Of a stretch of 39,135 nucleotides of DNA, positions 1-39,135 are shown piece after piece. Below the pieces are notes generated by a model. That model made no database searches. It saw nothing but the letters and a program-made list of their open reading frames with translations, and was not told the DNA's origin. The stretch is from Bacteriovoracaceae bacterium (GTDB lineage Bacteria > Bdellovibrionota > Bacteriovoracia > Bacteriovoracales > Bacteriovoracaceae): the NCBI GenBank assembly GCA_018649885.1, contig JABIHA010000095.1, positions 1 to 39,135 of the forward strand. Direction: 5' to 3'. The position numbers were made by a program, and so were the translations under genes. Position 1 is the first letter of the stretch, and the number at the start of each line of letters is the position of its first letter.

Positions 1-9
1 ATTGATGAT

Positions 10-55
10 AAAAAAAGGACACTACCAAAATTAAACGAGGGAGGTAATGCCCTTT
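10..55 (-). terminator. Probable intrinsic terminator downstream of the PLD gene
   Basis: Minus-strand stem AAAGGGCATTACC / GGTAGTGTCCTTT (13 bp, two G-U pairs) followed by a U-run; a second hairpin lies at 59-96. Confidence 0.6.
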
Positions 56-98
56 GAGAGTAGCACCCCGTAGAGATCGGGGGCCAAATTGCTACTAA

Positions 99-2060
99 CT
101 ATTTTTGTCTCATGGACTCTTCTATCTTTTGGGTATCCCTTCCATTTTTGGCGTTGCCGTAGGGCCAAACGGGGATGGAGTTTACTAAATCGAGGGTTAG
201 CTGTCTCTTCAATTGACCTGCTAGGTCCTCGTCTAAGCAAAACATGGAAATTTCGTAATTATTGCGTGATGAGTGGGCGTCCATATTGAATGATCCTATG
301 ACACTCATGATTTGATCGAATAAAAAGACTTTTTGATGGGTGTATTGAAAATAGGTCCAAATATCTAGATTGGTATTTTGGGCAAGGCCTTTAAATAGTG
401 GGATTCCGCCTTTGGCATAATTTAGATCAGATCTAAAGTATCTTCTCTCCCAGAATTTGGCCATTTTGGATTTGCCTTTGTCCAAGGCCTTTTCCATTTT
501 ATGACGGAAAACAGTTGAAAACTCACCTACTCCTCCCCAGAATCCATTGCTGAGCATTGTAGATTTAAAACCATCGTCAGATTTAGCGATAAGCTCTTTC
601 ATGATTTTGTGGTTCCACCTTCCCCTTTTATGCTCTTTTGCCTTTCTTTCGATATAAGATAAATTGGGCGTGGTAAATACAAGTGAGTGACTGGATAATT
701 TTAATGATTCATAAAGAGTTTTCCCAATGTCACTTTGAACTTCATTGCCAGGAGTTTGTAAAAGAGAGCGGCAAACACCTTCATTTAAGGGAAGCTTATC
801 ATCAAACTGGTTGATAAAATTCGCGCCCCTGATGGCCAGTCGCCTTTGCTCTTTTTTCTGGGCCAAAATATTCTTCCTGTAATCTCTTAGGATTTGCCCC
901 TCGCATCCATCACACATAAATTTTTTCTTTTTGCTTCTCTTTGCGATCCACATATTTAAATACTGATGAGTAATATCTGTCACTGTTGGCCCTTCAACAA
1001 ATACATCGGTATCTCTATTTTGGTGGTTAAAACCTGTAGCTTCTGCATATTGATTGAGCAGGTTTTGTCCTCCCAAAACGGCCTTTTTACCATCGGCAAT
1101 CCAAACCTTAGTGTGCATAACTGAAAATAAGTGCTTGGGGTTTAAAAAAGTAAAGGGCTTTAGAATTGAAATTCCAGCTCGCTTCATCTTTTTTAAGCAC
1201 TTTGTTTCAAAAACAGTAAATACACCTTCCACGATAAACCTAACATCAACGCCTCTATTTTCAGAGGCATCGATCATGGCATCAATCAACTCTCCAGACT
1301 TTCCTTTACACTGAAAATACATAACTGAAGCGAAGAAATACTCTTTGGCATTTTTCACTAACTTGATTCTTCTTTCAACTGAGCTTTCATTGGGAAGCAA
1401 GACCATCTTGTTTCCAACGGTTAACTCTGTCTTTGAAACTTCACTAAGCTTTTTTTGTGCCTGAGCGGTAATCAAGGGTGACTCACCATTGTGATCAGGA
1501 AACTTATCACTATAAGTAGAGAGCTCATCACTTTCAAGCTCTCTTATAGGAGCGTGATTGAGTCCAGTCCAATAGGATACATAAGGAACTTTTCTTTGAT
1601 ACTGCTGTCTTTTTTCATTAAACTCAAGCTCAGTGTAGGCAAGCCTTTTAGCATCTAGAAAATTCTCACCACCAAAGAACTGATTATAACTTAGGACATC
1701 AGTGGTAAATAAAAACTCATTCGTTCGAAACTCAAATACCTCTCCACTTGCAGGAACAAACCTGAGATTCCACTTTGATGAATCATCCAACTTGTAGCTA
1801 ATCACACTTCTTGAATAATCATGACTATTTTCTTCTGCTCCCAATACATCAGGAGTCGCACGATCGTTTAATTGCAGATAGGGCATTAATTTTTGATAAT
1901 AGTGTGAAAGCTCACTTAGACTAATGGTCTTTTCTTCTTCAAAACCTGTGTCTGAGTTTGGTGGATTTTTCTTTGCGTAGGCAGTTGTTGCTACCAGTGC
2001 CAATACAGCTATAAACTGTAAGCACAAGGCCTTAAAAGGACCTCTTTTTAAAAATGTCAT
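99..2060 (-). CDS. Secreted phospholipase D / cardiolipin-synthase-like protein with an N-terminal extension
   Basis: Two HKD motifs (MHTKVWIADG...GGQN and THQKVFLFD...GSFN); N-terminal signal peptide ending AYA; SD-like GAGGAAG upstream. Confidence 0.88.
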   Translation of the reverse strand: MTFLKRGPFKALCLQFIAVLALVATTAYAKKNPPNSDTGFEEEKTISLSELSHYYQKLMPYLQLNDRATPDVLGAEENSHDYSRSVISYKLDDSSKWNLRFVPASGEVFEFRTNEFLFTTDVLSYNQFFGGENFLDAKRLAYTELEFNEKRQQYQRKVPYVSYWTGLNHAPIRELESDELSTYSDKFPDHNGESPLITAQAQKKLSEVSKTELTVGNKMVLLPNESSVERRIKLVKNAKEYFFASVMYFQCKGKSGELIDAMIDASENRGVDVRFIVEGVFTVFETKCLKKMKRAGISILKPFTFLNPKHLFSVMHTKVWIADGKKAVLGGQNLLNQYAEATGFNHQNRDTDVFVEGPTVTDITHQYLNMWIAKRSKKKKFMCDGCEGQILRDYRKNILAQKKEQRRLAIRGANFINQFDDKLPLNEGVCRSLLQTPGNEVQSDIGKTLYESLKLSSHSLVFTTPNLSYIERKAKEHKRGRWNHKIMKELIAKSDDGFKSTMLSNGFWGGVGEFSTVFRHKMEKALDKGKSKMAKFWERRYFRSDLNYAKGGIPLFKGLAQNTNLDIWTYFQYTHQKVFLFDQIMSVIGSFNMDAHSSRNNYEISMFCLDEDLAGQLKRQLTLDLVNSIPVWPYGNAKNGRDTQKIEESMRQK

Positions 2061-2297
2061 CTCTCACTTCCTCTTCTCATTTCTCTCTAGGCTAAAACAA
2101 GTAACACTGCGCGTAATCCATGTAAAGCATCCTTCACAAAGAGTGGTAAAACTTATATCACCTCCTAACCTACTGTTTTTACTTCCCATTACCGTTTCAT
2201 GAAAAATCTACCTTATTCAAAGTTTGGAATTTACACGAGGCGTTATTTAAACTAGAAAGACCCTAGGGATAATTATTAATCCGAAATGGAGAAGCTC

Positions 2298-4415
2298 ATG
2301 ACCAGCTCAAAAAAACGGTCTAGGCGGATAACTTTTGGGATCTTGGCAGCACTTATATCTTTGAATACTTTCGGCTACGAGGGATCGGGAGTCAGGAGTA
2401 TTGAAGACTCACTTACAAGGCAAGGTATTACTGAGGACTACACTGAGTCTTCTTTGCATGTACTTGAACATCACCTAACTAGCAAAATTGCGTTTTACAA
2501 AAGAAAGGGCAAAAAACCTGGCATCAAAAAAGGTGATAAAAAAGACATCGATCAAAAGCTAAACTATTACAACTATGCTCTAGCTCTTCTCGATTTTGAA
2601 AACCTACTACCTTTTCAAATTATGCAAAACTACACCAACGCTAGAAGAATTGCTTTTAATGTAAGAGCATTGGTTGAAATTAAAAACCAACCTATTATTA
2701 AATCATTTATTATGATTCCGTTCCAGCTACACACTAATATTGATTACATTTTACCCAAGCACAAATTCACACGTCTGGGTGAATTACAGGCGCCAAAAGA
2801 ATCAAAAAACCTTTTATCAAAAAGAAACCCTGGGACTTTTGCAACACCAGCGGAGCTTTCTATACTTACATATAACGAAGTTGCCGGTCTTGATATTGCA
2901 GACAACCACCCCTTTTTATACAGTCAAAGAAAATTAGATACCATTGAAAACCCTTTTAGGCTGATGGAAGATGAAGCACAGAAAATTGCGACCCATTACC
3001 TTACAAAAGATATTGAAAAACCTTACTCTGATAATTTTAAATATGACCTAAAAAAGGCCTCTCGCTTTCTATTTTTTGATGAATTTAAAAATAGTGCTAC
3101 TTCGGCCAAAATAAAAACCAAAGATCCACACAATTTAAAGTGGAAAATGAAATGGGGAGTTGAAACCCAAACGGATCCTGTTGCAGCTAGAATTTTTGCA
3201 CGAGCGGGTGTCAAATATGTTGATTTAACTTACTCAAAGCAATCTTCAAAAAATCCTACAACCCTGATTCTCGCAGAGAGAAGGACTATGAGTGTAATAG
3301 AAAGAAAAAAAGAGCTCAAGTCAATTGGCCAGACTGATTCAAAGGCCTGTGATCACGTAGATAGTGTTGATCTACTGGTAAGATGCATGAGAAAAGGGTA
3401 TTACCGTTTTACCCTACTTCCTTTTATTGTAGAACGTGGGACGATAACTAAAGAAAATAAAAAACAAGTCCTAAGAAATTATCCAAACTATAGGAATAAA
3501 AAATACAAACCTAAAAAACTCATTAATAGAGAGTATGTTGTATTTAATGAAGTAATGGTCGAATACAAGGGAAAGGGCCCCTATCTTCAGAGAAATACTC
3601 CAGTCACATTTGGAAGAATGGGATCAAAAAATGATAGAGCAGCAAGATCATCTGCACTTTTAAATCTCTTTATTGATAATGTTGACAACAAAACCCTTAA
3701 TAATCGATCAGTACTTTATCGAGGCTACGGAAAAGAGGCCGGAAATAAAGATTTTGACTACTTTGAAACAACACATGACCTTGGGGCCTCACTTGGTACA
3801 GCAAAGCTTGGGGGGCTAATTAATAAAATTGGCCAAGGTAGTCGATTTCTAGAGCCTCTAAAGGCCAAAGAAAACTCTATCCACACTAAACTACGCTATC
3901 ACGGTTGGCTTCTATTTAGACCAACCTCTTGGAAGAAGAGCTCTTATAGTGATTTATTGTGGATGGCCAAACGTATTGTCAAAATCAAAGTACCAGAATT
4001 TGAAGAAATTATAGCCGCTTCAAGTTGGCCGGATTTTATGCAAAAAGCATTTGTATTTAGACTTCTTGGAAGAAGAAATTATATTGCAAAGCTCTTTGGA
4101 ATTGAAAATTTGCTTGATCAAAAGGTGATAAAAAGACCTGATTTTCAAGTAGATTTAAGTACTCACGAATTGAGAGTTAAAGCAGCTAAGCAGTACCATC
4201 TTGATGTCAACGACATAGAAACTGCGATGAAGAATGCAGAGCTTTTAGGGAAAACCTATATTGATAAACTTGTAGTCCACGGAAGTGTCAGCCGGTGCAA
4301 GAAGACGATTCTTATTGGTCTTCTTGAGGACAAACTCTTCCCATCAGGACTATCCAGAAGAATTTTTAGATTTTCTGATCATAGAAAATTAAGGGTATGT
4401 AAATATAAGCAATAA
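2298..4415 (+). CDS. Secreted hypothetical protein with putative atypical (HipA/PI-kinase-like) kinase motifs
   Basis: Long ORF (alternative start 2286; GGAG precedes ATG 2298); basic-then-hydrophobic signal peptide; motifs WKMKWG-E, IDNVDNKTLN and HDLG. Confidence 0.6.
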   Translation: MTSSKKRSRRITFGILAALISLNTFGYEGSGVRSIEDSLTRQGITEDYTESSLHVLEHHLTSKIAFYKRKGKKPGIKKGDKKDIDQKLNYYNYALALLDFENLLPFQIMQNYTNARRIAFNVRALVEIKNQPIIKSFIMIPFQLHTNIDYILPKHKFTRLGELQAPKESKNLLSKRNPGTFATPAELSILTYNEVAGLDIADNHPFLYSQRKLDTIENPFRLMEDEAQKIATHYLTKDIEKPYSDNFKYDLKKASRFLFFDEFKNSATSAKIKTKDPHNLKWKMKWGVETQTDPVAARIFARAGVKYVDLTYSKQSSKNPTTLILAERRTMSVIERKKELKSIGQTDSKACDHVDSVDLLVRCMRKGYYRFTLLPFIVERGTITKENKKQVLRNYPNYRNKKYKPKKLINREYVVFNEVMVEYKGKGPYLQRNTPVTFGRMGSKNDRAARSSALLNLFIDNVDNKTLNNRSVLYRGYGKEAGNKDFDYFETTHDLGASLGTAKLGGLINKIGQGSRFLEPLKAKENSIHTKLRYHGWLLFRPTSWKKSSYSDLLWMAKRIVKIKVPEFEEIIAASSWPDFMQKAFVFRLLGRRNYIAKLFGIENLLDQKVIKRPDFQVDLSTHELRVKAAKQYHLDVNDIETAMKNAELLGKTYIDKLVVHGSVSRCKKTILIGLLEDKLFPSGLSRRIFRFSDHRKLRVCKYKQ

Positions 4416-4421
4416 AATCTC

Positions 4422-4450
4422 CCCTGCAGTGACAACTGCAGGGTTTTCTT
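4422..4450 (+). terminator. Intrinsic terminator
   Basis: CCCTGCAGT-GACA-ACTGCAGGG followed by TTTTCTT just after the stop codon. Confidence 0.8.
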
Positions 4451-4544
4451 CCAACCATATGCCACAGAGTTGTGGCGGCTTATTTCACCAAAATTTCATT
4501 TGTCACCAATATCCAAGCATATGGATAATTTTTTTGATTTTTTC

Positions 4545-4572
4545 TTGACCATAAAAATGCTCATGCTAATCT
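4545..4572 (+). promoter_or_regulatory. Putative sigma70 promoter for the lipoprotein gene
   Basis: TTGACC, 16 nt, TAATCT with an extended -10 TGn. Confidence 0.4.
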
Positions 4573-4693
4573 TGGAAACTTCTAGGGGCAAAAACAACGA
4601 ATAAAAAACAGGTCTTATCGGTACGTGAGCGGAAGTGGTACGTTTTATCTAACGACCAAACTTGGGGATTAATTCTCATTATCGGAGCAAACC

Positions 4694-5557
4694 ATGACTC
4701 ATAACATGAATCGTGTTGGACACAAAATAAAGTCCATCTTAATTGTCTGTATTTTCTCTCTTTTTATTGTTGGCTGTGGAACAAATCCTGACGAAGTCCA
4801 AATTGTAAAAGACTTAGAGATTAGTGCCACTCAAAATGACGATGCTGAAGTCATCTTAGGCTTTAGTATGCTTCTCGACATTGGCCAAATGTCACTTCCT
4901 TCAGTTGATTTTACAATTGTCCATCCAGAAACAGGACATGACCTGGGCCAAGTCTCTCTTCTATCAAGCTTTGATGGTAGTAGTGAAATAGGAATCTCAG
5001 TCAATTTAACAGGTGCAACAAATGGGGAAGTCTCATCAGGCGATGCAAACCTACCCAATGGAAAAGCAATACCTGTCGGGGGAGTAGATAACTCAAAAAT
5101 CTTAGCTCTTCCTGTAGCAGATAGTGGGGTAATTATTTATATAGGACTTGATACGGGAATGGCCTTAGCAGGTGTTGCTGTCCCTATCGCACAATTCGAC
5201 CAAATCGGTGGAAGTATTGGAGGAGCGAATATCTTTCCAGTTTTTGATATCCAAGGTGTTAAAGGGATTGCAGGGCTTTTCACAGGATCAGGATCTGGTG
5301 AAAATGGCCTGGCCATCTTCTTTGACTTTAGCTCTGTAGTTGATCCAAGTGATCTTCTCAGCATCGGTCAATCAGCACCTCTTGAAATTCAGTCAATGTC
5401 TATGGCCAGAAGTCTAAGTAGATCTCCTGTCCTAAGAAAAGCAAAAGCATCCAAAATGTATTTCTATCCTAGTTCAACTAGTAGTAGAAAAATGGATACT
5501 CTTAGTAAGAAAATTTATCGATTAGACAGAAAGTCTGCAAAACTAAAAGTAAGATAG
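4694..5557 (+). CDS. Hypothetical lipoprotein, beta-rich
   Basis: Lipobox IVGC after a hydrophobic stretch; GGAG SD; Gly-rich amphipathic strands; basic C-terminal tail. Confidence 0.75.
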   Translation: MTHNMNRVGHKIKSILIVCIFSLFIVGCGTNPDEVQIVKDLEISATQNDDAEVILGFSMLLDIGQMSLPSVDFTIVHPETGHDLGQVSLLSSFDGSSEIGISVNLTGATNGEVSSGDANLPNGKAIPVGGVDNSKILALPVADSGVIIYIGLDTGMALAGVAVPIAQFDQIGGSIGGANIFPVFDIQGVKGIAGLFTGSGSGENGLAIFFDFSSVVDPSDLLSIGQSAPLEIQSMSMARSLSRSPVLRKAKASKMYFYPSSTSSRKMDTLSKKIYRLDRKSAKLKVR

Positions 5558-5569
5558 TTTAACCCATCT

Positions 5570-5604
5570 GGTCCTGGAGATTCTCTCTCCAGGGCCTATT
5601 TTTT
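5570..5604 (+). terminator. Intrinsic terminator between convergent genes
   Basis: GGTCCTGGAGA / TCTCCAGGGCC stem followed by TATTTTTT. Confidence 0.7.
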
Positions 5605-6147
5605 AGGCGCTAAATCTTTTGCTAAAAATGAAGTCAAATACGATAGCCTTACATTCCTTTCAATTCCATGAGGCGAGCGTTCTACAATTTCTGCCATCTC
5701 AGATGCCAGACCACAATCCATTACAAATTGATCAGCTTCCACTGCCCATTCTAAAGATGTGACTTTTCTTCTTCTTTCCTGCGCCAAGATACTTCCAATT
5801 TGATAGCAAATGGCCGCAATTCCAATTGAGGGGTCAACACAACGGAGATAATTCAATACATTATTATCGATTAAAATATAGTGGCCCTCTCCACCTTTTG
5901 ACAGATGAGCTCCGATTCCCTGCTCTATGCAAACAAAGGATAAATTAGATAATTTGGCCATTTTATTTATATTCTTCTCAGAAAGCATTTCCCAGAAAAG
6001 CTCAAAAGATCTCACTAGCACAGCATCACTTCTGATCCATTTGTGCTCATCACTCGCGTAAAAAGCAGACATTAGCTCCTTTTTACTACGTTTTTTTTGA
6101 GATTTAATTTTTGATCTTATTAAGGGCATCACACCAAAAAAGTCCAT
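5596..6147 (-). CDS. Hypothetical protein, M48/zincin-like with a degenerate HExxH
   Basis: Start placed at MDFF (GGAGG SD); AAICYQIGSIL sits where AxxxHExGH would be, followed by an ExxxEAD segment. Confidence 0.55.
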   Translation of the reverse strand: MDFFGVMPLIRSKIKSQKKRSKKELMSAFYASDEHKWIRSDAVLVRSFELFWEMLSEKNINKMAKLSNLSFVCIEQGIGAHLSKGGEGHYILIDNNVLNYLRCVDPSIGIAAICYQIGSILAQERRRKVTSLEWAVEADQFVMDCGLASEMAEIVERSPHGIERNVRLSYLTSFLAKDLAPKK

Positions 6148-6279
6148 AGCGCCTCCATAAGCTACTATCGGGGAAAATCGCCCACAGCAAAATAATTTGA
6201 ACAAAACTGAGGCCCCTGGGAAATATTTTCCCCAGAATCTGTTTAACTAACAGGTAAATAAGCAGTATTATAGAAAAAA

Positions 6280-7731
6280 ATGAGAAATAAGCACGATAGA
6301 AACACCAAATTTTGTTTTGGAGCTGCTGGCGCCCTATTAGCGCTGGGACTTTTAGTGATCCTGCTTGCTGGACATCGCGGCATAGCTCACAACTGTTTTA
6401 ATGTCACCGACTTTGGCATTCTCCAGCAAGGGATCTACAACTTTTCCATACCTGACTCTCTCAACCCTGAAAGAAGCGTTAGAGGGGTTAAAGTTCTAAA
6501 CGATCACTTCGACCCCATTATGTTTATAGCGAAGCCCTGGAGCATGATTTTCGACTATCATCCCACATCTCTCATTTTCTTTGAGTGGTTTTGGTTTTTT
6601 CTACTTTTCCCAATTTGCTACCTTCTCAAGAAGAAAGACGGAGCAGGTGCTGGGGAGATTGCTGTTTGCTTTTTTCTACTCTTTTTTTGCAGGGGCCTTC
6701 TAGCAGCACTTAACTACCCCATTCACCCATCCACTTGGGCAATGACGCCACTCTTCCTAGTCAGCTATTACATGGGAAAAAATAAAACCAAAGAAATCCT
6801 AGTCTTGTTTTTCCTCTTGGCCTTTTATAGAGAAATATTTCCTATTTTGGCAGGCTGCCTTGGGCTTTGGTACGCACTTATAAAGCAATATAAAAAAGCG
6901 TTTCTCTTAATTGTTTTGGCAGCTTTGTTTGGCATCATCGTTTTTCTAGTGCGACCTTTGCTTGTGGGCCCCATGCTAAAGTATGGTGACCACTTTATTG
7001 GAATGATTCTAGAAAACCCATTTAAGGCCTTGTACGAGTCTGTCGTATCGTTAAAATGGGGGGCGCTGATCAAGCTACTACTTCCCTTTGTCTTTCCAAT
7101 TGGATGGATTTTAAAAAAAGAAGCAAAAGATCTATCACACCCTGCAATAGGTGTGATTTTTATGCTCTCCCCTTTGTTTCTATTGCATATTTTGGCCAAC
7201 CAGTTCATGAATCACTATGGGGTCTCATTTGTGGCCCCTTTGCTGGGAATTATCATATTCTCAACAATGCCTAAGTTAATCGCCAAAAAAAGAGCTCTTG
7301 CACTAATTGTGTTGATTCCATTTTTTGCCACATCCACAAGCAGTCATACAAAAATTGTGCAGAAGGCCTTTTTTAAAAAAATTAAATCCTGTGACATGGA
7401 CTCTAAAAAACTTGCCGCCACAAAAAAGATGCTGTCCATCAAGTCACAATTTGGTGTGGAAACTCAAATATTGGCCTCAGGTGGCGTCATCCCCCTGCTG
7501 ATTAGACCACAGGCCCAAATCTTTCATATCAACTCATGGATAAAAACTCGTGAAAGCTATGATCTAATGATTTATGAAAGAAACCAAACTGGAAGACACC
7601 ACCCTCTTGACGGCAGTCAAATTGAAAAAATAATAAAATCCTGCAAACTTAGTGGTGGAGAAATCTTAATGGATGACCATTACTACTTTGTTATGAAAGG
7701 GCCTATCAAAAAGTCCTGCTTACAAATATGA
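6280..7731 (+). CDS. DUF2079-like polytopic membrane protein (probable GT-C fold glycosyltransferase)
   Basis: About 10 hydrophobic segments; DFGILQQGIYN, DHFDPI, HP, YRE and HY motifs typical of DUF2079. Confidence 0.7.
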   Translation: MRNKHDRNTKFCFGAAGALLALGLLVILLAGHRGIAHNCFNVTDFGILQQGIYNFSIPDSLNPERSVRGVKVLNDHFDPIMFIAKPWSMIFDYHPTSLIFFEWFWFFLLFPICYLLKKKDGAGAGEIAVCFFLLFFCRGLLAALNYPIHPSTWAMTPLFLVSYYMGKNKTKEILVLFFLLAFYREIFPILAGCLGLWYALIKQYKKAFLLIVLAALFGIIVFLVRPLLVGPMLKYGDHFIGMILENPFKALYESVVSLKWGALIKLLLPFVFPIGWILKKEAKDLSHPAIGVIFMLSPLFLLHILANQFMNHYGVSFVAPLLGIIIFSTMPKLIAKKRALALIVLIPFFATSTSSHTKIVQKAFFKKIKSCDMDSKKLAATKKMLSIKSQFGVETQILASGGVIPLLIRPQAQIFHINSWIKTRESYDLMIYERNQTGRHHPLDGSQIEKIIKSCKLSGGEILMDDHYYFVMKGPIKKSCLQI

Positions 7732-7744
7732 AGGAGAAGCTGCC

Positions 7745-8335
7745 ATGGCAATTCAACTCTTAGGGGGCAAGGCCCGTGGATTTAGCTGTGAAATCCCCAA
7801 GGGAGATGAAGTCAGACCCTTGCAAGTCCTACTCAAAAGAAGAGTCTTTGACAGCTATCAAAATTTTGAGGGGGTTCACTTTGTAGATCTTTGTGCTGGA
7901 ACAGGAGCGGTAGGGCTAGAAGTTCTTTCAAGAGGCGGTGATAAAATCAACTTTGTTGAAAAATCTCATAAAGTATTCACTGTCTTAAATAAAAATATTG
8001 AGCGCTTTTGTTCAAGCTACCAAGATCTAGGCATTGTCGAGCTCTCCAATCAAAGCTGTACAACTTGGATCAAAAAGTTCAAAGATCAATATGAAAAATC
8101 AACAAAGGAGCAAAAAGAGAATACTGTATTGTTTTTTGCACCTCCCTATCCGATGCACGAGTTATACCAAAAATTTATTCCCATGATCTTTTGCAGTGAT
8201 TGGTTTAAAGGGGTGCTTTGGGTTGAGTCAGATGATCATAAAGGACCGACGCAGAGTGAGCTTGAAAAATTAGGAGTCAGGGAAGATAAACTTATAAGAC
8301 AAGGCAGCTCATTTATTATGATGACTAGTTTTTAA
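7745..8335 (+). CDS. rsmD: RsmD-family 16S rRNA m2G966 methyltransferase
   Basis: GGKARG, VRP, DLCAGTGAVGLEVLSRG SAM motif, FVEK, (A)PPY; AAGGAG SD. Confidence 0.85.
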   Translation: MAIQLLGGKARGFSCEIPKGDEVRPLQVLLKRRVFDSYQNFEGVHFVDLCAGTGAVGLEVLSRGGDKINFVEKSHKVFTVLNKNIERFCSSYQDLGIVELSNQSCTTWIKKFKDQYEKSTKEQKENTVLFFAPPYPMHELYQKFIPMIFCSDWFKGVLWVESDDHKGPTQSELEKLGVREDKLIRQGSSFIMMTSF

Positions 8336-9208
8336 ACTGGCCGGAATTCTCTTACTAACATCTGCCTCACCACCCATACTCATATAGTCATTTTTTAACA
8401 AGCTGCTAGTGGGGTAATTTGTTTTCACAAAATCAGTGAGCTTTTCAAAGTAAATCGTTTTCATTTGCTGGTTTTGAATTTTTTCGTAGGACAATACCTT
8501 TTGTCTATACATTGACCATTTCTCATAATCTCTACTTTGAAAATTCATCCCAATAGAGAGAATAAAAATATAATGCGCAAACCATATGGGAAAAACAACA
8601 AAACTTCTTAATCCCCATTTTTTTAACTTACTAAAATGTGGCCACAAAAATTTTTCGAGAACTAAACTTAAGACAAGTGATAGTATGATCACTACCGATT
8701 GAGATAAAAGACAATCTAATAAAACTTGAAGGGAAAATCCCGCTTCAAAGTCTAGCTTGGTAACAGAGAAAACTTGAAAGTTTAAAAATACCCAGCTCAA
8801 TACAAATAGTGCAAATGTCACAAGAGAAAAACTCTTTTGTTCACCACTTAGCTTCCACCAAGGTCTTGTTTGCCCTTCAAGGCCCGCGCCTTCTAAAATC
8901 ATTTGAGATGAGTAGACATAAACCTGAGAGCTAATTTCAATAATATTACCTTCAGACAATGAATGGGCCTTACCTGCTTTCAGTTTTTTTCTTTTAACAA
9001 TTGTTCCAACATTTGAACCATGGTCAGTAATGGTGGCGTTGTCACCATCAATTTCAAAGTGACAGTGCTCATCACTTACTTCGGGATCATCACAAATAAC
9101 CAAGTCCCCTCGGCATCCAATAATGAGTCCATCAAAAAGTGTAGTTCGACCGCCTTTATTAAGGCAGTGAAGGTAATGTGAATGGTTTTTCAAACTATCG
9201 TTATCCAA
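8309..9208 (-). CDS. FHA-domain membrane protein
   Basis: N-terminal DPEVSDEHC...ITDHGSNVGT FHA-like pattern followed by 3-4 transmembrane segments. Confidence 0.7.
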   Translation of the reverse strand: MDNDSLKNHSHYLHCLNKGGRTTLFDGLIIGCRGDLVICDDPEVSDEHCHFEIDGDNATITDHGSNVGTIVKRKKLKAGKAHSLSEGNIIEISSQVYVYSSQMILEGAGLEGQTRPWWKLSGEQKSFSLVTFALFVLSWVFLNFQVFSVTKLDFEAGFSLQVLLDCLLSQSVVIILSLVLSLVLEKFLWPHFSKLKKWGLRSFVVFPIWFAHYIFILSIGMNFQSRDYEKWSMYRQKVLSYEKIQNQQMKTIYFEKLTDFVKTNYPTSSLLKNDYMSMGGEADVSKRIPASLKTSHHNK

Positions 9209-9265
9209 GTCTTAAACCTCGCCGATCTATCTTCTCGGAGTTTCATTTACTGACTTAAACATGGC

Positions 9266-9306
9266 AAAAAAAAAGGACCTTCAACAAAAACTGTTGAAGG
9301 TCCTTT
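9266..9306 (-). terminator. Strong intrinsic terminator
   Basis: Perfect 15-bp stem AAAGGACCTTCAACA / TGTTGAAGGTCCTTT with a 9-nt U-run on the minus strand. Confidence 0.9.
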
Positions 9307-9328
9307 CAAACAGGAGAAAAGACAAAAA

Positions 9329-9847
9329 TCAGTGGTATAGTGACCACTTATTAATGTATTGCTTGCAAAACCAGCCACTTGCTGCCTCTTTCTCTTCAGA
9401 CTGCAAAGTAACCTTACGCTTGTTTGGATTTCCTTCTTTCTTAGGAGAATATCCAAGTTTAAAAATAACTGAAGCTCTGCCTGTTGCTTCGTAAAGTTCA
9501 ATGAACTTGTCGACAGCAGCAGCACGTGTGCCCGCAGTTAAAAAATAAGTACCATTCCAATCTGCACCAGTAACAGGCTTCTTGTAGATATCAAGACCAG
9601 CGTAGTCTTCTTCTAGGAAGTCTTGGATTTCAAAATAAATCCACTGTGCAGGGTTTGCAGGTCCCTTAGAGTGATGACCGTCCAGACGAAATGCGTCCAG
9701 ATTTTCACCTCTCCATTCCTTGAGATGTCTATAGAGCGCGTCTAAAGACTTTAGAGAATCTCTCAAGAAAACTTGTTTAATTGCCTTTGATTTCTTTGAC
9801 TCAACAACTTCTGTTTGGGCCAATGCTTCGAAGGTAGAACTTTCCAT
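9329..9847 (-). CDS. Hypothetical cytoplasmic protein
   Basis: Monocistronic ORF with its own strong terminator; start placed at MESS after GGGGAAG; no recognised domain. Confidence 0.7.
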   Translation of the reverse strand: MESSTFEALAQTEVVESKKSKAIKQVFLRDSLKSLDALYRHLKEWRGENLDAFRLDGHHSKGPANPAQWIYFEIQDFLEEDYAGLDIYKKPVTGADWNGTYFLTAGTRAAAVDKFIELYEATGRASVIFKLGYSPKKEGNPNKRKVTLQSEEKEAASGWFCKQYINKWSLYH

Positions 9848-10043
9848 AACTTCCCCCAGTATTTTGTTCAAATAAAGTGAGGCTTTTTTATCACAATCAA
9901 TTTTTGAAAGTCATTCTGCTGTTAGCCTTAAATTTTTCATGAACAATATCACGCAGTTACACACACTTGTCTGCTGGGCGTCACGAGTAACCCATAGCAG
10001 AAATTCTTTGACAAGGCCCATTTGCAAGGCCAATGTGCATTGC

Positions 10044-10847
10044 ATGAACAAATATTTTACGGGAAAACTAGGTCAATACGAGCAGATTCAAACAGAAGAT
10101 GGCTCCCAAAGTATGATCAATCCTTATTTTTCTGAGGGACTTCATTCAATAGCAGGTGCAAAAACAGAAACTCTTTTTCAATATTGGGAAGGCTGCCAAA
10201 TGGAAGCACAATTTCTTTCACGCAGTAGCATTTCACTTTTAGAAGTTGGCTTCGGTATGGGCACGGGGCTACTAGCAACACTAGAACAAAGACAAAAGCT
10301 GCAGGCCCACGTAGGAAGCCCTTTAAAACTAAACTACCTTAGCTTTGAGTTGGATGACCTACTAGTTGAGCACAGCTTAAATAATTATTTTAAAAATATT
10401 TTTGAAAAAGTTGAGCTCATTACCACTGAACAATACAGTTACTATTCACTAAGAGCACCAAACTTTGAAGGTACCATTTTACTTGGTAACGGCCGGGAGG
10501 TTTTACCTAGTTTTCTAAAACAAACTTCCCACCCACCTTTTACCGCGATTTACCAAGATGCTTTTTCGCCTAGAAGAAATCCTTCTCTTTGGACAACTCA
10601 GTGGTTTGATACTCTTAGAGAATTTTCTAGCAGTGATGTTATCTTATCTACATATAGTTCTTCATTTTCCATTAGAAAATCCATGTTATTAAGTGGATTT
10701 TCTGTCATGAGTGCGAAAGGATATGGAAGGAAAAAATTCTCCACTAGGGCCTATTTAACTGGAGAGAGTGATCCGGAAATTTTGAGCTTACTTGAAAATG
10801 ATAAATTGGAAGCGCTATATGACTGTCAACTTAACGGAAAAATTTAA
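10044..10847 (+). CDS. mnmD: Stand-alone MnmC-type tRNA mnm5s2U34 methyltransferase domain
   Basis: TEDGS...PYFSEGLHS, LLEVGFGMGTG, YQDAFSPRRNPSLW, STYS and GYGRK motifs; start moved to MNKYF. Confidence 0.85.
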   Translation: MNKYFTGKLGQYEQIQTEDGSQSMINPYFSEGLHSIAGAKTETLFQYWEGCQMEAQFLSRSSISLLEVGFGMGTGLLATLEQRQKLQAHVGSPLKLNYLSFELDDLLVEHSLNNYFKNIFEKVELITTEQYSYYSLRAPNFEGTILLGNGREVLPSFLKQTSHPPFTAIYQDAFSPRRNPSLWTTQWFDTLREFSSSDVILSTYSSSFSIRKSMLLSGFSVMSAKGYGRKKFSTRAYLTGESDPEILSLLENDKLEALYDCQLNGKI

Positions 10848-11778
10848 AGATAATATTGTCTGTAAGGGTCTCGGCATCACTTACCCAATCATCCAAGGTG
10901 GAATGATTTGGGTCTCTGGATCTAAGCTTGCTGCAACTTGTTCAGAAAGTGGAATCCTTGGGACTATTGGCGCTGGAAGCATGACCCCCGAAGTATTAAA
11001 AGAGCATATATTGAAAGCTCAAAAACTTACTTCAAAACCTATCGCGGTCAATATCCCACTACTATATTCAAGGTGCCAGGAACAAATTGAAATCTGCTTA
11101 GAGCATGGAGTGAAAACCATCATCACTTCAGCAGGTAGCCCCAAAAAATTTACGACTCTGATTAAAAATGCTGGCCCAAAAGTCCTTCATGTCACTAGCA
11201 ATCCACTCCTTGCAAAAAAATGTGAAGACGCAGGAGTTGACATGGTTATTGCCGAAGGTTTTGAAGCTGGAGGTCATAATGGAAGAGACGAGCTGACCAC
11301 AATGGTGCTTATTCCCCAGGTTAGAAAAGCTGTCTCTATTCCTGTTATTGCGGCCGGCGGAATTGGTAGCGGCCAAAGTATCATGGCAGCTCTTTGTTTG
11401 GGTGCAGATGGAGTTCAGATTGGTTCCCTATTTGCTGCTGCCGTTGAAAGTAGCGCCCATGACCAATTTAAAAAGAAAATTACCGAGGCAGGATATGACT
11501 CAACTAGGTTGATGTTAAAAAATCTTGTGCCAGTAAGATTACTAGAAAATAATTTTTCCAAAAAAGTGGCCCTGCTTGAACAAAATGGTGCAAGTGAAGC
11601 TGAATTAAAAGAGCTACTGGGAAAGGGAAGATCAAAGCTAGGAATGTTTGACGGTAATATGGAAGAAGGTGAACTGGAAATTGGACAAATTGCTTGCTCA
11701 ATAGATCGTGTCAGTCGTGTTTCTGAAATAGTAGGAACTCTTTTGAGTGAACTTGGTAGCTCACTTATGCGCCTCTAG
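10819..11778 (+). CDS. Nitronate monooxygenase / FabK-like flavoprotein
   Basis: YPIIQGGM, SAGSP, AEGFEAGGH, IPVIAAGGI and LGADGVQIG motifs. Confidence 0.9.
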   Translation: MTVNLTEKFKDNIVCKGLGITYPIIQGGMIWVSGSKLAATCSESGILGTIGAGSMTPEVLKEHILKAQKLTSKPIAVNIPLLYSRCQEQIEICLEHGVKTIITSAGSPKKFTTLIKNAGPKVLHVTSNPLLAKKCEDAGVDMVIAEGFEAGGHNGRDELTTMVLIPQVRKAVSIPVIAAGGIGSGQSIMAALCLGADGVQIGSLFAAAVESSAHDQFKKKITEAGYDSTRLMLKNLVPVRLLENNFSKKVALLEQNGASEAELKELLGKGRSKLGMFDGNMEEGELEIGQIACSIDRVSRVSEIVGTLLSELGSSLMRL

Positions 11779-11784
11779 GGCAGC

Positions 11785-12189
11785 TTACGGCAAAAACTTG
11801 GCCTTTTCTTCTGCTGTTGGCAGCCTACAGCTATCCCTCTTCCCGAAAATTCGGTAGCGATTCCCCGCCACTTGATCGTATCCCCAGTCAGTTAAAAAAG
11901 TAGGGAAAATCCTTAATATTGCAATATACCTATAGGGCCTTTTAAGTTTTGAGAGAATATAAAAAACTGCTTTTGATTTTTTAAAAAATGATTGGTGAGT
12001 TTGCACTACAATGTAATCGATATTTTCTCTTAATTCATTTGGCAGGTTTTTTTTGGCCGTCTCACCTTGGAGTGATGCTACTAAAAAATGGGAGTCGTGA
12101 TCTGAGCTAAGTAAGAAATCCACAAATGTATTGCAAATATTGCAAACGCCATCAAAATAGACAATTTCTTGATTTATACCTGAACTCAC
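11785..12189 (-). CDS. DCC-family thiol-disulfide oxidoreductase (DUF393)
   Basis: YFDGVCNIC (DxxCxxC), ASLQ and YDQVAGNRYRIFG motifs. Confidence 0.9.
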   Translation of the reverse strand: MSSGINQEIVYFDGVCNICNTFVDFLLSSDHDSHFLVASLQGETAKKNLPNELRENIDYIVVQTHQSFFKKSKAVFYILSKLKRPYRYIAILRIFPTFLTDWGYDQVAGNRYRIFGKRDSCRLPTAEEKAKFLP

Positions 12190-12470
12190 TATTTCTCGTC
12201 CTTAATTTCTCTGAATGAAGCCTTCGATGCCCCAATGTTTTACTGCCCGCTCCATATCCCCTGGCAGCGCGCCATAAATTACCGATAAGGCCCAAAACTT
12301 CATAAACTATTATTCCTTATACACATAAAAAATCATACCACTCCTTAATTTCCCTCAAAACTCCATGCGGCATGCGTGAAAAGTTAAGATTTCCTATAAT
12401 TTCCGCATCATGACTAAGGGTGTTTTGTAAGTCGGTGGTGCAAATGATATTTTATATTTGGAGTTATTAC

Positions 12471-12872
12471 TTGGAAGCACAAGATTTCGTTTACGATCAA
12501 ACACATGAGGATGTTCAGCTAAGAATACGGCCGTTTTATATCCCCGAAAAGTCCGATGAAAAAAGCGGCGTGTTTTTCTATGCCTATCAAGTTGCCATCA
12601 CTAACTTGGCCTCACACCAAATCCAATTACTCATGAGAAGCTGGACCATCAGAAACGGTCACGGCGTCACTGAAAATATCCAAGGTAAAGGGGTTAACGG
12701 ACAAACCCCAATGATTGATCCGGGTGAGACATTTTATTATTCAAGCTTCTGTCCCTTGGCCACTCCCACTGGCAACATGAGAGGAAGCTACCTCTTCAAA
12801 GGCCACCGTGGAAACCACTTCAGTGTACCTGTACCGGTATTCTTCTTCAGAAAACCAGATACATTCCACTAA
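12471..12872 (+). CDS. apaG: ApaG protein
   Basis: FFYAYQVAITN, QLLMRSWTI, GKGVNG..P and YSSFCPLATPTGNMRGSY; probable TTG start after GGAG. Confidence 0.9.
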   Translation: MEAQDFVYDQTHEDVQLRIRPFYIPEKSDEKSGVFFYAYQVAITNLASHQIQLLMRSWTIRNGHGVTENIQGKGVNGQTPMIDPGETFYYSSFCPLATPTGNMRGSYLFKGHRGNHFSVPVPVFFFRKPDTFH

Positions 12873-12890
12873 TATATTTTTTTGATATAT

Positions 12891-13442
12891 CTACTTTTTT
12901 TGACTTACTTTTTTTCTAGTAGTTCGAGGATTTTTTGAGGTAGTTCGAGGACTTTTTGTGGTCCTTCCCCAAAAGCAATCTTCCTTGGTGATTGTATGAG
13001 AATAATCTGCTTCATCTCTTAAGATTGATGCCGTGGTTTCTTCAACAGAACAAATCTCAACCCTTACACCTTCACCTTTAAGGTGCCTTACAAGCTCTAC
13101 GTAATCTGAATCCCCAGACATGATGATAATGGTATCAACTTTTTTGGCCAGCTGTGTGGCCTTAATAGCAAGAGGGATATCGGCTGATTTGTGACAGGCA
13201 ACAGTGGAGCCATGAAAATTATTATGTAACCTCTCAGTTAGCTTTTTGGAAATACTCTTTCCCTCTCTAAAATACACCAGACGGTTTAATTGCCTGTTGT
13301 CGAGAAGTGAAGGTATTAAGGAATCAAAGTTGAGCATCACATTCTCATCTTTGTGCCTACTGTGAAGACTCATTTCGATATTATTGCCATCAACTAAAAT
13401 GGCCACGGACTGATTTATTGTAACTTGGATTGTTTCGCTCAT
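12891..13442 (-). CDS. NYN-domain (LabA/DUF88) protein
   Basis: ILVDGNN, KSADI, SGDSDY and GVRVE...ADY motifs; basic C-terminal tail. Confidence 0.88.
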   Translation of the reverse strand: MSETIQVTINQSVAILVDGNNIEMSLHSRHKDENVMLNFDSLIPSLLDNRQLNRLVYFREGKSISKKLTERLHNNFHGSTVACHKSADIPLAIKATQLAKKVDTIIIMSGDSDYVELVRHLKGEGVRVEICSVEETTASILRDEADYSHTITKEDCFWGRTTKSPRTTSKNPRTTRKKVSQKK

Positions 13443-13568
13443 GTATTTGATCTTACCTCTTAAGCTCAACAACTACAAATAGCTGAAATAGCTTTCAATG
13501 AGTGGGGAGATCTTTTCACCCTATCATTGCTGGGGCGCGCAAGGCAAAATAGATCTCAAGGAGTTTCT

Positions 13569-14216
13569 ATGGATGGTGAATTAAAAACTTTGATCGAGCA
13601 AATTCTCAAAAAACAAAAATCTCTGAGCTCAACTATCAGTTACTCTCCTTCTCTAGATATCAATACTCTCAAACAAAGTGGTACCCAACTACTGTCTCAG
13701 CATACCCAAGACTGCTCTGTTCAAAAAGCGTTGCTCAACCACTATTTCAATGCCACACTTTGGTCCCTTGAAGACAAGGCCCGTGACCCCAAGGCGCTAG
13801 ATTGTGAAATCGCGGCCGTAAAAAGAAAAATTGATAAGGTTAATCAGCTCAGAAATGATCAAGTAGAAGTGATAAATGAATTATTTTTAAACTTTCTTCC
13901 CCCACTCAACCAAAGTGCACCCATATTCTCAGAAACGCCAGGAAGTATCATAGACAGGCTATCAATCCTGAATCTCAAACTCTACTACACTAAAGAGCAA
14001 CTTTTAGACAAAAGTTCTGACTACGCTCATCTAAATACGTGCCACAAGAGAACTCAAATCCTAAATGATCAAATTTCAGATCTATTTCAAGGACTGATAT
14101 ACTTGATCAATAAAGTTTCTATTGGAGAGATGTCTTATAGACCATACTACCAACTAAAAATGTACAATGATGCCAACTTTAATCCTTACCTCAGTAATAA
14201 AGCTCGCCCTTACTAA
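13569..14216 (+). CDS. DUF4254-domain protein
   Basis: LWSLED.AR, KRKIDKVNQLRND, SETPGSIIDRLSILNLK and QLKMYND; AAGGAG SD. Confidence 0.85.
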   Translation: MDGELKTLIEQILKKQKSLSSTISYSPSLDINTLKQSGTQLLSQHTQDCSVQKALLNHYFNATLWSLEDKARDPKALDCEIAAVKRKIDKVNQLRNDQVEVINELFLNFLPPLNQSAPIFSETPGSIIDRLSILNLKLYYTKEQLLDKSSDYAHLNTCHKRTQILNDQISDLFQGLIYLINKVSIGEMSYRPYYQLKMYNDANFNPYLSNKARPY

Positions 14217-14245
14217 ATTACTTCTCAACATACCCATTTCTTCTA

Positions 14246-14269
14246 TATAATAATGACCAAGTCATTATT
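14246..14269 (+). promoter_or_regulatory. -10 box overlapped by a perfect 9-3-9 operator palindrome
   Basis: TATAAT at 14246-14251; AATAATGAC-CAA-GTCATTATT at 14249-14269. Confidence 0.7.
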
Positions 14270-14292
14270 TATTCAATTGGCGGGGGAAAATT

Positions 14293-15717
14293 ATGGGACA
14301 TGCAGGAGCTGCTCACCCTATTTACGATGCAATAATTGTAGGCTCTGGTGTTTCCGGATCATACGTGGCCTACGAGCTTTGTAAAAAGGGTTTAAATTGT
14401 CTTTTACTAGAGGCAGGACAAAACTTAAACAAACACACTTACCCAAGAACAGAAATGGATGGCAATGCCAACCTCTACTGGTCCGGGGGAATTGAGTTTA
14501 ATAAAAATGCATCCATTGGTTTTTTAAGACCTAAGGTGGTGGGCGGAGGCTCCATTGTCAATCAGGCCTTACTCGATCGCTTTGATGATATTGCCCTGGA
14601 TTCTTGGCGCGAAAAATCTTCAATTAACTTCTTAAATAGAACAGAGCTTGATCCATTTTATGACCTTGCTGAAGCAGAGCTCGCCATTGAAGAAATCCCT
14701 GAAAAGTATAGAAATGGTAATGCCAATATTTTTAAAGAGGGTTTTGATAAAAATGAATATAAGTGGGCCCCACTAAAGCGTGCTCAAAAAGATTGTAAAT
14801 ACGATCGTGGCAACGATTGCATCGAATGCCTAAATGGATGCAGACTCGATAGCAAGCAAAGCATGCCTGTGACTGTTCTCAAAAAGGCCCTCTCAGGAGA
14901 GCTCCCCGGAAAACTGACTATTGTTTCAGATTTTGAAGTGGGCACCGTCTCTCACGGTACAAGCGATAAAAAAATTGTTGGATTTTACAAAAATGGCGAT
15001 GTCGAAACCTTCAAAGCAAAGATTGTTGTCCTCGGTGCAGGATCAATGGGCAATACAAAAATTTTGACCCAAAGTGATTTTGGCAAAAAACTTAAATCCA
15101 TAGGCCATCACTTTTATACCCATCCACAATACATGGTACTTGCAAGATATGATAAAAAAATTAATGCCCATAAAGGCCCTCTTCAATCTCTTAAGTCTGA
15201 TGATCTAAACTTTAGACAAAATGGATTTAAGTTAGAGAATGTTTTTGCAGGTCCAGTGGCCATTTCTATGCTCCTTCCACAATGGGGAGACAATCACAGT
15301 AAAATCATGAATGACATCACCAAACTGGCCTGTATTGAAGTAGCAGTCAGGGATACAAATCCTGGAAAAATTTCTATTAATAGAAGTGGTAAAATAATTG
15401 TTGATAAAGTTCTAAACGGTGAAGATAAGCTTAGAAGATCAAAAGGCCTTAAGGCCATTGAAAATATTTTCAACTCTACAGGCGCCGTCGAAATTATTGA
15501 AGGTCAACTCCCAATAGGACTACATCTAATGGGCGGTTGCGGAATTGGAACGGACGGAAAATCAAGTGTGTTTAATCCAGAGTTTGAGCTCCACGATCAA
15601 AAAGGGATTTACGCTGCTGATTCAAGTATTTTCCCCAACGCCCCAGGAATAAACCCATCATTAACTATTATGGCACTAAGTATAAAATGTGCTGAACAAA
15701 TAACAGCGAGCATGTAA
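14293..15717 (+). CDS. GMC-family FAD oxidoreductase (long-chain alcohol oxidase-like)
   Basis: IVGSGVSG Rossmann motif, VGGGSIVN, C-x2-C-x2-GC, HLMGG and DSSIFP...GINPSLTIMA. Confidence 0.9.
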   Translation: MGHAGAAHPIYDAIIVGSGVSGSYVAYELCKKGLNCLLLEAGQNLNKHTYPRTEMDGNANLYWSGGIEFNKNASIGFLRPKVVGGGSIVNQALLDRFDDIALDSWREKSSINFLNRTELDPFYDLAEAELAIEEIPEKYRNGNANIFKEGFDKNEYKWAPLKRAQKDCKYDRGNDCIECLNGCRLDSKQSMPVTVLKKALSGELPGKLTIVSDFEVGTVSHGTSDKKIVGFYKNGDVETFKAKIVVLGAGSMGNTKILTQSDFGKKLKSIGHHFYTHPQYMVLARYDKKINAHKGPLQSLKSDDLNFRQNGFKLENVFAGPVAISMLLPQWGDNHSKIMNDITKLACIEVAVRDTNPGKISINRSGKIIVDKVLNGEDKLRRSKGLKAIENIFNSTGAVEIIEGQLPIGLHLMGGCGIGTDGKSSVFNPEFELHDQKGIYAADSSIFPNAPGINPSLTIMALSIKCAEQITASM

Positions 15718-17669
15718 TGGCATCAAAATACCTAGACAAGACTTCTCTTCGTGGACTAGAAAAAGTTGGAAATGTCCTGATTCCAGGAAATCAGCACTAT
15801 CCCAAATTTTCTCATTTGCGGACCCTTAGAAATATTGATCGTATCATTGGAGAGCTGCCTTCAGCGGACCTCACTGATTTGGCGCTATTTTTAAAAGTCC
15901 TGGCCTGGACGCCAAGTCTTTTTATAAAAGCATTATTCTGGCTTATCACCAAAAAAGACCTCTTTCCTGATTTCCTTGCAGGCCCTCTGAGGCTCATGGA
16001 TATTGGTCTTAAAGGAATTATCTACACATTATATTATTCGAACACGTCTCAAACAGAAAATATTTTAAAATCAATGGAATACTGTGCTGAAACACCATCT
16101 TATGAGGGAAGCCCAATGCAAACAAATACAGCTGCCATGACACCTGATGAAGGTAATTTAGAAAGTGGGTCAATTGATCTAGACAAAATTTTTGAAAAAG
16201 CCAAGAATGCCGGCTCACAAATTGGAAAACTGACAATTAGAGAAAGACTGGCTCCATTAATAGAACTTAAAGAGCTTGTTTTAGAAAGACAAGAAGAGCT
16301 CATAGATATAATCCAAAAAGAAACAAATAAATCTCGCTCAGATGCTCTTTTTTCCGAAATTTTTCCCATTGTGGACACGCTCCACTGGATGGAAGTAGAA
16401 GCTGAAAATATTTTGAAAGATAAGAAAGTTAAAACCCCAATAGTCCTTATGGGAAAAACCTCATATATCTATCATCAAGGGTTAGGAGTCGTACTTGTTA
16501 TATCTCCTTGGAACTACCCTCTCTTTCAAGCGCTAGTACCCATTGCCCACGCTCTTATTTGTGGCAATGCAGTCATATACAAACCTTCTGAGTTCACTCC
16601 ACTAAAAGGTGCCGTAGAGTCACTTTTAAACGACGCAGGAGTATCATCTGATTTAGTTCAAGTTATCTACGGCGGTGGAAAACTTGGAAGTGATCTAATC
16701 GAAAAAAGGCCAGACAAAATATTTTTCACAGGAAGTGTAGGAACTGGAAAAAAGATAATGCAACAGGCGGGCAAACATCTGATTCCCGTCGAGCTAGAAC
16801 TAGGCGGAAAAGACCCCATGATTGTTTTTGAAGATGCCAATATCCAAAGATCTGTCAAAGGAGCCGCTTGGGGGGCCATGACAAATGCAGGACAGTCCTG
16901 CACCTCTGTAGAAAGGCTCTATGTTCATGAGGATATCTATGAGAATTTTAAAAGTGAGCTGATTGTTGAAGTTGGCAAAATCAAACAACTAATTGACACC
17001 AACGGCAATAGCGATATTGGTCACATGACCAACTCACAGCAAGCAAAAAAAGTCAGGGCCTTAGTCCTCGACGCTGTGGCCAAAGGTGCAAAAGCTCTAA
17101 CAAATGAGTACTGGATAGAATCCCCAAAATCAGAGCTAGAAATACCCGCCATTGTCCTTGAAGGCGTTACCAGTGAAATGGAAATTTGGGACTGCGAAAT
17201 CTTTGGACCAATCCTCCCTATTTTTAAATTTTCATCAGAAATCGATGTCATCAATCGCGCCAATGATTCTTCGTTTGGACTCTCGGCGAGTGTCTGGACA
17301 GCAGATAAAACCAGGGCCACGAGAGTGACCAAATCACTTGAAACTGGCAATGTCTCAGTAAATAATGTGATGCTGACCGAAGGCAACCCATACCTCCCAT
17401 TTGGTGGAGTTAAAAATAGCGGCATAGGACGCTACAAAGGGGCCCATGGCCTTTTAAGCTTTTGCAATATCAAGTCTGTTCTCTTTGACGGTAATAGCTC
17501 TAAAGTTGAGGCCAATTGGTATCCGTATACCACAGAGAAATATCATCTTTTTGACAACTTAATGCAGGCCCTATTCAAAGGTGGAATTATGGGCCTTATT
17601 AAATTTGCCTTCTATGGTTTAAAACTAGAGATGCTCTCTGGGAAGTTGGGGAAAAAGGGTCGTGCATGA
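15717..17669 (+). CDS. Aldehyde dehydrogenase with a fused ~133-aa N-terminal helical domain
   Basis: ISPWNYP, KPSE, FTGS, LELGGKD, NAGQSC (catalytic Cys), EIFGP and PFGGVK; coupled to the GMC gene by TAATG. Confidence 0.92.
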   Translation: MASKYLDKTSLRGLEKVGNVLIPGNQHYPKFSHLRTLRNIDRIIGELPSADLTDLALFLKVLAWTPSLFIKALFWLITKKDLFPDFLAGPLRLMDIGLKGIIYTLYYSNTSQTENILKSMEYCAETPSYEGSPMQTNTAAMTPDEGNLESGSIDLDKIFEKAKNAGSQIGKLTIRERLAPLIELKELVLERQEELIDIIQKETNKSRSDALFSEIFPIVDTLHWMEVEAENILKDKKVKTPIVLMGKTSYIYHQGLGVVLVISPWNYPLFQALVPIAHALICGNAVIYKPSEFTPLKGAVESLLNDAGVSSDLVQVIYGGGKLGSDLIEKRPDKIFFTGSVGTGKKIMQQAGKHLIPVELELGGKDPMIVFEDANIQRSVKGAAWGAMTNAGQSCTSVERLYVHEDIYENFKSELIVEVGKIKQLIDTNGNSDIGHMTNSQQAKKVRALVLDAVAKGAKALTNEYWIESPKSELEIPAIVLEGVTSEMEIWDCEIFGPILPIFKFSSEIDVINRANDSSFGLSASVWTADKTRATRVTKSLETGNVSVNNVMLTEGNPYLPFGGVKNSGIGRYKGAHGLLSFCNIKSVLFDGNSSKVEANWYPYTTEKYHLFDNLMQALFKGGIMGLIKFAFYGLKLEMLSGKLGKKGRA

Positions 17670-18874
17670 TTTGGGAATATGAAAAGTTATCTTCATTAAA
17701 TAAGAAGATCGCTTTTCCCGCGCTATTTGTAGACTTAAATATTGTAGATCAAAATATTGAAAACTATACAAGTTACGCTATCAGGTATTCAAAAACGCTA
17801 AGGCTTGCAACAAAATCAATTCGAAATATTTGGCTTATAAAGTATATCCTAAAACGCTCTAATGTTTTTGAAGGAGTTATGTGCTACAGCGTTCATGAAG
17901 CACAACACCTATTTGATAATGGAATTGATGATCTCTTAATCGCTTATCCCCAAATTGATTTTGACTCACTTGCTGGACTTCTTGATCTTGCAAAAAAAGG
18001 GGCCAACTTCTCTATGGCCTGTGACCATAGCGAACAACTTTCTATCATAGATAAATATTGGAATGAATTCGCGGGAGACCTCCCCCCATTTCCCCTTTGC
18101 CTTGACCTCGATGTAAGCCTCAGGCCACTTCCATTCGTTCACATAGGAGCATTAAGATCATCAATTGTAGATATTGCCGGTCTTAAAGCTTGCATTGAAA
18201 AAGTAAACTCTTTAAATAATTTGAAAATTAAAGGCATACTTACCTATGAAGCACAGATAGCAAGCCTCCAAGACCAAAGTCCCTTCACCGTTTTATTAAA
18301 TCCCATAAAAAAACTCATTAAATCTTGGGCCATAAAAGATGTGAAAAAGAAAAGGGAAGAAATCACAAAATACCTAAAAGTTAGTGGCATTCAGTACGAC
18401 TACTATAATGGTGGTGGCTCAGGCTCTTTGCCCTATACTTCAAAAGAGCCTTGGATAAGTGAAGTCACTGTAGGCTCAGGCCTTCTCGAGTCCCATATAT
18501 TTGATTATATTTCGGATAATAAAAATCGCCCTGCCATAGTTTTTGGCCTCAATATAACCAGAAGACCAAAAAAAGGCGTTGTCACATGTCAAAGCGGTGG
18601 ATTTATAGCAAGTGGAGAAATGGGAAAAGATAAATTTCCACTCCCGTATAGGCCTGTGGGCATGAAGTACATCCCAATGGAAATGGCAGGGGAAGTTCAG
18701 ACTCCACTATCCGGACCCTGGGCAGACAAACTGAGTGTTGGAGACCCTGTCTTTTTTCGACCATCAAAGGCCGGAGAAATAGCAGAAAGATTTAATTTAT
18801 ATCACTTTTTAAGAGATGGTGAAGTTGAAAGTAGTGCGAGTACCTATAGGGGGGACGGTAAGGCTTTTTACTGA
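17666..18874 (+). CDS. Fold-type III PLP enzyme (alanine racemase / DSD1 / D-threonine aldolase-like)
   Basis: PALFVD, RLATKSIR (PLP lysine), DLLIAYP, TYEAQIA, NGGGSGS, EVTVGSG and GEVQTP; ATGA overlap. Confidence 0.85.
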   Translation: MIWEYEKLSSLNKKIAFPALFVDLNIVDQNIENYTSYAIRYSKTLRLATKSIRNIWLIKYILKRSNVFEGVMCYSVHEAQHLFDNGIDDLLIAYPQIDFDSLAGLLDLAKKGANFSMACDHSEQLSIIDKYWNEFAGDLPPFPLCLDLDVSLRPLPFVHIGALRSSIVDIAGLKACIEKVNSLNNLKIKGILTYEAQIASLQDQSPFTVLLNPIKKLIKSWAIKDVKKKREEITKYLKVSGIQYDYYNGGGSGSLPYTSKEPWISEVTVGSGLLESHIFDYISDNKNRPAIVFGLNITRRPKKGVVTCQSGGFIASGEMGKDKFPLPYRPVGMKYIPMEMAGEVQTPLSGPWADKLSVGDPVFFRPSKAGEIAERFNLYHFLRDGEVESSASTYRGDGKAFY

Positions 18875-18883
18875 AGGTAGTAA

Positions 18884-20614
18884 ATGGATAACACTTATTC
18901 TTATAATTACATCCAAGGTGTCAATTTTCTCAAGGTTAAAGGCTCCCATTCTTATAGGGCCAGAATCCACGGAAGAGTACTCAAAGACCAAATTAGGGTA
19001 GGAGCACTTCCAACGCTCGCTGAAATTAATGATTGGATGTTAAGAAGGGCAGAAGGCCCTGTCGAAATTCCCATGGTAAGAAACTTTCTAATCTACCTAT
19101 ACAATAAAGTTTTAATGCCCAAGCTTGAAGCCTCTGTGGCGCGCTCAGCACCCTACTACCTTGAAGTGATGAAAGCACTTAGCGAGGAGACAGGCCTTCA
19201 TAAAAACCTTATTAGAAATGCACTTTTCCAGGCCGATGGCATTATGGTTTTATCTAGACTAAGCGTAATGAAATACCTGATGACTGATATGCCCATAACG
19301 TGTCTTCCATGTTGCTCAAGTTCTGTGGCCTTTAACGAGTACACAGATGATGGAAGAATGATAGTGGCCAGGAATCAAGACTATCCCATTGTAGGCCCAT
19401 GGGAAAAACACCCCTTGGTATTTTTTAACATCCCTACTGAAAAAGATCTCATTCCCTATATTTCTATTACCTCCAGTGGAGTTCAAACTGGTGGTCTGAC
19501 TGCTACAAACAAAGAAGGCTTGACTCTGGCAACCCACGCTCACCTGGGAACAGAAATCTCAACAGATGGACTTCCAGTATTTCTTCTGGGCGAGATGATT
19601 ATATCAAAAGCAAAAACCATAGATGAAGCAATCAAAATTGCAAGAAATTATACCAGAAATGCCAACTGGGCCTATATCATATCAAGTCATAAAGAAAATA
19701 AAGTGGTTGTACTTGAGTGCACACCCAAAGAAGTTTTTGTGAGAGAGCCAAGTGTAGGAAAAATGACTCACACAAATTACTTCCAATCTGAAGCACTCAA
19801 AAATAAAGAGGCCTTAATTTCGGCCAGTGTTCTTGAAGATTTATACGGCAGAAGACTGAGAATGGATCAATATTTAGACCACAATAAGGGAAAATTAAAT
19901 CCCGATTTGATGATGAAAATGCTTGGCGATCACGTGGACTATTTTAGTGGAACAGAAAGAGTTTTTGGAAATACAGTAAGTGTCATCACAAGTATTAAAT
20001 CGGTTGTATTTGATCCCAGTAAAAGTAGACTCTACGTGGGCAACAGACATGAGTCACCGGTGGGACTCGGAAACTTTCTTGAACTTGATTTAGAAAAAAT
20101 GTGGGATATGGATTTTTCTGAGCTCGGTGAACTTCCGGTTCACCCCGGTTACCAGCCCCAGTCACCAAAATTAATCCAGGCCGTAAGCGAATACCGAGAG
20201 GCCTACCGCTGCTTTCACATAGAAAATTTTCACGACGATTACATGATTAACACTCGGAATCATTTAAGAAAAGCTGTCAGAACTTTTCCCCAGGATGGTC
20301 ACATGCAACTGCAAATGGCACTGGTTTACTTCAAAACAAAATCACCTAAAAAAGCTCTTTTTCACTTCCAAAAGGCCCGCGAAATGGGCCTAACTCACCA
20401 CCTAGAAGGGGTTTGTAAGCTTTTTCACGCAAGGTGCCTAGATCTTGTTGGCAGAAGAAAGGAGGCAAAGGAGATCTACAAAAGCACCCTTGAAGAAATC
20501 AACGAGCCCGGTCTCAAAGAGGCGCTACAAAAGGGGCTTTCCAGTAAATATAAAAAGAAAATGCTCTCCCACTTGATGCTAGATTTACAGTTTCCGGCAC
20601 CCCATCATTACTAG
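18884..20614 (+). CDS. C45 / acid-ceramidase-like Cys Ntn-hydrolase with a C-terminal TPR region
   Basis: CCSS autoprocessing site, ARNQDY, N.EGL and HTNY motifs; TPR-like helices in the last ~130 aa. Confidence 0.8.
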   Translation: MDNTYSYNYIQGVNFLKVKGSHSYRARIHGRVLKDQIRVGALPTLAEINDWMLRRAEGPVEIPMVRNFLIYLYNKVLMPKLEASVARSAPYYLEVMKALSEETGLHKNLIRNALFQADGIMVLSRLSVMKYLMTDMPITCLPCCSSSVAFNEYTDDGRMIVARNQDYPIVGPWEKHPLVFFNIPTEKDLIPYISITSSGVQTGGLTATNKEGLTLATHAHLGTEISTDGLPVFLLGEMIISKAKTIDEAIKIARNYTRNANWAYIISSHKENKVVVLECTPKEVFVREPSVGKMTHTNYFQSEALKNKEALISASVLEDLYGRRLRMDQYLDHNKGKLNPDLMMKMLGDHVDYFSGTERVFGNTVSVITSIKSVVFDPSKSRLYVGNRHESPVGLGNFLELDLEKMWDMDFSELGELPVHPGYQPQSPKLIQAVSEYREAYRCFHIENFHDDYMINTRNHLRKAVRTFPQDGHMQLQMALVYFKTKSPKKALFHFQKAREMGLTHHLEGVCKLFHARCLDLVGRRKEAKEIYKSTLEEINEPGLKEALQKGLSSKYKKKMLSHLMLDLQFPAPHHY

Positions 20615-20661
20615 AGTAATTTAGAGTAATATTGACATCAAAATCCTCTCTGGGGTAAAGT
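20612..20661 (+). promoter_or_regulatory. Putative sigma70 promoter with a tandem 9-bp direct repeat upstream of the -35
   Basis: TAGAGTAAT twice (10-bp period), then TTGACA, 18 nt, TAAAGT. Confidence 0.4.
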
Positions 20662-20683
20662 ACCCCTCTAGGGGAGAAAAACT

Positions 20684-21217
20684 ATGACTCATTTATTTAA
20701 ATTTCTTTTCATCTGTTCTTTTTGTATGAGCTGTGCCCAAATCGTAAAAAATTCATCAAAAATCCCCCGTGAGAATCTGTCTCAAATGATCGATCAGTAC
20801 GGCGAAAAAAGCTCTCGATTTTTAACAGAGCTAGAACAAAACCAGCTTAAAAATGATCAAATTATTAAACAAAGTGAGATGCTAATCGAATTGGCAAAAC
20901 CTATTTTGAAAAATGTAATGTTAAGCAATAAAAATAGATGCAAGAGTTATTTAAAATCGACCCTCTTCCACATCGATCAAATGAAAAAAAGCTCTCCTAA
21001 AATGATGGAAGAAAACTACAAAAAAGGTAGCGTACTTGGAAGTGCTGATCCACTATGCCAATATGTAAAAGATCTCGTTGTAAGACCAGCTGCTATGATT
21101 GTTCTCACAAAAAAATCTGAAAATAAAGACAAAGACCAACTTGTAGTTGAAGAACTCAAAGAGGCCATCTGGAGAATTGATCTTATTTCTGAGGACCTAT
21201 TTTCTCAAAGCATTTGA
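20684..21217 (+). CDS. Hypothetical helical lipoprotein
   Basis: GGGGAG SD; short signal peptide ending CMSC; two internal cysteines. Confidence 0.65.
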   Translation: MTHLFKFLFICSFCMSCAQIVKNSSKIPRENLSQMIDQYGEKSSRFLTELEQNQLKNDQIIKQSEMLIELAKPILKNVMLSNKNRCKSYLKSTLFHIDQMKKSSPKMMEENYKKGSVLGSADPLCQYVKDLVVRPAAMIVLTKKSENKDKDQLVVEELKEAIWRIDLISEDLFSQSI

Positions 21218-21642
21218 TGATAGCGAAAACGCAGCTCTTCCATTCTCTTTCGATTAACACCAAAATCTGATTCACCTATTCTTGAAGCAGATCTTATAAA
21301 TGCTTTGCCAGCGTCACTATTTATATAAATTTCTACGTCGTCTACAAAACGAAAAACAGTTGAAGTAAACTCTGCATAGATATATGTGCCACCTTCTTTG
21401 GTTACTACTTTGCCTCCCATTTTTTCAACAATAGAAACAAATTTATCCATTTCAGCCGGGCCTGTAACCTTCAGACCTATGGGGTCAATCATGTGTTTTT
21501 CACTCGTAGCAAAACTTGAAACACAATTACTCTTATCCGGGCATCCATTTAATTTTTTCTGATTTACTCCAAGCTCAGCTGGCCTTTGTCCTGCGCAACC
21601 TACACCCAAAATCAATAAAACTGCGTAACAACATTTTTTCAT
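21205..21642 (-). CDS. DUF1499-domain lipoprotein
   Basis: Lipobox GVGC; CPDKSNCVSS, FRFVDDVE and RSASRIGESDFGVNRKR. Confidence 0.9.
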   Translation of the reverse strand: MKKCCYAVLLILGVGCAGQRPAELGVNQKKLNGCPDKSNCVSSFATSEKHMIDPIGLKVTGPAEMDKFVSIVEKMGGKVVTKEGGTYIYAEFTSTVFRFVDDVEIYINSDAGKAFIRSASRIGESDFGVNRKRMEELRFRYHQML

Positions 21643-21653
21643 AATATAACTTC

Positions 21654-22709
21654 CTATCCTAGGTTTTGAACAACTGTGGCATCCCCATCATTAAAATTTA
21701 TTTGACTATAGGCCCCATTGATAAATACCATTTGAGGAGGGACATGGCCTATATCTGCATCATAAATAAGAGGTATCTCACATTCTTTAAAAACACTCAA
21801 AACGGCCCTAATATATGAGTCTTCAGGATAAGTCATTTTAGGAAATCGCCCTAAAACCACCCCTTTAATCCCCTCAAACCAACCGGCCATTTTTAACTGC
21901 CATAGATTTCTATAAACAGTAGAAGGCAAATCTCCTGCACTTTCCAGGTAGAAGATAACTCCTTCATTTTTCCATTTCTTTTTCAATTTATTAAAATCCC
22001 CATAAGGTGTTCCCACTAGATTGCGAAGAGTTTCAAGACACCCTCCAATCAACCTTCCCTTAAGTTCAAGATGTTGGATATCATTACCTTGATAAAAGGC
22101 CTTCCAGTGGGTTTCTTTATCAAATAATAGAGGGGAGCCAGGCCCTTTCACCATATCAGGCCAAACTGTAAGACACCTGGGAAATGATTTTTGTACTATT
22201 TGTGAATTTATTTCGGAATTTAAAATATCTGTCCAACTGGTAAGAGGATGATTATCGCCAATTGTCCCCATATCCATCAAACATGGACCATGAGCAGTGG
22301 CCACACCAGATACCAATGTTTTTGCGAATAAGAAGGTGGATGTATCAGAGTACCCCATAACCCATTTATTGGTTGAAGATTTTATTTTAGCAAAATCAAT
22401 TAAAGGCAGAGTGTCTATGAACATCTCGCCACCCCATGGAGGAATAATGGCAGAAATATTACTATTATCGAACATTGCCATTAACTCTCTTGCTCGGTCT
22501 TCCCTAGGCGCACTAACACCTTCGTGAGAATCTCTTAGACAGTCTCCTTCAATAACTTTGTATCCAAGAGATCTTAAATTTTTTAAACATTTGTCCAAAT
22601 GGGGATGATAGGCCCCAGCGACGCCATCTGAAATAGCACTAACACCAACAGTTGTTCCTTTGTGGAGAGGCGCTGGAAAAATCGGTTGGTGTGGTGAAGT
22701 TGGAATCAA
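21654..22709 (-). CDS. S66-family LD-carboxypeptidase (LdcA/MccF-like)
   Basis: PWGG, GYSD (Ser), HGP, GRLIGGC, YLE (Glu) and DIGH (His); probable TTG start after GAGGGGAG. Confidence 0.9.
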   Translation of the reverse strand: MIPTSPHQPIFPAPLHKGTTVGVSAISDGVAGAYHPHLDKCLKNLRSLGYKVIEGDCLRDSHEGVSAPREDRARELMAMFDNSNISAIIPPWGGEMFIDTLPLIDFAKIKSSTNKWVMGYSDTSTFLFAKTLVSGVATAHGPCLMDMGTIGDNHPLTSWTDILNSEINSQIVQKSFPRCLTVWPDMVKGPGSPLLFDKETHWKAFYQGNDIQHLELKGRLIGGCLETLRNLVGTPYGDFNKLKKKWKNEGVIFYLESAGDLPSTVYRNLWQLKMAGWFEGIKGVVLGRFPKMTYPEDSYIRAVLSVFKECEIPLIYDADIGHVPPQMVFINGAYSQINFNDGDATVVQNLG

Positions 22710-22711
22710 TA

Positions 22712-23989
22712 TTACTCCCCTCTCAGTTGGCAATAAAATTTTAAGTATTTTCGATTCACTTGATCACTGGCCTCTAAGGTAGCTTCTTCTAAAGACACTT
22801 CCACATCCTTTGCACTTGCCATTGTTTCCATCCAAAATTTATGAGTTTGTAGTAAAGCGTCAGGAATTAAAGAGGAATATTTTTCAAGATAAGAAGAAAT
22901 ACTTTTTGAAACTCCCTTTAATTGGTGGAGCTGATGAAAAGTGTCCTCTTTTAAAATTTCGTCAAACTCTATTTTCTTTTGGCGTATCTTTTCGAGTAAT
23001 AATTTTGACTGGTCTATATCAAGATCGGCCAAATGTTGGAAATAAGATCTAAGGTTTAGTAGAACTTTAACTTTTACTCCAATAACTTTGGCAACAACCT
23101 GAAGGTGAGTTGACGAAATATGACTTAAAGAAGAGGCCATATGAAAACCAAAGGAGTCTATTGTATCAATTTTTTTCTCATTAGTTGCTCTAGGAATATT
23201 TCTTAAAAATGAAACCTCCATAATCTGTGCAGGCAAGGGTATTTCAAAATCATAGGTCAGTTTATAAAAGATATAAAAGAAGTTAACCAAATCTTTTGAT
23301 TTCGTAGCTTCTTCTAATAAGTAATAGGTGGAGAGATTTTTCAAATTAAATCTTTTTAAAAGCTGATCACATTCATCTGGGTAATTTAGATTTTCCTTTA
23401 TGGCAAAACGAATCATTCGAAGAAATCTTACTGGATCCTTTGAAAAGTCATCTGAACATGGCCTTATGGTTCGTTTTTGAAGATCACCCAAACCGCCAAA
23501 TGGATCAATTAAAAGGGTGCTTCCATCTTCTTTGATTTCAATTCCAATAGCATTAAAAGTAAAATCTCTCCTCTTAAATGCCATTTGATCTGATAATTCA
23601 GCTCGAATTTCGGCGTCAAAATTTTTATGCCCAAACTCTCCCTCTCTAAATTTTTCAACGCGTGCTGGACTTAGCTCGACCTCATTTTGAGAATGCTTCA
23701 CTCTTATAATCTCAAACTCTAGTTTTTCAAACTCAGCTCCAAACCTTATAGAAATTTTTTGCTCGAGCTTGGATAATATTTTTTCCCACTGCTGATCTGA
23801 AATCACGGCCTTTGGACGAATCTCTACATCAATATCTCTGTACCAATCACTCTTGCCCATAAAAAAATCACGAGTTGCACCACCGACAATAATAGTACGA
23901 ATCTCTAAACTGTGAGCAATACTAAGGATATCGTTGACTCTTTGAGGCAGGTTTTCTTTAAACGAAGAAATGTTAGGACTTTTCCCCAT
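22712..23989 (-). CDS. tRNA nucleotidyltransferase (CCA-adding / poly(A) polymerase family)
   Basis: VGGATRD, DIDVE, AR.E, RRDFTFNA, DPFGG..DL and (K)DPVRFLR. Confidence 0.85.
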   Translation of the reverse strand: MGKSPNISSFKENLPQRVNDILSIAHSLEIRTIIVGGATRDFFMGKSDWYRDIDVEIRPKAVISDQQWEKILSKLEQKISIRFGAEFEKLEFEIIRVKHSQNEVELSPARVEKFREGEFGHKNFDAEIRAELSDQMAFKRRDFTFNAIGIEIKEDGSTLLIDPFGGLGDLQKRTIRPCSDDFSKDPVRFLRMIRFAIKENLNYPDECDQLLKRFNLKNLSTYYLLEEATKSKDLVNFFYIFYKLTYDFEIPLPAQIMEVSFLRNIPRATNEKKIDTIDSFGFHMASSLSHISSTHLQVVAKVIGVKVKVLLNLRSYFQHLADLDIDQSKLLLEKIRQKKIEFDEILKEDTFHQLHQLKGVSKSISSYLEKYSSLIPDALLQTHKFWMETMASAKDVEVSLEEATLEASDQVNRKYLKFYCQLRGE

Positions 23990-24076
23990 AGGATTATTTT
24001 AAGTGGAAAGTGTTATGTGGGCCAAGTAAAAAGCAGGATTATGCAAAGATCATGTAATTAATTTTTGCAGTTGGTA

Positions 24077-24982
24077 TTAAGACTCTTTCCTGGTTTCGCT
24101 AAGCTCAATAAATTTTTGCTTAACTACTTTCATTCTCTCTAGACCATCATTTTCTTTGTGATAAACAAAGTAAAAATCATCTGTGTGGACTTCAAACTTA
24201 CCAGAAAGTACTCCTACCTTATCTCGGTAAAAGGATCTCTCAAGTACATGGGTGGGAACAACAGCAACTCCCAGACCTTTACTGACGGCCTGTAGGATAT
24301 TTCCATGACTATTAACTACAAATCTTCGGTGGAGTTTTCTAGGTGTTGAACCAAAAACAAGACGGCACCAAAGAAAGAGAAGATAGTCATCTTCCTCAAA
24401 TAATAAAATAGGAAGACTCGATAGCTTTTCTATTGTTAGATTCTCATCCACATCAAAATTGCCATTTTTTGGATAAACAAGAGTCGTCTTCTCAGGCCCA
24501 ATATAAATTTTTTCACCGACTGAAGGAACGGCGTACTTAGGAACAACGAGACCATCGAGCTTAAGATTTTTAAAATCCTGAGTTAAACTGGCCGGAAGCC
24601 CAAGAGTAAGGCCAAGCTTTAAATCTGGGTATGTGGCCAAAAGATCTATCAGCATTGATGAAAGCCAACTCTTTCCAATTCCAGAGAGACTTCCTATTCT
24701 GACTCTCCCACGAACGCCGTGGGTATTTTCATCAATTTCATGGAGGGTATCATCTAATTTAAGAAAGAACTCTTCGGCCAACTCATAGAGTTTTTCCCCT
24801 TCATGGGTCAAAACAACCTGCTTTCCAGAGCGGGTAAACAATTTTGTACCCACTCGAGTTTCGAGGTTTTTCACACTTTGACTTATGGCACTCTGCGTTA
24901 CATGAAGCCCTTCAGCGGCCCTGGAAAAACTTCCTGCACGAGCTACTGCCAGCAATGTTTGGAGTTGTCCTGTTTCGATCAT
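24077..24982 (-). CDS. LysR-family transcriptional regulator
   Basis: GSFSRAAEGLHVTQSAISQSVKNLE...LFTR HTH; GRVRIG; GLGVAVVP. Confidence 0.93.
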   Translation of the reverse strand: MIETGQLQTLLAVARAGSFSRAAEGLHVTQSAISQSVKNLETRVGTKLFTRSGKQVVLTHEGEKLYELAEEFFLKLDDTLHEIDENTHGVRGRVRIGSLSGIGKSWLSSMLIDLLATYPDLKLGLTLGLPASLTQDFKNLKLDGLVVPKYAVPSVGEKIYIGPEKTTLVYPKNGNFDVDENLTIEKLSSLPILLFEEDDYLLFLWCRLVFGSTPRKLHRRFVVNSHGNILQAVSKGLGVAVVPTHVLERSFYRDKVGVLSGKFEVHTDDFYFVYHKENDGLERMKVVKQKFIELSETRKES

Positions 24983-25005
24983 AAGCAAAACTAATACAAG
25001 TGATT

Positions 25006-25046
25006 AGGGCATCCGTCAAGAATCCTCAGGAATCTTCAGATGCCCT
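25006..25046 (-). terminator. Long hairpin after the fusA stop codon (no U-tract)
   Basis: AGGGCATC...GATGCCCT outer stem with an inner AAGATTCC/GGATTCTT-type stem. Confidence 0.5.
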
Positions 25047-25055
25047 CGTATTACC

Positions 25056-27212
25056 TTAGTCGTCTGAAGAAAGTTTTTCTTTTCTAGCTTCCATCACTTT
25101 TCTCTGAATATCTGGACTACATGGTGAGTATTTTTCAAAGGCCATGGTGTAACCAGCTTTACCTGCAGACATGGACCTAAGCTCAGTTGAGTATCCAAAC
25201 ATCTCAGATAGTGGAACAAGTGCATTGACCACTGTGTCTCCGCCGTCATTTGTTTCACTACCTTGGATCAGACCTCTTCTTGAAGATAAATCTCCAATAA
25301 CAGAACCTTGATACTCATCTGGTGTTTCAACTTCAACATGCATCAGTGGTTCAAGAATAATTGGTGAAGCCTTACCAATGGCCTGCCTCATGGCCTGTCT
25401 TGAAGCAATTCTAAAGGCCAAGTCAGAAGAGTCAACATCATGGTGCTTACCATCTTTCAAAAAGACTTCCACATTAATCATTGGAAACGCAGCAAGAGGT
25501 CCCTTATCCATAATATCTTCAAAGCCCTTTTCACAAGCTCCGATATATTCTGTTGGAATTGATCCACCTTTAATCTGATTGGTAAATTTAAAGTTTTGAT
25601 CTTCTCTTTCTTTGTCTTCATCTTTAAGCGGACGAATAAATCCAGCAACTTGTCCAAATTGACCAGCACCACCAGTTTGTTTTTTGTGGGTGTAATCATA
25701 GCTAGCTTCTTCGGAAATAGTCTCACGGTAATTAACCTGTGGAGCACCTACTTCAACTTCTGCCTTATATTCTCTTTTCAGTCTTTCAACATAAATCTCA
25801 AGGTGCAATTCTCCCATTCCTGAAATAAGAGTTTCCCCAGATTCTTCATCTGTTCTCACATGAAAAGTTGGATCTTCTTTTAGAAATCTCTGAAGACCTT
25901 TGGCCATTTTTGCTTGTTGGTCTTTATCTTTTGCTTTAATTGATAATTCAATAACAGGAATTGGAACGTGAATTCCTTCACAAAAATAATTGATATCATC
26001 ATTTCCAACAAAGGTGTCCCCTGAGGCACAATCAACTCCTACCATTGCAATGATGTCTCCAGCACTTGCAGAGTCAATATTTTCTCTGTCATTGGAGTTC
26101 ATTCTCACAAGACGCCCTACCCTTACTTTTTTGCCAGTACGAGTATTGTAAACAGTGTCGCCCTTATTAACAGTCCCTTGATAGATTCTTGTATAGGTTA
26201 GTTGTCCAAATTGCTCATCAGTAATTTTAAAGGCCATGGCCACAAGTGGCTTGTCACTAACTGGCTCAAGAATAACTGTTTTCTCATCATCTTTATTTGT
26301 CACTGTAGGAGCTGCACATGACACTGGTGAAGGAAGGTATCTGGAGACTGCGTCAAGCAGAGTTTGAACTCCCTTATTTTTAAAAGCCGATCCCATGTAA
26401 ACTGGAACCAACTTAAGATCGTTAACACCTTTTCTTATAACTTTATGAATGACCTCTTCAGAAATTTCATTCCCTTCGAGGATATCCTCCATCATTTGAT
26501 CATCAAATTCGGAGATAACATCGAGCATATGCTCGCGCATTTCTTCAACTTTATCTTTTAATTCATCAGGACAGTCTTCAATTCTAACATTCTCACCATT
26601 GTCACCATCATAATAACTTGCCTTTCTAGTGATCAAATCAACAACGCCGCAAAAACCATCTTCTTCACCAATTGGACATTGTACTAGCACAGCATTGAGG
26701 CCTAGTTTGTCTGTAAGAGATTCAACCCCTTTAAAAGCATTGGCCCCCATTCGGTCCATTTTGTTTAAAAAGGCCAGTCTTGGAACCTTGTATCTTCTCA
26801 TCTGACGGTCAACTGTGATTGACTGAGACTGGACACCGGCCACAGAACATAGAACCAAGATGGCACCGTCAAGAACCCTGAGAGATCTCTCAACTTCAAC
26901 AGTAAAATCCACGTGTCCGGGAGTGTCTATGATATTAACCTTGATATCTTTACCGTCGCCTTCAGCGTAGGTAATACCCTGGTCGTTAGTGCCTCTCCAA
27001 AAAACTGTAGTGGCAGCTGAGGTAATTGTTATACCTTTTTCTTTTTCAAGCTCCATGTGATCCATTTTTGCGCCTGAACCACCGCCTCTGACTTCTTCAA
27101 TTTTGTGAATCATATCGCAGTAAAAAAGAATTCTTTCTGTTAAGGTCGTTTTACCAGAATCAATGTGAGCTGAGATTCCGATATTTCTTGTTTTTCCTAA
27201 TTGCTTGCTCAT
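25056..27212 (-). CDS. fusA: Elongation factor G (spdEFG1 / mitochondrial EF-G1-like subtype), outside the str operon
   Basis: [39 protein letters not shown] and LSEMFGY; AGGAGG SD. Confidence 0.96.
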
Positions 27213-27541
27213 TCCCTGGCCTCCTGAGGCATTAAAAAATATAGATCATTAATTTCAAATCAATTTGTGTTCTCATCAAAGATTCTTAAGTATACCCATA
27301 AGCCTTGCGAAGACACGCGGGGGACAAAAGTATCAATAAAAGATACGCGACATATTAATGGAACGATGTATAACAGTCAACAGCATAGTCTCTTACAAAC
27401 ATCACAAATTATCGACTTTACATCCTTTCTCACATACCCTAATTAGATGGTTACCCAAATTGATAACAAAATGGTCCAAAGAACCCAAAGCCAAATGCTA
27501 GCTTTGGAACATTGCAGACGACTAGGCTCAAGGATAGTTGA

Positions 27542-28165
27542 ATGGGAAAAATAAACGGTAGCGCAGATCTCACCAAAGAAACCCTCTACAAGGCCGTTAA
27601 GGCACTCGTTGAAAACGATAGCGAAAGTGTTCACTTGCATCAACAAAAGCTTTTCACGCTATTTAGTATCGGATTACAATATTTACTTTTTCGCAGCACC
27701 AAAGAACCTGGCGCCTATATAGTCCGTATCGAAGACGCACCTCTTGCCGAAAAATTAGCGAAAAGGGCCAAAGACCTCTCTTCAAGAAAGTTTTTCCAGG
27801 CCCTAGTTATGCCTAGAAAGCTTAGATATGGGCGATCCACCTTTCACCTAGACTTCTTTCACATGGGCACATGGGGAAGAACCTGTGAGCTTCCTAAGGC
27901 CAAAATCAAAGGTGCACTTATAGTGAAAAACACTATTATCAAGCCTATGATGGAAATTGACCCAGATGATGAAGACACACTGGTACAAGACCCCCTTCTG
28001 TTTTTTAATACAATCAGAGAGGTCTCACCCAAAACTATTATAATTGGGCATGGTGGTGAATTTCCCAGCACAGAAAAAATTCATTTTGATTTTATTCCCG
28101 ACAGTGATGAAGAAAAAGCGCTCCAGGGAGTTAAGATCAACACAAGCATCAATCTAAAAGACTAA
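27542..28165 (+). CDS. Hypothetical protein
   Basis: 207-aa ORF with an AAGGA SD, divergent from fusA; no recognised domain. Confidence 0.7.
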   Translation: MGKINGSADLTKETLYKAVKALVENDSESVHLHQQKLFTLFSIGLQYLLFRSTKEPGAYIVRIEDAPLAEKLAKRAKDLSSRKFFQALVMPRKLRYGRSTFHLDFFHMGTWGRTCELPKAKIKGALIVKNTIIKPMMEIDPDDEDTLVQDPLLFFNTIREVSPKTIIIGHGGEFPSTEKIHFDFIPDSDEEKALQGVKINTSINLKD

Positions 28166-28304
28166 CTTTCCCTGCGCGATGCGCTATTTATTTTAGAATT
28201 TTTCCCTGGTGCCACAAAGACCTTAACCATTTTTATTAAAGTGACACTAGTGGTGCCTTTAAAGATGCTAGAATTTTTTTCAGGGTGCATCTAAAATCCC
28301 AAAA

Positions 28305-28347
28305 TTTCAATGAGTTAGAAAGTATACAATTTGGCATGGGCTTTGCT
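28305..28347 (+). promoter_or_regulatory. sigma54 (-24/-12) promoter with an upstream IHF-like site
   Basis: TTGGCATGGGCTTTGCT (GG-N10-GC) at 28331-28347; TTTCAATGAGTTA (WATCAAN4TTR with 1 mismatch) at 28305-28317. Confidence 0.75.
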
Positions 28348-28355
28348 TTATAGGG

Positions 28356-28550
28356 GGGTGTACCGGGTTGAGGATGACTATGTAACAGTAGTCGCCTGGT
28401 CTGGGATAATTGAAAGATTGTCCGTCTTATTTGCCTACCTTACCTCAACCCACACCCGAGAATGTCCGAATGAATATTCTCTCTAAAACCTTCAAATACC
28501 CTACCTTTGGACAAACACTTTAAATCCCAGACCCAGGCCCTTTTGGGCGC
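28356..28550 (+). ncRNA. Candidate structured sigma54-dependent small RNA
   Basis: No substantial ORF; long-range helices 28356-28373/28443-28457 and 28394-28407/28524-28538; several local hairpins including a GAAA loop. Confidence 0.5.
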
Positions 28551-28577
28551 CCATAATCCAAATCTAAATTCTAAATT

Positions 28578-29102
28578 CTAAAACGATAAATTAATGAGAT
28601 TGATATAAATTGGCATGGAAACACGGCCGTTATCTAGAGTGAAATCTAAACTCTTGCCTATTTTTTTTGATGCTATGTGGGACCAATCGAAACTATTGTG
28701 CAGCTCGCCTCCACCATAGGTATCGACTTCTACAGCACCTGCTCCCTCGTATGGACTGCTTCCACCCTCATATTCCGGTCCGTCATAATAGGGATCTTCC
28801 TTGGGGTCATCTGCTTTAGAAAAGTCGTAGTGATGTGAAAGAATAACAAAAGAACCAAAGGCCAACCCTGCCCATAGACCTATACTTGCACCTTGAGCAA
28901 CAGCAATAGGCTTGGCACCAAAGGCCAATGAGGCCACTCCTAGGAGAGCACCACCAACAGTGCCATAGGCACACATAGTTAATAGAGCTGTGGCTTTTTG
29001 AGGAATTGCATGGGCCTTAGGAACAGAAATAACCTGTATAAAAATAATTGTGAGTACACACATACAGAAATTTTTTATTGATCTAAATCGGAACTTGTCC
29101 AC
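28578..29102 (-). CDS. Hypothetical exported or membrane protein with a Gly-rich transmembrane hairpin
   Basis: Signal peptide ending AHA; YGTVGGALLG and ASIGLWAGL helices; acidic linker; C-terminal Phe. Confidence 0.75.
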   Translation of the reverse strand: MDKFRFRSIKNFCMCVLTIIFIQVISVPKAHAIPQKATALLTMCAYGTVGGALLGVASLAFGAKPIAVAQGASIGLWAGLAFGSFVILSHHYDFSKADDPKEDPYYDGPEYEGGSSPYEGAGAVEVDTYGGGELHNSFDWSHIASKKIGKSLDFTLDNGRVSMPIYINLINLSF

Positions 29103-29553
29103 TCTTAAATCCCTCTACACTATTAGGGCCACCTTTGGGATCACACCCAGGAGGCTTTCCCGATACTAGCTTAAATCCCACTGACAAGTTGAGTATGGCC
29201 GACAAAAGCTTTCTCGTGCTTTTAATTCTAACTTGTTGAGAAGGAGAAATCCACCTAGAAGATTTAACTTCAACACAAAAGGCAACTAGATTGCTCGCTT
29301 TTTGCCCTGACAGATAGGCCAAATCAACTTGTCCGCAGTTATAGCTTCTCAAAACCAGGGGAGATATCAAGATAGGTGTGTACAAGCGATGAAAATATCC
29401 GGACCACTGGGCCTCGAGAGTCTTACCGAGCTGACTGGCCCGTGTGCTCTTTGACGCCTTTGAAGGTTCTCCTATGGATGGGAAGAACTCCGTATTCTTT
29501 GATGGCCTCTTTATGCATTTTTGTAGGGTATCCTGCGTGTTTTTCAAGTCCAT
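29083..29553 (-). CDS. YraN/UPF0102-like PD-(D/E)xK protein (start uncertain)
   Basis: LGKTLE, GQVDL and CVEVKS motifs; typical position after rnhB. Confidence 0.6.
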   Translation of the reverse strand: MDLKNTQDTLQKCIKRPSKNTEFFPSIGEPSKASKSTRASQLGKTLEAQWSGYFHRLYTPILISPLVLRSYNCGQVDLAYLSGQKASNLVAFCVEVKSSRWISPSQQVRIKSTRKLLSAILNLSVGFKLVSGKPPGCDPKGGPNSVEGFKSGQVPI

Positions 29554-30169
29554 ATCCAGGGTAAGTCACGGCGTAATCCGTCATCAACTTATCTCTGTAC
29601 TCTTTGGCCACTATGGAAGCAAGGGCCACTAGGGCAGATTTGCTATCTCCTTTCACTAGTGGATTAACATCAAAACTTGTGGGTCCTTCAAAGTCTGGAG
29701 CGTGGTTGCCATCTACTATCAAGCTTCCAAGTCCATGGGCATTTGTAAATTTGTATATAGATAAAAAAGATTCTCTCATGGCATATAATGAGGCCCTTAA
29801 AATATTTATGCGATCAATTTGCTCCGCATCCACTTCATAAATTGAAGTATACAGTGCTACATTGCGCGTTTTCATAACCTCGGTGACCTTCCCTACTATG
29901 GTTTGATCAATGCCTAGGTCTTTTAAAATCATTTCTCTTTTTTTTGAACTCAGCTTTTTCGAATCGGTCACTCCAAGCATTAAAAGAGTGCTGAGAATTT
30001 CTTCCAGCTCAATTTTATCAGCACCTGGTTGATAGTGAATAAAGGCACATGCTGCCACCACAGGACCAGCCAGAGGGCCTCTTCCTACTTCATCAACACC
30101 TGCAATAAAATGTGGGTGAATTCTAAACTGGGAATACTGGGATAACTCTAGGTCAAAAAAAGATTCCAT
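29423..30169 (-). CDS. rnhB: Ribonuclease HII
   Basis: AGVDEVGRGPLAGPVVA, DSKKL, IDRINI, VDGN, KGD, ASIVAK..RD, GYPT and HRRTF. Confidence 0.96.
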   Translation of the reverse strand: MESFFDLELSQYSQFRIHPHFIAGVDEVGRGPLAGPVVAACAFIHYQPGADKIELEEILSTLLMLGVTDSKKLSSKKREMILKDLGIDQTIVGKVTEVMKTRNVALYTSIYEVDAEQIDRINILRASLYAMRESFLSIYKFTNAHGLGSLIVDGNHAPDFEGPTSFDVNPLVKGDSKSALVALASIVAKEYRDKLMTDYAVTYPGYGLEKHAGYPTKMHKEAIKEYGVLPIHRRTFKGVKEHTGQSAR

Positions 30170-30260
30170 TTCTACCTCAACTCATAGAAAAAGCTAAACA
30201 CTCGCGTGAGTACAAGAGGCATTAATCACCAAACTTTGCCATTATTCAAGGCCTGTGGCG

Positions 30261-30291
30261 AAAAAAAGGCCCTCAATTTCTGAGGGCCTTT
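30261..30291 (-). terminator. Intrinsic terminator after rplS
   Basis: AAAGGCCCTCA / TGAGGGCCTTT stem with a 7-nt U-run on the minus strand. Confidence 0.9.
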
Positions 30292-30315
30292 CCAATCTAT
30301 AAATTTTAGTTTTTG

Positions 30316-30678
30316 TTATTTTCTGTCGTAATCAACTGCGATACGTGCTGCTTTACCTGAACGTTCTCTTAGGTAGTAATGCTTGGCCCTTCTAGTTTTA
30401 CCTTTAGAAATGACTTCAATCTTTTTTACATTTGGACTGTGGAATGGAAAAACTCTTTCAACTCCCATGCCACCTGAAATCTTTCTCACTCTAAAGTGAC
30501 CGTCTGGGCTTTTAAATTTTTTGATTGCTATACAAGTTCCTTGAAAAACTTGAATCCTGCTCTTAGCACCTTCTGTAATACGAACGTGAACAGAAACAGT
30601 ATCGCCTGATCTAAAGCTTGGTAATTTTTCAATGTCATGATTAAAATGATTCTTATCGACTAGGTCCACTAGGTTCAT
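30316..30678 (-). CDS. rplS: 50S ribosomal protein L19
   Basis: [38 protein letters not shown] and [18 protein letters not shown]. Confidence 0.97.
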
Positions 30679-30834
30679 GGAAAACTCTCCCAAAAAAAAG
30701 TATTGGAACCAGAGGCCTTGTCCTTATAGATGAAGAAAAATTTAAGTAAATCTTTCCAAGGCATTTATTCCGTAGCCTGCTTATCTATCTAGAAAAAGGT
30801 ATGAAGTCAAGCTGTTGCGCAAGATGTTAAGTAA

Positions 30835-31407
30835 TTAAAGAGATTGATTGAGACGATCTAAATAGATTGCCACTGCCGATCTAACAGAAAGATGGTTGTA
30901 GTCATTGTCTGTACTGCCGTTAATGGGATCCAAGTAGTAGCAGGCTTTTTCAAGCACTTCAGGGGCAATTCCATGACCGGTTCCAAATAATAAAAGTAAG
31001 GGTCTACTCTTTTGCCTGGCCCAATGGACGAAATGAGTCATATCTCCGCTGTGCTTTTCAAAATTAGCACCAGTCACCACTAACTCACACTGCTCACCCT
31101 CACGTTCTTCAATGGACTTTAAAACACTCTCCAAATCGAAGCAAAGCTCTACTGTTTTAAAGGCATCACTTCGATCGGGGTTATAATCTAATGACTGATC
31201 AGTATTCCAGTGGTCCATAATTTTTTGAACCAATTGATGTTGAGACACAATGGGAGTCACAATATAATAGCCTTTAACTCCAAAGGTTTTGCAGCTTCTA
31301 GCTATGTCGTGGATATCAAGGTTGGTTACTGAGGTAGTGATTAACTCGGAGCGTTTTCCAAGCACTGGGTAATGAAGAAGTCCTAAATAAACTGATGGAA
31401 AGCTCAT
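30835..31407 (-). CDS. SPOUT-family RNA methyltransferase (DUF2168 type, TrmD-associated)
   Basis: LLHYPV, TNLDIHDIARSC.TFG, LLFGTGHG and YNHLSVRSAVAIYLDRL. Confidence 0.9.
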   Translation of the reverse strand: MSFPSVYLGLLHYPVLGKRSELITTSVTNLDIHDIARSCKTFGVKGYYIVTPIVSQHQLVQKIMDHWNTDQSLDYNPDRSDAFKTVELCFDLESVLKSIEEREGEQCELVVTGANFEKHSGDMTHFVHWARQKSRPLLLLFGTGHGIAPEVLEKACYYLDPINGSTDNDYNHLSVRSAVAIYLDRLNQSL

Positions 31408-32150
31408 AAGGATTCAGGTCCCAGAAGATCGGGCCTATGCTCTTTGGTCAGGCGCTTCATTTCTTCCAATTTATATTCTTCAATTTTTTTGTGATGCCCT
31501 TCAAGTAGAACTGGCGGTACAGGCAAATCCTCAAAAACTCGAGGCCTTGTATAGAGAGGGTGTTCAAGGAGTTTTCCTTCAAAACTTTCATTTTGAGAGG
31601 AAAGATTATTTCCCAAAACCTCTGGAAGATATCTCATAGCAGAGTCAATAATCCCCATCACTGCAAGCTCTCCCCCACTGAGGATGTAATCCCCCATGGA
31701 AATTTGCTGGTCTACAAAGCGGGCGATGAATCTTTCATCAATACCTTCATAGCGGCCACAAATAAAAACCACATCTTTTTTTGATTCACGGGAAAAATAT
31801 TCTTGTGAAAAATTGTGGGCAATTTCACTATTCCAAGACTTCCCTCTTGGAGATGGGTAAACTACGTGCAGATAATCACGGTAATTTGATGGATAGCCGC
31901 CTTTTTCCACCACTCCTTGGATCAGGGCATTTTTTAAAATATCGGCCCTCATGACCATCCCTTCTCCTCCACCATAGGGAGAAGCATCGACACCTTTATA
32001 GTTTGTGTCACTATACTCTCTCAAAGAAACAATATTTAAAGTTGGGGCCTGTGCCTTTTCGCCTCGCAGTGCCCTTCCTACAACCCCCGCCGACAAAAGC
32101 GGCTCAAAGTATTCAGGGAAAATGGTGATTATCCATATTTTTTTTTGCAC
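31404..32150 (-). CDS. trmD: tRNA (guanine37-N1)-methyltransferase
   Basis: TIFPE, VD.SPYGGG.GMV, SPRG, CGRYEGIDER, SMGDYILSGGE and YTRP. Confidence 0.96.
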   Translation of the reverse strand: MQKKIWIITIFPEYFEPLLSAGVVGRALRGEKAQAPTLNIVSLREYSDTNYKGVDASPYGGGEGMVMRADILKNALIQGVVEKGGYPSNYRDYLHVVYPSPRGKSWNSEIAHNFSQEYFSRESKKDVVFICGRYEGIDERFIARFVDQQISMGDYILSGGELAVMGIIDSAMRYLPEVLGNNLSSQNESFEGKLLEHPLYTRPRVFEDLPVPPVLLEGHHKKIEEYKLEEMKRLTKEHRPDLLGPESL

Positions 32151-32662
32151 TAACAGTACTCCGGAAGCCTAATGAAGACCTTTTTATTTTTGACATCAAT
32201 TTCTGGAATAAAATAATCGGTATAGGGAAGTAAGAGCTCTTTTCCATCAATTTTCATATTAAAGATGGTTTGCATCCCGTTGTCTGAAAAGTTTTCTATC
32301 ACTCCAATTTCTTGGTGAGATTCAAAATCGTAGACCTTGGCATTAATCAAATCCACAAGATAAAATTCATCACTTGATAGATCTTCAAAATGTTCCCTGG
32401 GAATAAAAAGATCAAAAGGAAGAAGCTTTTCTAACTCTGTTCGATCGTTCATTCCCTCTAAATAGACAATTAGCTTATTGCCATATTGGGCCCTATCCAC
32501 GGTCCATTTGACAAAGTTTTGATCGTCCACCCCTCTCGAAAAGACAACGCTGCCCTTCTGGAGAGTCTTTGACTCTTTGTTGTGAAGGACCACACTAAGC
32601 CCTCCCTTTATGCCATGGGGACGATTTACCCTTGCAAGCTCAATGTAATCAGTTTCGCTCAT
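32150..32662 (-). CDS. rimM: 16S rRNA processing protein RimM
   Basis: PHGIKG, DR, EFYLVDLI and LLP motifs; position between khpA and trmD. Confidence 0.9.
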   Translation of the reverse strand: MSETDYIELARVNRPHGIKGGLSVVLHNKESKTLQKGSVVFSRGVDDQNFVKWTVDRAQYGNKLIVYLEGMNDRTELEKLLPFDLFIPREHFEDLSSDEFYLVDLINAKVYDFESHQEIGVIENFSDNGMQTIFNMKIDGKELLLPYTDYFIPEIDVKNKKVFIRLPEYC

Positions 32663-32673
32663 AACCACCCTTA

Positions 32674-32806
32674 TATACTCATTCCAGTTTGAATTTCAAG
32701 TGAGTGGATGACGAAGAAGGCGTGTAACATCCAGTGTGGAGCACCCAGTGTGGAGCACACTCCGATGAGGAATACGCCACTTGAAATTCAAACTGGGATT
32801 AGTATA
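32674..32806. mobile_element. ERIC-like miniature inverted-repeat element (133 bp)
   Basis: 29-bp terminal inverted repeats TATACTCATTCCAGTTTGAATTTCAAGTG / CACTTGAAATTCAAACTGGGATTAGTATA (2 mismatches), TA ends, and an internal 14-bp tandem duplication. Confidence 0.7.
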
Positions 32807-32807
32807 C

Positions 32808-32832
32808 AAAAAAAGGAGACCTATGGTCTCCT
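32808..32832 (-). terminator. Intrinsic terminator after khpA
   Basis: AGGAGACC-AT-A-GGTCTCCT stem-loop followed by a U-run on the minus strand. Confidence 0.8.
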
Positions 32833-32863
32833 GTATTGAAAAAATAATAGACTTTAAAGTCGT

Positions 32864-33103
32864 TTATTCAATAATTTCTAAAACAGATCTCTGACGCAAT
32901 TTGGTAGAGGCAGCGTTGAGTATTGTTCGGAGTGCCTTGGCCGTCCGACCTTGCTTGCCAATGATTTTACCCAGGTCACTTTTATCTACCTTGAGCTCAA
33001 TAACAGTGGTCTGCTCGCCTTTGATCTCGCTTACTTCTACCTCATCCGGTAGGTCCACAAGGTACTTGCTTATATTCTCGATCAGGTCTTTTAAATCGGT
33101 CAT
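32864..33103 (-). CDS. khpA: KH-domain RNA-binding protein
   Basis: [28 protein letters not shown] and LEI; follows rpsP. Confidence 0.93.
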
Positions 33104-33154
33104 AACTGCCCTCACTCACTAATAATTAGTATTCAAGACAAATCAACTAAGACT

Positions 33155-33397
33155 CTAAAGCTCGACTTTGCTTCTTTTAAGAAGAGTTCGAACGGTATCA
33201 CTCATTTGAGCGCCCTTCTCTACCCACTTCTTAATAGCTTCTGACTTAACATCAGAGAGTAGTTCTTCTCTAGCTGGGTTGTATTGTCCTAGTTTTTCAA
33301 GGAATCTGCCATCACGAGCTTTTCTCGAATCAGCAGCAACAATAGTATAAATTGGCATCTTTTTTCTTCCACCACGTGCAAGACGAATTTTGATCAT
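33155..33397 (-). CDS. rpsP: 30S ribosomal protein S16
   Basis: [31 protein letters not shown] and [15 protein letters not shown]. Confidence 0.97.
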
Positions 33398-33552
33398 CGT
33401 AACAACTCCTAACAATTTGAATAACTTGCTTCGATCAATTTCAGCAAAATAAAGTAGCATTTTTATGCGATATTTGGTGTTAAGTCAACAACTGTGATGC
33501 AACAAGAAAACTTGGGCCGTGCGCCATGTTGTGGAAAAGAGGGAAGTTTTAT

Positions 33553-35004
33553 CTACCACGGTCCCTTTCTCTTTCCTTTCTTTCGCTTTTTGCCACCAAA
33601 AGCAGGGGCCTGTCTAAAGCCTTTTTTGGCTGGCATCTGTCCTGGGAGGTTTCCTCCACCGCCCATAAGACCTTCCATACCGCCTGGCATTCCTCCCTTC
33701 ATCATCCCCATCATGCCACTCATCATGGAACGCATTTGCTCAAACTTTTTGAGAAAATCAGTGACATCCTTGATTTGTGCACCTGCTCCCATGGCCACTC
33801 GTTTTTTGCGAGAATCATTAAAAACAGTGTGATCTTTTTTTTCTTGCTTGGTCATGGAGGAAATAAGGGTTCTCATTTTTTTCATTTCAGTTTCGGCAAC
33901 GGATAGATCGCCCATTTGGCGCATCATCCCTCCCATACCTGGTATCATTTTGAGCAGATCCCCCATGGAGCCAAGCTTGTTCATGGTGTCCATCTGCTTA
34001 ATAAAATCATCAATAGAAAATTGATTTTTTTCAATTTTCTTCATGACCTTTTCAGCCTCTTTTTCATCGATATGCTCTTGGGCCTTTTCTACTAAACTGA
34101 CCACATCTCCCATGTCGAGAATTCTTCCGGCCAGGCGGTCTGGATAAAAGATCTCAAGATCTTTCATTCCCTCACCTACAGATAAAAACCTAATGGGAAC
34201 ACCAGTAGAGTAACGAATCGAGAGTGCGGCTCCACCTTTGGCATCAGAGTCCATTTTTGACAGCACTGTTCCAGTAAGACCCATGGTCTCATGGAAAGTC
34301 TTCGCCACATTTACAGCTTCCTGCCCAGTCATGGCATCCGCCACCAGAAGTACCTCAGGGTTTAAACTGGCCACTTCTTCTTTCACTTCCCTGAGTTGGC
34401 CCATGAGCTCGTCATCAACATGAAGACGACCGGCCGTATCGATGATGACCACGTCTTTACCCAAGCGTTTGGCCTCTTCAATGCCCATTTTGGCAATATC
34501 TTTTGGATGTAAAGCAAGATCAGAGTCAAAATAATCAACTCCAATATTTTTTGCCAGTGTTATTAACTGGTCCTTTGCAGCTGGTCTAAAATTATCAGCG
34601 GGAACAAGGAGAGCTTCTTTTTTATCTTTATTCCGAAGCCATAAAGCCAGTTTTCCAGAAAAAGTGGTCTTTCCTGCACCATTGAGACCACAAACAAGAA
34701 TCACAAGTGGGGACTTACCAAAATCGAAATTAACATCTGACTCACCCATCATAGTTGTCAGCTCAGAATGCATGATTTTGATGAATTGCTCACCGGGGTC
34801 GACGCCTCTGATGACCTTTTCACCCAAGGCCTTTTCTTTAACTTTAGCTACAAACTCTTTGGCCACTTTGAAATTAACGTCAGCTTCTAAAAGGGCCGTT
34901 CTAACCTCTTTGAGGGTTTGCTCAATATTTTCTTCACTGATTTTGGCCTTGCCACGAACATGCTTAAATGCTGAATCAAATTTCTCGCTCAATAAATCGA
35001 ACAT
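33553..35004 (-). CDS. ffh: Signal recognition particle protein Ffh
   Basis: ALLEADV, GLNGAGKTT, DTAGRL, DAMTGQ, D.DAKGG and RILDMGD; Met-rich M domain. Confidence 0.97.
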   Translation of the reverse strand: MFDLLSEKFDSAFKHVRGKAKISEENIEQTLKEVRTALLEADVNFKVAKEFVAKVKEKALGEKVIRGVDPGEQFIKIMHSELTTMMGESDVNFDFGKSPLVILVCGLNGAGKTTFSGKLALWLRNKDKKEALLVPADNFRPAAKDQLITLAKNIGVDYFDSDLALHPKDIAKMGIEEAKRLGKDVVIIDTAGRLHVDDELMGQLREVKEEVASLNPEVLLVADAMTGQEAVNVAKTFHETMGLTGTVLSKMDSDAKGGAALSIRYSTGVPIRFLSVGEGMKDLEIFYPDRLAGRILDMGDVVSLVEKAQEHIDEKEAEKVMKKIEKNQFSIDDFIKQMDTMNKLGSMGDLLKMIPGMGGMMRQMGDLSVAETEMKKMRTLISSMTKQEKKDHTVFNDSRKKRVAMGAGAQIKDVTDFLKKFEQMRSMMSGMMGMMKGGMPGGMEGLMGGGGNLPGQMPAKKGFRQAPAFGGKKRKKGKRKGPW

Positions 35005-35130
35005 CTCTTTGGACCTTTTTATGTGCTAATAGTTTAGAAATTAGTTGTGCCTTCATCCCCACAATAATGCAATACGCATATCTCCAATTGACTATTTGCG
35101 GTGTTTTTGCGGATATGTTAACAACAGCCC

Positions 35131-36207
35131 ATGCAGATTTACTCAGACAAATTGCACCATAAGCTCCAAATTTTGGCCTCACGCAAAAAGGCCACGCAAC
35201 TTGGTGGGGTCAATTTTAGCTCGGCTCTTTTACTCGCCCCCATGGCCAGTATTTGTAACTCTCCCTTTCGCTTATTAATGCAAGAGCTGGGCTCAGGCGG
35301 CAGCGTTTCTGAGCTAATCTCCTGTCATGGAATTAATTACGCCAACGACAAGACCCTTAATATGCTCTACATCGATCCCCGTGAAGAAAATGTGGGGATC
35401 CAACTTTTTGGAGAAGACGCAGATGCACTTTCGGCTTCCATTGAGAAAGTTTTGGAATATGGGCCCTCATTCATCGACATCAATATGGGATGTCCGGTGA
35501 AAAAAGTGGTGACTAAAGGTGGAGGCTCGGCACTTTTAAAAGACACCAAAAAGTTGTCTACTTTTTTAAAAGTTATTAAAAAAAACACCCCTATTCCTCT
35601 AACTATAAAAATTAGAACTGGATGGGACGATGAGAGCACCAACGCAGATGAAGTGATCAAAGTCGCCACTGACTCAGGAGTTGAATTTGTGGCCATTCAC
35701 GGTAGGACTCGCGCCCAAGGTTATTCGGGAGTTGCCGACTGGGATTATCTCGAAAAACTATCATCTGTTGCTGAGTTGCCTATCATTGGAAATGGCGACT
35801 TACACACTCCTGGAAAAGTAAGAGCAAGAATGGAAGTGAGCTCTACTGACGCTTTGATGATTGCCCGAGGTTGCCTTAGAAATCCTTTTATATTTTTAGA
35901 GTCCTTAGCTGAGGCAGAAGACGAGCTTCACTTTGGAGCATGTGATTACCTAGAAGTTTTGGATCGATTCTATCAACTAGTTTGCGAAAGATTTGAAAGT
36001 GAGAAAGTCAGACTAATCCAAATGAGAAAGATGATCGTTTGGTTTTCGGCTGGATTCAAAGGAGCTGGTCGATTTAGAGAAGGCGTATTTAAAGGAGCTG
36101 GGCTTTCTGAAATAATGGATTTGAGTCATCAATTTTTTATGATGAATGAAACTTTTGAAAAAAATATCGATTACTCCAAGTCTTTTATGAGCTCAGGACA
36201 CGGATAG
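35131..36207 (+). CDS. dusB: tRNA-dihydrouridine synthase (DusB-like)
   Basis: LAPMA, QLFG, DINMGCP, GSALL, KIRTGWD, HGRTRAQGYSG and GNGD. Confidence 0.9.
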   Translation: MQIYSDKLHHKLQILASRKKATQLGGVNFSSALLLAPMASICNSPFRLLMQELGSGGSVSELISCHGINYANDKTLNMLYIDPREENVGIQLFGEDADALSASIEKVLEYGPSFIDINMGCPVKKVVTKGGGSALLKDTKKLSTFLKVIKKNTPIPLTIKIRTGWDDESTNADEVIKVATDSGVEFVAIHGRTRAQGYSGVADWDYLEKLSSVAELPIIGNGDLHTPGKVRARMEVSSTDALMIARGCLRNPFIFLESLAEAEDELHFGACDYLEVLDRFYQLVCERFESEKVRLIQMRKMIVWFSAGFKGAGRFREGVFKGAGLSEIMDLSHQFFMMNETFEKNIDYSKSFMSSGHG

Positions 36208-36366
36208 CCTCATATTATTGGCATAAAACCAGTGCATTTTGCTCATGTTCATCCCCCTAACCTATGATAATTAATAACATCTCAATATTTTCCATCCGTT
36301 TTGGTCAAATTAAGAAATATTATAAAGGAGCCGAAAATATATTGAGCTTCTCACAGTGCGCGTGGG

Positions 36367-37989
36367 ATGGGGTTTTTTAAGATGGTAAGTACCAAAATTA
36401 AATTTATTCTTTTTCTAACCGCTGTCACTTTTGCAGTGAACTGCCTTGCTGAGGACGATGAGTTAGAACTACAGAAATTATCACCCGGACAATGTAGCAA
36501 CATGGTCGACAGCCTAAAAGAAGTTGAAAGAAAACTCACTGAGCTGTCCATTAAAGATGGGTCGCAAGAATTTACCTACGCTGAGCTATCCACAAATTAT
36601 CAATCAAGCTTTGTTGAAGAAGAGTTAGCGCGAGACTTTTACTTAAAAGTGAAAAGAGAAGCGCATCCTTCTATGCAAATTTCTTTTGATGAAGTGGCCG
36701 AAGGAAAAAAGAAATGGGTCTACAAGCAAAAACTTTTAGATTTAATCTCAAAACCACTTTTCAGTTATCGAGAAGATGATGGAGCAGGAGTGGGTGATGA
36801 AAAAATTTCACTGCTAGACTTAGCAAAAGAGTTGAAGCCCGCAGACCAGATAACAGGGACAATAACTGACTACCTAAAGCTTCTTGAAATCAAAAAGGGT
36901 GGTAGAAATTTCACTTCAACAGACATTGACTCACCTCTTAGAAGGGCCTTGTCCTCGGAGTCAAATATAGCTGTATTTTCAAATTACTTTGATGATCCAG
37001 AAGTTCTTCAAGACCTAATCGATACAAACTTTGGGGAAGATGCCACCTCCACCGTTGCAGGAGCTCCTGGAATGACTTGGCTCAATCAGTTCAATAAATT
37101 GTGGCATGAGCAGGCCAGAAGCTCAGAAACTTTTGTTTTCGATGATGATGAAGTCGGTGAGCCAGTGTTTGGAGCAAAATACAAACTTGCTCATTCAGTT
37201 GAAAGAAGGGAGGATTACAAAAAATTAGCTCTCGATATTTTAGGATCTAGACCTGCCAAAGAGATGCATGAAATGATTGAGTTGATGGTTCACTATGGCA
37301 AGGATGATTGTAGCTCTACCTACTCCTCCATTTTTTCCAAAAGCAGAAAATATAAGTCCATGTGTAGCTACTTTGAAGGGGCACCCTGGAGAGACAACAA
37401 AGAAGAGCTTGGTGGTCTTACAGAGACTATGAAAGGCATTGTCGATGAATGGTATAAGCCAGGTTACCAGAAGCTGGCCTATAAGTATTGCCATGACGGC
37501 GCGGACACCCCTGAACCTCTAGAAGACGTTTGTGAAGTCTATGGCTCCCTGATTGAAAAAAGAAAAAAACTTGGAAGCGTAATTGATGAAGGTAGCAAAG
37601 ATGCCAGAAGGGCCAGTCGTGAAAGCAGCCGAGAAAGTGCTGAAGAGTCAGCAGGAGGGGTATCTTCTACTGTGGCCTACACCGTATTAAATGAAGTTGG
37701 AAAAGAACTCCCAAAAATCATTTACACTGGAACTAGCGCTTATAGTCTAAATCAACAAGCTGATTGGACAGTAACTGGCTATGAAAACATGAGCAATTGT
37801 CTGCTAAACTACCCCAGAACTTGGTGTTACGGCTATCCCTCTATGCCTTTTGCCAACAACTTTGGCTTTCCCATTCAACAGGCCTATCCACAAACATACT
37901 GGAATGAAGGCGGACTTGGGTTTCTCCAAGAAAGAAATCGCTGGAATCCAACAATGTATAGCACTATGACCAGCGGATTTGACGTCTAA
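36367..37989 (+). CDS. Hypothetical secreted protein
   Basis: 540-aa ORF; N-terminal signal peptide; acidic helical body with paired cysteines; aromatic/Pro/Gly-rich C-terminal tail. Confidence 0.7.
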   Translation: MGFFKMVSTKIKFILFLTAVTFAVNCLAEDDELELQKLSPGQCSNMVDSLKEVERKLTELSIKDGSQEFTYAELSTNYQSSFVEEELARDFYLKVKREAHPSMQISFDEVAEGKKKWVYKQKLLDLISKPLFSYREDDGAGVGDEKISLLDLAKELKPADQITGTITDYLKLLEIKKGGRNFTSTDIDSPLRRALSSESNIAVFSNYFDDPEVLQDLIDTNFGEDATSTVAGAPGMTWLNQFNKLWHEQARSSETFVFDDDEVGEPVFGAKYKLAHSVERREDYKKLALDILGSRPAKEMHEMIELMVHYGKDDCSSTYSSIFSKSRKYKSMCSYFEGAPWRDNKEELGGLTETMKGIVDEWYKPGYQKLAYKYCHDGADTPEPLEDVCEVYGSLIEKRKKLGSVIDEGSKDARRASRESSRESAEESAGGVSSTVAYTVLNEVGKELPKIIYTGTSAYSLNQQADWTVTGYENMSNCLLNYPRTWCYGYPSMPFANNFGFPIQQAYPQTYWNEGGLGFLQERNRWNPTMYSTMTSGFDV

Positions 37990-38068
37990 ATTCCTAGTAA
38001 ACTCACAGCCAAATTTCTTTTGGCCCCTTAAATCCCATTTAGTCGCCGACTGATGAGCTTCTAATGTA

Positions 38069-38853
38069 ACTCTTTGGTTAAGAATTAGTTGTGAGCTAAT
38101 TCCGCTACAAGTGGTGTTCACGGCGCTAGGGAGTTTAATGTTTTTATAAAGTGAGGAGAGCGCCTTCTATCAAGGCGGAGATTTTTAAGCAGATTGGCTT
38201 TGTATTGATGTTCAGCTCTAGCTGAGTTTAGTTTTTGTGGTAGCAAATTCTTTTATGGAAAAGGGGAATATCTAGTCTGGTGGTTGTTTGAAAATTTATG
38301 ATCTTTTGCTAGTTCTGCGGAAAGGATAGGTCTATCGCAGACATAACTCGAAAGTAACACGGTAGCGATTTGTGGTAAGAGAAAAAATCAAGGAAGATTT
38401 GAGAGCTTTTTTAGCTCTGATTTATTTATAAATCAGAGTTAAGAAACAGCTAGACTCTCACAGTTTTTTCTTTTGACTTGCTCTCGAGGACCGAGCTACA
38501 CCTAAAAACCCCATCCACAAAACCGCCTGCGGCAAAACTACCCAGTGGGTAGTTTTGAAGCTGAGTGGAACACACTAAGGGAAGCAAACTACGCCGGAGT
38601 GGCCGTAAGGTGCGGCTTCGCGAATACCACCCATAAAAGACCGAACTCTCATCAAAGCCTATTAATACCACCAGAACTACATAGCACCTTTCCATAAAAG
38701 CTTTTGCTACCACCGAAAATAACCCCAGGAAGAGCGAGAGATCAATAAAAAATCACGCCTTTTAAAAATCTCCGCCTTGATAGTAGCCTCACCACCTCAC
38801 TTGCTAAAGCTCACGATACTCCCAAGGCGTGCAAAACCACTTCACCGAAGAGT
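38069..38853 (+). repeat. Large imperfect inverted repeat with nested hairpins (candidate structured RNA or MITE-like element)
   Basis: Perfect 22-bp pair 38167-38188/38762-38783 plus collinear pairs at 38109/38842, 38149/38802, 38237/38713 and 38273/38679. Confidence 0.8.
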
Positions 38854-39010
38854 CCCCCTCTCAAAGACAATAACCAACCACAGAATATCAAAATTACCTT
38901 TTTATAAAAGCAATTGCTACCACCTCTAATAATTCCAACGAGAGCGAGGCATCACTATACGATCATGCCACTGGAACTTCTTGATCTTGATAAAAAACTT
39001 ACCAGCAAAC
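38660..39010 (+). repeat. Degenerate tandem repeat with a 210-bp period
   Basis: CCTTT..ATAAAAGC at 38687 and 38897; TTGCTACCAC at 38704 and 38914; AGAGCGAG at 38731 and 38941; CTTGATA at 38776 and 38986. Confidence 0.75.
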
Positions 39011-39135
39011 TTCTGAGTGGTGGCCGGTCACCTACTTCTCACCATAAAAAAAGTAGATAATAGATTCTATAAAGCTGAAACTATAGAAATGTATTTTATT
39101 ATTTTGTTTGTATTTCCCTATTTTTAAAGACTTAG

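Follow-up and report, generated by a model that had tools for sequence, protein, structure and literature searches.

A candidate operon for kinase-free breakdown of sphingoid bases in a Bacteriovoracaceae bacterium

Four adjoining genes in a Bacteriovoracaceae contig of 39,135 nucleotides (the whole stretch of DNA analysed, hereafter the window) are best explained, on balance, as a cytoplasmic, kinase-free route for the breakdown of sphingoid bases, in which a GMC dehydrogenase appears to take the place of the sphingosine-induced oxidase of Pseudomonas. The organism is marine and probably a predator of the Bdellovibrio type. In the proposed route, an amidase would strip the N-acyl chain from ceramide; this slot is filled by neutral or alkaline ceramidases in relatives and presumably by the C45 amidase here, and it is the weakest step. 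The GMC dehydrogenase and its small subunit would turn the C1 alcohol into an aldehyde, as SphC-like oxidases would in other genomes, and the aldehyde dehydrogenase (ALDH), held to the GMC protein through the fused small subunit, would convert this reactive 2-amino aldehyde into the acid by a second oxidation. This acid, of D (2R,3R) configuration, would be cleaved at C2-C3 by a D-threonine-aldolase-like PLP enzyme into glycine and hexadecanal or hexadecenal, the latter entering fatty-acid metabolism via the operon's or another ALDH. We consider the core of this route, the GMC and ALDH oxidations and the PLP cleavage taken together, to be likely.

Table 1. Features of the operon and its upstream region (window positions).
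Feature	Position	Strand	Details
Sigma-70-like promoter match	14222..14251	+	10/12
Palindrome, possible repressor site	14249..14269	none	9-3-9, perfect; over -10 region
GMC-family FAD dehydrogenase, large subunit	14293-15717	+	474 aa; PF00732/PF05199
ALDH ORF	15717-17669	+	650 aa; PF00171
GMC small-subunit-like domain, N-terminal ~135 aa of ALDH ORF	15717..16121	+	
Aldehyde dehydrogenase domain	16122..17669	+	motifs PWN, FTGS, ELGGK, GQSC, EIFGP present
Fold-type III PLP enzyme ("amino acid deaminase/aldolase" family)	17666-18874	+	402 aa; Lys50
C45 Cys-Ntn amidase with C-terminal TPR domain	18884-20614	+	576 aa; PF03417, NF040521

The operon is real: all four ORFs lie on the + strand in the order GMC-ALDH-PLP-C45 (Table 1), not amidase, GMC, PLP, ALDH as in the title of an earlier note on this DNA. 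The tight coupling described in that note was found in the sequence, with a TAATG overlap at the GMC/ALDH junction (15715-15719), an ATGA overlap at the ALDH/PLP junction (17666-17669) and a 9-nt gap between the PLP and C45 genes (18875-18883). In four marine metagenome runs, 27-30 of the 30 bins were covered, and neither indels nor joints were listed. The palindrome that the note called an operator is also present, with perfect 9-bp arms (14249-14257 and 14261-14269) around a 3-nt spacer, and it overlaps a sigma-70-like -10 hexamer ending at 14251. That promoter match is at chance level on its own, since 20 such matches were found versus 17.3 in shuffles. From the genome-wide density, 0.013 repeats of this kind are expected in the 76-bp gap, and intergenic DNA is probably richer in them. 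Because the exact motif occurs only once in the whole genome and upstream of none of 19 related operons, and a family scan of the ORFs flanking the operon matched no regulator family, the operator role is plausible but unsupported.

The comparative pattern lends independent genomic support to an oxidise-then-cleave route. Our phylum sample comprised 300 genomes, 42 with an orthologue of the PLP enzyme and 258 without. We found a GMC orthologue in 29 of the 42 versus 4 of the 258, an SphC-like oxidase in 14 versus 0, and one or the other in 41 versus 4, with both in 2. At 49 PLP loci surveyed over ±8 kb, 28 had a GMC gene, 11 an SphC-like gene and none had both. The SphC-like partner is 32-34% identical over about 425 aa to P. 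aeruginosa SphC (sphBCD reference sequences were obtained via a published primer). The two oxidases are thus nearly exclusive of each other and both accompany the PLP enzyme, which favours the earlier suggestion of a GMC in place of SphC. The full four-gene set, whose neighbourhood conservation was proposed earlier as a check, was found at a single locus of the 49. On the PLP tree the oxidase label needs 4 changes, of which well-supported branches force only 1, and the genomes are related, so the swap may represent one to four events. Among 40 Myxococcota loci, no PLP gene had a GMC or SphC-like neighbour, the PLP gene being mostly alone, and neither orthologue was found in the five C45- or PLP-bearing genomes tested. 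S1P lyase was not found in the operon's genome; S1P-lyase-like genes occur in at least 8 of 15 genomes checked that have the PLP enzyme and a ceramidase, so the oxidation and S1P-lyase routes are not exclusive.

Ceramidases recur beside the PLP gene. A neutral (13 loci) or alkaline (CREST; 4 loci) ceramidase lies within 8 kb at 17 of the 49 loci and at none of the other 32, and such neighbours occur with both oxidase types (7 GMC and 6 SphC-like loci). In 15 sampled genomes with the PLP enzyme and a full-length neutral ceramidase, the two were within 8 kb of each other in 12, versus 0.08 expected by chance. All 13 PLP-linked neutral ceramidases keep an HTH metal motif, and a match to CerN of P. 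aeruginosa (E 5e-63) was found for one of them. A Bacillus record places the PLP-oxidase pair directly 3' of a sphingomyelinase C gene. Two genomes without the PLP enzyme have ceramidases of the same short type as PLP-linked ones beside an FGGY kinase and an S1P lyase (E 6e-191); three of the PLP-linked ceramidases fall in one clade with them (FastTree 0.99). Within the 30-row clade of the operon's own PLP enzyme, we found no neutral-ceramidase neighbours; CREST neighbours there number just 3, all within a single subclade. Taken with the near-exclusive oxidase pairing, the ceramidase neighbours support the sphingoid-base reading of the earlier note.

The GMC protein, the predicted C1 oxidase, has the GxGxxG motif, the GMC N and C domains, the His411/Asn454 pair and four invariant cysteines (168, 176, 179, 183) that are a probable Fe-S site; no signal peptide was seen. 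Its Atlas model matched a long-chain-alcohol oxidase cluster (TM 0.93), among several unnamed GMC clusters. The small-subunit-like domain is a separate gene next to GMC in many relatives and is fused to ALDH in 9 of 13 relatives having both. It had no Pfam match to PF13618 (gluconate 2-dehydrogenase subunit 3-like) at E ≤ 0.1, and its match to Atlas clusters with 37-38% PF13618 members (TM 0.58) was below the naming bar. The domain is predicted to bind the GMC protein, with a complex score of 0.91 (best control 0.60), runs that agree in at least 93% of contacts and a partner pLDDT of at least 84. The mark for such predictions is reached by 116 of 157 solved pairs and 2 of 215 mismatched pairs, and here it may have been reached because the pair resembles subunit complexes of solved structure. 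ALDH adjoins only GMC, at 13 of 28 GMC loci versus 0 of 11 SphC-like loci. Given this company and the fusion, ALDH more likely acts on the C1 aldehyde than on the fatty aldehyde to which it had earlier been assigned; we predict oxidation of the former and, possibly, of the latter too.

The PLP enzyme is a predicted retro-aldolase. It had no Pfam family at E ≤ 0.001 and only a weak match to the BhcC profile (43.8 bits; cut-off 690). The closest solved folds to its model are D-threonine aldolase (TM 0.79-0.81) and BhcC (TM 0.80-0.81), and the fold-type III barrel with its PLP lysine is present, Lys50 being invariant in the A2 set. The fold of a D-specific aldolase would suit the expected substrate, since C1 oxidation of a sphingoid base should yield a D-amino acid. 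Lys368 and Glu371, both conserved, occupy what we take to be the place of the His/Asp divalent-metal site near the C-terminus of D-threonine aldolase, a region short of which the PDB alignments ended. The earlier note had allied the enzyme with SphD; we rejected orthology, and at 22% identity (E 2e-9), on a long separate branch of the tree, its sequence places it as a distant paralogue.

The C45 amidase, our candidate N-deacylase, shows the traits checked for an autoproteolytic Ntn hydrolase: it exceeds the NF040521 cut-off (117.4 versus 85 bits), its nucleophile Cys144 is present in 57 of 57 sequences, with R163, N164, D166, N298 and R323 invariant, and its fold is like that of isopenicillin N acyltransferase (IAT). 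The TPR domain spans residues about 427-555, no signal peptide was seen, and Cys144 aligns with acid ceramidase Cys143. By fold, IAT (Z 39.7) precedes NAAA (29.5) and acid ceramidase (28.3); the latter two, 14-17% identical, were rejected as closest kin, IAT being 10 Z units higher.

We put the chance that this amidase is a ceramidase, as proposed earlier, at somewhat below even: the Ntn kinship stands, and the fold ranking and adjacency to the PLP gene at just 2 of 49 phylum loci (one with an intervening gene) weaken the proposal. A serious possibility is that GMC, ALDH and the PLP enzyme degrade sphingoid bases while C45-TPR acts on another amide, such as an N-acyl amino acid, a lipopeptide, an acylated protein bound through the TPR domain or N-acyl glycine-type products, with true ceramidases elsewhere. 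C45 follows the module poorly in its distribution: C45-TPR is common even where the PLP enzyme is absent (45 of 258 genomes, versus 13 of 42 where it is present); close orthologues occur in 5 of the 42 and 6 of the 258, none adjacent to the PLP gene; and 16 other C45 loci had no ceramidase, GMC or PLP genes nearby. The IAT-like fold favours this too. So do five ceramidase-like genes, two neutral and three CREST, at other places in the genome, because of which C45 is not needed for deacylation. Against it, the Ntn family includes acid ceramidase and NAAA, and C45 directly follows the PLP gene, 9 nt away here, in two separate C45 clades (that of the window and genome G008, and that of five Myxococcota-type loci) and two phyla, with one looser case besides.

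The remaining alternatives concern the whole module or its PLP enzyme. The module could act on another 2-amino-1,3-diol, long-chain or bulky, or amino-lipid (for example sulfonolipid bases, serinol amides, chloramphenicol-like compounds), its ceramidase-family neighbours being broad amidases; PF04734 and PF05875 are indeed broad families, M28 peptidases (5 of 49 loci) and an amidase-signature enzyme (1 of 49) also hold the amidase slot, the weak PDB matches of the operon's GMC include one that oxidises chloramphenicol (E 4e-7), and the PLP active site differs from that of D-threonine aldolase. We nevertheless find this improbable, as one PLP family is the meeting point of two ceramidase families unrelated to each other, of a sphingomyelinase gene and of a homologue of SphC, and the same ceramidase type is paired with S1P lyase elsewhere. 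We doubt still more that the PLP enzyme is a racemase or a dehydratase/deaminase, which would form a 2-oxo fatty acid from the oxidised base with loss of water and ammonia. The enzyme's fold family also contains D-serine dehydratase and hydroxyaspartate dehydratase (TM 0.73-0.76), and the catalytic His after the Y-x-G motif of D-threonine aldolase is absent (the position is Ser200 here and Gly in 95 of 98 relatives), but aldolases outrank dehydratases by structure and profile. It is very unlikely that sugars or sugar lactones are the substrates of the oxidases and an amino-sugar acid that of the operon: the ALO family name, the L-gulonolactone activity reported for M. tuberculosis Rv1771 and the best PDB matches of the GMC protein, weak ones to fructose and glucose dehydrogenases (E 3e-8), point that way, but sugar transporters or kinases do not recur next to the module, whereas lipid-amide hydrolases do. 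A table in PMC11505616 lists MtGLDH activity with values of 5.5 and 0.041.

The sphingoid-base route would bring a further oxidase module and another aldolase family into bacterial sphingoid-base degradation, and it offers soluble-looking cytoplasmic enzymes, from an organism that is not a pathogen, for assay of a pathway with still hypothetical chemistry. If true, it would give functions to three uncharacterised families (the GMC clade, the PLP clade and possibly C45-TPR). It would also show a way in which predators may reuse the sphingolipids of their prey or their own. A bolder version, which we think unlikely, makes the PLP family the core of a widespread, unrecognised pathway with two unrelated C1 oxidases and interchangeable amidases, C45-TPR being a new ceramidase family. 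In Bacillus, Burkholderia, actinobacteria and Bacteroidota, gene pairs now called "lactone oxidase + alanine racemase" would then be reassigned, the GMC-small subunit-ALDH complex would channel the amino aldehyde, and C45-TPR would be a bacterial counterpart of acid ceramidase.

The nearest known system is P. aeruginosa sphBCD with cerN (the SphR regulon), likewise a flavin oxidase, a fold-III PLP enzyme and a ceramidase. SphC is induced by sphingosine and required to remove it (PMC3900636, PMC11893366, PMC5150637). [quoted passage not shown] In place of SphC and the cytochrome SphB, the operon has GMC, its small subunit and ALDH; in place of CerN it has the C45 amidase, with no SphR-like regulator adjacent. 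No SphC-type (ALO/VAO-family) oxidase lies in the operon, the genome's only PF04030 match being elsewhere and 24-25% identical, and no cytochrome c (SphB-like) family was matched among the window ORFs scanned. SphC is periplasmic and SphD has an N-terminal twin-arginine-like leader, whereas the operon enzymes have no visible export signals (a rough hydropathy scan found no N-terminal hydrophobic leader). The PLP enzyme resembles D-threonine aldolase (4v15) and the beta-hydroxyaspartate aldolase BhcC (6qkb) in fold, in the PLP lysine and in the Tyr and phosphate-binding glycine motifs, but it is only 19-20% identical to them, far under the BhcC cut-off and without the catalytic His. The C45 amidase resembles acid ceramidase, NAAA and IAT in fold, alpha/beta precursor and nucleophile, but differs in its low identity (13-17%, IAT closest), its extra TPR domain and its lack of a signal peptide. 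FAD sugar dehydrogenase complexes (glucose, fructose, gluconate) and long-chain alcohol oxidases are like the GMC protein with its Cys cluster and small helical partner, although the operon lacks the cytochrome c subunit of the sugar dehydrogenases. The sphingosine kinase and S1P lyase route likewise ends in C2-C3 cleavage by a PLP enzyme with a predicted fatty aldehyde; the route proposed here would use oxidation rather than phosphorylation, release glycine rather than phosphoethanolamine and rely on a fold III rather than a fold I enzyme.

The four open reading frames (ORFs) of the operon are coupled by overlaps and a 9-nt gap, as an earlier note on this DNA had read them and as we confirmed from the sequence; their order is GMC, ALDH, PLP enzyme and C45. 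The palindromic operator that the note placed before them held up in part: the 9-3-9 palindrome exists and is a little more than chance would give, with 0.013 expected over 76 bp, but its exact motif occurs once genome-wide, with 17 sites in the genome matching at 3 or fewer mismatches. Because the motif is missing upstream of all 19 related operons checked, we rejected operator conservation. A DUF4254 gene (window positions 13527-14216, + strand) lies on the same strand 76 bp upstream of the operon; related operons showed no such gene in the neighbourhoods scanned. A 653-aa phospholipase D-like protein is encoded at window positions 99-2060 on the - strand. Marine metagenomes contain DNA identical to the window, and none of the RNA datasets was found to carry it.

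Positions in the window of the operon genes and the upstream palindrome
Feature	Position	Strand	Remark
Palindrome, 9-3-9	14249-14269		overlaps -10-like hexamer
GMC	14293-15717	+	ORF 1 of operon
ALDH	15717-17669	+	ORF 2 of operon
PLP enzyme	17666-18874	+	ORF 3 of operon
C45 amidase	18884-20614	+	ORF 4 of operon

We determined which oxidases accompany the PLP enzyme in a fixed set of 300 genomes sampled from the phylum, of which 42 have a PLP orthologue (PLP+) and 258 lack one (PLP-, including G271, a genome with a weak match, E 5e-4). Neighbours within 8 kb were collected for 49 PLP loci from this sample and a sample of relatives, excluding the truncated locus L037. A GMC orthologue was present in 29 of 42 PLP+ genomes versus 4 of 258 PLP- genomes, and an oxidase of the SphC-like ALO family in 14/42 versus 0/258. 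One or the other occurred in 41 of the 42 PLP+ genomes and both in two; in these the ALO is the most divergent one (33%) and is not linked to the PLP gene. At the loci themselves, GMC was found within 8 kb in 28/49, ALO in 11/49 and both in 0/49. The linked ALO proteins share 32-34% identity with Pseudomonas aeruginosa SphC, taken from a P. aeruginosa-like sphBCD sequence retrieved via a published primer. This identity and the oxidase distribution suggest that the GMC module and the SphC homologue occupy one slot beside the PLP enzyme, in agreement with the earlier proposal of a GMC in place of SphC. Kinship among the genomes makes these co-occurrence statistics weaker. The GMC/ALO label changes four times on the PLP tree, with strongly supported branches forcing only one change; PLP trees omitted L006, L153 and L154 (split or truncated), and the IQ-TREE run used quick mode and excluded Myxococcota loci L117-L156. 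The complete four-gene set, expected to co-occur elsewhere, does recur in another genome (G008), but at only 1 of the 49 loci.

Outside the phylum, the PLP gene has an ALO oxidase as its immediate or next-but-one neighbour in 5/5 annotated records examined. The Mycobacterium record has an M28 hydrolase between the two, an arrangement that presumably resembles Rv1769-Rv1771. Rv1769 is called a putative aldehyde-lyase in one report (PMC8562490). Neither oxidase was near the PLP gene at 40 Myxococcota loci, and no GMC or ALO orthologue was found in five genomes tested. When neighbours of 45 Myxococcota-survey loci were clustered, C45 (5 loci) was the sole relevant recurring partner recognised, the other recurring clusters being unannotated. 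Myxococcota PLP orthologues (L117-L156) are mostly isolated genes. Separately, a gene for an M16 peptidase of ~890 aa adjoins the module in five loci from five families (L084, L090, L094, L109 and L111).

The PLP enzyme model (pLDDT 95.7) has D-threonine aldolase and the beta-hydroxyaspartate aldolase BhcC as its nearest folds, although their catalytic His is absent from it. SphD is just 22% identical to it, so the window's aldolase belongs to a different family. Under CIP rules, C1 oxidation of D-erythro-sphinganine (2S,3R) gives a (2R,3R) acid. Such a D-allo-type amino acid would suit a D-specific fold-III aldolase. PLP genes are in pieces at L111 (G165), L006 and L153, through frameshift or assembly error.

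By sequence motifs, the GMC protein carries an FAD motif and a His411/Asn454 pair. Its four cysteines are invariant in 34/34 aligned orthologues and likely form an Fe-S site. Bacteroidota are commonest in its top structure cluster in the Atlas, and a search of a plasmid collection found no GMC orthologue and no full-length C45 match. The ALDH is ~135 residues too long, and its N-terminus matches a small ORF adjoining GMC in relatives; of the 13 loci with both, 9 have them as a fusion and 4 as separate genes. A predicted complex of this N-terminal domain with GMC scored 0.91 (best control 0.60), with at least 93% of contacts agreeing between runs and a partner pLDDT of at least 84; the score mark was reached by 116/157 solved and 2/215 mismatched pairs. 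The score may mirror resemblance to solved dehydrogenase subunit pairs. An ALDH orthologue occurs at 13/28 GMC loci and 0/11 ALO loci, from which we predict the C1 aldehyde as its substrate. A rough hydropathy scan of the operon proteins found no export signals.

Evidence on the substrate comes from ceramidase genes. Within 8 kb, neutral ceramidase occurs at 13/49 PLP loci and CREST alkaline ceramidase at 4/49, with both oxidase types represented. Full-length neutral ceramidase is present in 15/42 PLP+ versus 11/258 PLP- genomes, and it is linked to the PLP gene in 12 of the 15 genomes with both (8 genera, 2 families), versus 0.08 expected. One linked enzyme matches P. aeruginosa CerN (E 5e-63). 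In the clade that contains the window's PLP enzyme, none of the loci has a neutral-ceramidase neighbour. A Bacillus thuringiensis record (L046:4949-9456) has cerA and sphingomyelinase C immediately before a PLP and ALO pair. Two loci in PLP-negative genomes (L230 and L231, in G132 and G108) have an operon of FGGY kinase, a clear S1P lyase and a neutral ceramidase of the same short type, which serves as a positive control for what such ceramidases act on. We dismissed EEP-family neighbours (7/49 loci) as evidence, given their 21-23% identity to a sphingomyelinase. A FadL/TodX-like porin and an uncharacterised ~1540-aa protein are encoded upstream of the PLP-GMC operon at L025:14981-16288 and L030:1684-3024; lipid uptake is a possible role.

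Mutual exclusion with the S1P-lyase route did not hold among 27 genomes tested: at least 8 of the 15 genomes with PLP enzyme and ceramidase have lyase-like genes, so the routes are not exclusive. No S1P lyase was found in the window's genome (92% complete). This genome has a serine-palmitoyltransferase-like gene (L161:1369-3587, contig C30; best match NF047600, 438 bits versus a cut-off of 640) overlapping an NAD-dependent epimerase/reductase gene, and the host may make its own sphingolipids.

C45, modelled with a pLDDT of 93.6, combines a Cys-Ntn hydrolase with a TPR domain; Cys144 opens the beta chain. In structure comparisons it aligned with isopenicillin N acyltransferase (Z 39.7, rmsd 2.5, 339 aligned), the amidase NAAA (Z 29.5, rmsd 3.1, 309 aligned) and acid ceramidase (Z 28.3, rmsd 3.2, 312 aligned); as a PDB sequence query it matched TPR only. 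The residue preceding the nucleophile (window:19310-19315) is Cys here and Gly in 49/57 aligned sequences, which may influence autocleavage. In a second C45 clade, represented by five Myxococcota-type loci, C45 also lies next to the PLP gene; it is loosely linked to that gene in G206 and has an orthologue ~9 kb downstream in G020. Apart from the two-clade adjacency and G206, C45 tracks the PLP enzyme weakly, and the neighbours of 16 further C45 loci (33 flanking ORFs scanned) were uninformative. Elsewhere the window's genome encodes five ceramidase-like proteins, two neutral and three CREST, as well as an EEP-family protein (contigs C148, C28, C7, C71, C72 and C112). We regard C45 as a tentative ceramidase candidate.

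Neither the GMC-ALDH version of the operon nor a C45 ceramidase is described in the literature searched, which was mostly without subscription papers and bioRxiv supplements. DiGianivittorio 2025 (PMC11893366) found that sphBC is required and sphD is dispensable, did not identify the product, and saw no co-occurrence beyond Firmicutes, Actinobacteria and Proteobacteria; Okino and Ito 2016 (PMC5150637) demonstrate that sphingomyelin acts as an inducer. We propose sphingoid-base C1 oxidation followed by aldol cleavage as the probable core route. The window operon resembles the proposed, still unproven SphC/SphD route, but it is not a member of sphBCD.
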